Shown here: one piece after another, positions 1 through 46,104 of the stretch
How positions within the stretch are numbered: position 1 is the first letter of the stretch
Layout: the number at the start of each line of letters is the position of its first letter
From: Candidatus Vogelbacteria bacterium
Lineage (GTDB): Bacteria > Patescibacteriota > Minisyncoccia > Phycocordibacterales > XYD1-FULL-46-19
Direction of reading: 5' to 3'
DNA length: 46,104 nucleotides
Assembly (NCBI GenBank): GCA_023267075.1
Contig: JAHFNY010000003.1
Location: 1-46,104 of the forward strand
Program-made: the position numbers and the translations under genes
The notes under the pieces: model-generated
Database searches by the model: none
Told to the model about the DNA's origin: nothing
What the model saw: only the letters and a program-made list of their open reading frames with translations

Positions 1-44
1 TCCTGATTTACCTCCTTCTTTTTACCAAAGTTAAATAAAGCCAT
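1..44 (-). CDS. 5' end of a CDS running off the window (MALFNFGKKKEVNQ...). Possibly the ATPase part of a split VirB4-like protein.
   Basis: ATG at 42-44 (minus strand) lies 4 nt after the TAA stop of the 49..681 ORF on the same strand. Only 14 codons are visible. Confidence 0.3.
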   Translation of the reverse strand, partial: MALFNFGKKKEVNQ

Positions 45-48
45 AAAA

Positions 49-681
49 TTATTTGATTGTGGGGACATCAGTCTCCCCCGGATTAAAGAGTTTAAAGTAG
101 AGCTCAACCAATTCCTCTGTCCCTAAAGGCGCGATGCGAATGCCAATGCGCGAGAGCCCTTGCTCCACCACTGAGACCCGTTGCTCCAATTGTGAGCGAT
201 ACTCCTCAAAGTTGTCGCCCTCGGTCGTCCCCTTCTTTTTCCCACTACTGGGTAAAATCCGACTTAATAAACCACTATTAACCGTAAAAATTGGTGGATC
301 ATACGGCACGACAATGAAAAAGGCCTTAGCCATAATATTGGTAGAGTCGGTGAAAGTTTTAATAAAATCAATATACTCTTTAGTCTGAATTTTAAGCAGG
401 TCGTTAGTCTGCTCTTTAACTCGCTCCTCTAAAATGCCAATATACGGCTTAATGTCTAACTTCCGTGATTGCATGAAAATCTGGAGACTAAAATCAAGCG
501 AGTTTAAGAAGCTTTGATATTGAGAGAGAATCGCCATTTGCTCGTCGGCTGACTTAAGGGAGAAGTTGAGGGAGGAAGCAATCATCACCATCCGCAAGCC
601 GCCATTCTTTAAAATAACTGTGCCGTCCCGAATCTCTTTAATCGGGAGGAAGTCTTGAGTAGTTTTAGCGTAGGTAGCCAT
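49..681 (-). CDS. VirB4/TrbE/TraE-like type IV secretion ATPase, N-terminal domain only (210 aa)
   Basis: TQDFLPIKEIRDGTVILKNGGLRMVMIASSLNFSLKSADEQ..ILSQYQSFLNSL fits the N-terminal domain pattern of Gram-positive VirB4-type ATPases. There is no Walker motif in this ORF. It sits directly downstream of a PrgI-like gene. Confidence 0.6.
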   Translation of the reverse strand: MATYAKTTQDFLPIKEIRDGTVILKNGGLRMVMIASSLNFSLKSADEQMAILSQYQSFLNSLDFSLQIFMQSRKLDIKPYIGILEERVKEQTNDLLKIQTKEYIDFIKTFTDSTNIMAKAFFIVVPYDPPIFTVNSGLLSRILPSSGKKKGTTEGDNFEEYRSQLEQRVSVVEQGLSRIGIRIAPLGTEELVELYFKLFNPGETDVPTIK

Positions 682-684
682 AGA

Positions 685-1089
685 TTATTTGGTGACATCT
701 TTAACGTCTAAGCTCCAGGAGAGGTCCTTTAATTTAGATTGAGATAGTTTGGGGACAATAATGCTGGCCTCGCGGGCCACTTGGGTGACGGGAGTATTCT
801 CGGGCTTTTTCTCTTCTTTCTGCCAGATGTAGAGCTTGGGAGCAATTTGATAACGGAAAGCCGTTTCTAAAAAGAGGACGAGGGGCCGATTATTGTATTG
901 ATAGAATGCCAGGGCTAGAGCAAGTCCCACCACAGCGAGAATGGGCACAATGGCGAGATAAAATGGCAAATAAGCGTATAAGATAAAGCCGAGCGCTCCC
1001 CCGCCGGCCAGATAAATAAATTGCCGGAAAGTTAAGGGGCCAAAGATTTTATCTTCTACCTCAATAAACTGAGGCACTTGGAAATTCAT
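685..1089 (-). CDS. PrgI/VirB3-like small membrane protein of Gram-positive-type T4SS
   Basis: MNFQVPQFIEVEDKIFGPLTFRQFIYL is followed by two hydrophobic helices, which is the PrgI-family layout. It is 3 nt upstream of the VirB4-like ORF. Confidence 0.6.
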   Translation of the reverse strand: MNFQVPQFIEVEDKIFGPLTFRQFIYLAGGGALGFILYAYLPFYLAIVPILAVVGLALALAFYQYNNRPLVLFLETAFRYQIAPKLYIWQKEEKKPENTPVTQVAREASIIVPKLSQSKLKDLSWSLDVKDVTK

Positions 1090-1117
1090 TACCCTATATT
1101 ATACCCCATTCTGTCGT

Positions 1118-1624
1118 TTATTCGATAGGTTCTTTATACGGATCGAAGTCTTTTTTAGGACGACTGGCTAGATCGGCCGGGGTTAGAACCGTTTTTTCCT
1201 TATTGGTGAGTGTTGGTTCAGTGGTTTTAGCCATGAAAGAGCTGATTGGTGATTCAGCTTTAACTTCTGGCGTTTCAGTAGTCCCCGGTTCAAGATGGTG
1301 GATTTTCTTCAATGAGTCCCGAATGGGGGTAAAGATTTGCTCATTCACCTCGGTGGCTACACTCCGGGCAAGCTCCGGGGTGAGCGCGAGCTCTTTAGCG
1401 AGCGCCGCGACGAAGTCTCGCGGCGCGAGAATCCCGAGCATCACCAATCCCACCTGCGTCCCCAACTCCCCCGTCTGATCAATATGGAGCTTATACTTTT
1501 TAGCAATCGCTTGGATTTTATTAGCCGAGTCTACAGAAGAAATAGCTTCCTTCACATTGTCGGGTAGGCTGGCGTATTTTACTTCTATGTCATTGTTTTG
1601 GTCTAAATTAGTCATAGTTACCAA
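1118..1624 (-). CDS. hypothetical protein (168 aa), in the T4SS-like operon
   Basis: Long ORF that overlaps the upstream 884-aa ORF by 7 nt. No recognisable family. Confidence 0.55.
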   Translation of the reverse strand: MVTMTNLDQNNDIEVKYASLPDNVKEAISSVDSANKIQAIAKKYKLHIDQTGELGTQVGLVMLGILAPRDFVAALAKELALTPELARSVATEVNEQIFTPIRDSLKKIHHLEPGTTETPEVKAESPISSFMAKTTEPTLTNKEKTVLTPADLASRPKKDFDPYKEPIE

Positions 1625-4272
1625 GATTGAACATGATTATAAACCTGTTGGCTAACAGAAGTATAATTATTATTAATTACCCCTTTTAATAACTGTTTTT
1701 GTCCAGCATTTAAGTTCCCACTAACTCTCTGTAATTGCGCTAGATCAAGATGAGCTAGGTTGTTGATAATCTGTTGGTTATTTAGATCTAAAAGATTGTT
1801 GCTAAACATTTGGTTAATTTCATTATCACTCATCTGACTAATCTCATTTCTAAATTGATCAGTTGATAAGCGACCAGACGTTAAGTTGCTTACTTTAGAA
1901 GCTAAGGCTGGCGTTACTGGGGGAGTATTGGTTCTTGCATTGGCATTTTGACGGAAGAATATTCCTCCAGGTGATGATCCTAAATAACTTTTAGCTGAAT
2001 TTGTACCCATAGTCTGTATTTTTTGACCAATAATTTGTCTATCTCCTCGGCTAAGCGTATTTTCTCTTTGAATTGCTGCCAAGTCATCACCACCAAGATG
2101 ACTAATCACTCGATCATTAGTTAGGGTTTCTTTCTTTAGTCCAGCAACTTCTTTGCTAGTTAATTTATGAAGTTCTGCTTCTAAATCTCCTTGACCACCA
2201 GCAAGAATTTTATCAATGTTTTCTGATACAGCTTTTATCTCAGCTATTCTTAGTTGTTCTTTTCTTAATTTCTCGAAGGTATCTTGTTTTTCCCCTTTCA
2301 GACCTTTAGTAAGATTATCTACTACCCCCTTATGTCTATTATCTATAGGCAGTTTAGAATGAAGATCAAATTTTTCTCGATCAGATAATTCACTAAAGGC
2401 TTTTTTCCTATCGGTTTCATTTAAGTTAGCTAAGTAACGAGCCTTGTCTTCTGGGGCTTTAAGGTTTCCAAGTAATTCTTTTTGCCTGTCTTGGCGTTTT
2501 TTCAGTCCTTCATCATAATTTGATTTAGCAATGCCAAATTTGGCTTGACCTCCATAACCAACTATCTGTCTTAAAGTACCACCAATTCTAGGTGACCGGC
2601 TTTCAATGTTTTTCATTAAGCTTGAATTGGCGATAGATCTTGAAGCTAAGCCAACAGTCCGAGTTAAAGCAAAACCAGCTCCTCCACCAACAACTGTGCC
2701 TAGGGCAAATGATTTTAATTTACTCCCTGCTTTGTGGGCTACTCCACTTCCAGCAGCCCCAATATTTTTAGCGGCAATAAATGAACCCAGCATCATGCCG
2801 TTAACAATAATGAAATAGACTAGAGTGACAACTCCAGCATGGCCCCCTGAGCTGGCAGCTATTTGGTCCCTTAAACTACCACCTGGTTCAAGTATGAAAG
2901 TTATAGTTATTAACATGAATAACATCATTACGGGAGCAAATAATGATTGGCTAATCAATTCTTTTAACCATCTTTGGGTATATTGACCTAAACCGGGGAC
3001 TGCTATACCTAAAAAGTAAACTGGCGAGGTTATAATTAGAATTATAAAAATTAGAGCCCTAGAAATTAATAACCAAGCCCCGGCTAACATTACGAAGGCA
3101 GTTATAAGAAATAGAATCATTTTTCCAAAAGCAGAAATAATTACCGTACCCATTCCAGAAGCAAAGTCACCCAAAGGATCAGCTTGAGCCAAAGTTACTC
3201 CAACATTCTCTAATTTCAAGGATTTAATAATTGCGGTAGTAAAATCACCCCCGCCAATAGTATTTATTTCATTATAAATTGGAATAGTGAAGATATTTGA
3301 TATATCTATTACTACTTTAGGTAAAATAGCACTAAAATTAACTAACAAAGCTACAATTATAATTTTAACTAATGCGGCTTTGGTATCTATCTTTATAACT
3401 GAATTTAAAACTGTACCAATGGCAATGTAAAGGAGAACAAAAATAAAAAATAAGTTACAGATATCCCTTACTATCCCCCAAGCGGCTCCAACCGCTTTCA
3501 TGCTCGCGAAGTAATAAAAATCAGTTATAGAAACTTTGGCTGCGACGTTAAAAATTGAATTAGCGAAGTAGGCAAGATAAGAAGATATCGAAGCCATTAA
3601 GTTACCAATCATCGCTATTAACTCTAAAGTACAACCAAACACACTAAAATTGGTTAAAGTACAAGACTGGGAACGTATGCGTTCAGCTTGGTCACTAGCA
3701 GCAAGACGAGTAGCTGTTTGTTCAGCGTGAGTATTTAATTCAGCCTGATTTTTCCTTTGGAGTTGATTTAATTCTTCTTGAGTGGCCCCGTTTTTTTGGG
3801 CTTGGAGTTCTTGAATTTTAAGATCAGCCGCATATAATTGTTGCCGGTATTTCTCTAAATCACTTTGGAGACTCGCGGTTTCTTGGCTCCATTTTTTTTG
3901 GGTTTGGCCAAAGAAATAATCATAGCCTATTTTACCTCCAATAGCTTGCGGACCGCCCACAGAAAGCCATGGTGAATTAAATACCGATTTAATTGAATCC
4001 CACCCACCACTAATAGTATTAGTAAAAGTTCCCCAGTAACCACTATTAGCTTCTATTTTAGCTGAAGTATCATCAATCGATTTATTTATTTGGTCTATTT
4101 GTTGTTGAAGAGTCTGGATTTGAGCATCTAGATTAGCGCTTGTGGTTGGGTCAACTGACTGGTTAGCCGCATAAGATAGAGAAGGTAGAACCAAAGACAA
4201 AATAAAACTGGCAAAAATTATATTTGTCGTTATTTTTTTGATCCACCCAGTTTTTTTGCCAAGAGAGAACAT
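1618..4272 (-). CDS. Polytopic membrane protein, TrbL/VirB6-like channel component, with an N-terminal coiled coil and a long hydrophilic C-terminal domain (884 aa)
   Basis: N-terminal signal/anchor, then a Q/L-rich coiled coil. A block of about 7-8 hydrophobic helices spans roughly residues 205-530, followed by a charged tail. Its position is in the operon with PrgI-like and VirB4-like genes. Confidence 0.6.
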   Translation of the reverse strand: MFSLGKKTGWIKKITTNIIFASFILSLVLPSLSYAANQSVDPTTSANLDAQIQTLQQQIDQINKSIDDTSAKIEANSGYWGTFTNTISGGWDSIKSVFNSPWLSVGGPQAIGGKIGYDYFFGQTQKKWSQETASLQSDLEKYRQQLYAADLKIQELQAQKNGATQEELNQLQRKNQAELNTHAEQTATRLAASDQAERIRSQSCTLTNFSVFGCTLELIAMIGNLMASISSYLAYFANSIFNVAAKVSITDFYYFASMKAVGAAWGIVRDICNLFFIFVLLYIAIGTVLNSVIKIDTKAALVKIIIVALLVNFSAILPKVVIDISNIFTIPIYNEINTIGGGDFTTAIIKSLKLENVGVTLAQADPLGDFASGMGTVIISAFGKMILFLITAFVMLAGAWLLISRALIFIILIITSPVYFLGIAVPGLGQYTQRWLKELISQSLFAPVMMLFMLITITFILEPGGSLRDQIAASSGGHAGVVTLVYFIIVNGMMLGSFIAAKNIGAAGSGVAHKAGSKLKSFALGTVVGGGAGFALTRTVGLASRSIANSSLMKNIESRSPRIGGTLRQIVGYGGQAKFGIAKSNYDEGLKKRQDRQKELLGNLKAPEDKARYLANLNETDRKKAFSELSDREKFDLHSKLPIDNRHKGVVDNLTKGLKGEKQDTFEKLRKEQLRIAEIKAVSENIDKILAGGQGDLEAELHKLTSKEVAGLKKETLTNDRVISHLGGDDLAAIQRENTLSRGDRQIIGQKIQTMGTNSAKSYLGSSPGGIFFRQNANARTNTPPVTPALASKVSNLTSGRLSTDQFRNEISQMSDNEINQMFSNNLLDLNNQQIINNLAHLDLAQLQRVSGNLNAGQKQLLKGVINNNYTSVSQQVYNHVQSW

Positions 4273-4273
4273 T

Positions 4274-6250
4274 TTATTGTTGAGGGGTTAAGTCACTGGT
4301 ACTGTGAGAACCGGAGAGCCAATCATAAACTGATTTAACAGCAGAATTAACTGAATTCATAATGGTGGAGCCGGAGAAAATATTTACAGAATCTGCACAC
4401 CCGGTGCCGTCGGAGGTTTTCTTCAAGCAATCTTTTTTAGGTAAAAATCCACCACCAGCAAGAGCTTCTTCTCTAGCATTTTGTTCAGCGGCGTCTTGTC
4501 TTAAGGCTAGTTCGTCCTTGCTGAACATGTAACTAGCATAAGGGTTGAGTGGACCTAGACCAGTTTTTTTAAGTAATCCCTGCCAGTATGATTCATTGTT
4601 ATTTTGTTGATTGGTGTTGTTGGTAGTGTTTTGTCCTGGGCCAACAACTGCTGATAGTAAGTAAGATGATATTCTTGTAGCAATATTGGGATTACTTTGA
4701 CCGGCCGTGTTGTTTGTATTTTGATCATCTTGATTGTCTGCTAAAGCTGCCGCTTCATCATCAGACAAGGTTGAGTTCATAATACCCTGTAATGATCCAG
4801 ATTGGTTGATTGTTAAAGCGGTTTTTACTTCAGAATCTGGCAATTCGTCATTAAACTTTTTAGCTTCATTTTGCCGGGCTTTATTAACGGTATCACCTAA
4901 GTTGGCTACTATTAATGGGTCGTTTTTACTGGGGTCAGAATTAGAATCATCAATTCCATAAGCATAGGCAAAAGTAGAATCATTTAGATTTTGCAATTTC
5001 TCACTAGAAATATCTCGTGCAATCCGGTCGGCAATTAAGGTTTGGAATTCCATGCGGCCCATGATGCCTTGGAGGTCGGCCATGCGGACGCAGTTGTCTA
5101 CCATTATTTTCTTCATTTCCTCAGAATTAAAGGCCGCCTGGTCGGTGAAGGTTCTAATCTGTCGTAAAGACACATCAGCATCGTAAGTATATTGAATTAT
5201 TGGTCCTGTTGGGAGAACATCATTTGGGCTACCGCCAGGATTGGGTGGATTATTGATGTTAAATAATTTATCTTCATACCCCCATTGATTATTTGGGTCA
5301 GTTGGGTACAAGGAACTATCAGCAAAGGGGTTAACATTACCGGTATTCATATTGGGATTATCTTTATTTGGAGTGATATTCATCTGCGGTACCAAATTCT
5401 CATCATAAACGATTCGATTAAAGATGTCGTAAGCCCCGGTGCTATTGTGGTTTAAATCAGCGTCATTGTAAGCGGCGTAGAACATGTATGGTAAGCAGTC
5501 GTTCATGTTGGCGGTTGAACAACCTGCCGTAGACACCATTTCTTTTGGATCATTATTCATTAATCCGTCGTTATCATTGTCGTCATCTAAAGATAGTCCG
5601 AGTTGGAACATTAATTGGCTGATGGACATAAAGCCATCCGGATATTGATTGGGAAAATTATCTTTGACGTATTTAACTAATGGATTGTAAGCGTTGGGGA
5701 CGCCAAAACCGTACCAGTCGTCGTAATTGCCTTTTAAGACAATGCCATCATTTGGATCGGAATCAACTCCTTTTGGGTTTGATTGAACCACGCTAGTACC
5801 TCCACCCTGAAACAAGCCATTAATTTTGCCGTCACCGTCGTAATCATTCCAAGCACCATTGCGAGACTGGAAGAAGTTGGGTTGTAGAAGTTTGCTCCAG
5901 ACGCCAGGTGGGGTATCTCCTCGGCCTTGTTTGATATAAGCATAAAGAAAATCGTTAACATCGGAAGAGCAAGAGATACGGTCATTTTCCCACTGTTGGG
6001 TTTTTACTTGCACATAGCCGGATAAAGCATCACCATATTGTTGGAATAGATCGTTAACGGTGGTGTTGGGTAAGTTAGAATCTAAGATATTTCGGACGGG
6101 TGAGTAAATAGCTTTATCTTGTTGGGGTAAGTAAGGATTTTTTAATTCTTGCTGGGAAGTTGGATTGGTTGATTGAGCTAGCACTAAAGTTGGTCCTAGC
6201 AATAAAGCCATAAAGATTTTCCGACCGTGATTTTTTAAAAATTCTTTCAT
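4274..6250 (-). CDS. Secreted Asn/Asp/Pro-rich protein with DxDxDG-type acidic motifs (658 aa)
   Basis: Signal-peptide-like N-terminus (KIFMALLLGPTLVLAQS). Acidic motifs DYDGDGKINGL, DSDPNDG and DDDNDNDGLMNNDP. The stop is 1 nt from the next ORF start. Confidence 0.6.
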   Translation of the reverse strand: MKEFLKNHGRKIFMALLLGPTLVLAQSTNPTSQQELKNPYLPQQDKAIYSPVRNILDSNLPNTTVNDLFQQYGDALSGYVQVKTQQWENDRISCSSDVNDFLYAYIKQGRGDTPPGVWSKLLQPNFFQSRNGAWNDYDGDGKINGLFQGGGTSVVQSNPKGVDSDPNDGIVLKGNYDDWYGFGVPNAYNPLVKYVKDNFPNQYPDGFMSISQLMFQLGLSLDDDNDNDGLMNNDPKEMVSTAGCSTANMNDCLPYMFYAAYNDADLNHNSTGAYDIFNRIVYDENLVPQMNITPNKDNPNMNTGNVNPFADSSLYPTDPNNQWGYEDKLFNINNPPNPGGSPNDVLPTGPIIQYTYDADVSLRQIRTFTDQAAFNSEEMKKIMVDNCVRMADLQGIMGRMEFQTLIADRIARDISSEKLQNLNDSTFAYAYGIDDSNSDPSKNDPLIVANLGDTVNKARQNEAKKFNDELPDSEVKTALTINQSGSLQGIMNSTLSDDEAAALADNQDDQNTNNTAGQSNPNIATRISSYLLSAVVGPGQNTTNNTNQQNNNESYWQGLLKKTGLGPLNPYASYMFSKDELALRQDAAEQNAREEALAGGGFLPKKDCLKKTSDGTGCADSVNIFSGSTIMNSVNSAVKSVYDWLSGSHSTSDLTPQQ

Positions 6251-6975
6251 TTTATATTGACGAAGATATTAATTCTATCTTTTTGGTCCAGGGTCACGCC
6301 CCACTTGGTGAAGTAATTGTTGAGGGTGCCGAGTTGGGAGTAAAAGTTGACGAGGGCCAGTTGATAGACTTGGCCGCTCTGGAGGGCAAGGAGGGGTTGG
6401 GTGCTCACCTGCTCCATATTCTTGGCGAGCGAGATAAGGACAGTCAGGTCATTGACCAGAGTTAAGTGGAGATCGGCGGCGTCAGCCGGCACTTTCACCG
6501 CGAGGAGATTCTTCTGCACGGTCTGGTGAAGGATCCGCGCCGCCTTGAGCTTGGCCACGAGGGTGGCATCTTGAGTGTCATAGGCTTGGCCGAGGACGGT
6601 GAGCTCATTCTCTCGCGGCGCGGCATACGGGGCGAGAGCGGTGGCGAGGGCGGGGCCATAAGCCACCACAGTGGAAGTGGCGGCGGAGACAATCTTCAGT
6701 GCCGAGCGCTTAATCGGTGTGGTCGAGCCGAGGGAAAAGCTAAACTCAGCCGGCTTGGTGCCACTCGCATAATTGGGGGCTAGGTTATTCTCAATTACCG
6801 CCTCACGGGCTGGCCAATTATTAACCAAGGTTGGTGGTAAATTGGCCGTACTACTGGCGGTATCAATAGTAATTGCCGGCACGGCTTCAGTAGTTGGTCT
6901 ACCCAACCACCAAAGCCACCCCACCACCACGAGAAAAAGGATGGCAAAAATGTAAATTACTTTTTTGCTTGGCAC
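6247..6975 (-). CDS. Membrane-anchored hypothetical protein (242 aa), first gene of the T4SS-like operon
   Basis: N-terminal TM (VIYIFAILFLVVVGWLWWL). 4-nt ATGA overlap with the downstream ORF. Confidence 0.6.
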   Translation of the reverse strand: MPSKKVIYIFAILFLVVVGWLWWLGRPTTEAVPAITIDTASSTANLPPTLVNNWPAREAVIENNLAPNYASGTKPAEFSFSLGSTTPIKRSALKIVSAATSTVVAYGPALATALAPYAAPRENELTVLGQAYDTQDATLVAKLKAARILHQTVQKNLLAVKVPADAADLHLTLVNDLTVLISLAKNMEQVSTQPLLALQSGQVYQLALVNFYSQLGTLNNYFTKWGVTLDQKDRINIFVNIK

Positions 6976-7021
6976 TCTTTAATTATAAACGATTATTGGG
7001 ATAAATTGGGGATAAAAACGG

Positions 7022-7534
7022 CTAGTTAGTGGATAAGAGGGCTTGGTGCCACTCTCCGGCCTTGATCTCCAGCACATATTTAGCCGCCTGGCTGGGGTAA
7101 AAGGTCCGTGGATAGGTGCTTGGACTCAAATTTTCTAACACATAAACCGGTTTAAAATTGGCATCAAACCAGATAATATCTAGGGGGAAGCGCATTTCCT
7201 TCATCCAGAAGCCCCACCGCCCGGGTTGAGAGAAGATAAAGAGCATGCCGGTGCTGGTGGCGAGTGCTGCCCGCCCCGACAGGCCTTGGGCTTGCTTCTC
7301 GGAGGTGTCAGCCAGTTCTAAATTAAATAAATTATTGTTGATAATTAGCTTGTCGGGGGCAATGCGGGCAATGACTGGCGTAGAACTGGCGCTTAAGTTG
7401 TTGTTGATTGAAGAAGTGTTGGGCAAAACCGCTTTGTACAAAGTAATCGCAAAAATGACGATTAAAAATAAAGCCGCAACCTTAAAAGTATTTTTAAGAT
7501 TATTTTTTAAATTATTTTGCATAAGGTAAGCCAA
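7022..7534 (-). CDS. DUF192-family protein
   Basis: QGLSGR...GMLFIF...FWMKEMRFPLDIIWFD...YVLEIKAG matches the DUF192 signature. The start may be the internal Met at 7522. Confidence 0.7.
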   Translation of the reverse strand: MAYLMQNNLKNNLKNTFKVAALFLIVIFAITLYKAVLPNTSSINNNLSASSTPVIARIAPDKLIINNNLFNLELADTSEKQAQGLSGRAALATSTGMLFIFSQPGRWGFWMKEMRFPLDIIWFDANFKPVYVLENLSPSTYPRTFYPSQAAKYVLEIKAGEWHQALLSTN

Positions 7535-8283
7535 TCGCTTAATTGTAAATCTTCCGCTCGTTTATCGCCATATTGGGCTAAAAGTTTGTCGTTCAAATTT
7601 AAATTATTTTTTAACTTCTTTCTTTTACTGCTGAAGCCTTGTTTTAAGCAAGAGAAAAATTCTTGTTCACTAATTTTATTTTCTAGAAAAAGCTTTTTAG
7701 AAATATTTTCTATTACCAAGATTGCTGAGTCAACGTTAGGCGCGGGTTGAAAGTTGCCCCGAGGTACTGTTTTAAGGTATTTAGGCGCACCATAGACTTT
7801 TACACTTAAAGATAAAACACTTTCTTTTTTATCGCGAGCTTGCCTGCCGATAGGCACGGCGACAATTCTCTCTGCTACTTCTTTCTGCAGCATTACTACC
7901 ATTAAACTGGGTTGATTGGGGGTGGTGAGAAACTTTTTTAAAAATTCACCAGTAATGTAGTAAGGTAAATTGGCGACAATCTTATAGGCTTCATTAATAA
8001 TAATGGGATCAAAGTCTAAAATATCGTGATGGATTATTTCTAACTTCCCACTTCTAATTTCTAATTCAAATTTTTCTTGCAATTCTTCAATTAATCGGTC
8101 ATCTTTCTCAATTGCCACCACGCGGGCGCCAGTCTTTAGTAATTCGGCGGTTAAAATCCCTTGGCCCGGACCCACTTCCACCACTCGTTCTCCCACACTA
8201 ATTTTAGCCGCTGCCACAATCTCCTTCACGATTTTCTCGTTCTTAAGCCAATTCTGCCCGAGAGATTTCTTTGCCTTTACCAT
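7507..8283 (-). CDS. rsmA: 16S rRNA (adenine1518/1519-N6) dimethyltransferase
   Basis: KSLGQNWLKNEKIV, the VVEVGPGQGILT SAM-binding motif, and NLPYYIT. Confidence 0.9.
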   Translation of the reverse strand: MVKAKKSLGQNWLKNEKIVKEIVAAAKISVGERVVEVGPGQGILTAELLKTGARVVAIEKDDRLIEELQEKFELEIRSGKLEIIHHDILDFDPIIINEAYKIVANLPYYITGEFLKKFLTTPNQPSLMVVMLQKEVAERIVAVPIGRQARDKKESVLSLSVKVYGAPKYLKTVPRGNFQPAPNVDSAILVIENISKKLFLENKISEQEFFSCLKQGFSSKRKKLKNNLNLNDKLLAQYGDKRAEDLQLSDWLTLCKII

Positions 8284-8338
8284 TGCCCAACTATACGTGG
8301 ATTAGCCGATTTTTGCCAACTTTGCTAGCATTTAAACT

Positions 8339-8854
8339 ATGCCCGAAAATTACTTAAATCCTAAGGTTTATATTAAAGAAACGGCCAATAAGGGCCGAGG
8401 CCTTTTCGCTAAAGAAAAGATAAATAAAGGCGAAACTATTGAAAATACAACCGACATTCAAATTTTACCAAAAAGCGAATTGGCTAAAATGCCAAAAATT
8501 TGGCGGTCCTTATGTTATGAAATAAATGATCACGAAGAAATTTGCCCTAAAGATATCAATAATCCACCGGCCGGTTTTCTTATTAATCACTCATGTGAGC
8601 CAAACGTCGGTTCAAGTCTTAATTTTTTTGAAACTGTAGCAATGAGAGATATTGAACCAGGTGAAGAATTAATGTATGACTATGCGATGACTGATTCCGG
8701 AAATTATGAAATGAAATGTGAGTGTGGAACAAAAAGTTGCCGGCACTTTATCCGTGGTTCAGATTGGCAACGATCTGAATTGCAGGAAAAATATAAGGGC
8801 TATTTTCAAAAAAATATTCAAGATAAGATTGATAAAAAAAATTTAGAAAAATAA
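8339..8854 (+). CDS. SET-domain protein (putative lysine methyltransferase)
   Basis: GRGLFA, the NHSCEPN motif, ELMYDY, and a C-terminal Cys cluster (CECGTKSCRHF, post-SET-like). Confidence 0.85.
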   Translation: MPENYLNPKVYIKETANKGRGLFAKEKINKGETIENTTDIQILPKSELAKMPKIWRSLCYEINDHEEICPKDINNPPAGFLINHSCEPNVGSSLNFFETVAMRDIEPGEELMYDYAMTDSGNYEMKCECGTKSCRHFIRGSDWQRSELQEKYKGYFQKNIQDKIDKKNLEK

Positions 8855-8859
8855 TCCAA

Positions 8860-9055
8860 AAAGAAAAGGCGTCAGGTGACGCCTTTAATGCAGTGCCCTA
8901 CCGCTCCCTAGCTCGGGGAACAGGTGCTTCGACCCAAACGTTGTCATGACAAACGCGGCTTAGCAATCCTTCTGGGTCTGGATACCCTCTCGTCCGTCAC
9001 CGCTTTAGGGCCAGTTGGTCTGGATTTAACCAGTCGGGCTTTCAGGCGTCTGCTG
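8860..9055 (-). ncRNA. Orphan structured RNA of about 195 nt, class unassigned (6S-like or other)
   Basis: It lies in a 320-nt gap between convergent CDSs. A minus-strand TTGACT-17-TAGAAT promoter sits at 9062-9090. A GGCGTCA/TGACGCC hairpin at 8868-8883 is followed by a T-run on the minus strand. The interior is visibly GC-rich with several hairpins. Confidence 0.45.
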
Positions 9056-9061
9056 TTTAAA

Positions 9062-9090
9062 ATTCTATGCTCTTCATTTATTGTAGTCAA
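9062..9090 (-). promoter_or_regulatory. Sigma70-type promoter for the 8860-9055 RNA
   Basis: Minus strand: TTGACT (9085-9090), 17-nt spacer, TAGAAT (9062-9067). Confidence 0.5.
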
Positions 9091-9127
9091 GTTTTAGAAA
9101 AAGATGTCGGGTAAGTAGGATTTGCCA

Positions 9128-9154
9128 CCCCGCCGTCGCTAAAGCTTTGGCGGG
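9128..9154 (-). repeat. GC-rich hairpin element CCCGCC-AAAGCTTTAGCGAC-GGCGGG (family copy L4)
   Basis: The minus-strand reading CCCGCCAAAGCTTTAGCGACGGCGGGG closely resembles the element at 38331-38356. It lies between the uvrD stop and the ncRNA promoter. Confidence 0.5.
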
Positions 9155-9174
9155 CAGGCATTAGGGAGGTGTTG

Positions 9175-11100
9175 TTAAAAGAATATATCTGGTAGATATG
9201 ATTTTCCACCATTAGGTAAGTTGTTTAAATGATGCTCGCTCGCTTCTAAGAGATCATCGGAGATGTCAAAAATAAATTCCGACGGCACGGTGACTTGCCG
9301 CGCCCCGTAGAGGGCGCGGGTCTGGGCGTAACACAAATAAACTTTTTTCCGGGCCCGGGTAATCGCCACGTAAAAGAGTCGTCGCTCTTCTTCCTCATCC
9401 CGATCACTCTCACCAAAGCCAACATGTGGGAAGAGATCTTGCTCCAAGCCGGTGATAAAAACGTCATTAAATTCTAGGCCTTTGGCGGCATGAACGGTCA
9501 TTAACTTTACCCCATCCTTCTTCTCATTCAACGAGTCTTGCTCGCTGGCCAGTGCCACTTCTTCCAGCAAGGCCAAGATACCATCTGGCGCCGGTAAGTA
9601 GTCGTACTTGGTGGCGAGTGTTACCAACTCGCGCAAGTTCTCTAAGCGTTCTAAGTCATCTTCACTCCCCTTTTTTAAACTACTTTCCAAGCCCGACAAC
9701 ATTAAAATAGATTTAATCACTTCCGAGGCAATTTTAGTTTCTAGGGCTAATTTTATTTGTCCGAGAGTGGAGAATAGTTCCCCCACTTTCTGCTTCATTG
9801 CGCTGGGTAGACTATCTTTTTCTCCGGCGGCAATTTTAGCGAGTGTTACTTTACCAATCCCTCGCGCGGGCGTGCCACTCGCCCGCGCTAAACTGGCGTA
9901 ATCCTCATCATTCAGCGCCGCTTTCAGATAAGCCATCACATCTTTCACCTCCTTCCGCTCAAAGAAGCGGGTGCCGAGTACTTGATAGGCCACATTGTGG
10001 CGGAGCATCGCTTCTTCTAAAACACGGGATTGAAAGTTGGCTCGGTACAGTACTGCCACATTGCTCGCCACTTCACCATTAGCAATTAATTTCTTCGCTT
10101 CACTGGCTACAAAGTCGGCCTCGGCCAGTTCTGATAAGTTGGCAATTAAGCTAATCTGCTCGCCCTCATTATTTTTAGTAAACAAGTTTTTCTCGTGGCG
10201 CTTTTTATTTTTACTAATCACCTGATTAGCCGCGGTGAGGATGGTCTGGGTGGAGCGATAATTCTCTTCCAAGAGCACCACCTTGGCGCCAGGGAAGTCT
10301 TGCTCAAAGCGGAGTAAATTCTCGAAGTCGGCGCCGCGCCAGGAGTAAATGGATTGATCCACGTCGCCCACCACGCACAAGTTTTTTTTCTCCCCCGCTA
10401 GTAATCTGGCCAGGTCATATTGCACGGTATTAGTATCTTGATACTCATCAATTAAAATATACTTAAATAAATCTTGATAATTTTTCAATATTTCCGGTTC
10501 CCGCTTCAGCAGTTTAACCGTTTCCAGTAAGAGATCGTCAAAGTCGAAGGCCTTAGCTTTATTGACTAAGGCTTGATACTTTTCCCAAATGCCAGCGACC
10601 AATTTAGGGTAAAATTCATTCCCCGCTTCAGCTTTATATTCGCTTAAACTAAAGCCGTCGCCCTTGGCCCGGGAGATGGCGCCTAAGATTTTCTTCGGTT
10701 CAAAGCGCTTCTCATCCACATTCGCGCTCCGCATCGCTTCTTTAATTAAACCAATTGATTCATCCCGATCTAAAATTGTAAAATATTTCGTCCGGCCCAG
10801 GGCGCGGGCATGAGCCCGGCAGATATTGGCGCCAAGGGAGTGAAAAGTGCCCACAGTTGGCAATGTTCCGCCCGCACCAAGTAATTTTTCCACCCGTTCT
10901 CGCATCTCCCGCGCCGCTTTATTGGTGAAGGTGATGGCTAAAATATTTTCCGGTCTTATCCCGCTGTCGATTAAATGTTTGATCCGATAAGTAATGACTC
11001 GCGTCTTACCGGCCCCGGCGCCAGCGACCACCAATAACGGCCCGTCGGTATGTAAAACGGCTTCCTTCTGCTCATTATTTAATTCTTCCACATCTCCCAC
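9175..11100 (-). CDS. pcrA: ATP-dependent DNA helicase, UvrD/PcrA family
   Basis: AGAGAGKTRV Walker A, TFTNKAAREM, DEYQDTN, VGDVDQSIYSWRGA, TVHAAKGLEF. Confidence 0.9.
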   Translation of the reverse strand: MGDVEELNNEQKEAVLHTDGPLLVVAGAGAGKTRVITYRIKHLIDSGIRPENILAITFTNKAAREMRERVEKLLGAGGTLPTVGTFHSLGANICRAHARALGRTKYFTILDRDESIGLIKEAMRSANVDEKRFEPKKILGAISRAKGDGFSLSEYKAEAGNEFYPKLVAGIWEKYQALVNKAKAFDFDDLLLETVKLLKREPEILKNYQDLFKYILIDEYQDTNTVQYDLARLLAGEKKNLCVVGDVDQSIYSWRGADFENLLRFEQDFPGAKVVLLEENYRSTQTILTAANQVISKNKKRHEKNLFTKNNEGEQISLIANLSELAEADFVASEAKKLIANGEVASNVAVLYRANFQSRVLEEAMLRHNVAYQVLGTRFFERKEVKDVMAYLKAALNDEDYASLARASGTPARGIGKVTLAKIAAGEKDSLPSAMKQKVGELFSTLGQIKLALETKIASEVIKSILMLSGLESSLKKGSEDDLERLENLRELVTLATKYDYLPAPDGILALLEEVALASEQDSLNEKKDGVKLMTVHAAKGLEFNDVFITGLEQDLFPHVGFGESDRDEEEERRLFYVAITRARKKVYLCYAQTRALYGARQVTVPSEFIFDISDDLLEASEHHLNNLPNGGKSYLPDIFF

Positions 11101-11124
11101 GAGGAACAGAGTAACACAAGCGTC

Positions 11125-12633
11125 TTATTGGCCCAACCGCCTAAGTCTATTTTCAATTTTTCCCCAAAATTTTTTCCAACGTCCGGTGTTTTTTATTTCT
11201 GTTGGTAGTGGTGAAGGTTGAACTTCAGTTTTCTTTTCTGGTTTGAGACCTAAGAACTGACCGTATTGTTCTTCTTCATTTTTTCGTCTATCCAGTTCCT
11301 TTTCTTTAGCTTGTTTCCAGTAAGCTTGTCTTAGTTGTTGTTTAATATTTTCTTTGGTTACATGTTTTGTTTCTGGAGTGGTGGGAAAAGCTTCAATCAT
11401 TTCATCAACCGTGTATTCCTTTTTTGGTTTCGTCTTTTCAGCTGGTTTTTTGAGATTTAAATTTCCCTGTTCGGCGGCCCACAGTAATTTATGGAAGGGT
11501 ACCACCTCCCTTTTCACCTCTTTATTCCGCCAGGTTTTATCTTCATTTTGTTTGGGTTGGAATTCTAACACGGCATAACCGTCTTTAAGGGCGGCATCTT
11601 CAGTTTTTGGTTCTCTCACCATTTCAATCACCTTGACCGCTTCGCCGCTAGGGGTAAAAATAGTTTGTCCAGCTTTCAAATTCAATGATTCAGTTTTATT
11701 TAATTTTTCTTTGGCTTCGTTGTATTTTTCATCAAATTCTTTCCGTCCTTGAATATTGTGAATATTTTCTTTAGATTTTTCGTAATCAGTAAAAGTCATT
11801 TGGGTTTTATCACCCGTGTCAATTTGTTCAAAACTAATTAATTTTTTATCCTGATCGATTGCAAAGACCCGGCGACTAATTCCCCCGCGGCTAGTTATCA
11901 CCTGACCAATTTTGGGTAAAATGGGTCTATCTAGCTCATCTAATATTTCCCGCGATTTTTCTAAAGAAGATGTCTTTGGCTTTTTGGTTTTAGTTTCTTT
12001 TGTTTGTGCTGGTTGTTTTTCTTGAATTGGTGGTTCTTGTTTTTCTAAATCAGCCAACATTTCTTCGTATCCTTCAGGAGTTTTTGATTCCCCGACTAGT
12101 TTTTGTTTATCAATTTGATCAGTTTTCTTTGGCTGTTCTTGTTTAGGTTTTCTCTTTCCTTTTGTTTGATATCCAACTGGTAAATATTCTTTGACTTCAT
12201 TTTGTAAACCTAACCACTGTTCTTTTGGTAAGACTTTGAACATACCTTCTTTATCAGTCCTCATATCCTTTTCAATTTTCCGATATTTCATCTTTCCGGT
12301 TTTGTCATCCCAGCCGATGATATGCAAGAATGAACCATCACTCATTTCTAAAATATCTCCTCGTTGAACAGTCTCCATGTTAATGGGTTTTTTTTCTTCG
12401 ATTTTTTCTAATTCTTTATCAGATTTTAATTCTAACCCTTTTCTTTCTCGTGTTCTTCCCCACTCTTCGGGAGTTAGTTTTACTGGTCTTGTTCCATTTT
12501 GGAATTCTATTAATCCATCCTCAAGTATTCTTGCTCTATATTCTTTGCCACTTTTTGACACAAAATGATCATATTGTGGTTCTTCGGCCTTATTTTCTAA
12601 TTTAGGAATTTCTTGACTCATTGTTTTAAGCAT
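11125..12633 (-). CDS. Lys/Glu-rich hypothetical protein (502 aa) with three similar G-[DQ]-x-I beta-motif segments
   Basis: Uninterrupted long ORF. Repeated segments are RGDILEMSDGSFLHIIGW, IGQVITSRGGISRRVFAI and AGQTIFTPSGEAVKVIEM. Confidence 0.65.
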   Translation of the reverse strand: MLKTMSQEIPKLENKAEEPQYDHFVSKSGKEYRARILEDGLIEFQNGTRPVKLTPEEWGRTRERKGLELKSDKELEKIEEKKPINMETVQRGDILEMSDGSFLHIIGWDDKTGKMKYRKIEKDMRTDKEGMFKVLPKEQWLGLQNEVKEYLPVGYQTKGKRKPKQEQPKKTDQIDKQKLVGESKTPEGYEEMLADLEKQEPPIQEKQPAQTKETKTKKPKTSSLEKSREILDELDRPILPKIGQVITSRGGISRRVFAIDQDKKLISFEQIDTGDKTQMTFTDYEKSKENIHNIQGRKEFDEKYNEAKEKLNKTESLNLKAGQTIFTPSGEAVKVIEMVREPKTEDAALKDGYAVLEFQPKQNEDKTWRNKEVKREVVPFHKLLWAAEQGNLNLKKPAEKTKPKKEYTVDEMIEAFPTTPETKHVTKENIKQQLRQAYWKQAKEKELDRRKNEEEQYGQFLGLKPEKKTEVQPSPLPTEIKNTGRWKKFWGKIENRLRRLGQ

Positions 12634-12670
12634 AACTTATGGCGTATAATGTGTCTATACTTCACTTTTT

Positions 12671-13042
12671 ATGGAACAGGAAAAAATTTTAGAAGCAGAG
12701 ATTGCCGAGCTAAGTAAAGCGATTGAAGACAAGCGCTCGGCCCTTGCGGCCGAGCGCGGTGCCTTGCCGCCCGAGCGCGAGGTGGTGCATCAGGTAGTGA
12801 GCGATTATGTTGGGCCCAAAATTACTTCTGCTCCAGCCCAAATTGCCGATGACTACCTTAATACTTTAGATGAAGTCAGCACGGCCAAGGTCAATACTCT
12901 CATTGCCACTATTGGTGAACGCGGTTTTAAACAGGCCATTACTGCCGCCAAGCAGGAATCCCCTTTCGTTTTAGACGCTTTCCACGACGCTCTAGTCTCT
13001 CATCTTTATGAAGAGTTAAAGTCCCGCGGCGTGGTTAAATAA
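12671..13042 (+). CDS. hypothetical protein (123 aa)
   Basis: ORF 9 nt upstream of the VirD4-like gene. TATAAT/TATACT elements lie upstream. Confidence 0.55.
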   Translation: MEQEKILEAEIAELSKAIEDKRSALAAERGALPPEREVVHQVVSDYVGPKITSAPAQIADDYLNTLDEVSTAKVNTLIATIGERGFKQAITAAKQESPFVLDAFHDALVSHLYEELKSRGVVK

Positions 13043-13051
13043 GTAAATTCT

Positions 13052-15415
13052 ATGACCCTTAATGCCATTATTGCCACGCTCGTCCTCCTCTTTGCGGTGG
13101 CGGTGTTGCTGGCCGTTTTAGTCCGCCTTCTCCGCCGGCCGTTTATGGAGTCGCTCTCGCTCACTACGCTTGCTATTAGTATCCCCAAGGGCGAGAAGGA
13201 TGATAAGGCCAATTTAATTGACGAGATCAATAAGTCAGAGAAGTTTTTTGACGCTTTGGCGGCGATCAAACAGCCAGTAGCCCTAGAGATGGCCGTCCAC
13301 AATAGCGGCGAGGCCATTCATTTCTACTTAGCCGTCCCTCGAGCGAATGTTGACTTTGCCAGCCGGCAAATCCAAGGTCTTTTCCCGCGGGCTCAAGTGA
13401 AGCCGGCGAGTGATTACACTATTTTTGCCACCGACGGCGCCGCCAGTGCCGCTACCTTCAAGCTTAAGAGTAAGGCGGTGTTGCCGATTCGGACCTATCG
13501 TGAGGCGGAAGTAGATACTTTTGCGCCAGTCGTGAGCACCTTTTCTCAATTAAATGAGCTGGGTGAGGGGGCGGTATTCCAATTAGTGCTTAGGCCGGCC
13601 GGTGAGCGGGCACGGCAAAGTATTACCGGCGCCATTGCTCGGCTGAAGAAGGGCGATAAGTTGAGCGACGTCATTTCCACTGCCTTTTTTAAGCCGGATG
13701 AAGTGGCTAAATTATTTCAAGCTGAAAATAAGACTAAGAAAGCTGCTAGTTATGAACCACCTAAACCTTTAGATGAAGAAGCGATTAAAGCCCTACAACA
13801 GAAAGTGAGTAAACCGCTTTTCTCGGTCAATGCTCGAGTGATTACCGCCGCGACAGAAGCGGCCCGGGCGGAGGGTATTCTTCTCGCGGTTACTAATGCC
13901 CTCACTCAATTTACCGCGCCACTGCGTAATAGTTTAATCACCGTCCGGCCGCGGAAGAATAAGCAACTCATTTTCAACTATATTTTCCGCGAGTTTGAGC
14001 GTAAAGAAGCGTTAACTTTAAATTCAGAAGAATTGGCCAGTCTCTTCCATTTACCTACTTTCTCCACCGATGTACCCCGGATCGCTTGGCAGAAGGGGAC
14101 GGAAGCGCCGCCGCCGGCTAATTTACCCAATGAGGGCGTAGTTTTAGGCGAGAATATTTTCCGCGGGGAGAAGCGGCCGGTCCGCTTGCTTGATGATGAT
14201 CGGCGGCGGCACTTGTATGTAGTTGGTCAAACGGGTACCGGTAAGTCTTACTTAATGCTCAACTTGGCAGTCCAAGATATGGCCGCGGGTAAAGGTTTAG
14301 CCGTGATTGACCCGCACGGCGAGTTGGTGGATAAAATTTTGGGCCTCGTCCCACCGGAGCGGGTGGATGATGTGATTGTCTTTAATCCTGGCGATCTCTC
14401 CCGACCGCTAGGCCTAAATATGTTGGAATATAATCTGGACCGACCGGAAGAGAAGACCTTTATCGTCAATGAAATTCAATCCATCTTTAATCGCCTGTTT
14501 GATAAAGAAACAATGGGGCCGATGTTTGAGCAATACATGCGCAATTCCCTCCTCCTCTTGATGGAGGATGCCAAGTATGAACCAGCCACCTTAATGGAGG
14601 TGCCGCGGATCTTCACTGATCCAGAATTTAGGAAGAAGAAACTGGCTCGGGCCACCAATCCCACGGTGATTGATTTCTGGGAGAAGGAGGCGGTTAAGAC
14701 CAGTGGTGAGCAGGGTCTCGCCAATATGACACCGTATATCACTTCTAAGTTCGGCAATTTTATTGCTAACGATTATATGCGACCGATTATTGGCCAGCCG
14801 CAATCGGCGTTCAACTTCCGAGAGGTAATGGATGGGGGGAAAATTCTGCTCGTCAATTTGGCTAAGGGTCGGATCGGTGATATTAATGCCGGTCTCTTAG
14901 GGATGATTATTACTGGCCGTTTGCTCCTCGCGGCGCTCTCTCGGACTGATGTTGATGAGGCTAAGCGCCGTGATTTTTATTTATATATTGATGAGTTCCA
15001 GAATTTTACTACCGATTCGATTGCCGTCATTCTCTCCGAGGCCCGGAAGTATCGCTTGGATTTGATTCTCGCCCATCAATTTATTGCCCAGCTAACGGAT
15101 CAGATTAGGGAAGCGGTCTTTGGCAACGTGGGGTCGCTTGCCGCCTTCCGGGTGGGACCGCCCGATACTGAAGCTTTAATTAAACACTTTGGTCCGACCT
15201 TTACCGAGCGGGATTTAACGACGATTGAGAATCAAATGGCCATTGCCCGGACCCTAATTAAGGGCGAACCGTCGGTCCCCTTCAACTTTAAGACCATTAC
15301 TACCCTGGCTGGCTCGGATGAAGTGAAGGAAAAACTGAAAGAGCTCTCCCGCCTTACTTATGGCCGCGATTTGGCGGAGGTGGAACAGGAGATTTTAACC
15401 CGGTTGCGGGGTTAG
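13052..15415 (+). CDS. T4SS coupling-protein-like P-loop ATPase (VirD4/TraG/TraD family)
   Basis: N-terminal TM, Walker A VVGQTGTGKSYL, Walker B YLYIDEFQNF, and LILAHQFIAQL (the QxxQL-type motif of coupling proteins). Confidence 0.65.
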   Translation: MTLNAIIATLVLLFAVAVLLAVLVRLLRRPFMESLSLTTLAISIPKGEKDDKANLIDEINKSEKFFDALAAIKQPVALEMAVHNSGEAIHFYLAVPRANVDFASRQIQGLFPRAQVKPASDYTIFATDGAASAATFKLKSKAVLPIRTYREAEVDTFAPVVSTFSQLNELGEGAVFQLVLRPAGERARQSITGAIARLKKGDKLSDVISTAFFKPDEVAKLFQAENKTKKAASYEPPKPLDEEAIKALQQKVSKPLFSVNARVITAATEAARAEGILLAVTNALTQFTAPLRNSLITVRPRKNKQLIFNYIFREFERKEALTLNSEELASLFHLPTFSTDVPRIAWQKGTEAPPPANLPNEGVVLGENIFRGEKRPVRLLDDDRRRHLYVVGQTGTGKSYLMLNLAVQDMAAGKGLAVIDPHGELVDKILGLVPPERVDDVIVFNPGDLSRPLGLNMLEYNLDRPEEKTFIVNEIQSIFNRLFDKETMGPMFEQYMRNSLLLLMEDAKYEPATLMEVPRIFTDPEFRKKKLARATNPTVIDFWEKEAVKTSGEQGLANMTPYITSKFGNFIANDYMRPIIGQPQSAFNFREVMDGGKILLVNLAKGRIGDINAGLLGMIITGRLLLAALSRTDVDEAKRRDFYLYIDEFQNFTTDSIAVILSEARKYRLDLILAHQFIAQLTDQIREAVFGNVGSLAAFRVGPPDTEALIKHFGPTFTERDLTTIENQMAIARTLIKGEPSVPFNFKTITTLAGSDEVKEKLKELSRLTYGRDLAEVEQEILTRLRG

Positions 15416-15439
15416 GTGGCAGGGCGGTATAATTAAGGG

Positions 15440-16459
15440 GTGAGGAAAAAGGTAGGCCTTTTGGCCTTTATTTTGTTTACGGGACTCATTTTTGCCCGCT
15501 CGGCTCAAGCCGGGATTTTAAGTAACTTAGCGGCTGCTTTGTTTGGCTTTAGTGGAGGAGAAGTGGCTGCTGGCAATTCTCAAACCGTGGCTTTACTTGA
15601 ATCTACTTTAGCTCCGGATCCCAAATCGGCCGCCACCAGCTCTGGCGATACGACGATTGTGGGTGGGTCGGCTTTTCTTCCCGACTCGGGTCCGGTGGGG
15701 ACGATTGCGGATGTTCCCGCTTTCCCTAAAAGCGATCGAATCAGTGTTTATATTGTCCGGCCGGGTGATACTCTCTCCCAGATTGCTAATATGTTCGATG
15801 TTTCGGTTAATACCATTGTTTGGTCTAATAATTTAAAACGGGGGGCAGCGCTTCAAACTGGTCAGGAATTAACCATCCTCCCTATTTCCGGTGTTTCTCA
15901 TACCGTGGCTAAGGGCGATACTTTGAAAACTATTGCTCGTAAATATAATGCCGACGCCACAGAAATTGCCAGCTTCAACGATCTTTCCTCTGATACCACT
16001 CTCGTAGTTGGCTCAACGATTATTGTCCCCGATGGAGAATTGGTGGTGACAGTATCTAAGCCAAGTTCAAGCGGCGGTGGGACCACTTCATCTTCCCTCC
16101 CAACATATAGCGGTTACTTTATGCGGCCAATTACTGGCGGACGGAAGAGTCAAGGCCTCCATGGCTATAAGAATAGTGCCGTGGATCTAGCCACTTATTA
16201 CGGTGCACCCATCTTCGCCGCTGCCGATGGCACCGTGATTATTAGTAAAACTGGCGGTTGGAATGGTGGTTATGGTAATTACATTGTTATTCAACATCCT
16301 AATGGCACTCAAACGCTCTATTCCCACATTAGCGAGAATCTAGTGACTATCGGTGAGCATGTTAGCAAGGGCGATACTATTGCCCGAATTGGTTTAACTG
16401 GTAAAACCACTGGTCCCCACGTCCACTTTGAAATCCGCGGCGCCAAAAATCCGTTTTAA
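15440..16459 (+). CDS. Secreted LysM-domain M23 family metallopeptidase (peptidoglycan hydrolase)
   Basis: Signal peptide and two LysM repeats (YIVRPGDTLSQIANMF.., HTVAKGDTLKTIARKY..). M23 motifs HGYKNSAVDL and GPHVHFEIR. GTG start. Confidence 0.85.
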   Translation: MRKKVGLLAFILFTGLIFARSAQAGILSNLAAALFGFSGGEVAAGNSQTVALLESTLAPDPKSAATSSGDTTIVGGSAFLPDSGPVGTIADVPAFPKSDRISVYIVRPGDTLSQIANMFDVSVNTIVWSNNLKRGAALQTGQELTILPISGVSHTVAKGDTLKTIARKYNADATEIASFNDLSSDTTLVVGSTIIVPDGELVVTVSKPSSSGGGTTSSSLPTYSGYFMRPITGGRKSQGLHGYKNSAVDLATYYGAPIFAAADGTVIISKTGGWNGGYGNYIVIQHPNGTQTLYSHISENLVTIGEHVSKGDTIARIGLTGKTTGPHVHFEIRGAKNPF

Positions 16460-16460
16460 A

Positions 16461-18005
16461 TTATTTTCTTGGTCGGTATTGGAGCGCTTCTAGTAAGTGC
16501 GGTTCGGCAATGTTTTCAGCTAGGGCGAGATCGGCAATGGTGCGAGCCAGTTTAATGACCCGATGGTAAGCTCGAGCCGATAAGTCTAAGCGCCGAGCCG
16601 AGTCATTGAGGAGGTCGGTGAGCGTGGGCGTGAGTGGCGCCAAGTGGCGGAGATCTTTGACTGTCATTTCGCTATTAGTTTTAATCGGTAAGCCGGCGGT
16701 TTTAAATCGTTTCTCCTGAATTTTCCGCGCTCCCGCTACGCGCTCGCGGATCTTGAGTGACGATTCTTCCTCAGTACTATAATCCGAGAGTTTCTTGGGA
16801 TCGACTTGGGGCACATTCAGCCAGACATCAATTCGATCAATAATTGGGCCGGAGATTTTCCGCTCATAGCGCGAGAGAGCGGCCGGTGAGCAAATACATT
16901 CTCGCTCTTTATGGCCTTTATAGCCGCAAGGGCAGGGATTCATCGCCGCGATGAGGATAAAATTAGCCGGGAAGGTCACCGAGCTCTTGGCCCGAGCGAC
17001 AGAAATAATTTTATCTTCCAAGGGTTGGCGCAAGGCCTCAATCACTCGCTTCTCAAACTCGGGGAACTCGTCTAAGAAGAGGACCCCGCGATGGGCGAGA
17101 GTAATCTCACCCGGTTTGGGCCAAGCCCCGCCGCCGACCAAGGAAACATAACTCGCGGTATGGTGTGGCGCTCTAAAGGGCGAGATGGTAATTAAAGTAT
17201 CGGCTAAGGCGCCGGCGGCGGAATGAATGCCCGTCGTCTCAATAATTTCCTCAAAGGCGAGGGGTGGTAAGATCCCGGCGAAGGCTTTAGCGAGCATGGT
17301 TTTCCCGGTCCCGGGTGGTCCGCTCATCGCCACATTGTGACCGCCGGCCGCGGCAATTTCTAAACCGCGCTTGCCGGTGGCTTGACCCCGCACTTCCGAG
17401 AAGTCAAACAAGGGCGCCACCTTCTCCTCTTCCACCACCAACTCCGGCGCGGGGAGCAGTTTGGGTTTAACTTTCTCGCCTGGCACCGGCCGTTCATTTA
17501 AATGATCTAAGACCGCGGTTAAATTGCTTGCTCCATACACAGTAATTCCGCGGATGAGTGTGGCTTCCGCCACATTGTCTAATGGTAAATAGATTTCTTT
17601 AAAGCCTTTTTTCAACGCCTCTTTCACTAAGAGCAAGGTGCCTTTGATTGGTCGCAATTCTCCTGAGAGGGAAAGCTCGCCTAAAAATAATTTCCCTTCG
17701 GTTTTAAAGACAATGTCGCCATTGGCAATGAGGAAGCCAAGAGCAATCGCCAAGTCAAAGGCGGCGCCTTCCTTCTTAATATCGGCTGGGGCGAGAGAGA
17801 CAATCACTTTTTTATTCCCCTTCTGGGGTGATTTAAAGCCAGAGTTTTTGATCGCGGCGCTAATTCGATCCCGGGCTTCTTCTACTGCTTTATCCGGCAA
17901 GCCGACCACGGTAAAAGAGTGTAAGCCTTTACCCACATCCACTTCCACATCAATAATATCCGCTTTCAAACCAACAATTTGAGCGGCGTGGACGCGGGCA
18001 AGCAT
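16461..18005 (-). CDS. comM: Mg-chelatase-like AAA+ protein, YifB/ComM family
   Basis: The N-terminus MLARVHAAQIVGLKADIIDVEVD is typical. Also GPPGTGKTML, VLFLDEFPEF, and the Cys cluster NPCPCGY. Confidence 0.9.
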   Translation of the reverse strand: MLARVHAAQIVGLKADIIDVEVDVGKGLHSFTVVGLPDKAVEEARDRISAAIKNSGFKSPQKGNKKVIVSLAPADIKKEGAAFDLAIALGFLIANGDIVFKTEGKLFLGELSLSGELRPIKGTLLLVKEALKKGFKEIYLPLDNVAEATLIRGITVYGASNLTAVLDHLNERPVPGEKVKPKLLPAPELVVEEEKVAPLFDFSEVRGQATGKRGLEIAAAGGHNVAMSGPPGTGKTMLAKAFAGILPPLAFEEIIETTGIHSAAGALADTLITISPFRAPHHTASYVSLVGGGAWPKPGEITLAHRGVLFLDEFPEFEKRVIEALRQPLEDKIISVARAKSSVTFPANFILIAAMNPCPCGYKGHKERECICSPAALSRYERKISGPIIDRIDVWLNVPQVDPKKLSDYSTEEESSLKIRERVAGARKIQEKRFKTAGLPIKTNSEMTVKDLRHLAPLTPTLTDLLNDSARRLDLSARAYHRVIKLARTIADLALAENIAEPHLLEALQYRPRK

Positions 18006-18022
18006 AAAACTTAGTTAAAAAA

Positions 18023-18361
18023 TTAGTGACCGTTTAAATCGCTCAAGTGTTTTTTGCAAGTTTTAGCCGTCGGACTAGCTTCCAGCCGATCAATTTCAAT
18101 TGGTTCTTGGCAAACTTCGCATTTACCATAAGTTCCAGTGCCAATTTTAGCTAAAGCATTTCTCACTTCCGTTAAATGATTTTCTAAAGTTTGGTGAGTG
18201 GCCTCGCGCTCATCTGAATCTTCAAATTTTTCCGCTACTTCATCGCGGGTTTCTACGGCGAGATTACCTTCTTCCGTGGCCTCGCTTTGCTCGGCCGCTA
18301 AGGCTTCAGTTAAACGCTTTTCCTCAGCCAATAAAATTTCTTTAAAGTGATTAGTATCCAT
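18023..18361 (-). CDS. DksA/TraR-type zinc-finger protein
   Basis: Acidic coiled-coil N-terminal part and a C-terminal YGKCEVCQEPIEIDRLEASPTAKTCKKH. Confidence 0.7.
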   Translation of the reverse strand: MDTNHFKEILLAEEKRLTEALAAEQSEATEEGNLAVETRDEVAEKFEDSDEREATHQTLENHLTEVRNALAKIGTGTYGKCEVCQEPIEIDRLEASPTAKTCKKHLSDLNGH

Positions 18362-18393
18362 AGTTTTAGTCTAGCAGATTACTTTTGGATCGG

Positions 18394-19518
18394 CTAGGGT
18401 CGGTAGGCGTTGAAGATTTTACTGAAGGTGGCCTCATTCTCGGTGATGATTAAGAGATTATTGGCAATCAAGCCGTAGACAAAGACCGTTTGGCCGCGCA
18501 GGCCGGTGAAGATCCGGACATCGGTATTATTTAAGATCCCGTCGCGGACTTGGGCTGTTTCTACGATCGCATTTACTCCCGGACCAATGAGCGGATTAAA
18601 CAATTGTTCAATCACTTGGCGCTCATTACCGAGCATGGCGGCCCGGAGAGCGTCTGGTTGAGTGGTGTTAAATAAGTAAAAGGCGGCTGGAGTCTGGCTT
18701 TTAAAAGTTCCGAGCATAAAGTCTTTGCCTAAACTCTGGGTAAAATTAAGCGGTAAATCAAGCTCGGCCAAATTGGCCAGAGCGGTAAAAGGGACTAATT
18801 GTTTAGCCGTACCTTTGCCGGTAGTAAAATATAATTGAGTGATTGATTCCGTACTCACCGGCACGAGTTGATGTTGAGCCATTAGGGCGGCGGCCAATTT
18901 CTCGGGTGAGAGGTCGGTCACATTAATCTCGCGCCGTTCCGATGGGATAATTAAGCTGGTCACCGGTAAAATTGGGGCCGCCGGCGTATTGCCGCTGGGC
19001 CAGACTACGTACACTCCCCCGCCAATAATCGCGAGGATTAATAATATCCCACCGGCGAGGCCCACTAGCCGCCAATTAATTGCGGCTAAAGAAAAATGGC
19101 GGGTTGGCGCCGCCTCTTCTCGGCCGCGCTCCTTCTCTTTAATAATAATATTTTCTACCGATAAATTGCCGCTCCTCGCCACGCTGGCGAGGTCGCCTTT
19201 AAAAGTGCGGATCGGCGAGAGATCGCTCTTATCACTTTTACTAATTTCCTCAATCGTACTTTTAGCCGCGGCAATTTTTCCTAAACGCGACTGACGCTCT
19301 TGCCAGACTTTAGTCTCGGTTTTCATCGCTTCTTCGCGTCTCGCTATTTCCGCCGCTTGGGCCGCCTCGCGATCTTTCTGTAAGTCCTCCGCTAGTTTCC
19401 GCTTGGTATCGGCCTCGGCTTTGATTGCTTGTTCTTTCGCTTCACGCGCCGCCTTATGCTTAGGGCTCTCCATTGCCAGCTGGGCCTTGCGCCGTTTATC
19501 GTTTAAATCGTCGCTCAT
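18394..19518 (-). CDS. Membrane-anchored coiled-coil hypothetical protein (374 aa)
   Basis: Charged coiled-coil N-terminal part, a single TM (LVGLAGGILLILAIIGGGVYVVW), then an extracytoplasmic domain. Confidence 0.6.
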   Translation of the reverse strand: MSDDLNDKRRKAQLAMESPKHKAAREAKEQAIKAEADTKRKLAEDLQKDREAAQAAEIARREEAMKTETKVWQERQSRLGKIAAAKSTIEEISKSDKSDLSPIRTFKGDLASVARSGNLSVENIIIKEKERGREEAAPTRHFSLAAINWRLVGLAGGILLILAIIGGGVYVVWPSGNTPAAPILPVTSLIIPSERREINVTDLSPEKLAAALMAQHQLVPVSTESITQLYFTTGKGTAKQLVPFTALANLAELDLPLNFTQSLGKDFMLGTFKSQTPAAFYLFNTTQPDALRAAMLGNERQVIEQLFNPLIGPGVNAIVETAQVRDGILNNTDVRIFTGLRGQTVFVYGLIANNLLIITENEATFSKIFNAYRP

Positions 19519-20234
19519 GATAATTCTTTTTCTAAACCATCACGTTTGGTCTTAAGCTCATCTTCTTCATCCAATAATTTTTGATAACGACTGGTGTTAT
19601 CGGCCACTTGATCCTCCAAGGCCAAGAGCTTTTGCTCTACTTCCCACTTCTCCGTTTCAATCTGGTGGCGCTTCTGCTGGACTTCCCAGCGTTTGCCTTC
19701 TGTCGCCTCGCGCTCTTTGGGGAAGGGCTCGCGGGCCTCACTTTCTTCCAAGGCCGCTTCCTCCGTCTCGGCCGATTTTTCCTTGTCCTTAATCGGATCC
19801 AGAATCGTTTTCACCTTGGTCCGCTTGTCGTCCAAATCAATCCAGGCTAATTCTAGAGCCGATTTTTCCGTCGCGATTTTGGTTAAGCGTTCATCAATTT
19901 CTGTTAATTCCTTTTTCGCTACGGTTTTATGTTCTTCCTCTTTCCGCTTGGCCGTATGTTCTGGTCCTTCCATCGCCAGCCGCGCCAATTCTCTTTTATC
20001 TAATGGCTTAGTTGGTTCTACAGGAGTAACTTTAGGTGGTTCAGTCTGCTCCGACCCACTCGGCGTCGTCGGGGTTGGCGGTGGAGCAATCGGTGGGAGT
20101 GGTGATACTCCAGGTTTGTCATTCAACGGCGTCCCCGACGCTACGGTTGGGGCAGGTTGGTCCACACCCGTAATGGCCTGGGTAAAAATATCTTCACTCA
20201 ATTTTTTATCACTAGGATTATTGTTTGGCGGCAT
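19515..20234 (-). CDS. Pro-rich / coiled-coil hypothetical protein (239 aa)
   Basis: 4-nt ATGA overlap with the downstream ORF. Shares an R-x-x-x-LAME-x-P-x-H motif with it. Confidence 0.6.
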   Translation of the reverse strand: MPPNNNPSDKKLSEDIFTQAITGVDQPAPTVASGTPLNDKPGVSPLPPIAPPPTPTTPSGSEQTEPPKVTPVEPTKPLDKRELARLAMEGPEHTAKRKEEEHKTVAKKELTEIDERLTKIATEKSALELAWIDLDDKRTKVKTILDPIKDKEKSAETEEAALEESEAREPFPKEREATEGKRWEVQQKRHQIETEKWEVEQKLLALEDQVADNTSRYQKLLDEEDELKTKRDGLEKELS

Positions 20235-20270
20235 AAGAACATTATACCGCTTATTAGTTGTTGATGAAAC

Positions 20271-22457
20271 TTAAAAACGTGGGCGGTGATTATTATTGTT
20301 GCGGTAACCACCATTACCATTAGTTCGGGGTGGTGGGAGAGGATTAGTGGAAGGTTTAGCCCCGTGATTGGCGGCGTAATCCGGGTCGGCCAGTTTGAGC
20401 GACAGATTCACCCGGCCCTTATCATCAATTTCTTTTACTACCACCGGCACTTCATCACCAATGTTTACTACGTCAGTCACCCGATCCACGCGGAAGGGCG
20501 CCAGTTCCGAGATGTGGACCAAGCCCTCCGTATCATGACCAATTTTTACAAAGGCGCCAAAGTCCATTAGGCGCGTTACGGGCCCGGTAAACTTCTCTCC
20601 AGCTTTATATTCATGAGTGATGCTCTCTACTTGAGCCTTGGCGCGAGCCACGCCGTCGCCCTTGCCGGTGATGTAGACCGAGCCATCATCCTCAATCTCT
20701 ATCTCAGCGCCGGTTTCTTCAGTAATTTTTTGAATCACTTTGCCGCCCGGGCCAATGACGGCGCCAATTTTATCTACCGGGATCTTCATAATCGCAATTT
20801 GGGGCGCGGATGGCTTGAGAGTAGCGCGGGGTGCAGGGATGGCCGTGGTGATCACGTCTAAAATTTGCAGGCGCGCCGCGCGAGCTTGCGCTAGTGCTTC
20901 CGTTAAGATCTTTACCGGGATTCCGCCGACTTTAATATCTAATTGAATGCCGGTCACACCGTCTTTGGTCCCCGCCACTTTGAAGTCCATATCGCCAAAA
21001 TGATCCTCCGGCCCTTGAATATCGGTCATAATTTTATAGTCGTTCTCATTCTCCTCACTCATCAGTAAGCCCATGGCAATCCCAGCCACTGGCGCTTTAA
21101 TCGGCACGCCGCCGTCCATGAGGGCCAGCGTTGAGCCGCAGACTGAGCCCATGGAGGTGGAACCATTGGAAGCGAGGGCTTCTGAGACGAGGCGGATAGT
21201 GTACGGGAAGTCTTCTTTAGCTGGAATGACACCGCGTAATGATTTTTCCGCTAGCGCGCCGTGGCCAATCGCCCGGCGATTCATCCCGCCTAAGCGGCCA
21301 GTCTCACCAACGGAAAAGGGGGGGAAGTTATAATGATGCATAAAGCGCTTCTTGCCGCTTACTTCCATCCCTTCCATTAGTTGAGAATCTTTCGGTCCAC
21401 CTAAAGTGAGAACAGAGAGGACGTGAGTTCCACCGCGATAGAAGATGCCATTACCATGAACAATTTCCGATAAGCCGCCGGCTTGGGCAAAAAGCGGCCG
21501 CACTTGATCCATCCTCCGACCATCAGCCCGACGCGAGTTCTTAATCCCCTCGTCGTGAATCAGTTTATCTACTTGTTCTTCATAATATTCTAGAGCTTGA
21601 TTTAGATTAGTGTCTGGCTTTTTTTCTATTACCAATTTCTTCCATTCATCTTTCAGGGCGTAAATCGTACTCTTATCGCCACTAAAAGTTGCGGCATCAA
21701 GTTTGGGTAAAATTTCTGCAGCAAAGAGGTTAGTCACTTCACTCGCCAATTCTGGCTTAGGGAAGGTTAATTTTTCTTTCCCTAATTTAGCAACAATTTC
21801 TTTCTGCCACGCTTCTAATTTAGCCAACTCCCCTACTGCTTGAGTAAAAGCGGCGGCTAAAGTGGCTTCTGGGATTTCTTTGGCTTCGGCTTCAATCATA
21901 TTAATCTTGCCCTCATTGCCGCAGATTAAGAGTTCTAAATCAGCGTCTTCTCGCTCGGGATAGGTTGGATTCACAATCGTTTGATTATTTTTTAATCCCA
22001 AGCGGACGGCGGCCACTGGTCCGGCCCAGGGAATGTTAGAAATGCCAAGCGCCAAGGAAGCCCCAATCACCGCTAAAATATCTGGATCATTATTTTCATC
22101 AATCGAGAGAACGGTGGCCACAATTTGGACTTCATTCCGCAAGTGGGCGGGGAAGAGCGGTCGGATGGTCCGATCAATAATCCGGCCGCTTAAGATCGCC
22201 TCTTCACTGGGTCGGCCCTCGCGCTTAATAAAGCGGCTACCCAAGATCCGTCCGGCGGCATAGAACTTTTCCTCATATTCCACCGTGAGGGGGAAATAAT
22301 CCAAGCCGTCTTTCTGCCCACCAATCACCGCGGTGACGAGGACGACGGTCTCGCCGTAGCGCATAATCACGGCACCACTTGCTTGATCGGCCAAATCATT
22401 AAACTGGGCGGTAAGTTTGCGCCCGGCCACTTCTAAAGAAAATTCTTCTTGTTTCAT
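20271..22457 (-). CDS. pnp: polyribonucleotide nucleotidyltransferase (PNPase)
   Basis: Two RNase PH-like halves, KH (IGPGGKVIQKI) and S1 (GPVTRLMDFGAFVKI) domains. 728 aa. Confidence 0.95.
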   Translation of the reverse strand: MKQEEFSLEVAGRKLTAQFNDLADQASGAVIMRYGETVVLVTAVIGGQKDGLDYFPLTVEYEEKFYAAGRILGSRFIKREGRPSEEAILSGRIIDRTIRPLFPAHLRNEVQIVATVLSIDENNDPDILAVIGASLALGISNIPWAGPVAAVRLGLKNNQTIVNPTYPEREDADLELLICGNEGKINMIEAEAKEIPEATLAAAFTQAVGELAKLEAWQKEIVAKLGKEKLTFPKPELASEVTNLFAAEILPKLDAATFSGDKSTIYALKDEWKKLVIEKKPDTNLNQALEYYEEQVDKLIHDEGIKNSRRADGRRMDQVRPLFAQAGGLSEIVHGNGIFYRGGTHVLSVLTLGGPKDSQLMEGMEVSGKKRFMHHYNFPPFSVGETGRLGGMNRRAIGHGALAEKSLRGVIPAKEDFPYTIRLVSEALASNGSTSMGSVCGSTLALMDGGVPIKAPVAGIAMGLLMSEENENDYKIMTDIQGPEDHFGDMDFKVAGTKDGVTGIQLDIKVGGIPVKILTEALAQARAARLQILDVITTAIPAPRATLKPSAPQIAIMKIPVDKIGAVIGPGGKVIQKITEETGAEIEIEDDGSVYITGKGDGVARAKAQVESITHEYKAGEKFTGPVTRLMDFGAFVKIGHDTEGLVHISELAPFRVDRVTDVVNIGDEVPVVVKEIDDKGRVNLSLKLADPDYAANHGAKPSTNPLPPPRTNGNGGYRNNNNHRPRF

Positions 22458-22500
22458 ATAATTTTAGTATTCAAACCATAGCACTAAGAATAAGATAAAG

Positions 22501-22539
22501 CAAAAATAAAGCCCCAAGCAGAATCTATCTACTCAGGGC
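22501..22539 (-). terminator. Intrinsic terminator after the 22559-23236 gene
   Basis: Minus strand: a roughly 12-bp stem (GCCCTGAGTAGA / TCTGCTTGGGGC, including G-U pairs) followed by TTTATTTTTG. Confidence 0.6.
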
Positions 22540-22558
22540 CACAACTAAATCGAGGTGA

Positions 22559-23236
22559 TCAGCTGTTTTTAAATTTAAAAGCGTTCACCAGTGCTTCTGC
22601 CACTCCTTCCAGTACCGGATCACGTAACCACCAGGCGTTGTGTGGAACATTTACGACGACTGCTTGACGCACTCCATCGAGTACCACCCGCCCGGCTGTG
22701 AGTACCGCCTTAGGTATTTTCTTGAATGCCGCGTCTAGTCGCTTGAGCTCGCCTTGGGCCACACCCAGCGCATAGCTCAAGTCACGGTTAAATCCTTTCG
22801 TTAATAACGGGAAGGCGGTGCGTTCGGCGAGGTATTGCACCAGGCCGAGCGTATCGCGATGCAAAAGTGTGTTTTCAATGGCGAGAAGATCATCACCATC
22901 TAGATCTTCCTCTTGGGCCAATATATCAAGTCTGGATATTGTCCCTTCAACATCAATTGCGGCGCAGGCGCTTCGTACCAGCATGCATTTATTGTCGTCG
23001 GGAAGGTCTTGAAGTCCAGTGAGCACATCTTCGTCTCCGGTCAGTCGGTAGAGTTGAGCCGTATGTTCCAATAGACGGAAGGCCAGATTTTGGGTATCAC
23101 CGTCGGCAGAGTCCGGCATACCAGTCTCAGCCCACTCTTTGTACGCGTCTCTACCGCACTTGGCGTGGAATTCAATCAGCGACTTTTTTATTTCTTTAAA
23201 AGCGGTGTGGGGGTCGGACATGATTGTAAACCTCAT
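22559..23236 (-). CDS. Hypothetical helical, acidic protein (225 aa; alternative start at 23221)
   Basis: Long ORF in a visibly more GC-rich segment. No recognisable family. Confidence 0.6.
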   Translation of the reverse strand: MRFTIMSDPHTAFKEIKKSLIEFHAKCGRDAYKEWAETGMPDSADGDTQNLAFRLLEHTAQLYRLTGDEDVLTGLQDLPDDNKCMLVRSACAAIDVEGTISRLDILAQEEDLDGDDLLAIENTLLHRDTLGLVQYLAERTAFPLLTKGFNRDLSYALGVAQGELKRLDAAFKKIPKAVLTAGRVVLDGVRQAVVVNVPHNAWWLRDPVLEGVAEALVNAFKFKNS

Positions 23237-23361
23237 TTTTTATTAAAGACCAAGCTGTTTCGCTCTTTTGAGCTCTTCAGTGCAAATACACATTTGCGGA
23301 CAGCCCACGCGCAAAATTGCGCGTGACCTAGCTTTTATGGACTAGGATTTTTACGACGAAC

Positions 23362-23631
23362 TTAGAAGTGGCCGAAGTAGCCATCGTCAAAGGCCTCTAT
23401 TTCTTTAATCTCTGACCCTATCCAACCAACGTCTTCTAATCGGGAGTCAAAACAGAAGCGTCTGTTATCTCTAGTACCAACAAAAAATATGTGAGTCGAG
23501 TTATGCCCGACACACCAGAATTCTATCCCGTCACAGGTTATCGGTTGGGTCGGGGTAAGACCGTTAGCTTGTTGATACGAACTATGCCAATCAATAATCT
23601 CTTGCCTGATCGTCTGCTGAGCGTTAGACAT
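23362..23631 (-). CDS. hypothetical protein (89 aa)
   Basis: ORF with GGAG 9 nt upstream of the ATG. No recognisable family. Confidence 0.5.
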   Translation of the reverse strand: MSNAQQTIRQEIIDWHSSYQQANGLTPTQPITCDGIEFWCVGHNSTHIFFVGTRDNRRFCFDSRLEDVGWIGSEIKEIEAFDDGYFGHF

Positions 23632-23706
23632 GATCTAAATCTCCAGTTAATTGTTTTTACAAAGACCTAGTCCTTTTTCGAGACACGATTATTGAATCAT
23701 GTTCCG

Positions 23707-23731
23707 AAAAAGAAAGGGATATCGCTATCCC
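23707..23731 (-). terminator. Intrinsic terminator overlapping the end of the 2-TM gene
   Basis: Minus strand: GGGATA-GCGA-TATCCC hairpin followed by TTTCTTTT. Confidence 0.55.
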
Positions 23732-24063
23732 TTAAAGACCTTCTTCACCAGAAGGCCCATGCCCGCTATTACCAGTATGAGGGGTAACAGGGCAAAGACA
23801 ATTTGGGATACAGCCTCGACCAGACGATCGAGGAGTTCACGGCCGAGCTCGGGGCTGACCATAAATGTCAATACCGAGACTACGACTCCCATAGCCATCA
23901 CGCCGACCGGGGTGAATAAATATCGGAAAAACTGGTTCCAGTTCCGCATCGCCCTTCTCCTTCCAATTGAAAGATCTATTTTGGAAAAACGAGACTGCCT
24001 CATTTTTCCAACACGCGACTTTCTGTTGCCAGGCGTCGCTACCCCGCGGTGCTTAACGAGCAT
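23725..24063 (-). CDS. Small basic 2-TM membrane protein (up to 112 aa; start uncertain)
   Basis: Two hydrophobic helices (VGVMAMGVVVSVLTFMV and VFALLPLILVIAGMGLLV). Preferred over the overlapping plus-strand ORF, which lacks such features. Confidence 0.5.
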   Translation of the reverse strand: MLVKHRGVATPGNRKSRVGKMRQSRFSKIDLSIGRRRAMRNWNQFFRYLFTPVGVMAMGVVVSVLTFMVSPELGRELLDRLVEAVSQIVFALLPLILVIAGMGLLVKKVFKG

Positions 24064-24089
24064 GGGCTCTCCCGCAGATCATCAAGAGT

Positions 24090-24182
24090 TTAATTCCTCT
24101 TGATGGGGTTATCGCCCCCACGGATATCCTTAACTTCGGAATCCGTGAGGATTTGGCCCTGACTGTCCGTGCGAACGGTCAT
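24090..24182 (-). CDS. 30-aa peptide MTVRTDSQGQILTDSEVKDIRGGDNPIKRN with a double-glycine-leader-like motif
   Basis: AAGGAGG sits 7 nt upstream of the ATG, and the ORF lies downstream of a near-consensus promoter. It is not in the ORF track because it is under 60 aa. Confidence 0.4.
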   Translation of the reverse strand: MTVRTDSQGQILTDSEVKDIRGGDNPIKRN

Positions 24183-24298
24183 AGCGCTCCCTCCTTGTTG
24201 TTGGTTCCCAGAGACCAATCCCGCTCACGGCCACTAGCGTTTAGATACTGGGCTGGGGGCCAAGAGCGAGACAGGTCATTTCAAGGTATCTGCCAGCC

Positions 24299-24326
24299 AT
24301 TATAGTCGGATAAATAATTTTGTCAA
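24299..24326 (-). promoter_or_regulatory. Near-consensus sigma70 promoter for the peptide/2-TM operon
   Basis: Minus strand: TTGACA (24321-24326), 16-nt spacer, TATAAT (24299-24304). The predicted 5' UTR is about 110 nt. Confidence 0.65.
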
Positions 24327-24517
24327 GTACTTATGACACTTCATCTTTATATATATCTAAAATATGTTGTAAAATAAGGATATTTTAATACTTAAAAATG
24401 TAATGATATTATTACATTCACTTTTTTAAACAAGTCAAAAAACAATTTATGTCAGTTTTTTAAAACAGTCAAAATTAGCCTAAAATTAGGGTTTATACAC
24501 TGCTATGTTGGTTTTGC

Positions 24518-24545
24518 TTGACAAAAATCTACCATTTGCTATAAT
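24518..24545 (+). promoter_or_regulatory. Near-consensus sigma70 promoter for the 24552-24846 RNA
   Basis: TTGACA (24518-24523), 16-nt spacer, TATAAT (24540-24545). Confidence 0.65.
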
Positions 24546-24551
24546 GGCCCT

Positions 24552-24846
24552 AGAACATTGGCAAGCGGAAGGAGGTGTCCTATGGTCGATTAGTCTTCTG
24601 GAGTGCCACTTGCTGGATAGATCATAGGATCCAGCAAGTGGCATAAACCAGATAAACTGGTCGCAACACCTAAATTGTTCTTTCCGCCCCAACACCACGT
24701 CCAACTCTAGATGGAGGAATTATTTATGGGCGACGATGGTGGAAAGTAGTTAGCTCTCCGTACCGTATTTAGAAAAAATTAGTTTTATGGAGAGCGAATC
24801 AAGAGGGGGAGACCAGCACAGGCCGGTCTCCCCTATTTTTATTTTT
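24552..24846 (+). ncRNA. Structured RNA of about 290 nt, unknown class
   Basis: A consensus promoter lies upstream. A perfect 14-bp hairpin spans 24605-24642. Long-range pairings are GCGGAAG/CTTTCCGC and AGGTGT/ACACCT. A further helix is CACCACGTC/GACGATGGTG. The terminator is GGGGAGACC/GGTCTCCCC plus a T-run at 24806-24846. Only 3-12 codon ORFs are present. Confidence 0.55.
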
Positions 24847-25582
24847 GTAGATCAAATATTAACTTGATTAAGCTTCTCATGGTATCAGCTAAGTCTTTAC
24901 TAACAACTGATATTCCCCCAACGGTGTCGCCTAATATATTTATTTTAGTCTTGTCTCCGTAGACACTAACGTCACATTTTATAGGATATTTATTTCCATC
25001 TATTTTAATTCTTTGAGCAGTGTTGTCTGAAGGCCGTTCACCGCTTTTATAAGTATAAATAGCTTTTGATTTTATATTGTTTTCGATTCTGATAGATTTT
25101 AATTTATCCAGTTCCTGATTGGTAAAAATATCCTCTATTAAATCACGGGGGTAAACCATATAAACTTCTTTATCAGATGAATTAGTATCAAAAAAGTCTT
25201 GCATAGAACTTAATACTCCGTCCCTACCTTCAAAATATTTGACCACTGGCCGTTCCCCGCTCTCACGTTGAATGCTTTTCAGTTGTGGAATTAGATCTTT
25301 GATTAGTTTAGCTTGTTCTTCTAGAACGATTTTTTGCCGCTCCACATAAGTTTCTAAACGTTCTGGCGATTCTGCTTGATAATTGGTTTTTTTATCTATT
25401 TGGATTTCACTCACTAACCCTTTTTTCATTAATGACCCCAATACTAAGTAGATGGTGGTACGATTGATCTTGGTTTTTTGCGATAATCCCAAGACCGAGT
25501 CATTATCAACCGCTAGCAAGGTTACATAAATCGTTGCTTCTTTATCTGAAAATCCCAAGTCTTGGAGATATTTTTCTAACAT
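24839..25582 (-). CDS. TrmB-family transcriptional regulator
   Basis: The N-terminal wHTH LQDLGFSDKEATIYVTLL...INRTTIYLVLGSLMKKGLV is typical of TrmB. Confidence 0.85.
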   Translation of the reverse strand: MLEKYLQDLGFSDKEATIYVTLLAVDNDSVLGLSQKTKINRTTIYLVLGSLMKKGLVSEIQIDKKTNYQAESPERLETYVERQKIVLEEQAKLIKDLIPQLKSIQRESGERPVVKYFEGRDGVLSSMQDFFDTNSSDKEVYMVYPRDLIEDIFTNQELDKLKSIRIENNIKSKAIYTYKSGERPSDNTAQRIKIDGNKYPIKCDVSVYGDKTKINILGDTVGGISVVSKDLADTMRSLIKLIFDLQK

Positions 25583-25610
25583 AACTTTATTATAGCAAAT
25601 CTAATTAAAT

Positions 25611-25639
25611 TTGCATTTTTTAGGATAATGTCATATAAT
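25611..25639 (+). promoter_or_regulatory. Sigma70-type promoter, divergent from the TrmB gene
   Basis: TTGCAT (25611-25616), 17-nt spacer, TATAAT (25634-25639). Confidence 0.55.
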
Positions 25640-25682
25640 AGTTTTGGTGCAAAAATGATCTTTGGTAGAAAGGAGCTGCGAA

Positions 25683-25886
25683 GTGTTAGGGCAGAATAAG
25701 CCAAAAACGATTGATTTGAAGGACTTGCTTAGTCGGCGTCGAGAAGATCTAGTGCCGGCCAAGGCGCTTAATCGAGTTGAGCAAAAGCTTAATCAAGGGG
25801 TTGTGCCACGTGGATGGTGGGCCAAACTTAAACACTGTTTAAGCCGCTTCAATAACTGGATTGATGGTTGCAATTGTGGTCGTTAG
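25683..25886 (+). CDS. Small basic hypothetical protein (67 aa, GTG start)
   Basis: AAAGGAG sits 7 nt upstream of the GTG, downstream of the 25611 promoter. The 3' 48 nt overlap the convergent 326-aa gene. Confidence 0.4.
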   Translation: MLGQNKPKTIDLKDLLSRRREDLVPAKALNRVEQKLNQGVVPRGWWAKLKHCLSRFNNWIDGCNCGR

Positions 25887-26819
25887 GCCGGTCAAGATTC
25901 GATTAATCATTTTGTTGTGGGTGAGCAGGTAAAGCTGCTCACCTTTTTCTTTTTGGGTTAAGATTTCTCTAGCATCTAAATACGGTTGTTCAAAAGTTTT
26001 AATAATTGCATTGTAAGTATAAAATTCAGCCAAAATACTTTTAGACAAAGTTTTTCTATCTTGGGTAAAACCTTCACTTTTTAAATAATCAATAACGTCT
26101 TGAGTTGTTGCAAATTCTGGATGGGGTAATTTTTGTTTATCTAAAATTCGGCCGATGTTATTAGTGGCTTCTCTGATCAGTAATTCTAAAGTTACGGTTT
26201 TAGCGGCCAGTTCTAAGTCGGCATATTTAGTATTGCCGGTCATCACTTCAGCTAACCGTTCAAAAATTAAGGGCTGAAGGGCTACAATCATTATTTGGAC
26301 TGGTTTATCCCAATTAGAGTATTTTAATCGGGTGCCTCTACCAACTACGGCTTTATCTAATTCTCGTTGGTATTTATGTTCTAAAACCGATTCTTCTACA
26401 CTAGCAGTGGCATCAATACCAAAAACTAATGGTTCTTGACCAGGGTTCTTAATGGTTATTAATAAATCTATTCCGTTCATATAATCGTCATAACGGCTGG
26501 TTAATTCTGCAGTAGCGTTAGGACCAAACCAATTAAGTTTATTGATACCATGTAATATTGCATATTCGGCTAAGACTGCGTGAGTTCCCTTTTCTTTACT
26601 AAATTTAGGCGACTGCTCAAAGTCGTTAAGACGAGTAATATCTTGGGTTACGTCCTCAGCGGTGATGGTTCTATCTCCCCTAGTCTGTCCGATAAAGTTT
26701 TCTTCTTTGGGGCGATGATAAAGAGTTAAAATTTCTTTATCAAATTCAACATTGCCAGATGTTGCTACGCCAGCTACTCCTTCATGATCCAATCTTTCTC
26801 TAAAATCACCGTGACGCAT
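25839..26819 (-). CDS. hypothetical protein (326 aa)
   Basis: Long ORF 6 nt downstream of the NYN gene. No recognisable family. Confidence 0.65.
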   Translation of the reverse strand: MRHGDFRERLDHEGVAGVATSGNVEFDKEILTLYHRPKEENFIGQTRGDRTITAEDVTQDITRLNDFEQSPKFSKEKGTHAVLAEYAILHGINKLNWFGPNATAELTSRYDDYMNGIDLLITIKNPGQEPLVFGIDATASVEESVLEHKYQRELDKAVVGRGTRLKYSNWDKPVQIMIVALQPLIFERLAEVMTGNTKYADLELAAKTVTLELLIREATNNIGRILDKQKLPHPEFATTQDVIDYLKSEGFTQDRKTLSKSILAEFYTYNAIIKTFEQPYLDAREILTQKEKGEQLYLLTHNKMINRILTGLTTTIATINPVIEAA

Positions 26820-26825
26820 ATTTAA

Positions 26826-27341
26826 TTATTTCCTCCCATTATTGATCAGATATTTGCGAGGATTCTCGGAGAGATCCAGGAAGTCGTCGCAGACTTCTTT
26901 TAATTTGCCGGACGAGCTTTTGCCAAAGGAGACCACTTCCACTTGGCAACCCAGGGCTTGGAGATGTTCCACGAGCGGGATAAAGTCGCCATCGCCGGAG
27001 ACGAGGACTACGGCGTCCACTTTGGGCGCCATTTGAATGGCGTCCACGGCAATGCCCACGTCCCAATCCGCCTTTTTGGCGCCACTGGAGAAGACTTGCA
27101 AGTCTTTCAACCGGAGTTCAATCCCCATTTTAGTCAGGGCGTCTAAGAAGGCTTTCTCCTCCCCCGACTCGGTGGTAACGAGATAAGCCATGGCGCGGAC
27201 GAGAGTCCGGCCGGCGAGCGCATCTTTTAAAATCGCGGCAAAGTTAACGCGCGCGTGGTACAAGTTCTTGGCACTGTGATACAGGTTCTGGGTATCAATA
27301 AAAACGGCCACCCGTTGGGCCTTATGCTTAGCAATAGTCAT
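26826..27341 (-). CDS. NYN-domain (LabA/DUF88-like) protein, predicted RNase
   Basis: VAVFIDTQNLYHS ... VLVSGDGDFIPLVEHLQALGCQVEVVSF is the NYN/LabA signature. Confidence 0.8.
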   Translation of the reverse strand: MTIAKHKAQRVAVFIDTQNLYHSAKNLYHARVNFAAILKDALAGRTLVRAMAYLVTTESGEEKAFLDALTKMGIELRLKDLQVFSSGAKKADWDVGIAVDAIQMAPKVDAVVLVSGDGDFIPLVEHLQALGCQVEVVSFGKSSSGKLKEVCDDFLDLSENPRKYLINNGRK

Positions 27342-27377
27342 GAAAATAGATAATCAAACTTATAAAAATTACGATCC

Positions 27378-27626
27378 TTACTTGTCACTTTTAGCGGCCA
27401 ATTTCTTTTTCTTGGTCTCAAGATACTTCTCGTGAGAGCGGCGCTTAGACACCAACTTAAGTAAGCCACGGCGAGAGTGATTGTCTTGCTTGTGCTTCTT
27501 TAAATGAGAGGTAAGTTCATTGATCCGCTCGGTTAAGAGGGCAATTTGGACCTCAGAAGAGCCCGTATCCGTCTCGTGGACGCGGGTTTTCTTAATCAAG
27601 ACTTGCTTCTTTTTGGTCGCTAACAT
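27378..27626 (-). CDS. rpsO: 30S ribosomal protein S15
   Basis: [43 protein letters not shown]. The start is taken at the internal ATG (27624-27626), because TTGCAT-17-TAGACT lies just upstream. Confidence 0.9.
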
Positions 27627-27674
27627 GTTGACAAGTCTAGCATATCTGCTCAAAAAATGCAAGGCCTATGATAT

Positions 27675-27934
27675 TTATGAATAAAGCTGGTCGTGAGTGC
27701 CAATGGCGGCTAATAAGACCGTTTTTCATCAATAGATTTGTAAATCAGACGCAAGTCGCCACCAATGTTTATACTCCGATGGTTAATAAATTTACCCTCC
27801 AAACTATGATTTTTTAATAATGGATTGAAGGGGTCCTTGAGGAAAATACTTAGTCGTTTTTTAAAATTATTTTTTTGATTGGCGGTTAATCTTTTGTATT
27901 GCTTGAGAAAGTTTTTATGAGTAAAGACGTTCAT
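27675..27934 (-). pseudogene. RelE/ParE/YafQ-family toxin disrupted by a frameshift in an A5 run
   Basis: Frame 1 gives ..DPFNPLLKNHSLEGKF..GGDLRLIYKSIDEKRSY and then a stop. The adjacent frame, entered after the A5 run (plus-strand T-run 27722-27726), reads KTVLLAAIGTHDQLYS and then a stop. That is the conserved family C-terminus. Confidence 0.7.
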
Positions 27935-28206
27935 GAGTCCAAGTAATGTTCCAACTCTTTTTGATTAGTAAAGCGAGGTGAAATATTTTTACCGGCTTTA
28001 AAGTCTTTTTCAACCCTCGTTAGAAGACGCTCAAGTTTGGGCGACATTTTGAGTGGTCGGACCGAGAGATGGAGTTCCTTATCGCGGATAAATTGTTTGA
28101 GTGAGCTGTTAATAACCGTACTTAGAGATACGCCTAAATCGCCAGCTAGTTTTTTGGCTTGGGATTTGACTTTGCTATCAGTTTTGACCGTGATCAGAGT
28201 AGTCAT
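27931..28206 (-). CDS. RelB/DinJ-family antitoxin
   Basis: The N-terminal ribbon-helix-helix pattern ITVKTDSKVKSQAKKLAGDLGVSLSTVINSSLKQFI, plus a 4-nt overlap with the toxin ORF. Confidence 0.8.
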   Translation of the reverse strand: MTTLITVKTDSKVKSQAKKLAGDLGVSLSTVINSSLKQFIRDKELHLSVRPLKMSPKLERLLTRVEKDFKAGKNISPRFTNQKELEHYLDS

Positions 28207-28241
28207 AATACAAAGTATATACCTTGTATTAAAAAATGCAA
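28207..28241 (-). promoter_or_regulatory. TA-operon promoter with an overlapping 24-nt palindromic operator
   Basis: Minus strand: TTGCAT (28236-28241), 16 nt, TATACT (28214-28219), then 7 nt to the ATG. The near-perfect palindrome AATACAAAGTATATACCTTGTATT spans 28207-28230. Confidence 0.55.
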
Positions 28242-28261
28242 GCCCTTATAAATACACAAAT

Positions 28262-28300
28262 AAAAAGAAACCGCGCTGGCGCTTTAGGCGTCCAGCACGG
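28262..28300 (-). terminator. Intrinsic terminator after the 28318-28959 gene
   Basis: Minus strand: an imperfect GC-rich hairpin (CCGTGCTGGACGC..GCGCCAGCGCGG) followed by TTTCTTTTT. Confidence 0.5.
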
Positions 28301-28317
28301 TTATTGAGGTTAATTGT

Positions 28318-28959
28318 TTATGTTCCTTGAACCAGACGGAGGAACACTTCTCGCCTAGCAAAAGGATCACTTCCAGATAGAGCTGGCCAATTAATTGGTG
28401 GTAGGTCATCTTCAGTGATATTACCTCCAGGTAAATGTCCGAGGTTGTGGCTCCGAAGAAACTCACCGTATTTCACATCGCTCGGGTAGATCTTTGTTTC
28501 TCCGTAGCGGTGATTTGATACCCAATTTTCGGCCCCATACTTTTGGGTCAGTTGCTCCAGTGTCACACGGTAGATAAGGGTTAGAAGTGGGTCGTCGGGT
28601 GAACATTGCTTGCATTGGCACTTGCCTCTTTTGAGGTCTCTTGTGCCATATTGTTTTTTATTCAGATTGAACCAAAACTTCGTTTCCTGCAAGAGCGCAC
28701 AAAGAATCTCTGCTCTAGTCAGTCGTTCAAAAAGGTATTTTGCTGAAACGCTTAGTTCTCCTTTCTCTGCTGAGAAAGCTAAGTTGAGGATGAGGTCGTG
28801 AATCAGTCCTAGAGCACCTTCGGAACACCACGACGGGATTCTCCTATTACGAGATTTTGCCTGTCGGCCATTTCGAACCGCAAGAATTTTGTCGTGGAGT
28901 TTCTGGTCAGAACTTCTTTTGATTGCCTCTTTGGCTGTTTTTGCTTTGCTAAATCCCAT
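28318..28959 (-). CDS. Hypothetical protein (about 213 aa from MGFSKAKT)
   Basis: AGGAGG sits 8 nt upstream of the ATG at 28959. No recognisable family. Confidence 0.6.
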   Translation of the reverse strand: MGFSKAKTAKEAIKRSSDQKLHDKILAVRNGRQAKSRNRRIPSWCSEGALGLIHDLILNLAFSAEKGELSVSAKYLFERLTRAEILCALLQETKFWFNLNKKQYGTRDLKRGKCQCKQCSPDDPLLTLIYRVTLEQLTQKYGAENWVSNHRYGETKIYPSDVKYGEFLRSHNLGHLPGGNITEDDLPPINWPALSGSDPFARREVFLRLVQGT

Positions 28960-29128
28960 TTTCAAATACCTCCTTGGTTTGTTTCTTACCTTCCACTCCA
29001 ATTATTCTACCACTGTTTTTAGCGTAGCAAGTATATAATATTTTGTCAATCTGTACACTATACATTCTATACATTATCACTACGTCGCACAATATTTAAG
29101 GCAAATTGTGCTAAAATTAACTTATGTT

Positions 29129-29980
29129 ATGCCAGTTAATGAAATTGAAAAATTAAAGACCCAATTTTTAGAATATTTAGAGATTGAGAAGGGGCGGAGC
29201 TTAAAGACGGTAGAGAATTAGGATCGCTACTTACGGCGCTTTATTACCTTCTCCAAGTTGACCAAGCCCGGCCAAATTGATGATGATATCGTCCGGAGCT
29301 TCCGCCTCACAATTAATCGCGAGGGGTTGAAGAAGAACACCCAGAATTATTATCTCATTGCTCTGCGTGTTTTTCTTAAAGATTTAACCAAGCGCGAGGT
29401 GGCCAGTTTGGCGCCCGAGCGGATTGAACTAGCCCGCACTGGCGGCCGCGAGCTTGACCTGGTCTCCAGTGCCGAGCTCACTCGCCTCTTAGATGGTCCG
29501 AAGGGGGGCGAGCTGGAGTCACTCCGCGACAAAGCCATTTTAGAACTTTTTTTCTCTACCGGTCTGCGGGTGTCGGAGCTCGCCTCTCTACCTCGCGATT
29601 TAGATCTTGCCCGCGATGAGTTCTCTATCCGCGGTAAGGGTGAGAAGGTGCGGATTGTTTTCCTCTCTCCCACCGCTAAAACGGCAATTAAAAATTATTT
29701 GGCCAAGCGTGAGGATGCGGCAGAAGATCGCCTCTTCCCTCTTACCTCGCGCAGTCTGGAGCGATTGGTGAAGAAGTATGCCATTAAGGCCGGCATTACC
29801 CGCAAGGTCACACCGCACACTCTCCGCCACGCCTTTGCCACTGATCTCCTTCAAAATGGTGCCGATATCCGCTCGGTCCAAGCTATGCTCGGCCACTCTA
29901 GTATCTCCACCACTCAAATTTACACTCACCTCACCGACAAACAACTCCGTGAAGTCCACAAAAAATTCCATTCAAGATGA
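29129..29980 (+). pseudogene. XerC/XerD-like tyrosine recombinase interrupted by an in-frame TAG at 29219-29221
   Basis: MPVNEIEKLKTQFLEYLEIEKGRSLKTVEN-TAG-DRYLRRF.. continues in the same frame. Catalytic R (GLRVSEL), HTLRHAF, LGH and IYTH are present. Confidence 0.75.
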
Positions 29981-30154
29981 GCTTATTTATAGAGGGTTAT
30001 CCACAGGTTTAAGATTTGTCTTATATACTGTCTGATAGTACAATAAAGGACAGAAGATGATCAGGTCCTATATAGATTGTATAAGACGTATTTAAGTCTC
30101 AACTGAATTTTTTCTCCACCTCAGTGGAGATTCAAATATTGTCCCATACCATCC

Positions 30155-30186
30155 ACCCGGCGCTACGCGTCCGGGTTTGTTTTTTA
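30155..30186 (+). terminator. Plus-strand hairpin plus T-run
   Basis: ACCCGG..CCGGGT stem followed by TTGTTTTTTA. Confidence 0.45.
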
Positions 30187-31659
30187 TTATTTTACCCCGT
30201 GGCGTTTGCGGATCTCGGCAATTTCTCCAGCCTCTTTCTCTTCTTTCGCTTCTTTGCCCGCTTCGCCCAGTTTCTCCAAATCTTTTTCCGATAATTGAGC
30301 CAATTCCCCTACCCGTTTCACTAAGTATTCCTTAGTATTTAAATCCGGATTTTCTAACACTTCTTCGAGTAATGCATGTAAAATATAGCCAATTCGTGGT
30401 CCCGGCCTCTCTTTGGTTTCACGAATAACCTCTCCCCCATCTATTTTCAACATTCCCACCGAGGTTGGCGCCCGCATGGCCTCCTCAATCATTGATTCAT
30501 ACTTCCGGAGACGATAGGGCGCTTCTTTCGGTCGGCCCATGCCAATACGGTCGCAGGCCCGGACCTTCATCAAGTCCCAGACATGTTCCGGCCCCACTTT
30601 AGCCACAATCCGGCGGGCGGCGGAGAGGGTAATTTTATCAATATCGGTGAAGAACATATGACTTTTCACTAGTTTCACCACTGTATCGGTTAAATCGAGG
30701 GGGAATTTAAGATTCTCCATGATCTTCTTGGTCATTCTTGCTCCCACCACGTCGTGACCGTAGAAGGTCCAATCTTTCTTCTCATCACTCCAGCGGCGAG
30801 TAGCGGGCTTGCCAATGTCGTGGAATAAGGCCGCCAGTCTCACGTGAAACGGCCACTCCCGATCAGCCGAGTGTTGGACTACCCTCAACGTATGTTCCCA
30901 GACATCATAGATATGATCACCATTCTGTTCTACTCCCACCGATTCCAGTGTTTCACGAATAACATATGGCATCACCCCCAGCTCGACTAAGAGCCTTAAG
31001 CCAGTCATAGGCTGTTTAGACATTATGATCTTAGTAAACTCATCTCTAATCCGTTCCTTAGAAACATTGGCTAAAAGGTGGCTATTCTTGGCCATACTTT
31101 GGGCGACGGCGGGGTTAATCGTGAAACCAAGCTGGGTTGCCAGACGCACTCCCCTAATGATCCTTAAAGCGTCTTCGGTGAAACGCTCATCTGGCCCGCC
31201 AACTGTCTGAATAACCCCATTTTTGAGGTCTAAGAGGCCCTTATGCTCGTCTACCAGTTCTTGGCTGATAGGGTTATAGGCCAAGGCATTGATGGTAAAA
31301 TCGCGTCTCATAAGGTCGTCCGATAGAGAATCGCTAAAAGACACATTGTCGGGATGGCGGAAGTCGCTGTAATGACCATCTGTCCTAAAGGGCGTTACTT
31401 CAATATGTCGCAGTGATTCATCTTTAGTTTCTTCATTAACCACGGTGACGGTACCGAACTTGTTTTCATAGAAAGTCTTAGGGAAGGCGGCTTCAATCTC
31501 TTCCGGCTTGGCATTGGTGGTAATATCCCAATCGTGGGGTGTTTTATTAAGCGCCAGATCACGGACTGAACCACCCACAATATAAGCTAAAAAGCCCTTA
31601 TTTTCTAAGGTTTTAACTACTTCTTGGACTTCCACTGGGACGGGGAAAATAACCTTCAT
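30187..31659 (-). CDS. cca: CCA-adding tRNA nucleotidyltransferase with HD domain
   Basis: GGSVRDLALNKTPHDWDITT, RRDFTINA and the HD motif LFHDIGKP. Confidence 0.9.
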   Translation of the reverse strand: MKVIFPVPVEVQEVVKTLENKGFLAYIVGGSVRDLALNKTPHDWDITTNAKPEEIEAAFPKTFYENKFGTVTVVNEETKDESLRHIEVTPFRTDGHYSDFRHPDNVSFSDSLSDDLMRRDFTINALAYNPISQELVDEHKGLLDLKNGVIQTVGGPDERFTEDALRIIRGVRLATQLGFTINPAVAQSMAKNSHLLANVSKERIRDEFTKIIMSKQPMTGLRLLVELGVMPYVIRETLESVGVEQNGDHIYDVWEHTLRVVQHSADREWPFHVRLAALFHDIGKPATRRWSDEKKDWTFYGHDVVGARMTKKIMENLKFPLDLTDTVVKLVKSHMFFTDIDKITLSAARRIVAKVGPEHVWDLMKVRACDRIGMGRPKEAPYRLRKYESMIEEAMRAPTSVGMLKIDGGEVIRETKERPGPRIGYILHALLEEVLENPDLNTKEYLVKRVGELAQLSEKDLEKLGEAGKEAKEEKEAGEIAEIRKRHGVK

Positions 31660-31731
31660 TAAGCCGTATTTTAACCTAATCTTTGCGGTTTTGCCATTTT
31701 TATTGTATTTTGAGTGAGCTTTTGTTTATGT

Positions 31732-31803
31732 GCCTCCGTGGTGAAATGGATATCACGCAACGCTTCGGACGTTGTATTGTGGGTTCGAGTCCTGCCGGAG
31801 GCA
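31732..31803 (+). tRNA. tRNA-Arg(TCG)
   Basis: Acceptor GCCTCCG/CGGAGGC, anticodon stem CAACG/CGTTG, loop CTTCGGA, T-loop TTCGAGT. Confidence 0.9.
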
Positions 31804-31834
31804 TTGTTTAGAAAGAATATCTTTAGCAAATGAT

Positions 31835-31919
31835 GGGCGGATGGCGGAATTGGTATACGCGTACGTCTCAGAAGCGTATGTCGAAAGACTTGAGGGTTCA
31901 AGTCCCTCTCCGCCCACCA
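31835..31919 (+). tRNA. tRNA-Leu(CAG) with encoded CCA
   Basis: Acceptor GGGCGGA/TCCGCCC, loop CTCAGAA, long variable arm TGTCGAAAGACTT, T-loop TTCAAGT, 3' ACCA. Confidence 0.9.
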
Positions 31920-31989
31920 TTTGCTCGAGAAAGCACTTTAAAATTATATTAATCTGTGCTAAATTAATTTTGCTTTGGTCAGGAGTTAA

Positions 31990-32033
31990 GCGGGCTCGCC
32001 CGCCGTAGTCCGCCAAAAGCGGACGAAGGCGGG
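31990..32033 (+). repeat. GC-rich hairpin element (copy L1) abutting tRNA-Gly(GCC)
   Basis: GCGGGC-tc-GCCCGCC-GTA-GTCCGC-caaaa-GCGGAC-GAA-GGCGGG. The last GGCGGG overlaps the tRNA 5' acceptor strand. Confidence 0.5.
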
Positions 32034-32099
32034 TATGGTTTAGTGGTAGAACACGTCCTTGCCAAGGATGAGACGGGAGTTCGATTCTCCCTACCCGCA
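32029..32099 (+). tRNA. tRNA-Gly(GCC)
   Basis: Acceptor GCGGGTA/TACCCGC, loop TTGCCAA, T-loop TTCGATT. Confidence 0.9.
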
Positions 32100-32200
32100 C
32101 ACTGCGATAGACCCATTTAGGTCAAGTATTGGACAAAAACTGGGGATAAGTCTGGGGATATGTGTATAAAAGACATGACTTATAAGCTGAAAGTTGTTTT

Positions 32201-32593
32201 ATGTTACTTAAGAAACCAACTGACAAACAAGTTATTGGTCAGCTAGGAGAAGATAAAGCGGCTGAATACTTAAGGAATAAAGGCTTTGTTATTCGTGAAA
32301 CTAATTATCGCCAGAAGTGGGGTGAGATCGATTTGATTGCTTACAAAGGACAGAACCTCCACTTTATTGAAGTCAAAACAGTGGTTAGAGACAATTTCTT
32401 ACCGGAAGACTATGAGCCAGAAGATAATATCCACCCGTGGAAGTTGAAGCGCTTGTCGCGAGCGATTCAAACTTATTTACTGGAGAAGGGGATTGATGAT
32501 GATAAAGTCGAGTGGCAGTTGGATGCGGTGGCCGTGTATTTAAATAGTAAAAGGGAAGTCTTAAGAGTAGAGCTCTTAGAAGATATATTTTAA
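32201..32593 (+). CDS. yraN: YraN-family (UPF0102) endonuclease-like protein
   Basis: GQLGEDKAAEYLRNKGFVIRETNYRQKWGEIDLIAYKGQNLHFIEVKT. Confidence 0.85.
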   Translation: MLLKKPTDKQVIGQLGEDKAAEYLRNKGFVIRETNYRQKWGEIDLIAYKGQNLHFIEVKTVVRDNFLPEDYEPEDNIHPWKLKRLSRAIQTYLLEKGIDDDKVEWQLDAVAVYLNSKREVLRVELLEDIF

Positions 32594-32613
32594 CCCTTCG
32601 ACAAGCTCAGGGT

Positions 32614-32682
32614 AAATAAAAACCCCCGGCGCGAGTCGGAGGTTATCGGAATGAACTATGGATGATTTTCTCGCGCCGGGGG
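32614..32682 (-). terminator. Long-stem hairpin terminator after the 120-aa gene
   Basis: 13-bp perfect stem CCCCCGGCGCGAG / CTCGCGCCGGGGG (32623-32635 / 32670-32682) with a 34-nt loop. The minus strand then reads TTTTTATTT. Confidence 0.55.
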
Positions 32683-32698
32683 ATCGGAATGGATACTT

Positions 32699-33061
32699 TT
32701 AGGCCGCCAGTTTGCAAGTCAGCTGGAAGCCATTGGGGGATTTGACCAGAACGTGGCCGTTTTTCCGTGGCTTGATGAGTTCACCCACGAATGGTCGCCC
32801 ACGTTTGGTTGTTGCGGCCACTGTCTGGCCGTCTGACAAAACATACGCGACTTTCCGACGGATTGGTCGCTTGGGTGTTTCGCACCGCGGTTCCGGTTTG
32901 GAGACAAAGTCCTTACGGGCAAAAGGGCTGGGGGACACCTCTTCCTCGCCGACTGTTTTGCTGACGAGAGTTTCCGGTTTTGGTGTGAATTGGTTGTTCC
33001 GGGAGCTGTGGTCGTAGAAAAAAGTCAGAAGCCAGTTGAAGAATCGTGTGAACATGGTCAA
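32699..33061 (-). CDS. hypothetical protein (120 aa), autonomous cassette
   Basis: GGAGGG sits 8 nt upstream of the ATG, with its own near-consensus promoter and terminator. No recognisable family. Confidence 0.6.
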   Translation of the reverse strand: MTMFTRFFNWLLTFFYDHSSRNNQFTPKPETLVSKTVGEEEVSPSPFARKDFVSKPEPRCETPKRPIRRKVAYVLSDGQTVAATTKRGRPFVGELIKPRKNGHVLVKSPNGFQLTCKLAA

Positions 33062-33108
33062 ACCCTCCGTCTGTGGCCTATGGCCGGTTTAGGTTTCAAT
33101 CTTTTTCC

Positions 33109-33136
33109 ATTATATCATGTAGGTATTAAATGTCAA
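33109..33136 (-). promoter_or_regulatory. Near-consensus sigma70 promoter for the 120-aa gene
   Basis: Minus strand: TTGACA (33131-33136), 16 nt, TATAAT (33109-33114). Confidence 0.6.
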
Positions 33137-33219
33137 GCGGAGATTGTTATTTTGCCCTATGAGTGTTATATTTCAAGGGTTTTTAGACTGGCGGGTAAAT
33201 GTAACGGTATTTTTAAAAA

Positions 33220-33290
33220 CGGAGTGTAGTACAGCGGTAGTATACGCGCTTCGGGTGCGCGAGACCCGAGTTCGATTCTCGGCACTCCGA
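33220..33290 (+). tRNA. tRNA-Pro(CGG)
   Basis: Acceptor CGGAGTG/CACTCCG, anticodon stem CGCGC/GCGCG, loop TTCGGGT, T-loop TTCGATT. Confidence 0.9.
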
Positions 33291-33317
33291 TTAAGTAAGT
33301 TTTTGGAGAATCCCTGT

Positions 33318-33346
33318 CCGTCCGTAGTCTGTAAGACGAAGGCGGG
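33318..33346 (+). repeat. GC-rich hairpin element (copy L2) between the two tRNA-Pro genes
   Basis: CCGTCCGTAGTC-tgtaa-GACGAAGGCGGG shares the flanks CCGTAGTC...GACGAAGGCGGG with copy L1. Confidence 0.45.
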
Positions 33347-33378
33347 CCGGCGTCCCGATAGATTGAAATGAGTATAAA

Positions 33379-33449
33379 CGGGGTGTAGTACAGTGGTAGT
33401 ATACGCGCTTTGGGAGCGCGAGATCCGAGTCCGATTCTCGGCACCCCGA
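33379..33449 (+). tRNA. tRNA-Pro(TGG)
   Basis: Acceptor CGGGGTG/CACCCCG, loop TTTGGGA. Near-identical paralog of tRNA-Pro(CGG), with a compensatory acceptor change. Confidence 0.9.
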
Positions 33450-33491
33450 TCGGAAAGTTGAAAGATTAAAACAGTGCTATAATTAAAAGAT

Positions 33492-33656
33492 ATGAAAAAA
33501 GCCGTTCTGACAATTATTGTGTTGGTGATCGTGGTGGTAGGTTTATGGTTAGTCTGGGGTCAGCAAGCGGTGGCACCAACTAATCAGAGTCCAACGGCCA
33601 GCACCTCTATTGCTATCTCCAATGAATTTGGCGGGGGAGTGAAGCTTGGGCAATAA
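33492..33656 (+). CDS. Small membrane-anchored protein (54 aa)
   Basis: MKKAVLTIIVLVIVVVGLWLVWG.. has an N-terminal TM. It is below the ORF-track size cut-off and has a weak RBS. Confidence 0.4.
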   Translation: MKKAVLTIIVLVIVVVGLWLVWGQQAVAPTNQSPTASTSIAISNEFGGGVKLGQ

Positions 33657-33657
33657 A

Positions 33658-34398
33658 TTATTTAGTCCAAAAGCTTTCAAAAATCGCCCGGAGGGTAAAG
33701 TTGACCGCCCGGCTCCGGAGGATGATGCCAAACATTTCTTCCTTCTGATAAGAGACGAAGGCGACTTTCTGCCGATAAATATAAATACCGAGAGTGAACG
33801 GGTAATCGTCTACCGGTAGATATTTAACCTGTTCCAATTCCTCCGGCCGGGGTGAGATTTTATAATCCTTTTTGCTATCGCCGGTTAAATTAATATTAAC
33901 GCGGCGCATTTTTATCCCACTGGCAATTCGGCGTGGTTCCCAATCGTGTTGGAGAAAGTCGATAATGGTGGGGGAAATAAGATCTTTAGGCGCGGCTAGA
34001 GCCATAATGTCACCTGGTTTCTTGATCATATCGTCATAAATCTTTTCTAAACCAAGCTTGCCTTCATAAATTCTTACCGCTGGCTTCTTAGCTACATTGT
34101 TCTTGAGCGCTTCTAGCTCGGGTAAGATTTGTTTAAAAATATTCTCGCGTTGTTTTAAGAATAAGCCTACATTATCCGGTTCTTCCATAATAAACACTTT
34201 TTTCTTGCCTTGTTGACTGGCATTGACCAACTTCTTTTCTCGCAAACTATTTATAATCTCATAAATGGTTGTTCTTTTAATGGCCGATTCTGCTGCCAAG
34301 TCTTGAATCGTGGCCGGACCAAGTTGGAGACCGGCCAGGTAAAGCTTGGCTTCTTTCTCATTTAAACCAATTTTCTGCAAGTAATCTTCTAAGATCAT
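33658..34398 (-). CDS. TrmB-family transcriptional regulator (second paralog)
   Basis: LQKIGLNEKEAKLYLAGLQLGPATIQDLAAESAIKRTTIYEIINSLREKKLV. Confidence 0.85.
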   Translation of the reverse strand: MILEDYLQKIGLNEKEAKLYLAGLQLGPATIQDLAAESAIKRTTIYEIINSLREKKLVNASQQGKKKVFIMEEPDNVGLFLKQRENIFKQILPELEALKNNVAKKPAVRIYEGKLGLEKIYDDMIKKPGDIMALAAPKDLISPTIIDFLQHDWEPRRIASGIKMRRVNINLTGDSKKDYKISPRPEELEQVKYLPVDDYPFTLGIYIYRQKVAFVSYQKEEMFGIILRSRAVNFTLRAIFESFWTK

Positions 34399-34589
34399 AA
34401 TTAAGTTTAATTATAATCCTGTCAGCTTTTCCGTCAACATAATTTTCTAAAATAACTTTATTTTATAAGCTATTAACAGTTATTTTAATAAATTATGACT
34501 TTTTTACTGACTAGTTTCACTTAATCGCTTATTCTAGAATCAGGTTTAATTATCGACCTTTGACAATTGAAAATCGGAAGGAGGGGAAG

Positions 34590-35186
34590 ATGACTAAATT
34601 GTTGATGATGGTAATTACGGGCGGCCCTTGTGGCGGCAAAAGTTCTGTACTCACTAAATTGACCGAAGTATTTTCTGACTTAATTGCCGTTGTACCGGAA
34701 GCGGCGACTCAATTGTTGAATGTCTGTCCCGTTCCGGAGCGCGACTGCCCATTGAGCGATACCTGGTTAAGAATTTTCCAACCAGCGGTTTATCACACCC
34801 AAATAGCGGCAGAAGATGGTTGGGCCTTGTTGGGAAAGAGACTTTTAGTTTGTGATCGCGGAGCAATGGATGGCGCTGGTTACTTGAAGGATAAAGAACT
34901 CTTCTTGTCTTTAATTGGCCAGCAAGAAGAAACTATTTTGCAACGTTATTGGACGGTGATTCATCTTGAGTCATTGGCCGTAGGCCAACCGGAGAAGTAT
35001 CTAAAACTTAAGCAGAGCAATCCCAATCGTTATGAGGGTGTCGTTGAGGCGCGAGCGGTTGATGTCTCAATCTGCGCCGCTTGGGCCAATCATCCACGCC
35101 AGATTATCCTTTCTAGTCTTGATTCACTTGAGCATAAGGAAGAATTCGTCATCAACCTAATCAGGGAGGGAATTGGCCATGAATAA
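34590..35186 (+). CDS. AAA_28/NadR-kinase-like P-loop protein
   Basis: GGAAGGAGGGG RBS before the ATG at 34590. Walker A VITGGPCGGKSS. Confidence 0.65.
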   Translation: MTKLLMMVITGGPCGGKSSVLTKLTEVFSDLIAVVPEAATQLLNVCPVPERDCPLSDTWLRIFQPAVYHTQIAAEDGWALLGKRLLVCDRGAMDGAGYLKDKELFLSLIGQQEETILQRYWTVIHLESLAVGQPEKYLKLKQSNPNRYEGVVEARAVDVSICAAWANHPRQIILSSLDSLEHKEEFVINLIREGIGHE

Positions 35187-35679
35187 AAACGGGAAAGAAA
35201 TTGAGCGGAAGTGGTTCTTGGCTTGTATGCCACCCATTGGAATTTATGGCGATTGTAATCAAGTGCCACTACATGAGATTGAGCAGTTTTATTTTAAGAC
35301 CCAGAAGTCGGGGACAGAACTGCGAGTTCGTCGGGAAGGAGCAGGTTTTTCCATAACGGAAAAAAGTGGTAACGGTCTAGTCCGAGAGGAAACAGAGATC
35401 GCTATCACTAAAGAGATGTTTCTTGCTCTCCAGCCGCTAGCCATTGGCTCAGCAAGAAAACGGCGTTTCTTTATTCCTCACCAGGGAAGAACATTACTAC
35501 TCGATCAATACCTTGGACCTTTGCAGAATCTTGTGATTTTGGAATGTGAGTTCTCGTCCAAAGAAGAATCGGCGGAGTTTGTTCTTCCGGATTGGGCGCA
35601 GGTACCAATTGAAGTGACAGAAAGTCCCCGTTTCAGCAACAAGCTTCTGGCTCTTAATGGTTTCCCGGGCGCGCCATAG
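35173..35679 (+). CDS. CYTH-domain triphosphate tunnel metalloenzyme
   Basis: The EIERKWFL N-terminal signature, ELRVRR and REETEI strands. Overlaps the upstream gene by 14 nt. Confidence 0.8.
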   Translation: MAMNKNGKEIERKWFLACMPPIGIYGDCNQVPLHEIEQFYFKTQKSGTELRVRREGAGFSITEKSGNGLVREETEIAITKEMFLALQPLAIGSARKRRFFIPHQGRTLLLDQYLGPLQNLVILECEFSSKEESAEFVLPDWAQVPIEVTESPRFSNKLLALNGFPGAP

Positions 35680-35696
35680 GCGCGCCTTTTTCTTTT
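35668..35696 (+). terminator. Intrinsic terminator
   Basis: GGCGCGCC-ata-GGCGCGCC hairpin followed by TTTTTCTTTT. It overlaps the TAG stop. Confidence 0.65.
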
Positions 35697-35760
35697 GACC
35701 TTTTGGCGGTAGAATGGTGATAGTAATAGAGCTTAATTTTATTAGCTTAATAACTTATTT

Positions 35761-36810
35761 ATGATAAAAAAATTGTTTTTAGTGTTGTTGGTTCTGGCTT
35801 TGGTCCCAAGCTTGGCCAGTGCCGCTACTTTACAGACCAATAGCCATTATTTTTTGCCGCTTGGGCAAACAGTTAACGGCAATTTATACGTCGCGAGTGG
35901 CAATACCACTGTGGCGGGTAATGTAAATGGCGATCTGTATCTTGGAGCTGGCACCGCGACGATTACTGGTGAAGTCCGTGGCGACTTGGTAGTGGCCGGT
36001 GGCACAGTGACAGTGACGGGGGTGGTGGATGGAGACTTGCGCGTCTTGGGTGGCAATGTGACTGTGGCGGGCCCGGTGAGGGGAGATGTCTTCGTTATTG
36101 GCGGTTCATTATCTTTAAGTGATGCCGTAGGCGGTGATGCTGATTTTATTGGCGGGATGCTCTCGGTGGAGAGTGGCGCTACCGTAACTGGCCGTTTGGT
36201 GTATCGCTCTAATAGCGAAGCGCGGATTAGTAATCAAGCGGTAATCCGCGGGGGAGTAACATATGATCAAACTTTGGCTAAAAGCATTGGGATTGTGAAG
36301 GAGGCAGGGGCGAAGTCAGTTGTCTCGGGCTTTGCCGCCCTCCTGGGAGTGTGGATTTTCTTAAAATTATTGATGTATCTCTTTGCGGCGCTCGTCTTCT
36401 ATTGGTTATTTCGGCCGTACTTGGAAGGAATTGTTCATCAAGCGGTAAAGATGCCTGGTCGCGCTCTTGGCGTGGGCTTTATTACTCTCGTGGTGGTGCC
36501 GGCTTTGGCTCTCGTCTTCGCTATTTCTATTGTTGGTTTGCCCTTGGCGATTATTTTAGGCTTGGCCTACTTAATAATCTTGGGGGTAGCTAAACTTTCT
36601 GCTGGCGCTTTAATTGGGGCGTGGGGAGAGAAGATTATTCTTAAGCGGGCTAATTATCGGGTGGGTTGGCAGGGGGTAATTGGTGGTACTTTGGTCTTAT
36701 TTATCCTAATGTTTATCCCCGTGATTGGTTGGATTATTGCGGCCCTCGCTTGCTTACTTACCTTTGGCGCCATTGCCGACGTGGTGTATAAAAAGTGGCT
36801 CGCTAGGTAG
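35761..36810 (+). CDS. Membrane protein with bactofilin-like beta-helix repeats and a C-terminal polytopic domain
   Basis: Signal peptide, then repeated G-x-V-x-GDL/V units (VAGNVNGDLYL, ITGEVRGDLVV, VTGVVDGDLRV, VAGPVRGDVFV), then 4-5 TM helices. Confidence 0.7.
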   Translation: MIKKLFLVLLVLALVPSLASAATLQTNSHYFLPLGQTVNGNLYVASGNTTVAGNVNGDLYLGAGTATITGEVRGDLVVAGGTVTVTGVVDGDLRVLGGNVTVAGPVRGDVFVIGGSLSLSDAVGGDADFIGGMLSVESGATVTGRLVYRSNSEARISNQAVIRGGVTYDQTLAKSIGIVKEAGAKSVVSGFAALLGVWIFLKLLMYLFAALVFYWLFRPYLEGIVHQAVKMPGRALGVGFITLVVVPALALVFAISIVGLPLAIILGLAYLIILGVAKLSAGALIGAWGEKIILKRANYRVGWQGVIGGTLVLFILMFIPVIGWIIAALACLLTFGAIADVVYKKWLAR

Positions 36811-36825
36811 CGATTGACTAAGTGG

Positions 36826-36853
36826 TTGACTTTTTAACTGATTCGTGTATACT
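36826..36853 (+). promoter_or_regulatory. Promoter of the RRM gene, giving a 5' UTR of about 100 nt
   Basis: TTGACT (36826-36831), 16 nt, TATACT (36848-36853). The UTR contains the hairpin GGCGA..TCGCC at 36903-36928. Confidence 0.5.
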
Positions 36854-36958
36854 AAAGGGGTTGTAAGTTCTCCGTTTCTTAAGTTCCCCAAACGCGCGAG
36901 CGGGCGAGGCGAGAACGTGAGGGTCGCCTTACACGCTACTAGTTTTAAGCGCAAGAAA

Positions 36959-37219
36959 ATGGCTAAAAAGTTATACGTTGGTGGTTTACCTTACTCTACT
37001 TCCAACGACGAGCTTAAGGACGCTTTCTCCCAAGCTGGGAACGTAGAATCGGCTACTGTCATCACTGATAAGATGACTGGTCGTTCTAAGGGATTCGGCT
37101 TCGTAGAAATGAGTTCTGATGCCGAGGCCCAGAAGGCAATTGACCTCTGGAACGGCAAAGATTTCGGTGGGCGCAATCTCACCGTGTCTGAAGCTCGCCC
37201 CCTCGCTCCTCGGAATTAA
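36959..37219 (+). CDS. RRM-type RNA-binding protein
   Basis: KLYVGGLPY (RNP2) and KGFGFVEM (RNP1). Confidence 0.9.
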   Translation: MAKKLYVGGLPYSTSNDELKDAFSQAGNVESATVITDKMTGRSKGFGFVEMSSDAEAQKAIDLWNGKDFGGRNLTVSEARPLAPRN

Positions 37220-37235
37220 TCCTTAGAGCAAAAAA

Positions 37236-37272
37236 CCGGCTCAAGCGTATAAAAGCGCTTGGGCCGGTTTTT
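37236..37272 (+). terminator. Hairpin terminator between convergent genes
   Basis: CCGGCTCAAGCG..GCGCTTGGGCCGG followed by TTTTT, with an A-run upstream. Confidence 0.55.
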
Positions 37273-37282
37273 CGTTGGCGAC

Positions 37283-37573
37283 TTAGGTTCTTGTGCATAC
37301 CCCTTCCCCCGAGACTTGCTGTTGATCCAACCAATTCTTCATCTCTGGTAATAGTCTCTCAAATTTGTCACCCTTAACAAAGATGACAAAGTTTAACTCA
37401 GGGCCACTAGACTCTAGAGTTAAGAGAATCTGATACCCCAACCCGGGGTCTTTTGAAGTTAAAGTTGAGATGAGAGTTTTTCCCTCTTCAACATCTTTCC
37501 GATTCATGTGGATTAGCGTCTTGTTATAAACAAACGCCTGAAATTTACCGACGATATCTTTTAGATTATTCAC
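37283..37573 (-). CDS. Hypothetical protein (about 96 aa; GTG start)
   Basis: AGGAGG sits 8 nt upstream of the second GTG (37573). No recognisable family. Confidence 0.5.
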   Translation of the reverse strand: MNNLKDIVGKFQAFVYNKTLIHMNRKDVEEGKTLISTLTSKDPGLGYQILLTLESSGPELNFVIFVKGDKFERLLPEMKNWLDQQQVSGEGVCTRT

Positions 37574-37654
37574 TTTTCTCACCTCCTTTCAAAAGTAGGT
37601 TAAGTTTAATCGCCAACTTGTAGAAGACCCTTCTACTTTAAGTCTAGCGCACTT

Positions 37655-37725
37655 TCGGGCTGCCGGGAATCGAACCCGGTCTATACCCACCCCATGGGCA
37701 CGTACTACCGGTATACTACAGCCCG
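37655..37725 (-). tRNA. tRNA-Pro(GGG)
   Basis: Minus strand: acceptor CGGGCTG/CAGCCCG, anticodon stem TGCCC/GGGTA, loop ATGGGGT, T-loop TTCGATT. Confidence 0.9.
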
Positions 37726-37845
37726 TAAACACGCCAAATGTAACACGTTTTTCAGGATTTTTCTAGAATTGGACGGCGGGGCCTTTCTTTCGGTATACTG
37801 CGGTTAGTTAGTTATTTTGCCACTCATACTAAGAGGGGAAATCAG

Positions 37846-38262
37846 ATGGGTAGACATTTTTGTCGCAATGGATGTCGTGGTAATGGGAAGAATCAGAGGA
37901 CTATTAGGAGAATTATCTGGGCCTCGGACCATCCTCTGGGAAAGGAACAACTCAAGGTATTGCAAGAGCTTCATCCTGATTTGCGGGTAAACTGGGATCC
38001 AGGTCTTATCGGGAATGACTGCGATTCCGCGGTCAAAGCTTTAAGAAAATGCCATGATGCCTTCGTGTATCTGGTGTGCAGTAAGGCTCAAAAGACAGTG
38101 TTGGATCTCGAGTGTGGGCGCGATCGGAGTTTGTCATACGGCTTTTTCTCAAAAGTCAGGCATAATGAAGGTCGGGAGAACTTTGATTTTGTTTTTCAAG
38201 TTTCCCACGGCGAAATGGAAGTGGTTTGGGAACGCAGAAAATGTTTGGCCGAGGTTGTGTAA
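37846..38262 (+). CDS. Hypothetical Cys/Arg-rich protein (138 aa)
   Basis: ORF followed by a strong terminator. No recognisable family. Confidence 0.55.
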   Translation: MGRHFCRNGCRGNGKNQRTIRRIIWASDHPLGKEQLKVLQELHPDLRVNWDPGLIGNDCDSAVKALRKCHDAFVYLVCSKAQKTVLDLECGRDRSLSYGFFSKVRHNEGRENFDFVFQVSHGEMEVVWERRKCLAEVV

Positions 38263-38268
38263 TATTCC

Positions 38269-38303
38269 GCCGGAGCGCGCTTTGCGCTCCGGCATTCTTT
38301 TTT
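38269..38303 (+). terminator. Intrinsic terminator
   Basis: GCCGGAGCGC-gcttt-GCGCTCCGGC followed by ATTCTTTTTT. Confidence 0.7.
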
Positions 38304-38320
38304 GTTAGGATAGATTGTTC

Positions 38321-38356
38321 GGCGGGTTTACCCGCCGGAGCTTTAGCGGAGGCGGG
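38321..38356 (+). repeat. GC-rich hairpin element (copy L3) abutting tRNA-Gly(TCC)
   Basis: GGCGGG-ttta-CCCGCC-GGAGCTTTAGCGGA-GGCGGG. The last GGCGGG overlaps the tRNA 5' acceptor strand. Confidence 0.5.
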
Positions 38357-38422
38357 ATTAGTTTAGTGGTAGAATGCCAGTTTTCCAAACTGGAGATGAG
38401 GGTCCGATTCCCTCATCCCGCA
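38352..38422 (+). tRNA. tRNA-Gly(TCC)
   Basis: Acceptor GCGGGAT/ATCCCGC, anticodon stem CCAGT/ACTGG, loop TTTCCAA, T-loop TCCGATT. Confidence 0.9.
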
Positions 38423-38449
38423 TTTATAAGCTTTTAAAATTAATTCAGA

Positions 38450-39277
38450 ATGAAACAGTTTGGCTATGTGAATGGGCAAATGGTTAAGATAAGTGAGCCC
38501 CAGGTTAAATTAAATGATCTCGCGCTCTTGCGAGGATATGCCGTGTTTGACTTCGTTAAAGTTATTAAAGGCAAACCCCTTTTCTGGCCGGAGCATTTAG
38601 CCCGGTTCCGTCGCTCGGCCAAGCGCCTTGGCCTCGCGATACCCAAAACTGATGCTCAAATTACCCTTGCGGCTAAAAGCTTAATTAAGAAAAATAATTT
38701 TACCGCTGGGAGTTTGCGTTTAATCTTAACTGGTGGGGAAACTGCTGATGGTTTGACTCCTAGTGGTAAAACTGTCTTTGCTATTTTGGCGGAGGATAGT
38801 TACACCTTGCCGGAGCCAGTATTTAAAACTGGTGGTAAATTAATTACTGTCGATTATGAGCGTCTTTTCCCCAGTGCTAAAACGACTAATTATCTTTTAG
38901 CCGTCAGCTTGTTGAAGAAAAAGCTTAAAGCCGGAGCCATAGAAATATTGTACGTGAAAGATAACCACGTGTTTGAAGCTTCTACCAGCAACTTCTTCCT
39001 TGTTTTTGGCAATAAAATTGTCACGCCTAAAGATGGCGTTCTCCCTGGGATTACTCGCGCTAAAGTAATTGGTTTGGCTAAAAAGTTGGGTTATAAAGTA
39101 GAAGAGCGGAAAATTAAAGTTAATGAAATTAAACGGGCAAGCGAGGCCTTCCTCACCGCCACTAATAAAGATGTCGCTCCCATCATCAACATTGATGGCC
39201 AGAAAATTGGCAATGGTAAAGTGGGGGAGGTGACTAAAAGCTTATTGAAAAAGTATCGTAAATTAATTAACAGTTAA
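38450..39277 (+). CDS. Class IV (branched-chain / D-amino-acid) aminotransferase
   Basis: LLRGYAVFDFVKV, HLARFRRSA, SAKTTNYL (catalytic Lys context), and GITR. Confidence 0.85.
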   Translation: MKQFGYVNGQMVKISEPQVKLNDLALLRGYAVFDFVKVIKGKPLFWPEHLARFRRSAKRLGLAIPKTDAQITLAAKSLIKKNNFTAGSLRLILTGGETADGLTPSGKTVFAILAEDSYTLPEPVFKTGGKLITVDYERLFPSAKTTNYLLAVSLLKKKLKAGAIEILYVKDNHVFEASTSNFFLVFGNKIVTPKDGVLPGITRAKVIGLAKKLGYKVEERKIKVNEIKRASEAFLTATNKDVAPIINIDGQKIGNGKVGEVTKSLLKKYRKLINS

Positions 39278-39288
39278 TTAACTAAAAA

Positions 39289-39306
39289 ATCCGCCCGAGG
39301 GCGGAT
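39289..39306. terminator. Bidirectional hairpin between convergent genes
   Basis: ATCCGCCC-ga-GGGCGGAT, flanked by an A-run upstream and CTTT downstream. Confidence 0.5.
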
Positions 39307-39334
39307 CCTTTAGATAGTGGTCCAAAGATTATGG

Positions 39335-39607
39335 TTATTTAACCGCGTCTTTGAACGCTTTCGCGGGGCGGAACTTTGGCACCTTCATGGCGGCAACTTG
39401 GACCGAGGCGCCAGTGCGCGGATTGCGCGCGGTGCGCGCGGCTCGTTGCTTAACCGAGAAAATGCCCAAGCCGGCAATGGAGACCTCGCCGCCCTTCTTT
39501 AAAGTGCCAACGATGGAATCAATGACTTTATCTACGGCTTGCTCGGCTTGCACCTTAGTGCCGCCTAAAACCTCGTGGACAGCATCCACAATGGCCATTT
39601 TATTCAT
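39335..39607 (-). CDS. hup: HU-family DNA-binding protein
   Basis: GFGIF-like GLGIFSVKQRAARTARNPRTG arm. 90 aa. Confidence 0.9.
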   Translation of the reverse strand: MNKMAIVDAVHEVLGGTKVQAEQAVDKVIDSIVGTLKKGGEVSIAGLGIFSVKQRAARTARNPRTGASVQVAAMKVPKFRPAKAFKDAVK

Positions 39608-39728
39608 AAAAATAAATTGGGCTTACTTTTTAATAAGACGACCTAGTTTTCTCCACCTGTTTTAAGTATATAACTGGCCCTTTTTAAGCGCAATAGAGCC
39701 ATATTTTAGCGGGGATAAGTGAAAATAC

Positions 39729-39757
39729 TTGACTTTTAATCTGATATATGCTAAGAT
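39729..39757 (+). promoter_or_regulatory. Cassette A promoter
   Basis: TTGACT, 17 nt, TAAGAT. Same geometry and the same -10 as cassette B. Confidence 0.65.
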
Positions 39758-39765
39758 TAAGCAAT

Positions 39766-39820
39766 AGCATTAATCAGCTCTGTTCCTTGAAATTGTTTCT
39801 ACGCCACCATTCAGGCGATT
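39766..39820 (+). promoter_or_regulatory. Conserved 5' leader motif, copy A
   Basis: AGCATTAATCAGCTCT..TTGAAATTGT..CGCC-ACCATTCA-GGCG-ATT. It aligns with copy B at 40740-40791. Confidence 0.5.
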
Positions 39821-39891
39821 ACCGAGAGGTAGAAAACACTTACGGTCATAATGACTGTAAGTAATTGCCTGATGGCAAGGAGAAAATAGTT

Positions 39892-40116
39892 ATGAGTGTG
39901 AGGCATCCCAAAGTGACTGGCACCAAGAGAGCCGACGTGGCTCTCTTCGGGGATGAGGAGGCCAAGAAGTATGGTCTCCACCCCCGTCGAACCGGCCGAG
40001 CCGGTCGAGGGAAAAAAAGAAGTTACCCCGACGACCGGGATGATAATTTCCCGGCCGCGGTGAAAAATCGTTCCTGGAAGAGGTATCGCCTCTTCCAGAG
40101 AAGAAAGGGGAAGTAA
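39892..40116 (+). CDS. Highly basic small protein (74 aa)
   Basis: AAGGAG sits 8 nt upstream of the ATG at 39892. No recognisable family. Confidence 0.5.
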   Translation: MSVRHPKVTGTKRADVALFGDEEAKKYGLHPRRTGRAGRGKKRSYPDDRDDNFPAAVKNRSWKRYRLFQRRKGK

Positions 40117-40118
40117 AA

Positions 40119-40394
40119 ATGGAAAGGAAATTTATGATGGGGACCGTGGCCTTCTTCCACGGTTTGGACATCACCAGGCCAGCGTCAACTGGCCTGGACA
40201 CCGTAGAAAATGTGTTCGAGGTAGAGGGAGAAGAAGAATTCTCCTATCTCGGACACTGGGTTGTAGGACTCGGTTTCCTCGGGGTCAAATTCCCCAAGGA
40301 AACATCCCGAAATCTGACGGCGGATGAAGAAGAGTTTTGCCGTCAAAAAAGCATAATCATCGGGGGTAATAAAATACCCCTGATGGGAAGGTAG
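40119..40394 (+). CDS. hypothetical protein (91 aa)
   Basis: ORF 2 nt after the upstream stop. No recognisable family. Confidence 0.5.
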   Translation: MERKFMMGTVAFFHGLDITRPASTGLDTVENVFEVEGEEEFSYLGHWVVGLGFLGVKFPKETSRNLTADEEEFCRQKSIIIGGNKIPLMGR

Positions 40395-40401
40395 ACAACA
40401 A

Positions 40402-40584
40402 ATGAGTACAAAAATGATCTTTGTCCTTTCGGTTGCGACCTCCGTGGTCGCAACTATGATTAGTACTGTCGGCTTTTGGGCTGCTGGTTTCCACCCCATA
40501 ATGGGGCAGCTGGTTAGCACACCAGCCGCTCTGATTATAGGAGTCATGGCGGGGAGAGCAGCCGCCGTAAAAAATTTTAAGTAA
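40402..40584 (+). CDS. Small 2-TM membrane protein (60 aa)
   Basis: Two hydrophobic helices. GGAAGG lies upstream. Confidence 0.5.
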   Translation: MSTKMIFVLSVATSVVATMISTVGFWAAGFHPIMGQLVSTPAALIIGVMAGRAAAVKNFK

Positions 40585-40603
40585 TCACTAAGGTGGTTAC
40601 TAC

Positions 40604-40640
40604 CCGCGCCGAGAGCGAAAGCTCCGGCGCGGTTTTTTAT
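40604..40640 (+). terminator. Cassette A terminator
   Basis: CCGCGCCG-AGAGC-GAAA-GCTC-CGGCGCGG followed by TTTTTTATTT. Confidence 0.7.
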
Positions 40641-40704
40641 TTCTCGGTTTTTGTTTTAACGTTTACTTTTCCTTTTATATGATAATCTTATTGTATTAAT
40701 TAAC

Positions 40705-40733
40705 TTGACAAATATATTATCTTATGATAAGAT
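40705..40733 (+). promoter_or_regulatory. Cassette B promoter
   Basis: TTGACA, 17 nt, TAAGAT. Confidence 0.65.
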
Positions 40734-40739
40734 ACAGGT

Positions 40740-40791
40740 AGAGCATAAATCAGCTCTTTGAAATTGTCTTTACCCCACCAATCAGGGGATT
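40740..40791 (+). promoter_or_regulatory. Conserved 5' leader motif, copy B
   Basis: AGAGC-ATAAATCA-GCTCT-TTGAAATTGT-CTTTA-CCCC-ACCAATCA-GGGG-ATT. Confidence 0.5.
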
Positions 40792-40833
40792 CTGTTCCCA
40801 ACTGTTGGTCCTAAATGAAAAAGGAGACGAACT

Positions 40834-41277
40834 ATGAAGACCCTGATAACGAACGCATTTTCCCTTAACATGCTTGGAATTTTTCCGTCACAGATTGTGG
40901 TGGCAGAGATTTCCAAGGAACTTGCCACCGCACTCGCCACTTCAGCTTCAGCGGAAAGTGTTGTTGGTCATTTCGACACTGCCAAGTTGTTTAGTAGTGT
41001 GTTGGGAATAGAAATACCTGCCAACCGAGTGACCGTCACTCTTACCAGCGAGGAACAACTTCTCGTTGGTCAATACCGTGGTCCACGGTTGCCGGAAGGA
41101 ACGACTACTCTTCCTGAGGGAGCCACAATCCAATGGTTCCTGGTATATCTTGTGTCGTACACTCCAGATAGGGACATTTGCATCCACTGTAGCCACGATA
41201 ACGGGATTATCCACCCCGGTCATTGCTGGGGAGAGCACCGTGTCGGGATGGATTGTTGTTACTGCGGTGGTAACTGA
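40834..41277 (+). CDS. DUF1874 (STIV B116-like) domain protein with a Cys/His-rich C-terminal extension
   Basis: TLITNAFSLNMLG...VVGHFDTAKLFSSVLGIEIPANRVTVTL...LPEGATIQWF resembles the B116/DUF1874 pattern. The tail is CIHCSHDNGIIHPGHCWGEHRVGMDCCYCGG. Confidence 0.6.
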   Translation: MKTLITNAFSLNMLGIFPSQIVVAEISKELATALATSASAESVVGHFDTAKLFSSVLGIEIPANRVTVTLTSEEQLLVGQYRGPRLPEGTTTLPEGATIQWFLVYLVSYTPDRDICIHCSHDNGIIHPGHCWGEHRVGMDCCYCGGN

Positions 41278-41315
41278 TAACTAAGGAGGATATTAAGTAA
41301 AAAACTGTTAATTTG

Positions 41316-41355
41316 CCGCGCCGGGAGCGAAAGCTCCTCGGCGCGGTATTTTGTT
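41316..41355 (+). terminator. Cassette B terminator
   Basis: CCGCGCCG-GGAGC-GAAA-GCTCC-T-CGGCGCGG followed by TATTTTGTT. Near-identical to the cassette A terminator. Confidence 0.7.
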
Positions 41356-41373
41356 ATTCTAATTTTTAGATTT

Positions 41374-42903
41374 CTAACGAGCAAACTCAATGATCCGGGT
41401 CTCGCGCATCACTACTACTTTGATTTCACCCGGGTACTTAAGTTCTTGTTCAATCCGGACGGCGACCTCGCGGGCGAGTTTGCGCGCTTCCAGGTCGGTA
41501 ATCTCTTCCGGTTTAACGAAGACCCGGATCTCCCGGCCGGCGGCAATGGCGTACGTCTTCTCAATCCCTTTAAAGGTATTAGCAATATCTTCTAAGTCTT
41601 TCAGCCGTTTCAAGTAATTCTCTACCGAGTCGCGGCGAGCGCCAGGGCGCGAGCCCGAGATCTCGTCGGCCACTTTCACGATAATGGATTCAATCGTTTC
41701 ATATGGATATTCCTCATGATGAGCTTGCATTGCTTTAATCACCGCCTCGCCAGCGCCAAACTTCTCTAAGATCCGCCGGCCAATTTCCACGTGGGTACCA
41801 GGGACTTCATGATCCACGGCTTTACCAATATCGTGGAGGAGAGCGCCGGCTCGAGCGACTTGAATATCGGCACCCAACTCCTCAGCAATCATGGCCGCCA
41901 GGTGCGCCATCTCAATGGAGTGTTGGAGCACATTCTGGCCATATGAGGTGCGGAAGTGGAGTCGGCCCAAGATAATTAAGATTCGCGGGTCCAAGTTTAA
42001 GACGCCGGCTTCATAGGCAGCTTGCTCGCCCTTCTCTTTAATAATTTTAGAAATGTCTTCTTTAGCTTTATCTACGGTTTCTTCAATCTTGGCCGGTTGG
42101 ATCCGACCGTCTTTAATCAAATTCTCCAGCGCCACCCGGGCAATTTGCCGGCGGACTGGGTCAAAGGAGGAGAGGACGATGGAGCCAGGGGTGTCATCAA
42201 TAATTACTTCCACGCCAGTCGCTTTTTCAAAGGCTCTAATATTGCGCCCTTCTTTGCCAATAATCTTGCCTTTAATATCGTCGGAGGGGATGTCTACGGT
42301 AGTGGCCATCACTTCTGGCACAGTGGAGGAGGAGAGACGCTGAATGACCGAGGCCAAGATGTCCCGACCGCGTTGTTCTAAGCGCTCGGCGCCAGTGGTC
42401 TCTAATTTTCGCATTCGGACTATCAAGTCTTCTTCGGATTCTTGTTCTACGGCTTTCAAAAGTTCGGTTTTGGCCTCATCTTTGGTTAAATTACTTACCC
42501 GCTCTAATTCTTTAGTTTTATCTTGAGCGAGTTGGGAGACCTTTTCTTTAAGCTCTTTAATTTCTTCGGCCTTTTTCTTCAGACTATCGGCCTCTTGATC
42601 AATATCGGTCTGGCGCCGATCTAAGAGCTCGTCTTTCTTTAGAAGGCGATCCTCCAACTTTTTAAGTTGGGTTTCTTTTTCCTCATTTTTGGTTTTAGCC
42701 TCGGTGAGGATTTTGGTCGCTTCTTCTTCTGCTTCTTTAGTAATTTGCTGGGCTTGATCCTTGGCTTCAAGCATGGCTTGTTTCACCGAGAGCTCAAGCG
42801 ACCCCTTCTGGCTTAAGGTGACGAGCCAGCGGAGGAAGTAGCCAATGACCACACCAGAAAGACCGGCCACGCCGGTAAGGAGGATAATGGTGACTAAGTT
42901 CAT
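41374..42903 (-). CDS. rny: ribonuclease Y
   Basis: N-terminal TM, coiled coil, KH (GKIIGKEGRNIRAFE) and HD (LLHDIGKA). Confidence 0.9.
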   Translation of the reverse strand: MNLVTIILLTGVAGLSGVVIGYFLRWLVTLSQKGSLELSVKQAMLEAKDQAQQITKEAEEEATKILTEAKTKNEEKETQLKKLEDRLLKKDELLDRRQTDIDQEADSLKKKAEEIKELKEKVSQLAQDKTKELERVSNLTKDEAKTELLKAVEQESEEDLIVRMRKLETTGAERLEQRGRDILASVIQRLSSSTVPEVMATTVDIPSDDIKGKIIGKEGRNIRAFEKATGVEVIIDDTPGSIVLSSFDPVRRQIARVALENLIKDGRIQPAKIEETVDKAKEDISKIIKEKGEQAAYEAGVLNLDPRILIILGRLHFRTSYGQNVLQHSIEMAHLAAMIAEELGADIQVARAGALLHDIGKAVDHEVPGTHVEIGRRILEKFGAGEAVIKAMQAHHEEYPYETIESIIVKVADEISGSRPGARRDSVENYLKRLKDLEDIANTFKGIEKTYAIAAGREIRVFVKPEEITDLEARKLAREVAVRIEQELKYPGEIKVVVMRETRIIEFAR

Positions 42904-43092
42904 GGTAGTTTTTAAGGCCTACCGACCTCTAAACCTCTTTAGGTACGGGGCGACAATGACTTTGTGGACAAATTCATTAACATGAGAGTTAAAAAGTTTA
43001 GGGTAAGTAGAGCTTGACGTTTTACGCTATTAATTTAAGGACCCCTCTATCGTAACAGACGAGGGGATTAATGTCTAGTGAAGCTTAATTAT

Positions 43093-43674
43093 TTAGTGTT
43101 TGGGCTTAACGATCTCGTCAATGATCCCGTACTTTTTGGCTTCCTCCGCAATCATCCAATAGTCGCGCTCGGCGTCTTTCTCAATTGTGGGCATAGTCTG
43201 GCCTGTGTTCTTGGCCAAGATCTTGTTTAAAGCTTCTTTGGTTCTTAAAATGTGTTTAGCGGCGATAGCAATATCAGTGGCCTGACCTTCTACCCCGCCC
43301 ATTACTTGGTGGATCATTACTTCTGAATTAGGGAGGCAAAAGCGCTTATTTTTAGTCCCGGCTGAAAGGATTACGGCCGCGGCGGAGGCGGCGATACCCA
43401 CACATACAGTAGAAACATCAGGCTTAACGTGATTCATGGTGTCTAAAATAGCAAGACCGGCGGTCACTGAACCACCGGGTGAGTTGATGTAAAGGGTAAT
43501 ATCCTTCTTAGGATCTTCTGACTCCAAGAATAAGAGTTGGGCAATGACTAAATTGGCGGTGTGATCATCAATTGGGCCACCCAAAAAGATAATCCGCTCC
43601 TTTAAGAGACGGGAATAAATATCATAGGCCCGCTCGCCAAATTGAGACTTCTCAATAACTGTGGGAATTAACAT
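43093..43674 (-). CDS. clpP: ATP-dependent Clp protease proteolytic subunit
   Basis: [11 protein letters not shown], catalytic context [12 protein letters not shown]. Confidence 0.95.
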
Positions 43675-43685
43675 AGATTTTGATT

Positions 43686-44549
43686 TTACTCCTTTTTACT
43701 CTCGCCTTCAAGTAGCTGCCAAATCTCGTTCATAGTTTTTAAATTTTCTTGTTTAGCAATCTCGCTGAAGATTAAACCAAATTTAGCCCGCTCCAGGGCT
43801 TGGTCGCGCCAGTCAGCCTTTAAATCAGCTTCCGTTTTCTTTAGATGTTTTAAGTAGTCATCAAACTTGATGCCAAAGTGAGCAGTATTGTGTTTAAATT
43901 CAGCGAGCATCTTCTCTAATTCGCCCTCGATTATGATTGAGGGTAAATCTAAAGTCATCGCACTGGTGATGGCCTGCATAATTTCTAAACGCCGCTTTTC
44001 TTTAGCGCCATATTCTTTTTCTAATTTTAAATTATTTTTGATTTTCTCGGGCCAGTCTTCTTTCTTCACTTCCGGATTGGCAATGTTCTGCTCTTCTAAT
44101 TCTTTAATGATTTTTTCTACCTCCTCGGCTTTTACCTCTTCTACTACTAGAGGATTGGCCGTAATTTTACCGGCCAACTTTTTATAATCCGGTAGTTTAA
44201 CTTCCGGATAAATAGCGGTGATGATAGTAAAACCAAGAGGATTATCGACAGCCAGTTTGGTAAGACTAATTTCTGGTTGGCCAAGAGCGTCAACCTTCTC
44301 TTCTTTAAGTATCTCCGGGTAAACTTGGCGGAAAGCTAATTCTGCCATCGTGGTGAGTACTTTGCCTTCACCAATTGTTTCCACCAGCAATTTCTCCGGC
44401 GCTTGGCCGGGGCGGAAGCCTTTAAGAGTTACCTTCTGACCCAATTCTTTAAGCGCCGCTGGGCGATAACTCATAAATTGCTCGGTTGGGACCTCACCTT
44501 TAAGCTCTACCCGCGACTCTGACAAATTTTTCTTCTCTACTTTGATCAT
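43686..44549 (-). CDS. tig: Trigger factor lacking the FKBP/PPIase domain (287 aa)
   Basis: The GFRPGQAP ribosome-binding motif in the N-domain and C-domain-like helices. No PPIase-like segment lies between them. Confidence 0.8.
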
Positions 44550-44569
44550 GTTTGGCTAGAATAAACAAA

Positions 44570-44593
44570 AAACCCAATTTTGGCAAATTGGGT
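44570..44593. terminator. Bidirectional intrinsic terminator
   Basis: AACCCAATTT-tggc-AAATTGGGTT, flanked by an A-run and a T-run. Confidence 0.65.
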
Positions 44594-44618
44594 TTTTTGT
44601 TTCCTATTTATCTGATTT

Positions 44619-44906
44619 TTACTGGGCGGAAGTGTTGAGCTCGGTTTGAATGTCGTTTACACCGGCATCAAGGTTGTTTAAATTAGTCGCGTTAATCTCT
44701 TGTTTAACAGCAGTAGCCTCAGTGGAGGTGCTCTCTGGTCCTAAGTCTATATCAGAAGGGGGAGTGGTGGCGGTCATCTCACCGCTTAATGAGGCATTTT
44801 TCTGATTTAGGAAGATATAGACGCCGCCCACAATGAGCAGGAGAATGATGACAATAATACCAAGAATCGGACCCTTAGGCTCTTTTTCAGTTGAGAGATT
44901 ATCCAT
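44619..44906 (-). CDS. Small membrane-anchored hypothetical protein (95 aa)
   Basis: Single TM (ILGIIVIILLLIVGGVYIF). Confidence 0.55.
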   Translation of the reverse strand: MDNLSTEKEPKGPILGIIVIILLLIVGGVYIFLNQKNASLSGEMTATTPPSDIDLGPESTSTEATAVKQEINATNLNNLDAGVNDIQTELNTSAQ

Positions 44907-44918
44907 ATTATTTATTAC

Positions 44919-45557
44919 TTAAATAAGTTTAATGGCTTCGACTAATTTGACGTGAATATCTTTAATATCTTGAATGATGGTAGAAACAGCCTCGTGAACC
45001 GCTTTAAACTGGGCAGGGACGGTGGTAGAAGCGGTGCTACTTGCCACAATAAGGCTAATTTGATTGGGTAAATTGTTGACTAAGACTTGAGTGGAGTCAA
45101 TCATCGTTTTTGCTTCCCCAAGTTTGGTCTCAATTTGGCTGGCATTAGTTACGGGATTAGAAGAAGTAGCTCGTTGATCAAGAATAAATTGAATCCGAGT
45201 GATAAAACGACTTTCTCGAGCGAGAGCGGCAGTGAAGCGAGCAACGAATTTATCAGCTAAAGCGCCAATGCGCTGTTCTCGTAGATCACGGATTTTTAGT
45301 CGGGCCTCGTCGCGGATTTTTAAGCGATCGTCAGTATTGGTAGCATTTTTAAGATCATCATGGCGATCCTCTTTAGTGTCCTTAATATTGCTTCTAATCT
45401 CTTCCACTTTCTGACGGTATTCTTCCCTAATTTGTTGGAAGGAACTAGGGGTAGTGCTTGAGTTATTATCTTCGGCTAAAGCTAAAACTGGAACCATAAC
45501 TGGAGTAAGAACGAGACTGGTCGTTACTAACCCCGTGAAAAGTTGTTTGGTAGTCAT
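44919..45557 (-). CDS. Secreted coiled-coil hypothetical protein (212 aa)
   Basis: Signal-like N-terminus and a charged helical body. Confidence 0.6.
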   Translation of the reverse strand: MTTKQLFTGLVTTSLVLTPVMVPVLALAEDNNSSTTPSSFQQIREEYRQKVEEIRSNIKDTKEDRHDDLKNATNTDDRLKIRDEARLKIRDLREQRIGALADKFVARFTAALARESRFITRIQFILDQRATSSNPVTNASQIETKLGEAKTMIDSTQVLVNNLPNQISLIVASSTASTTVPAQFKAVHEAVSTIIQDIKDIHVKLVEAIKLI

Positions 45558-45575
45558 AATATTTTAAGCTTAAAC

Positions 45576-46097
45576 TTATTTTTTATAAGCGTCAATTGCC
45601 TTGGCGACATCGCGGGCGGCAGCGGTTTTATCTTCCCATTTCCCTACCACCACCTCCTTTTCCTCCAAGTCTTTATAGACGCTGAAGAAATGGCGGATTT
45701 CCTCTAAAGTATGAGGATCAAGGTCGCTGATATTATTGACGGTCTTATAGCGTGGATCTTTCACTGGTACCGCTAAGATTTTGGCATCAGATTCGCCTCC
45801 GTCGGTCATCATTAAGACACCAATGGCTCGAGCGGCCACAAGACAACCGGGGAAAAACGGCTCGTGACTCATGACAAGCACATCTAAAGGATCACCATCT
45901 TCCCACAAAGTTTGCGGGACAAAGCCGTAATTGGTGGGATAATGCATGGGAGAGAAAAGGACGCGATCGACGTGGACCAATCCGGTTTCTTTATCCAGTT
46001 CATATTTGATCCGCGACATCTTCGGGATCTCAATAATTACGTTTAATTTATCGGCGGTACCGGGAGCAATAGTGTGGAGAATAGAATTATTATTCAT
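45576..46097 (-). CDS. ppa: Inorganic pyrophosphatase (family I)
   Basis: IEIPKMSRIKYE, DGDPLDVLV, KILAVP. Confidence 0.95.
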   Translation of the reverse strand: MNNNSILHTIAPGTADKLNVIIEIPKMSRIKYELDKETGLVHVDRVLFSPMHYPTNYGFVPQTLWEDGDPLDVLVMSHEPFFPGCLVAARAIGVLMMTDGGESDAKILAVPVKDPRYKTVNNISDLDPHTLEEIRHFFSVYKDLEEKEVVVGKWEDKTAAARDVAKAIDAYKK

Positions 46098-46104
46098 TGG
46101 TTTT

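Follow-up and report, generated by a model that had tools for sequence, protein, structure and literature searches.

When analyzing the genome of a Candidatus Vogelbacteria bacterium, we found an RNA gene of about 290 nucleotides (nt) in contig JAHFNY010000003.1 (positions 1 to 46,104, the whole stretch analyzed, called the window here). It is a real gene of the bacteria of the candidate phyla radiation (CPR) that had not been classified before. CPR bacteria, or Patescibacteria, account for much of bacterial diversity, and their gene regulation and noncoding RNAs have been little studied. The locus at 24552-24846 has a promoter and a terminator, and its fold is unusually stable. Homologues were found at about 40 Patescibacteria loci; among their sources are a Hainich groundwater contig (L029) and the Rifle and Gw_Eff MAGs. 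In 483 kb, covariance model R1 matched each family locus once and strongly (55 to 93 bits) and had no other match. In this family, a well-conserved regulator goes together with an RNA selected for ribosome signals around three-codon frames.

The RNA has its own promoter on the forward strand, TTGACA-16-TATAAT (24518-24545), which matches the consensus at 12 of 12 positions, has a TG extension, and is conserved in the homologues. The -35 box TTGACA (24518-23) and the TG-extended -10 box TATAAT (24540-45) are part of a promoter span of 24506-24545, which begins with a degenerate half-site, TGTTG (24506-10). This half-site is TGTCA in relatives, where it gives a TGTCA-N7-TTGACA box. The predicted transcript of about 290 nt, with putative start and 3' end, spans 24552-24845 of the forward strand, beginning in the TAGAAC start region and ending with the U-run. 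The terminator hairpin (24806-33, forward strand, with the U-run to 24845) is seen both in the sequence and in the minimum free energy (MFE) fold, and its U-run overlaps the stop codon of a convergent TrmB-like gene. An earlier sequence-only reading had proposed a stand-alone transcription unit with a consensus promoter and with a terminator, 24806-24833 plus T-run, common to the RNA and the convergent gene. All of this was borne out, and every sequence feature it had listed was found again, shifted by 2 nt at most.

The MFE of 24552-24846 is -120.2 kcal/mol, compared with -78.2 ± 5.4 kcal/mol for 200 dinucleotide shuffles (z = -7.76). None of the 200 shuffles was as good as the native fold, and the forward strand folds better than the reverse strand. 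The highly structured RNA claimed earlier is therefore real by this measure, and the structure is also conserved in homologues. Helices P0 (GCGGAAG, 24565-71, with CTTTCCGC, 24680-87) and P1 (AGGTGT, 24573-78, with ACACCT, 24666-71) are both formed in the MFE fold, and the first Shine-Dalgarno sequence (SD1, GGAGG, 24571-75) lies inside their 5' strands (24565-24578). In the homologues, native pairs of 5' and 3' strands of P0/P1 gave -14.0 kcal/mol and cross-sequence pairs gave -9.7 kcal/mol, a difference reached in 0 of 5,000 permutations, with the caveat that the homologue sequences are related and shuffle statistics overstate their independence. Fold and duplex test thus uphold the nested helices noted before. 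Within the first reading frame (ORF1), the 5' strand of P2 (24587-24591) starts at the third base of codon 2, takes in the whole Asp codon, and ends at the U of the stop. It pairs with GGTCG at 24659-63 and is 87% paired. The 3' strands of P2, P1, and P0 are placed by MFE folds together with the duplex test. The 5' end of the RNA is buried in a helix, and CCAA at 24690-93 pairs with TTGG at 24558-61. In some relatives, a further hairpin at the 5' end carries a conserved CUUAAAA bulge; the window copy has no such hairpin.

The center of the domain is P4, a perfect 16-bp hairpin (24603-18 with 24629-44, loop 24619-28) in which 15 of 16 pairs covary among 22 sequences; it had been described as a 14-bp hairpin extendable to 16 bp, which proved right. 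Its closing pair is a conserved G.U (20 of the 22 sequences), which identifies the RNA strand. A DNA-level inverted repeat acting as an operator is disfavored because on the opposite strand these G.U pairs would turn into A.C mismatches. The stretch just past the ORF1 stop (24596-600) pairs with 24647-51 to form P3 in the single-sequence MFE folds of the window and most homologues. A CCAG/CTGG hairpin noted before does exist in the sequence, but P3 forms in its place in these same folds. In the second domain, the window has the helices CACCACGTC/GACGATGGTG and GCTCTCC/GGAGAGC, yet L050, although the closest relative, has kept neither, and only the segment from SD2 to ORF2 is conserved there. 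The latter helix is a hairpin of the MFE fold between ORF2 and the terminator (24753-24795), and relatives also have a hairpin there with no sequence conservation.

A pseudoknot, absent from the earlier list of helices, closes the domain. Its 5' strand, CCTATG (24579-24584), includes the ORF1 start codon and pairs with CATAGG of the P4 loop (24623-28). In this helix (alignment columns 17 to 24 with 63 to 70), five of eight pairs show double changes, and 93% of cells are paired; for the whole structure the value is 94.5%, versus 34 to 48% in slid controls. Covariation supports P4, the helix over SD1, the helix over the Asp codon, and the pseudoknot. The first ~140 nt therefore form one closed domain in which all signals of ORF1 are base-paired. 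SD1 pairs with a CCUCC-like strand further downstream (P1/P0), the loop of the fixed-length 16-bp hairpin pairs with the start codon and codon 2, and AGUCG pairs with the Asp codon together with the first base of the stop (P2), and covariation bears these pairings out. We propose that the domain acts as a lock. No conserved alternative pairing of the kind expected for a switch was found. The idea of a toggle, with the anti-SD1 strand set free to capture SD2, was rejected, as native combinations gave -7.23 kcal/mol and cross-sequence combinations -7.26 kcal/mol, with no specific support.

ORF1 (24582-24593, forward strand) reads ATG GTC GAT TAG (Met-Val-Asp-stop) and was recognized by its conserved SD and AUG-NNN-GAY. 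ORF2 (24726-49, forward strand) follows a second conserved SD (GGAGG, 24713-17) and is a conserved frame reading ATG GGC GAC GAT GGT GGA AAG TAG (MGDDGGK). The 3- and 7-codon frames after two GGAGG boxes had been seen before but taken as incidental; in fact nothing in the family is better conserved than these boxes and frames, which show signatures of the coding type, so "noncoding" is probably the wrong label for this RNA, judging from the sequences. Every family member has SD-AUG-NNN-GAY at ORF1, with a stop directly after it in all but two. ORF1 was M-X-D-stop and ORF2 had Asp as codon 3 in 26 of 26 RNAs. The eight further loci found through the TrmB-like gene all have an SD-preceded M-X-D ORF1, which stops directly past Asp in six and continues in two (L051 and L056). 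The pattern of SD, AUG-NNN-GAY, and stop occurs at this site only across 22 loci of about 12 kb each, and in the window it was observed once with 0.02 occurrences expected. The stop codon may be TAG, TAA, or TGA, never TGG.

ORF2 lies in an A-rich segment about 35 to 100 nt past the first domain. It starts with ATG or GTG, its codon 2, where it is Gly, may be GGC, GGA, GGT, or GGG, Cys is TGT or TGC, and its Asp is GAC or GAT, with one member (L051) having Glu instead. This synonymous codon use is a coding signature. The ORF2 of L050 encodes MGDDGGN and differs from that of the window at four nucleotides, all four at third codon positions, while the flanks of ORF2 have diverged. ORF2 ends right past Asp in about two-thirds of the members and goes on in about a third. 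Since ORF1 is inaccessible when the RNA is folded, we infer its translation from conservation alone, and its conserved GAC-U is also a strand of P2, so a cause in RNA structure is possible for ORF1 alone.

The conservation of ORF2 at the amino acid level between the window and L050, together with the recurrence of GD(D/G)G in distant members (MKRGDDG, MKHRTYRGDDG, and MGDGGGND), would suit a bicistronic messenger whose tri- to heptapeptides (MGD or MGDDGGK) serve as signals or cofactors. We regard this as very unlikely. The second codon of ORF1 follows the demands of RNA pairing and varies widely in identity, most of the frames encode three residues only, and no conserved export, modification, or receptor genes are found nearby.

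The frames could also act without a meaningful protein, as minigenes can. The bar minigene of phage lambda is AUG AUA followed by a stop, and it is through the tRNA decoded last that such minigenes act. For the axe-txe minigene, which has two codons, cis-acting regulation has been described (PMC8708949). The CPR RNA has the same SD, two or three codons, and stop, and the last sense codon is specific. In a programmed minigene of the lambda bar type, repeated translation would tie up tRNA-Asp or ribosomes and slow growth, with the lock as restraint; upon induction of the RNA, the three-codon frames would set free or retain fMet-X-Asp-tRNA(Asp), or retain ribosomes. The strong SD, the conserved last sense codon, the freely varying codon 2, the two copies per RNA, and the great strength of the promoter, whose -35 lies under an operator-like box, are all in keeping with this explanation, as are the tRNA effect of lambda bar and the cis-acting case. 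It is nevertheless unlikely, as about a third of ORF2s extend past Asp, the model does not need the conservation of the peptide MGDDGG(K/N), and toxicity in Escherichia coli requires limiting Pth. Unlike the known minigenes, the CPR RNA has a conserved gene to itself, is highly structured, keeps its minigene under a lock, and has a second copy of the frame and a dedicated regulator partner.

We compared the RNA with known classes. Against Rfam 15 (4,227 models), only tRNAs in the window passed the gathering threshold; at E ≤ 10, the best matches at the RNA locus scored 10 to 21 bits against thresholds of 33 to 100, all of them chance matches of the hairpin type. The Ro60-linked homologue L003 likewise matched no family, in agreement with the earlier statement that no described family was recognizable. 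ARAGORN found seven tRNAs elsewhere in the window and no tmRNA, with nothing at 24552-24846, and there is neither a downstream gene nor an Rfam aptamer match, so that tmRNA and riboswitch had rightly been set aside. The further suggestion of a catalytic RNA was not sustained, as no evidence points to catalysis. Type I toxin mRNAs of the hok, tisB, or timP type were rejected because the transcript has no frame of 30 or more amino acids, the conserved ones having 3 to 11 codons. A BLASTN search against phage genomes gave no match, a pattern scan of viral contigs gave one chance match inside a phage coding sequence, and no description of such a CPR RNA or of Met-X-Asp mini-ORFs was found in the literature.

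Bacterial Y RNAs, which are linked to Ro60/Rsr and PNPase and carry the Ro60-binding motif GNCGAAN0-1G (GGUCCGA in metazoans) (PMC4201824), were compared closely. Like them, the CPR RNA is structured and within about 100 to 300 nt in size, and lies near Ro60 (five loci) or PNPase (the window); its helix containing GAC/GUC recalls the metazoan Y RNA stem GGUCCGA/UUGACUAG. However, Y RNAs are expected on the same strand within about 4 kb of Ro60/rsr, and the CPR RNA is always on the opposite strand, with no Ro60 in most loci (flanks up to about 6 kb). GUCGAA occurs in about 3 of 24 P2 3' strands, and no tRNA-like module was matched. A Y RNA of the Yrn1/YrlA kind was rejected on strand, motif, module, and Rfam.

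These features bear on a broader possibility, that the RNA is a structural RNA binding a protein (the PLD-like domain of the TrmBL2-like protein, Ro60 or PNPase as in Y RNAs, or RNase III on the 16-bp helix) and that its SD-, AUG-, and GAC-like sequences are kept as structure or contact sites. The fixed-length perfect P4 with its G.U closing pair, the compact pseudoknotted domain, the buried 5' end, the neighboring gene for a nucleic acid-binding PLD-like fold without the catalytic His, the Ro60 genes in five related loci, and the PNPase gene in the window operon all point this way. We consider it improbable, because ORF2 is left unexplained: no conserved helix surrounds it, and it retains SD spacing, an AUG or GUG start, synonymous Gly, Cys, and Asp codons, and in-frame stops. 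The Y RNA comparison also fails on Ro60 strand and motif, with no Rfam Y_RNA or YrlA match at E ≤ 10.

The convergent gene (24839-25582, reverse strand) encodes a protein of 247 amino acids with a winged helix, a coiled coil, and, at the C terminus, a PLD-like fold that lacks an HKD motif. It matches Pfam PF01978 (2.8e-14), and its AF2 model (pLDDT 87.5) has TrmBL2 (5bpd/5box, E of about 1e-11) as top Foldseek matches, with a C-terminal domain like NucT/PLD. The TrmB winged helix and coiled coil at its N terminus place it with TrmB proteins, and the C terminus is of the TrmBL2 type without a sugar-binding domain. The strict partnership of this gene with the RNA went beyond the sequence-only reading, which had mentioned terminator sharing alone. 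Searching from the TrmB-like protein, we found the canonical RNA in 17 of 22 genome loci, a variant RNA in 3 more, and the RNA in all 8 further loci. An RNA-first scan of metagenomes gave 13 true matches, with a TrmB homologue, mostly convergent and directly 3' of the RNA, in all 12 that had enough flank, and 13 chance matches, with a TrmB homologue in none, which confirms the linkage. No other protein neighbor is conserved across the loci.

This tail-to-tail arrangement, which is invariant and has terminator and stop codon overlapping, suggests regulation of the TrmB-like gene by antisense or convergent transcription. Lambda oop against cII and the convergent prgQ/prgX are models for it. The strong promoter would fire into the 3' end of the regulator gene, and interference or RNase III-sensitive duplexes of the overlapping 3' ends would give double-negative feedback. 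The U-tract past the hairpin is interrupted in several loci, which makes read-through plausible, and the operator-like box suggests that the regulator represses the RNA. We nevertheless think this quite improbable as the whole account: it explains the synteny but not the lock, the pseudoknot, or the twin Met-X-Asp frames, and the overlap is limited to about the terminator hairpin. Antisense action could be an output arm of the preferred explanation, not a rival.

A divergent operon shares the promoter signal of the RNA. Its promoter (24299-24338, reverse strand) also matches the consensus at 12 of 12 positions, with the palindrome TGTCAAGTACTTATGACA (24321-38) over its -35, and is followed by a structured leader (24205-24292, reverse strand) with a long hairpin and the apical loop CCAG-N-AUCG. 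The leader is conserved, with compensatory changes in 11 of 19 pairs, and matched no Rfam family at the gathering threshold or E ≤ 10. In most family loci, both promoters have the TGTCA-N7-TTGACA box, of which the copy at the RNA promoter is degenerate in the window (TGTTG). The same box at both promoters makes common control by the TrmBL2-like protein probable and the functional coupling to the divergent operon suggested earlier plausible. Pairing in trans between RNA and leader was rejected, the longest complements averaging 7.19 nt in native and 7.35 nt in cross-locus pairs. A replication origin was considered for the AT-rich spacer and is not supported. The window context includes genes for PNPase (in the divergent operon), an NYN nuclease, and rpsO, and that of relatives Ro60 (5 of about 40 loci, the window not among them), hammerhead ribozymes, and RNase Y. 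Libraries of defense-system and phage proteins gave generic HTH and NYN matches only.

Tentatively, and at a little short of an even chance, we prefer to see the RNA as a ribosome-read regulatory "twin minigene" whose fold gates ORF1 and which belongs to the regulon of the neighboring repressor, with RNA quality control as cargo. Transcription would start from the near-consensus promoter, whose -35 is half of the TGTCA-N7-TTGACA box in most members, and the RNA and the divergent promoter would probably both be under the adjacent TrmBL2-like DNA-binding protein. All ORF1 signals being paired, initiation would therefore take place only cotranscriptionally before the lock closes or upon its opening, and a ribosome occupying or dwelling on ORF1 would hold the domain open. 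ORF2, with the same Met-X-Asp beginning, bears the marks of codon-level (coding) selection. The RNA may thus report on, or exploit, early elongation and termination at the Asp codon within the regulon of the repressor, whose divergent operon carries PNPase here and Ro60 and hammerheads elsewhere. RNA stability, read-through antisense to the regulator gene, and a trans effect are candidate outputs. The lack of a regulated gene downstream in cis counts against the explanation. A more specific version, which we hold as doubtful, is a stand-alone sentinel whose twin Met-X-Asp minigenes, one of them locked by the pseudoknot, signal to the repressor how early translation is faring. The state sensed might be ribosome loading on the nascent RNA, the integrity of tRNA-Asp or initiator tRNA, termination, or ribosome stability, and the repressor would govern a CPR RNA quality control regulon of Ro60, PNPase, and hammerhead-containing transcripts. 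RtcR senses damaged tRNA, and the sentinel would be analogous in function but built from an RNA interrogated by the ribosome itself.

The closest known parallels to the preferred explanation are leader-peptide attenuators, such as the erm, cat, and ABC-F resistance leaders, and sensory upstream ORFs (uORFs), such as E. coli toiL upstream of topAI (PMC12121999). As in these, an SD-preceded short frame overlaps RNA structure: the SD is strong, the frame very short, the ribosome-binding site (RBS) part of the structure, and the position of the ribosome would be expected to set the fold. However, attenuators have a gene in cis under mutually exclusive folds, whereas the CPR RNA has no downstream gene in cis and ends in all loci at a terminator abutting the convergent gene, no antiterminator or antisequestor alternative was found, the sequestered RBS is that of the short frame itself and not of a downstream gene, and there are two frames with the same Met-X-Asp start. 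For the pseudoknot, loop-to-RBS pairings are found in the repZ-repY leader of IncI-alpha/IncB plasmids and the rpsO (S15) operator of E. coli. The mRNA of the type I toxin TimP is also translationally controlled by a loop-to-RBS pseudoknot (PMC11228461). In all of these, as in the CPR RNA, a hairpin loop pairs with the initiation region, and the pseudoknot decides on the 30S start. They control real proteins (toxin, Rep, and S15) with a known antisense RNA or protein ligand, whereas the CPR RNA has a three-codon frame; its pseudoknot lies over the AUG itself and is expected to be inhibitory, in contrast to those of timP and repZ, which activate.

If these frames are translated, few others with comparative evidence for selection would be as short, and the RNA would be a uORF-like sensor turned independent gene. 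The pseudoknot at the start codon and its 16-bp arm of fixed length can be tested directly in vitro, and a candidate RNA surveillance regulon in uncultivated organisms becomes approachable through the operator box, the two promoters, and the two structured RNAs. Homologues of the TrmBL2-like regulator form 530 clusters at E ≤ 1e-10, the closest of which are 54 to 77% identical to it.

The RNA gene starts at a forward-strand sigma-70-type promoter (24518-24545; TTGACA, 16 nt, TG-extended TATAAT) and ends about 290 nt downstream of it at a GC-rich hairpin followed by a U-run (24806-24833). The promoter matches the consensus at 12 of 12 positions, as the sequence-only reading had proposed, and all helices named there were found in the window sequence. 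The minimum free energy of the RNA region is -120.2 kcal/mol, compared with a mean of -78.2 kcal/mol for 200 dinucleotide-preserving shuffles (z = -7.76; no shuffle reached that stability). The forward strand folds more stably than the reverse. No Rfam family reached threshold over the RNA, in agreement with the earlier view that its class is unfamiliar, a scan of 24300-24950 gave no credible match below threshold either, and ARAGORN found no tmRNA in the window. We therefore regard the observation as confirmed and the class of this predicted ~290-nt RNA as unassigned.

The convergent neighbor (24839-25582, reverse strand) encodes a protein with a TrmB winged-helix domain. Searching species-representative genomes with this protein gave 22 loci, all from Patescibacteria. 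In 17 of them, nhmmer and pattern searches placed a homologous RNA element, encoded on the other strand, directly after the TrmB gene, and three more distant loci have a variant RNA in that position; the RNA pattern was absent elsewhere in the ~270 kb of the 22 loci. An RNA-first metagenome scan with a pattern of promoter, AAGGAGG, and ATGNNNGACTAR gave 26 matches, half of them (13) with the hairpin architecture. A TrmB homologue was present within the locus in all 12 hairpin-type matches with enough flanking sequence, and in most cases it was convergent and followed the RNA directly. The remaining 13 matches, with neither hairpin nor TrmB, are chance. Further TrmB-first loci had the RNA in eight of eight cases. 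In 483 kb, a covariance model of the RNA core found exactly one strong match (55 to 93 bits) in each family locus and none anywhere else in the window. Apart from TrmB, no protein neighbor is conserved across the loci.

The conserved 5' domain (window 24556-24693), which we call the lock, contains helices P0 to P4 and was analyzed in an alignment of 22 sequences (A1). The P4 hairpin is always 16 bp long, with compensatory changes at 15 of the 16 pairs. In 20 of the 22 sequences, P4 is closed by a G.U pair, which identifies the functional strand and speaks against P4 being a palindrome at the DNA level. Between the window and its closest relative, locus L050 (TrmB 77% identical), there are compensatory changes, three in P4 and one in P0. 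A pseudoknot absent from the earlier list of helices joins the P4 loop CATAGG (24623-24628) to the start-codon region CCTATG (24579-24584) of ORF1, a three-codon frame (24582-24593, ATG GTC GAT TAG). Its sides covary in relatives (CTATGCC with GGCATAG, ACCATGGG with CCCATGGT, and TGCATGTT with AACATGCA); five of eight pairs show double changes, and 93% of its alignment cells are paired, compared with 34 to 48% when the whole tested structure was shifted by 1 to 3 columns. In P2, the Asp codon and the U of the stop codon pair with a downstream AGUCG (87% paired), and a CCUCC-like strand immediately 3' of P2 is base-paired to the Shine-Dalgarno sequence of ORF1 (SD1) and the bases around it. Pairing of the SD strand was -14.0 kcal/mol for native and -9.7 kcal/mol for cross-sequence combinations, with none of 5,000 permutations as good. 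As the sequences are related, shuffle-based figures in general overstate independence, for which the slid-register and cross-sequence controls are a partial remedy. Through these pairings, ORF1 has its SD, its AUG, and codons 2 and 3 sequestered. The strict conservation of the arm length fits a pseudoknot formed in cis, in which the loop of the 16-bp arm would have to fold back to the base of P2; alternatively, the contact of loop and start codon could form in trans, between two RNAs of a dimer.

The GGAGG boxes and their tiny frames, taken as incidental in the sequence-only reading, proved to be the core of the family, with the frames present in all 26 RNAs analyzed. In every one, AGGAGG and 3 to 9 nt are followed by ORF1, ATG-NNN-GAY and a stop codon (Met-X-Asp); eight extra loci share the M-X-D start, two of them continuing for 2 to 4 codons. 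The stop is TAG, TAA, or TGA and never TGG, and codon 2 varies freely because its partner is the P4 loop. Another frame preceded by an SD, ORF2 (24726-24749, MGDDGGK), lies in an A-rich stretch 35 to 98 nt past the lock. Its third codon is Asp in 26 of 26 RNAs, the sole exception seen being Glu in an extra locus, L051. Gly at codon 2 is spelled GGC, GGA, GGT, or GGG across members, Cys TGT or TGC, Asp GAC or GAT, and the start ATG or GTG. The four nucleotide differences between the window and L050 (MGDDGGN) all fall in third codon positions, and the RNA flanking ORF2 is barely alignable between the two; distant members encode MKRGDDG, MKHRTYRGDDG, and MGDGGGND. Since this variation is of the coding type and no conserved helix accounts for it, we conclude that ORF2 is very probably translated. 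ORF1 is probably translated, judging from its conserved frame. Conservation of this kind might also point to functional micro-peptides, which we consider quite improbable.

Loci L017, L019, and L020 have more distant TrmB homologues (47 to 51% identity; for L020, 64% over two split ORFs) and, in the corresponding convergent position, an RNA of a different kind, without a locked ORF1; its single ORF with an SD in front ends in GDDG or GGDD (MKHRTYRGDDG, MKRGDDG, and MKRSTHGGDD). A second TrmB-family paralogue lies a few kilobases from the RNA-linked one in L001 (35-715), L005 (28-699), L018 (4743-5501), and L050 (70-810). One RNA subfamily (L006, L007, L008, L013, L015, L016, and L022) has an extra 5' hairpin domain between promoter and SD1, whose stems covary and whose CUUAAAA bulge is conserved; the RNA of the window is without this domain.

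The evidence is comparative throughout and establishes the fold with its pseudoknot, the conservation of the frames, the TrmB linkage, and a common promoter box. Tentatively, and with somewhat less than an even chance, we propose a regulatory RNA that is read by ribosomes. The fully folded RNA would not permit initiation at ORF1, which would have to occur in the brief time when the P4 loop (at about +40 nt) and the 3' strands (at about +75 to +105 nt) are still to be transcribed, or else once something opens the lock. A ribosome on Met-X-Asp-stop would hold the domain open, and ORF2 would be freely accessible. With such timing and such a hold, the RNA would split between locked and ribosome-held forms according to the state of early translation at an Asp codon. 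We found no gene controlled in cis by the RNA, no sign that the anti-SD strand, once freed, pairs specifically with SD2 instead, and no complementarity between the RNA and the divergent leader. The output could plausibly lie in how stable the RNA itself is, in read-through transcription antisense to the regulator gene, as suggested by interrupted U-tracts in several loci, or in an effect on the tRNA-Asp or ribosome pool. That the RNA regulates the TrmB-like gene as an antisense RNA, like oop, seems improbable, and a lambda-bar-like sink for tRNA or ribosomes is unlikely.

In working mode, sensory uORFs or leader peptides (PMC12121999) and minigenes (PMC8708949) are among the closest known systems; unlike them, the CPR RNA stands alone as a gene, with two frames and no cistron under its control. 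The timP RNA (PMC11228461) likewise has a loop-to-RBS pseudoknot, whereas that of the CPR RNA covers the AUG of a three-codon frame. We file the RNA as a kind of short-ORF translational switch outside every named family; if it proves to be a sentinel that reports on early translation to its TrmB-like partner, it would deserve the status of a new class.

The divergent promoter (24326-24299, reverse strand) also matches the consensus at 12 of 12 positions. In most loci, a TGTCA half-site precedes the TTGACA -35 element by 7 nt both here and at the RNA promoter, so that TGTCA-N7-TTGACA forms a palindrome, TGTCA-N8-TGACA, overlapping both -35 elements (window 24321-24338 and 24506-24523, the RNA-promoter copy being degenerate, TGTTG). 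The model of the partner protein (pLDDT 87.5) matches TrmBL2, an archaeal chromatin/repressor protein, over its full length, and its C-terminal domain has a PLD-like fold without the catalytic histidines. Because of the TrmBL2-like fold, this protein is the obvious candidate to bind the boxes, which are its probable operators. The AT-rich spacer between the promoters (24345-24515) contains further conserved boxes (TGTAAAATAAGGATATTTTAA at ~24369-24392 and a related one at ~24478-24500) and a perfect 8-bp inverted repeat, AATGTAAT-N6-ATTACATT (24397-24418); relatives' spacers have similar boxes.

The divergent 5' leader (24205-24292, reverse strand) forms a second conserved RNA hairpin, with 19 predicted pairs, 11 of them with compensatory changes, and a near-invariant apical loop, CCAG-N5-8-AUCG; homologues occur in L001, L003, L011 to L014, L027, L050, and others, and the hairpin has no Rfam match. 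Small peptide ORFs of several unrelated types follow it. The first in the window is MTVRTDSQGQILTDSEVKDIRGGDNPIKRN (24129-24221, reverse strand); the first peptides elsewhere are MSDGTTMTHxEWLAWL... (L007, L008, and L022), ~50 amino acids with DGRPK...PCGG (L005 and L012), and M(D/T)YxVxxxGxVxV... (L016 and L054). A 112-amino-acid ORF in the window (23725-24063), probably with an internal start (MRNWNQFF...), encodes a small membrane protein common to L038.

Farther along, the divergent side carries RNA-metabolism functions. At least two loci have type III hammerhead ribozymes within the divergent transcripts, past the small peptide ORFs (Rfam gathering matches at L001 7992-8046 and L006 11525-11579; by eye, L054 ~3615-3665 and L007 ~5300). 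The co-directional divergent gene string ends, in the window, with PNPase (20271-22457), and five related loci have Ro60/Rsr homologues (TROVE plus Ro60 vWA) on the divergent-operon side (L003 8797-10581; L012 8409-10172, equal to L030 and L034; L021 6263-7711; L005 at the contig end; L054 from 3775 to the end). RNase Y, a beta-CASP RNase, the CCA-adding enzyme, an NYN nuclease, and rpsO are nearby in various loci. As Ro60 and PNPase are nearby, a Y RNA was considered; the criteria of PMC4201824 speak against it in four respects, namely strand, motif, tRNA-like module, and covariance-model search. A protein-binding noncoding RNA more generally is also an unlikely reading.

Immediately upstream of Ro60, L003 (~7760-8760) and L012 (~7860-8390) share long conserved blocks in a gene-poor stretch of ~1 kb, with many predicted hairpins and no Rfam match; these are candidates for further noncoding RNAs, possibly the true Y-RNA partners. 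Bacteria usually have rpsO and pnp side by side. In the window, rpsO (27378-27662) and pnp (20271-22457) lie ~5 kb apart, separated by an NYN nuclease gene, an unannotated 326-amino-acid ORF, the TrmBL2-like gene, the RNA gene, and the peptide operon.

Follow-up and report, generated by a model that had tools for sequence, protein, structure and literature searches.

The window we have analysed is the whole of a stretch of 46,104 nt, contig JAHFNY010000003.1 (GCA_023267075.1) of Candidatus Vogelbacteria bacterium. Between its hup and rny genes there are two tandem units, A (39729–40638) and B (40705–41356). Both have a predicted extended -10 promoter, a leader block of 60–65 nt, the post-stop sequence CTAAGGWGG and, before a T-run, a GC hairpin whose loop is GAAA. 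We will call these common flanks the shell of a unit and the genes which they enclose its payload. The chromosomal neighbours present in the window include the genes for UvrD, PNPase, the CCA-adding enzyme, ClpP and trigger factor. The features of the region are:

39335–39607, minus strand: hup (HU, 90 aa; Pfam Bac_DNA_binding), which bounds the units on the left and is read in the direction away from them
39729–39757, plus strand: predicted promoter A, TTGACT-17-TAAGAT, with TG as extended -10
39760–39824, plus strand: shared leader block, copy A, with a hairpin (39764–39781), the boxA-like GTTCCTTGAAA (39782–39792), TTGAAATTGT, a hairpin (39802–39817) and GATT
39825–39891, plus strand: A-specific part of the 5' UTR, with a 10-bp hairpin (about 39842–39864) which is missing in B, and the SD sequence AAGGAG (39877–39882)
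39892–40116, plus strand: A1, 74 aa, very basic (pI 11.2), from a rare family of small proteins
40119–40394, plus strand: A2, 91 aa, acidic, SD-led, an ORFan starting 2 nt past the A1 stop
40402–40584, plus strand: A3, 60 aa, hydrophobic (GRAVY 1.1), with two predicted membrane spans
40588–40638, plus strand: 3' shell A, with CTAAGGTGG (40588–40596), the hairpin CCGCGCCG-AGAGC-GAAA-GCTC-CGGCGCGG (40604–40632) and a T-run (40633–40638)
40705–40733, plus strand: predicted promoter B, TTGACA-17-TAAGAT, with TG as extended -10; the best match, 10/12
40736–40795, plus strand: shared leader block, copy B, with a hairpin (40740–40757), the boxA-like GCTCTTTGAAA (40753–40763), a hairpin (40773–40788) and GATT
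40834–41277, plus strand: payload B, 147 aa, with a DUF1874/STIV B116-like (AcrIII-1/Crn2) domain in residues 1 to about 104; SD sequence AAGGAG at 40821–40826
41281–41356, plus strand: 3' shell B, with CTAAGGAGG (41281–41289), a hairpin (41316–41346) and a T-rich tail
41374–42903, minus strand: rny (RNase Y, 509 aa), the right boundary gene, convergent with the units

The initial annotation had described two tandem cassettes with shared flanks and unrelated genes, and all the features it listed are present. Its reading of the genes, as proteins of 74, 91 and 60 aa (the last with two membrane spans) and a DUF1874-like protein, agrees with our ORF, composition and Pfam checks. When the two units are compared by blastn, significant similarity is confined to a 5' block (E 2e-6) and a 3' block (E 1e-8), and tblastx finds no similarity between the payloads. 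A third similarity lies inside the coding regions (40543–40564 and 41219–41240, 87% over 23 nt, E 0.016); we judged it to be due to chance. Contigs from three other assemblies (L001–L003) span both units with 100% identity to the window, so that the arrangement is no assembly artefact.

The payload genes also stand out by their translation signals. All four are SD-led, compared with about 4 of the 41 other genes of the window (Fisher p = 5e-4), which bears out an earlier remark that they are unlike the core in this respect. The core genes of this genome are mostly without SD sequences, and the SD-led payloads therefore look acquired. The same remark held that they are more GC-rich than the core; this difference is weak, since their GC content is 49–56%, with 55% in hup and 50% in rny, for a window mean of 44.9%.

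Conservation in the shared flanks

Promoters A and B are predicted to be the two top-scoring sigma-70-like sites of the region. We infer promoter and terminator activity from the sequence, as we do the recombinational origin and the biochemical roles considered below. The two promoters are identical in 5/6 positions of the -35 hexamer and in 7/8 of the extended -10, and they share the hexamer TAAGAT, although it is not the consensus. In contrast, the 15-nt spacer (6/15) and the 8 nt which follow the -10 (3/8) are both near background.

The leader blocks, further downstream, have 86% column identity (47/55 aligned positions). They have in common AGCATwAATCAGCTCT, TTGAAATTGT and the second hairpin, which has a 4-bp stem and an 8-nt loop. 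Its stem is CGCC/GGCG in A and CCCC/GGGG in B: one compensatory pair, a double change from G-C to C-G. A covariance model of the leader gives scores of 91 bits for copy A and 85 bits for copy B. The whole A leader has a predicted fold of -38.9 kcal/mol (z -3.85). A leader which has been kept next to a promoter spacer at background level speaks for functional constraint and against a recent duplication, with the unconstrained positions saturated and the functional blocks retained. This patchy identity and the single compensatory pair, in a comparison of two sequences, argue for selective constraint on the leader.

Known riboswitches and ribozymes were looked for with Rfam, which at gathering scores reports only tRNAs in the whole window; up to E = 10 there are only chance-level matches between 39600 and 41400, none of them in the leader blocks, and nothing was found in the tails. 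Pairing of the 5' and 3' UTRs, between CCACC in the leader and GGTGG after the stop, was also rejected: unit B has GGAGG, with no covariation.

At the 3' end the terminator hairpins of A and B have as sole differences one A/G change and a CT bulge of 2 nt. In both, a stem of 12–13 bp closes the GAAA loop and is followed by the T-run; dG is -28 (A) and -33 (B) kcal/mol and z about -4.6. The 21-nt terminator pattern has two matches in the window and none in 100 shuffles. Only 28 nt separate the 3' shell of unit B from the stop of rny, whose transcription it probably ends as well. The T-rich tails of both units are of low complexity and their alignment is unstable, so that they do not tell an in-situ duplication from the stacking of two alleles.

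Payload genes and their homologues

Unit A would express an operon of three genes, in which A1 is a basic protein, A2 an ORFan and A3 a small peptide of the membrane. No family match was found for A1 or A2 in Pfam, PHROGs, PADLOC or NCBIfam. Among 1.84 billion representatives A1 has just five homologues, all distant, in which the motif R..P..R..W-K-R is invariant, and there are none in phages or IMG/VR; it is probably a nucleic-acid-binding protein. One homologue, in locus L056, sits between two hammerhead-like ribozymes. For A2, a search of 5.8 billion proteins returned only A2 itself. The AF2 models have a pLDDT of 54 for A1 and 41 for A2, a confidence insufficient for a fold search. A3 shows only weak, sub-threshold matches to families with two membrane spans (Pfam).

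The protein of unit B can be placed with more precision. It matches Pfam PF08960 (STIV_B116-like/DUF1874; 33.4 bits for a cut-off of 26, E 5e-8), Csx16 of PADLOC (2.6e-9) and phrog_5063 (2e-17). Its relatives in the PDB are 2x4i/6scf (SIRV1 gp29), 2j6b and 2j85. Its N-terminal part, of about 104 residues, aligns with SIRV1 gp29, AFV3-109 and STIV B116, and the protein has 44% identity with the THSA-485A phage protein, which has been found to abolish type III immunity that depends on cA4. The residues GH46 correspond to GH47 of 2x4i; in 6scf, the H47A crystal, GA stands at this place. GH46, R85 and E88 do not vary across the family alignment. The function of the AcrIII-1/DUF1874 family and the role of its absolutely conserved catalytic histidine, His47 in SIRV1 gp29, have been described (10.1101/778746). 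By these alignments payload B is an AcrIII-1/Crn2-family homologue with the conserved catalytic His, and most likely degrades cyclic tetra-adenylate.

It differs from AcrIII-1/Crn2 proteins by an extra C-terminal tail of about 40 aa, rich in Cys and His; tails occur in only a minority of the homologues and show no conservation. Kinship of this tail with a Cys-rich ORF of 67 aa beside the A1 homologue in L056 was rejected (BLASTP E = 8.4). The setting is different too: the gene is chromosomal, in neither a recognisable virus nor a type III CRISPR neighbourhood, and no cas or CARF gene was found among the window ORFs scanned with Pfam. DUF1874 homologues are present on 59 IMG/VR contigs, and an integrase/AlpA element (L006) carries one, which fits a mobile or viral source. 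The leader is not tied to this family: in the homologue loci L006 and L008 the 5' UTRs are long and unrelated to it. A homologue of virus-type cA4 ring nucleases in a CPR chromosome, outside a CRISPR locus, bears on the debate of whether DUF1874 proteins are anti-CRISPR or have another role. Defence, anti-defence or toxin immunity had been suggested for the payloads; for payload B the family match makes anti-defence plausible. Remote-homology searches with the four proteins place B in a family and A1 in a rare one, while A2 stays an ORFan and A3 has weak matches only.

The rny-hup site in relatives and the search for further shells

We have compared the site in relatives with 81–87% RNase Y identity (L047–L055). 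The neighbouring genes are housekeeping genes, syntenic in the relatives, where rny has an orthologous hup beside it; the contents of the site are variable. In two lineages it is empty: in L048/L049, with rny and hup directly adjacent at a distance of 146 nt, and in L053 (114 nt). Three lineages have other contents: a unit with an ORFan of 158/157 aa is found in L047/L052, another with an ORFan of 86 aa in L054/L055, and three other genes in L050/L051. Each of the single ORFan units can be read as having its own promoter, SD sequence and hairpin terminator. The predicted promoter of unit A has the same offset from a conserved block, GCCATATTTT, as that of the L047/L052 unit, and is positionally orthologous to it. 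The units between hup and rny had been called moron-like in the initial annotation. The name fits: promoter, SD sequence and terminator are predicted separately for A and for B, and the spacer is empty in some relatives and holds different units in others. The site thus appears as a conserved intergenic position where small units, predicted to be self-expressed, come and go between related species. The nearest distinct relatives (about 85–87% RNase Y identity) have leaders which differ from those of A and B. No relative close enough to show an exchange of payloads inside the same shell was found; L001–L003 are identical to the window.

A reusable scaffold that receives different payloads had also been proposed, and further copies of its leader and terminator were looked for with exact patterns in IMG/VR, 185,579 species genomes (GTDB) and JGI metagenomes. 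The pattern AATCAGCTCT-N0-8-TTGAAATTGT has 2 matches in IMG/VR and 23 in the GTDB genomes, all of them coding or unrelated and without the hairpin or the promoter. In JGI metagenomes, CAGCTCT..TTGAAATTG..CCACCA has 11 matches, all due to chance. Neither the pattern of the second hairpin nor that of the terminator has a match in IMG/VR. The covariance model of the leader was applied to about 0.5 Mb: the 46-kb window, about 120 kb of related and other loci and 331 kb of viral loci. It detects only the two copies of the window; the other loci, 16 related or other ones and 59 viral ones with DUF1874, have none. Only two copies of the shell are therefore known, and a general scaffold, or recurrent reuse of the shell, is not demonstrated. 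The locus is a local gene-capture spot of the phage-moron type rather than a widespread new system.

Origin of the units and comparison with known systems

On balance, and with moderate confidence, we take the region to consist of two adjacent, independently transcribed accessory units, with homologous shells and unrelated acquired payloads, at a lineage-specific variable rny-hup site of a Paceibacteria/Vogelbacteria-like CPR chromosome. The shells would go back to a common element, or one of them would be the source of its neighbour, through duplication or through recombination within the shell sequences, as proposed for the PeSL cassettes of T4-type phages. The shell would supply a transcription start and insulation from the convergent rny; probably it would also protect the 5' end of the mRNA, control elongation, or do both. 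The ring nuclease of unit B would cleave cA4 and in this way damp or subvert type III CRISPR (cOA) signalling. Gene acquisition and expression in CPR/Patescibacteria are poorly known, and the rny-hup locus offers a concrete, testable example: two unrelated payloads under homologous shells of promoter, leader and terminator, with SD-dependent translation, in a mostly SD-less genome. If the leader is functional it represents a new cis-regulatory element; if not, it is an ordinary relic of duplication.

The latter case would be a plain tandem duplication in situ with later replacement of one payload, the similarity of the flanks being leftover ancestry without function or modularity. The existence of only two copies, adjacent to each other and with none elsewhere in our scans, agrees with it, as do the T-rich tails which reach the next feature in both units and the single unit of L047/L052, with its promoter at the same position. 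However, a neutral relic is expected to decay evenly. Here identity has dropped to background in the spacer and over the 8 nt which follow the -10, the leader remains at 86% and the terminator stems are identical; the non-consensus -10 is also the same in both copies. A simple recent duplication with no further copies had been set against the scaffold proposal at the outset: the lack of further copies is what we find, but the pattern of conservation is unlike that of a recent duplication, and we consider a plain duplication with payload replacement rather unlikely. The shared block after the promoter may instead be a site of co-regulation which brings both units under one regulator, either a DNA operator for a repressor or activator or an RNA site, such as a boxA/nut-like one where Nus factors load and transcription becomes Rho-resistant, with the terminator being incidental. 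The exact motif GYTCYTTGAAA, which has the C4 of boxA, is present in the window only in the two leaders. It coincides at 10/11 positions with GTTCTTTGAAA from the mycoplasma rRNA spacer, which we take to be a boxA. GTTCTTTGAAA is conserved in that spacer (PMC4312986). The boxA consensus GYTCTTTAANA, with its critical C4, is gamma-proteobacterial (10.1101/091223) and may not be that of this phylum; the elements of B (GCTCTTTGAAA, 9/10) and A (GTTCCTTGAAA, 8/10) differ from it by one or two mismatches and keep C4. As in rrn and nut leaders, the element is flanked by two small hairpins; it comes just after a strong predicted promoter and each unit ends in an intrinsic terminator. The compensatory change in the second hairpin supports this reading and favours RNA over a DNA operator. 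Nevertheless the motif was noticed post hoc, and with one mismatch allowed it is no commoner in the window than in shuffles. No boxA-like match is found in the loci of the relatives (L047–L055), and the identity of the terminators at sequence level is left unexplained, so that we give co-regulation only a small probability. According to Rfam, there is no rRNA operon in the window.

It is very improbable that a site-specific cassette system, similar to integrons or to REP/RAYT, has inserted the units in series by using the 3' palindrome as a recombinase or transposase site. Each unit does end in an imperfect palindrome, kept in sequence beyond what its structure needs, the payloads are unrelated and in tandem, and a tyrosine recombinase gene is found 9.7 kb away. 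Yet this recombinase (29258–29980) is of the Xer type (XerD/XerC 207/206 bits; 117 bits with the integron-integrase model, whose cut-off is 265), and housekeeping genes and tRNAs lie between it and the units. The hairpin region, read directly, has no R''/L''-L'/R' or GTTRRRY organisation; it is followed by a T-run, like an ordinary terminator. The palindrome occurs only twice in 46 kb, with no match in IMG/VR, and the units differ from integron cassettes in that a promoter belongs to each. The Xer type of the distant recombinase led us to reject the integron reading. Equally doubtful is the idea that a small mobile element or a prophage fragment brought in the four genes together with the repeated signals and has since decayed to a remnant. 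The frequency of the DUF1874 family in viruses and its presence in the integrase-bearing element L006 could be explained in this way, and so could the ribozymes beside the A1 homologue of L056 and the SD-led genes unlike the core. Against it, the region spans only 1.6 kb, contains no gene for an integrase, a structural protein or replication, and is flanked by core genes in syntenic order. The position of the unit A promoter, shared with the different unit of L047/L052, points to turnover at a resident site rather than to a single insertion event.

A bolder version of the shell's role, which we think improbable, is that of a portable, selectively maintained expression module. Its leader, with the 5' hairpin, the boxA-like element and the second hairpin, would recruit a factor of the host, perhaps an antitermination complex of the Nus type or a protein that binds RNA. 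The shell would serve as a recombination handle to capture and stack payloads at the rny-hup hot spot, a counterpart on the chromosome to PeSL shuffling, with the cA4 ring nuclease as cargo. Such a leader might allow SD-led genes of phage origin to work in a CPR bacterium largely SD-less or leaderless, and the ring nuclease might modulate cyclic-oligoadenylate immunity in the bacterium or in its own host.

Phage morons are autonomous insertions of promoter, gene and terminator between conserved genes, a concept of Hendrix and Juhala. Units A and B resemble them: they have their own predicted promoter and terminator, they lie between genes which are adjacent in related genomes, their expression signals are unlike those of the neighbours and their payloads are accessory or similar to anti-defence genes. 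They differ in being part of a CPR bacterial chromosome, not of a phage or prophage, and in that the two neighbours share homologous flanks, including about 60 nt of transcribed leader. Integron cassettes likewise line up unrelated payloads in tandem and have a conserved imperfect palindrome behind each one; units A and B differ in the absence of an adjacent IntI, in having promoters of their own and in a palindrome like an ordinary Rho-independent terminator.

Of the known concepts, the regulatory cassettes called PeSL (promoter-early stem-loop) in T4-type phages come nearest. PeSL are repeated composite motifs, a sigma-70-type promoter with a stem-loop/terminator, which flank ORFans in plastic regions; this conserved regulatory sequence of about 100 bp has been proposed as a recombination substrate which shuffles the flanked genes with their own promoter and terminator (PMC2839356; PMC4122927). 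In our units promoter and stem-loop occur only twice, and flank an ORFan (A2) and genes of rare families. PeSL are known for mini-circles and for insertions, deletions or replacements bounded by the motif between close relatives; the nearest distinct relatives of our window have other leaders. The shell has two copies on a cellular chromosome, compared with about 50 per phage genome. PeSL form one compact motif; here the terminator of A and the promoter of B are separate, 66 nt apart, and the conserved part extends into the 5' UTR.

Two accessory units between hup and rny

Our best reading of this locus is that it holds two moron-like accessory units (a moron being an autonomous promoter-gene-terminator insertion) at a hot spot of the lineage. 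Their shells, the promoter, leader and terminator flanks common to units A (39729-40638) and B (40705-41356), are homologous and apparently constrained. One of the two units carries a homologue of the AcrIII-1/Crn2-type ring nucleases. In the window the interval between hup and rny contains both units on the plus strand:

39335-39607, minus strand, hup, bounding the two-unit region on one side
39729-39757, plus strand, promoter of unit A, TTGACT-17-TAAGAT
40604-40632, plus strand, hairpin of unit A, followed by TTTTTT
40705-40733, plus strand, promoter of unit B, TTGACA-17-TAAGAT
41316-41346, plus strand, hairpin of unit B, which has a T-rich tail; the rny stop is 28 nt away
41374-42903, minus strand, rny, bounding the region on the other side

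The 5' UTR of unit A is about 125 nt long, and three closely packed ORFs follow, each led by an SD motif: they code for 74 aa (pI 11.2), 91 aa and 60 aa, the last with two hydrophobic spans. The block CTAAGGTGG starts 3 bases past the stop codon. In unit B a 5' UTR about 95 nt long precedes a single SD-led ORF of 147 aa, with CTAAGGAGG immediately 3' of its double stop. By promoter prediction the two promoters are the top sigma-70-like sites of the region, both with a TG upstream; folding of the terminator hairpins gives -28 and -33 kcal/mol (z about -4.6). About 34 nt of the unit A leader (39825-39870) have no counterpart in unit B; they form a 10-bp hairpin CTTACGGTCA-TAA-TGACTGTAAG.

The similarity of the two shells exceeds chance. 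The 21-nt terminator pattern has two occurrences in the window, against none in 100 shuffles, and the leader cores agree at 86% in alignment. The initial annotation had described two tandem units with common flanks and unrelated genes. This observation is confirmed: blastn of A against B is significant only in a 5' block (E 2e-6) and a 3' block (E 1e-8), and tblastx found no similarity between the payloads, as we call the genes inside. The arrangement is not a mis-assembly, since contigs of three other assemblies, 100% identical to the window, bridge both units.

Identity between units A and B by element
-35 hexamer: 5/6
Extended -10: 7/8
15-nt promoter spacer: 6/15
8 nt after the -10: 3/8
Leader: 47/55 aligned positions

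Because the identity is patchy, it looks like the outcome of selection on discrete functional blocks and not of a young duplication, in a comparison of two sequences only. The non-consensus hexamer TAAGAT is the same in both units. The spacers from stop to hairpin (7 and 26 nt) cannot be aligned; nonetheless the stems of the terminator hairpins are identical. Hairpin 2 of the leader has CGCC/GGCG in one copy and CCCC/GGGG in the other, a compensatory double change. Hairpin 1 is perfectly paired in B; in A it is interrupted by a single U-C mismatch.

The units also differ from the core in their translation signals, as had been proposed: SD motifs are present in 4/4 cassette genes vs about 4/41 other genes of the window (Fisher p = 5e-4). 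The accompanying claim of a higher GC content is weak, as the GC content of the cassettes is not distinctive. That they are SD-led, unlike most genes of the window, supports a foreign origin of the payloads or, failing that, a separate regime of expression. Many core genes have a TATAAT box immediately before the start codon and look leaderless, which suggests that leaderless or SD-independent initiation may be widespread in this organism. Examples are the starts at 1089, 6975, 20234, 25582 and 34398.

Elsewhere in the window, three large ORFs of 884, 658 and 502 aa on the minus strand (1618-6250 and 11125-12633) have no Pfam match. Their GC content is 36-41% (GC3 25-37%), vs about 50% in their neighbours; they may be acquired or surface proteins. 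A Xer-type tyrosine recombinase (29258-29980, plus strand; XerD/XerC 207/206 bits) stays under the equivalog cut-offs, which an N-terminally short ORF call might explain. The recombinase is found beside a tRNA cluster at 31.7-33.4 kb.

The rny-hup site in relatives

Going by its RNase Y homologues, the window belongs to Paceibacteria/Vogelbacteria-like CPR bacteria. We have compared the rny-hup interval in relatives with 81-87% RNase Y identity and its content differs among them.

Content of the rny-hup interval in loci of relatives
L048/L049: empty, 146 nt
L053: empty, 114 nt
L047/L052: one ORFan, 158/157 aa
L054/L055: one ORFan, 86 aa
L050/L051: three other genes

The single-ORFan units each have their own TTGACA-type promoter, SD and hairpin terminator, and the hot-spot units of relatives are SD-led as well. 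A conserved hup-proximal block GCCATATTTT has exactly the same offset to the promoter in unit A and in the L047/L052 unit; past about +15 the leader, payload and terminator all differ. The interval is variable and the promoter position of unit A is shared: it is therefore a resident variable site with payloads turning over, which matches the moron pattern. Thus the moron-like character first suggested for the units fits a site which in relatives is empty or holds other self-contained units.

Some other features of these loci may be mentioned. In the leader of the L047/L052 unit (L047, 5230-5300, minus strand), a 9-bp hairpin GGAGGTTAT-ctgt-ATAACTTCC precedes TTTTG, which together look like an attenuator or terminator upstream of the 158-aa ORFan. 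The 'empty' spacer of L048 (7627-7646, minus strand), and also that of L049, contains TTTACCCCACCAtggcGGGG, apparently a 20-nt insertion with respect to L054. Its first 12 nt equal the 5' arm and loop start of hairpin 2 in the leader of unit B (window 40770-40788), in the same orientation. In about 150 kb of related loci TACNCCACCA is found elsewhere only in this spacer; the insertion could be either a remnant or a small hairpin element in its own right. The window has another variable interval at 37220-38450, between RRM-protein and aminotransferase genes: besides about 620 nt with no ORF of at least 100 aa, it contains a 138-aa ORFan led by an SD motif (37846-38262) and also a tRNA (38352-38422). 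L047 and L048 have other ORFans there.

Further shell copies and the leader

The shells had been proposed to be a reusable scaffold, and this claim found no support. Leader patterns gave only chance matches, with neither hairpin nor promoter, in IMG/VR, in 185,579 species genomes (one per species) and in JGI metagenomes; these pattern scans demand exact matches. The terminator pattern CCGCGCCGRGAGCGAAAGCTC is absent from IMG/VR. A covariance model of the 65-nt leader (R1) retrieved just the two window copies from the window, 16 loci and 59 viral DUF1874 loci, and DUF1874 genes elsewhere have leaders unrelated to that of the shell. [quoted passage not shown] They differ in being supported by experiments and in numbering about 50 per genome (PMC2839356), whereas our locus has two shell copies, recognised in the sequence.

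No Rfam family matches the shared leader, which includes hairpin 1, hairpin 2 and a TTGAAATTGT block. The predicted mRNA has hairpin 1 at its 5' end, a position which we consider typical of 5' stabilisers. Both leaders contain GYTCYTTGAAA, with no other exact match in the window. It is similar to the boxA consensus GYTCTTTAANA and shares its critical C4 (10.1101/091223); this consensus is gamma-proteobacterial and may not be that of this phylum. It also resembles GTTCTTTGAAA, a conserved sequence of mycoplasma rRNA spacers (PMC4312986). As a post hoc lead, a putative boxA flanked by hairpins would correspond to a nut/rrn-like antitermination leader. If true, it would suit poorly coupled foreign genes which end in an intrinsic terminator.

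The payloads

The gene of unit B had been described as DUF1874-like, and this is confirmed. It matches Pfam STIV_B116-like/DUF1874 above threshold (also PADLOC Csx16 and phrog_5063), its GH motif is in register with the catalytic His47, and its structure matches are SIRV1 gp29 (2x4i; 6scf is the H47A-cA4 complex), AFV3-109 and STIV B116. H46, R85 and E88 are invariant across the family alignment. Its identity is 44% with the THSA-485A phage protein, which abolishes cA4-dependent type III CRISPR immunity; the family is called AcrIII-1 in viruses and Crn2 if CRISPR-associated (10.1101/778746). No cas or CARF genes were found among the window ORFs scanned. Homologues are frequent among IMG/VR contigs, jumbo phages included, and L006, an integrase/AlpA element, contains one too. 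Few homologues have the Cys/His-rich C-terminal tail, which is not conserved.

P0020 (ENA ERZ1426827), a close DUF1874 homologue, follows a gene-free gap of 1.36 kb and lies directly upstream of a Ro60/TROVE-vWA gene, a context which usually involves non-coding Y RNAs. Among the full-length homologues with a Cys-rich tail, P0053 is the nearest; in L008 it is flanked by an RHH/85-aa pair, which resembles a toxin-antitoxin module, and by an EF-Tu gene. A TTGACA promoter of its own precedes a 5' UTR about 150 nt long with an imperfect hairpin (arms of about 20 nt), and 360 nt of non-coding sequence lie 3' of the gene (L008 3800-4000 and 4441-4800).

For the 74-aa protein of unit A (A1), a search of 1.84 billion representatives gave five distant homologues. 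Since they keep the pattern RHPK...KRA...DEDA...DRSWKRYR, A1 belongs to a real, rare family, which is probably nucleic-acid binding. A2 matched only itself in the protein search, and A3 is a small peptide with two TM spans. Neither A1 nor A2 gave an informative structure prediction. A homologue of A1 (P0245, 72 aa) is found in L056 (1-1069, Logan SRR22388054) together with a 67-aa Cys-rich ORF (ORFs 162-365 and 469-687), enclosed by two direct type III hammerhead-like ribozymes (34-90 and 804-856). Each has a complete CUGAUGA...GAAA core; their scores of 29.6/29.8 bits (E about 4e-4) fall short of Rfam's gathering score (48.5). As the copies are not identical, the pair is not a circular-permutation artefact, and it suggests that this protein family may occur in ribozyme-bounded gene units.

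Follow-up and report, generated by a model that had tools for sequence, protein, structure and literature searches.

The window, by which we mean the whole 46,104-nucleotide stretch of Candidatus Vogelbacteria DNA that was analyzed, carries two tandem gene cassettes between rny (RNase Y) and hup (HU). We compared this spacer among the nearest relatives with retrievable DNA. In L029 (87% RNase Y identity), L030 (82%), and L027 and L028 (both 81%), rny is directly followed by hup. Because the spacer is empty in those four, the 1.7 kb holding both cassettes is an insertion. L025 and L026 (85% RNase Y identity) have one different cassette in the slot, and the 158-aa protein that it encodes has no Pfam family on record and no PADLOC match. 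The slot is thus variable, with nothing in four relatives, one gene in two, and two cassettes in the window. It lies at 39700-41370 in the window, 4660-5440 in L025, 2937-3730 in L026, 11531-11676 in L027, 2107-2200 in L029 and 9531-9644 in L030. A gene for an RRM_1 RNA-binding protein lies 2.5 kb upstream (36845-37219, + strand) and in a similar position in L025 and L027; we found no link between it and the leader described below.

Each cassette opens with one copy of an approximately 90-nt element that occurs twice in the window, both times on the + strand (copy A, 39729-39820; copy B, 40705-40791). A promoter scan placed promoter A at 39729-39757 (+), with TTGACT, a 17-nt spacer and the extended -10 TGc-TAAGAT, and promoter B at 40705-40733 (+), with TTGACA, a 17-nt spacer and TGa-TAAGAT. 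Their predicted transcription start sites are at about 39764 and 40740. Among the promoter-like sites of the region, these are near-consensus sites of the sigma-70 type (TTGAC-N17-TGnTAAGAT). A conserved leader begins 7 bases past the -10 hexamer, at the predicted +1, so that the block lies wholly within the predicted transcript. ORF and promoter scans gave no convincing minus-strand promoter or gene beneath it. The cassette of L025 and L026 has a promoter clearly orthologous to promoter A (GGG-TAA-..CTTGAC-N17-TGCTAGACT). Its leader is non-homologous, having only TTAATCAG in common with copy A and folding into an unrelated hairpin, and the terminator of the L025 cassette is also different.

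Cargo A (39892-40584, +) consists of three tightly packed small ORFs of 74, 91 and 60 aa. The 74-aa ORF (39892-40116, +) has a good Shine-Dalgarno (SD) sequence and encodes a very basic, Arg/Lys-rich protein; this ORFan has no homologue but itself among 5.8 billion clustered proteins and no domain in Pfam or PHROGs. The 91-aa ORF2 (40119-40394, +) belongs to an uncharacterised family with 135 remote homologues at E <= 1e-3. Some of these are domains within proteins of 300-880 aa, and none of the ten homologues scanned had a Pfam match. The 60-aa protein appears to be hydrophobic.

Cargo B (40834-41277, +) is a single gene for a 147-aa STIV_B116-like/DUF1874 protein (AcrIII-1/Crn2 family), with matches in Pfam (5.1e-8), PHROGs (2e-17) and PADLOC (Csx16, 2.6e-9). 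The AcrIII-1/Crn2 cA4 ring nucleases belong to this DUF1874/STIV_B116-like family (10.1101/778746). The protein in this CPR chromosome has a Cys-rich C-terminal extension, CIHCSHDNGIIHPGHCWGEHRVGMDCCYCGG. A homologue on L020 (P0053, 146 aa) is 46% identical over 99% of the query. No CRISPR-Cas genes were found among the annotated neighbours of the DUF1874 gene.

Both cassettes end in intrinsic terminators. Terminator A (40604-40638, +) consists of CCGCGCCGAGAGCGAAAGCTCCGGCGCGG followed by TTTTTT, and the near-identical terminator B (41316-41352, +) directly adjoins rny (41374-42903, minus strand) at its 3' end. They have the form CCGCGCCG(A/G)GAGCGAAAGCTC..CGGCGCGG plus a T-run, with one difference in a 21-nt core, and this sequence is unique to the two sites in the window. 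Since the terminators are near-identical as well, the cassettes share 5' and 3' regulatory ends around unrelated cargo. The GC content of the cassettes is host-like, so a foreign composition is unsupported. Integron gene cassettes with attC sites were considered and rejected because both units have their own promoters and terminators and no integrase is annotated in the interval from 33.6 to 45.6 kb.

The arrangement is reminiscent of the phage "morons" that Hendrix and colleagues are said to have described, namely genes that are lodged between two others and bring along a promoter and a factor-independent terminator of their own. Here, too, a promoter, one or more genes and an intrinsic terminator make up each unit, inserted where relatives have two conserved genes side by side, and what the units carry is either ORFan or phage-like (DUF1874/AcrIII-1 family). 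Unlike morons, the cassettes reside in a CPR bacterial chromosome rather than a prophage, and a common promoter, leader and terminator is not a trait that defines morons. The genes flanking the slot are core genes (tRNAs, an aminotransferase, HU, RNase Y, ClpP and trigger factor), which makes this a resemblance to morons and not membership. Taken together, the two copies appear to be a real promoter/5'-UTR module that is specific to this lineage and shared, along with a matching terminator, by two tandem, separately transcribed, moron-like cassettes.

The conserved leader is 52-57 nt long. Its elements are, in order, AGAGC/ATAGC-ATWAATCA-GCTCT (hairpin 1 of the first-pass annotation), GTTCC (copy A only), the linker TTGAAATTGT, YTYTA, CSCC-ACCAWTCA-GGSG (block 2, or hairpin 2) and GATT. 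Leader A spans 39764-39820 (+), with hairpin 1 at 39764-39781, the 5-nt GTTCC insert, the linker at 39787-39796, and hairpin 2 at 39802-39817, followed by GATT. Leader B spans 40740-40791 (+), with hairpin 1 at 40740-40757, the linker at 40758-40767, and hairpin 2 at 40773-40788, again followed by GATT. The linker has exactly two mismatch-free occurrences in the window, at 39787 and 40758. When the leader alone was searched against the whole window with nhmmer, the copies were recovered at E = 6e-18 and 1.6e-15, so that the kinship of A and B is far beyond chance.

Conservation is concentrated in the leader. The two promoters have the same hexamers, yet their spacers are identical at only 7 of 17 positions. 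The leader is identical at 45 of 52 positions, as against 9 of 23 for the promoter spacer plus the stretch from -10 to +1 (Fisher p = 5.7e-5, for a comparison that, like all those of the leader, involves two sequences from one genome). Identity is 10/40 directly after GATT and 12/39 upstream of the -35 hexamer. The highest values are those of the linker (10/10) and the loops (7/8), bases for which no helix accounts. A 5-nt indel between the two AWTCAG motifs has been tolerated, giving a motif spacing of 37 bp in A and 32 bp in B. The leader thus stands out as conserved where the sites around it have decayed to background, which points to constraint on the leader itself and counts against a plain recent duplication. 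Judged from the two sequences, the leader looks to be under selection beyond simple shared descent.

A leader peptide was considered as well, since a TTG at 39787 and at 40758 opens the frame MKL(F/S)L(R/P)H(H/Q)SGD. We rejected it: there is no SD, the start is TTG, three of the five in-frame differences are non-synonymous, and the ends differ. The TTG frames that cross the block run from 39787 to 39864 (25 codons) and from 40758 to 40814 (18 codons) and, having no SD, are probably not translated.

Searches for further copies were negative throughout. No third copy was found in the window with nhmmer --max, mismatch-tolerant patterns or a covariance model. The covariance model (R1) of the two copies, which the first-pass annotation had proposed to build, gave copy A 86.5 bits and matched only A and B in the window and in the loci of the relatives. 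Among 185,579 species-representative genomes (GTDB), a pattern that left the stems free gave 15 matches, all random, non-CPR and lacking stems or promoter. A JGI metagenome pattern scan gave 6 unrelated matches, about the random expectation. Three of four pattern scans of IMG/VR were empty, and the fourth, with a loose pattern, gave at least 120 loci that are chance matches, several of them inside coding sequences. These collection scans demand an exact match at 20-21 positions, so that a copy differing at the chosen positions by as much as A and B do would be missed. Distant-mode BLAST against phage records found nothing, and the HU sequence had exact matches only in two short contigs that do not differ from the window. 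The first-pass annotation had taken a lack of additional homologs as evidence against its proposal, and as far as these searches reach, no additional homolog was found.

Known RNA families gave no match either. At the gathering threshold, Rfam found six tRNAs and nothing else in the whole window; at E <= 10 over 39650-40900, no match overlapped either leader. The leader lies outside every curated RNA family and is not an established RNA class. It is also absent upstream of the DUF1874 homologues of 46-66% identity in L018, L020, L157 and L159, and it therefore does not travel with the DUF1874 gene. At 4818-5000 of L020, a CPR-like contig, a distant DUF1874 gene has an approximately 150-nt leader behind a consensus promoter; among the few such genes viewed, this leader forms a long hairpin (GAGTGTAGCT...AGCTACACTC) unrelated to the leader under study.

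The first-pass annotation had read the element as a cis-regulatory RNA with two hairpins. Its description of hairpin 2 was borne out, with CGCC-ACCATTCA-GGCG at 39802-39817 in A, CCCC-ACCAATCA-GGGG at 40773-40788 in B, and a G>C change in one arm matched by C>G in the other. The strings given for hairpin 1 were also correct (AGAGC-ATAAATCA-GCTCT at 40740-40757 in B and ATAGC-ATTAATCA-GCTCT at 39764-39781 in A), although a U-C mismatch in A had gone unmentioned. Both loops do end in AWUCA. Across the two sequences, then, one pair of hairpin 2 is compensatory (C-G to G-C), and one pair of hairpin 1 is broken in copy A.

The two-hairpin segments (55-60 nt) fold at -7.7 kcal/mol in A and -13.0 kcal/mol in B, with z = -0.5 and -1.85 relative to shuffled sequences. 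Because the hairpins contain only Watson-Crick pairs, the opposite strand folds no less well. A compensatory double change in a hairpin of at least 4 bp arose in 9% of null simulations with random substitutions in copy B and in 3.7% of alignment column shuffles, which puts the chance probability of the single compensatory change in the 4-bp hairpin 2 at p of about 0.04-0.09. In structure-pair count, the real two-sequence alignment was not separable from its shuffles (239/500). In transcripts truncated just 3' of hairpin 2, both hairpins are highly probable. The pair probability of hairpin 2 is 0.86-0.99 in these transcripts and falls to 0.00 once the next 20-60 nt are added. We consider the two-hairpin fold weakly supported. 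Hairpin 2 would be, at most, a transient co-transcriptional fold that is displaced by a long-range helix.

That helix is predicted to bring block 2 next to the SD. In the minimum free energy (MFE) folds of both copies, CCAWuCAGGSGA pairs just upstream of the SD. The 5' strand in copy A (39807-39819, +) is CCAU-u-CAGGCGAU, which shares bases with the loop and the 3' arm of hairpin 2 (pair probabilities 0.3-1.0). The 3' strand (39864-39875, +) is AUUGCCUG-AUGG and stops 1 nt short of the SD AAGGAG (39877-39882, +), which precedes the start codon at 39892. The copy B strands are CCAA-u-CAG-GGGA (40778-40789, +) and UCCC-aa-CUG-UUGG (40796-40808, +), with the SD AAGGAG at 40821-40826 and the start codon at 40834 (+). 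The first-pass annotation had pointed to GCCTGATGGC before the SD of copy A as a possible partner of hairpin 2. It does pair there in the MFE fold, but it lies at 39867-39876 and not at 39866-39875. The alternative structure near the ribosome-binding site that it proposed for A is recovered as this long-range helix, and B is predicted to form it too.

Once the 3' strand has been transcribed, the helix has pair probabilities of 0.6-1.0. In copy B, transcripts ending at the AUG give 0.8-1.0, and adding the start of the coding sequence lowers this to 0.2. We tested the 12-nt 5' strand for duplex formation with its own downstream sequence, using shuffled downstream sequences as controls. The duplex energies were -14.8 kcal/mol for A (p = 0.0036) and -11.3 kcal/mol for B (p = 0.021), for a Fisher combined value of 8e-4; these p-values are optimistic because the strand was picked after the folds had been seen. 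When the whole 19-nt block was used instead, the copy B duplex was not significant (p = 0.23). The full leader A folds with z = -3.85.

The sequence differences between the copies are also consistent with the long-range helix. Where loop 2 has U in copy A and A in copy B, the 3' strand has A and U, respectively (CUGAUGG and CUGUUGG), and the GG[C/G]G difference is matched as well. In total, 11 pairs are shared; two of them show double changes, one alternates between G-U and G-C, and none is broken, a count in which the A/B homology of the 3' strands is assumed, as they lie in otherwise unalignable sequence. From these comparisons and the predicted folds, the long-range helix appears better supported than the two-hairpin model.

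The surroundings of the helix differ between the copies. In copy A only, the 5-nt insert creates UUCCUUG (39782-39789), which can pair with the SD (CAAGGAG), and the long-range helix encloses a perfect hairpin of 11 bp (39838-39862), ACUUACGGUCA-UAA-UGACUGUAAGU. In copy B, UUGUCU of the linker pairs beside the SD, so the extension is unlike that of copy A. The extension on the SD side may reflect merely a pyrimidine-rich sequence meeting a purine-rich one. Copy B also has an alternative pairing of AUCAGGG (40781-40787) with CCCUGAU (40841-40847, DUF1874 codons 3-5), which places the SD and AUG in one loop (P ~0.76).

As an explanation for the conserved leader, we tentatively favor one that is possible while falling short of an even chance: the leader may work as RNA, with block 2 forming a long-range helix that structures the initiation region. 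The host is, by its RNase Y homologues, a Paceibacteria/Vogelbacteria-like CPR bacterium, with the cassettes inserted between rny and hup. Each cassette consists of a promoter with an extended -10, a leader conserved over about 55 nt from the predicted +1, unrelated cargo and a near-identical intrinsic terminator; the shared module would act at the RNA level. CCAWuCAGGSGA of block 2 would be the 5' strand, and CUGWUGG with neighbouring bases upstream of the SD the 3' strand. The pyrimidine-rich linker and, in A, UUCCUUG would extend the fold over the SD. Hairpin 2 would be replaced by the long-range helix, leaving the initiation regions of both operons embedded in structure, so that translation would be set or repressed and mRNA stability perhaps affected.

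The strictly conserved unpaired bases imply sequence-specific recognition, and AAUCAG (present twice) and UUGAAAUUGU are candidate recognition sites for a trans-acting factor that would co-regulate both cassettes. Hairpin 1, at the extreme 5' end, may serve as a weak 5'-terminal stem-loop. Stabilising stem-loops of this kind are found at the 5' ends of the ompA and aprE leaders, for example. Like them, hairpin 1 begins at the predicted +1 and has no 5' single-stranded overhang. Unlike them, it has a weak stem of 3-5 bp, with a mismatch in copy A.

The cis-acting part of the first-pass reading is thus reasonable, because the leader is confined to the predicted transcript, conserved above the level of the spacer, tolerant of an indel and in part complementary to the region 5' of the SD; the two-hairpin architecture as its functional fold is unsupported. 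A more elaborate version of the RNA-level reading strikes us as improbable. It would make the leader a lineage-specific RNA switch in which compensatory changes preserve both a transient hairpin 2 and the mutually exclusive long-range helix over the ribosome-binding region, and in which a trans-acting factor reading AAUCAG and UUGAAAUUGU turns on accessory, possibly anti-defence, cassettes, one of them of the AcrIII-1/Crn2 type.

One point against the favored RNA-level reading is that the most conserved bases could be read equally well on DNA. The block might be a pair of DNA operators, bound by a transcription factor such as a roadblock repressor at +1 to +55, with the inverted repeats reflecting half-site symmetry. 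This would explain why the primary sequence is best conserved in what the RNA model draws as loops and linker, and it fits a block that abuts the promoter and "hairpins" whose inverted repeats are perfect, 4-5 bp long, separated by 8 bp and made up of Watson-Crick pairs only. L025 and L026 also keep TTAATCAG at a similar position past the orthologous promoter. However, the AWTCAG spacings of 37 and 32 bp are half a helical turn apart, which is awkward for a bridging factor, and the arms of the two repeats are unrelated (AGAGC and CSCC), so one dimer would not read both. Half-site recognition gives no rationale for the symmetric G>C and C>G change, a conserved stretch of 55 bp is longer than one would expect of an operator, and no regulator gene was found in the cassettes with Pfam, PHROGs or PADLOC. 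We regard DNA operators as unlikely.

The leader may also have no function. A promoter-terminator scaffold would then have been duplicated or spread by gene conversion, with different cargo placed in it, and only the hexamers and terminator stems would matter. The two copies are the only ones and lie 1 kb apart in one genome, and the terminators are duplicated too; the relatives show no conservation, and no homologues were found elsewhere. A plain duplication would be expected to decay evenly, whereas here the leader and the sequence adjoining it have diverged to the very different extents given above. A conversion tract would have to begin exactly at +1 and skip the spacer. We doubt this explanation about as much as the operators.

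We give little credence to a leader in which two independent hairpins offer their A(A/U)UCA loops to a dimeric protein that binds RNA, or which forms a ligand- or sRNA-responsive aptamer. The recurrence of AWUCA at the close of both loops and the compensatory pair in hairpin 2 speak for such a leader, and the high probability of both hairpins in truncated transcripts means that they could exist co-transcriptionally. Hairpin 1 is nevertheless broken in A, the stems of 4-5 bp with 8-nt loops have energies no different from those of shuffles, hairpin 2 vanishes from the full-length leaders, and its compensation is of borderline significance. Rfam is silent even at the relaxed threshold, there are no homologues and so no covariation, and the downstream genes have no common ligand-related function. 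Two generic marks of a riboswitch are likewise missing: pattern and covariance-model searches found no aptamer conserved across genomes, and no common metabolic or transport pathway lies downstream. For the dimeric RNA-binding protein proposed in the first-pass annotation, and for a riboswitch reading, we found no evidence at all.

Two known systems bear on the same drawing. In the E. coli thrS operator, two anticodon-like hairpins are bound by the dimeric enzyme. The present element resembles thrS and other SD-sequestering leaders in that conserved leader sequence separates promoter and SD, that one of its 5' segments can pair at the ribosome-binding site, and that it has two similar loops. 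Unlike in thrS, what lies downstream appears to be unrelated accessory genes instead of a gene for an RNA-binding protein that regulates itself, the first ORF of cassette A being a very basic ORFan in which no domain was detected; the hairpins are also much shorter, and there is no phylogenetic covariation or known cognate protein; the thrS-type comparison comes down to one compensatory and one broken pair between two sequences, in hairpins no stabler than shuffles. The put RNAs of phage HK022, putL and putR, each consist of two stem-loops just past a promoter and act in cis on RNA polymerase. They share with our element the two copies per genome, the promoter-proximal position and the two-hairpin drawing. 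They differ in having long stable stems where ours are 4-5 bp, and there is no sequence or Rfam similarity. No terminator-like site was found between either leader and its first gene. With two copies and no relatives found, a two-hairpin regulatory RNA is unproven.

It is hardly credible that the repeated ends are recombination joints of mobile cassettes (integron-attC-like or Campbell-type) with hairpins acting in single-stranded DNA: the rny|hup slot is variable, from empty in L027-L030 to one cassette in L025 and L026 and two in the window, and the repeat units bracket unrelated cargo, but no integrase or recombinase is present among the Pfam-annotated ORFs at 33658-38262 and 39335-45557, the cassettes own promoters and terminators, unlike integron cassettes, no R'/R'' core sites were seen by eye in the repeated ends, the cassette GC is host-like, and the terminator of the L025 cassette differs.

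The leader resembles SD-occluding leaders and inserted genes framed by a promoter and terminator, and if real it would be a lineage-restricted example of these. At present, it is a single-genome lead for holders of full MAG sets or metatranscriptomes. Should it prove to be a real RNA-level control element, it would join the handful of cis-regulatory RNAs so far reported from CPR/Patescibacteria, and it would show that small, reduced genomes wire acquired genes, including a cA4 ring-nuclease homologue, into one control circuit through a reused promoter-leader-terminator frame.
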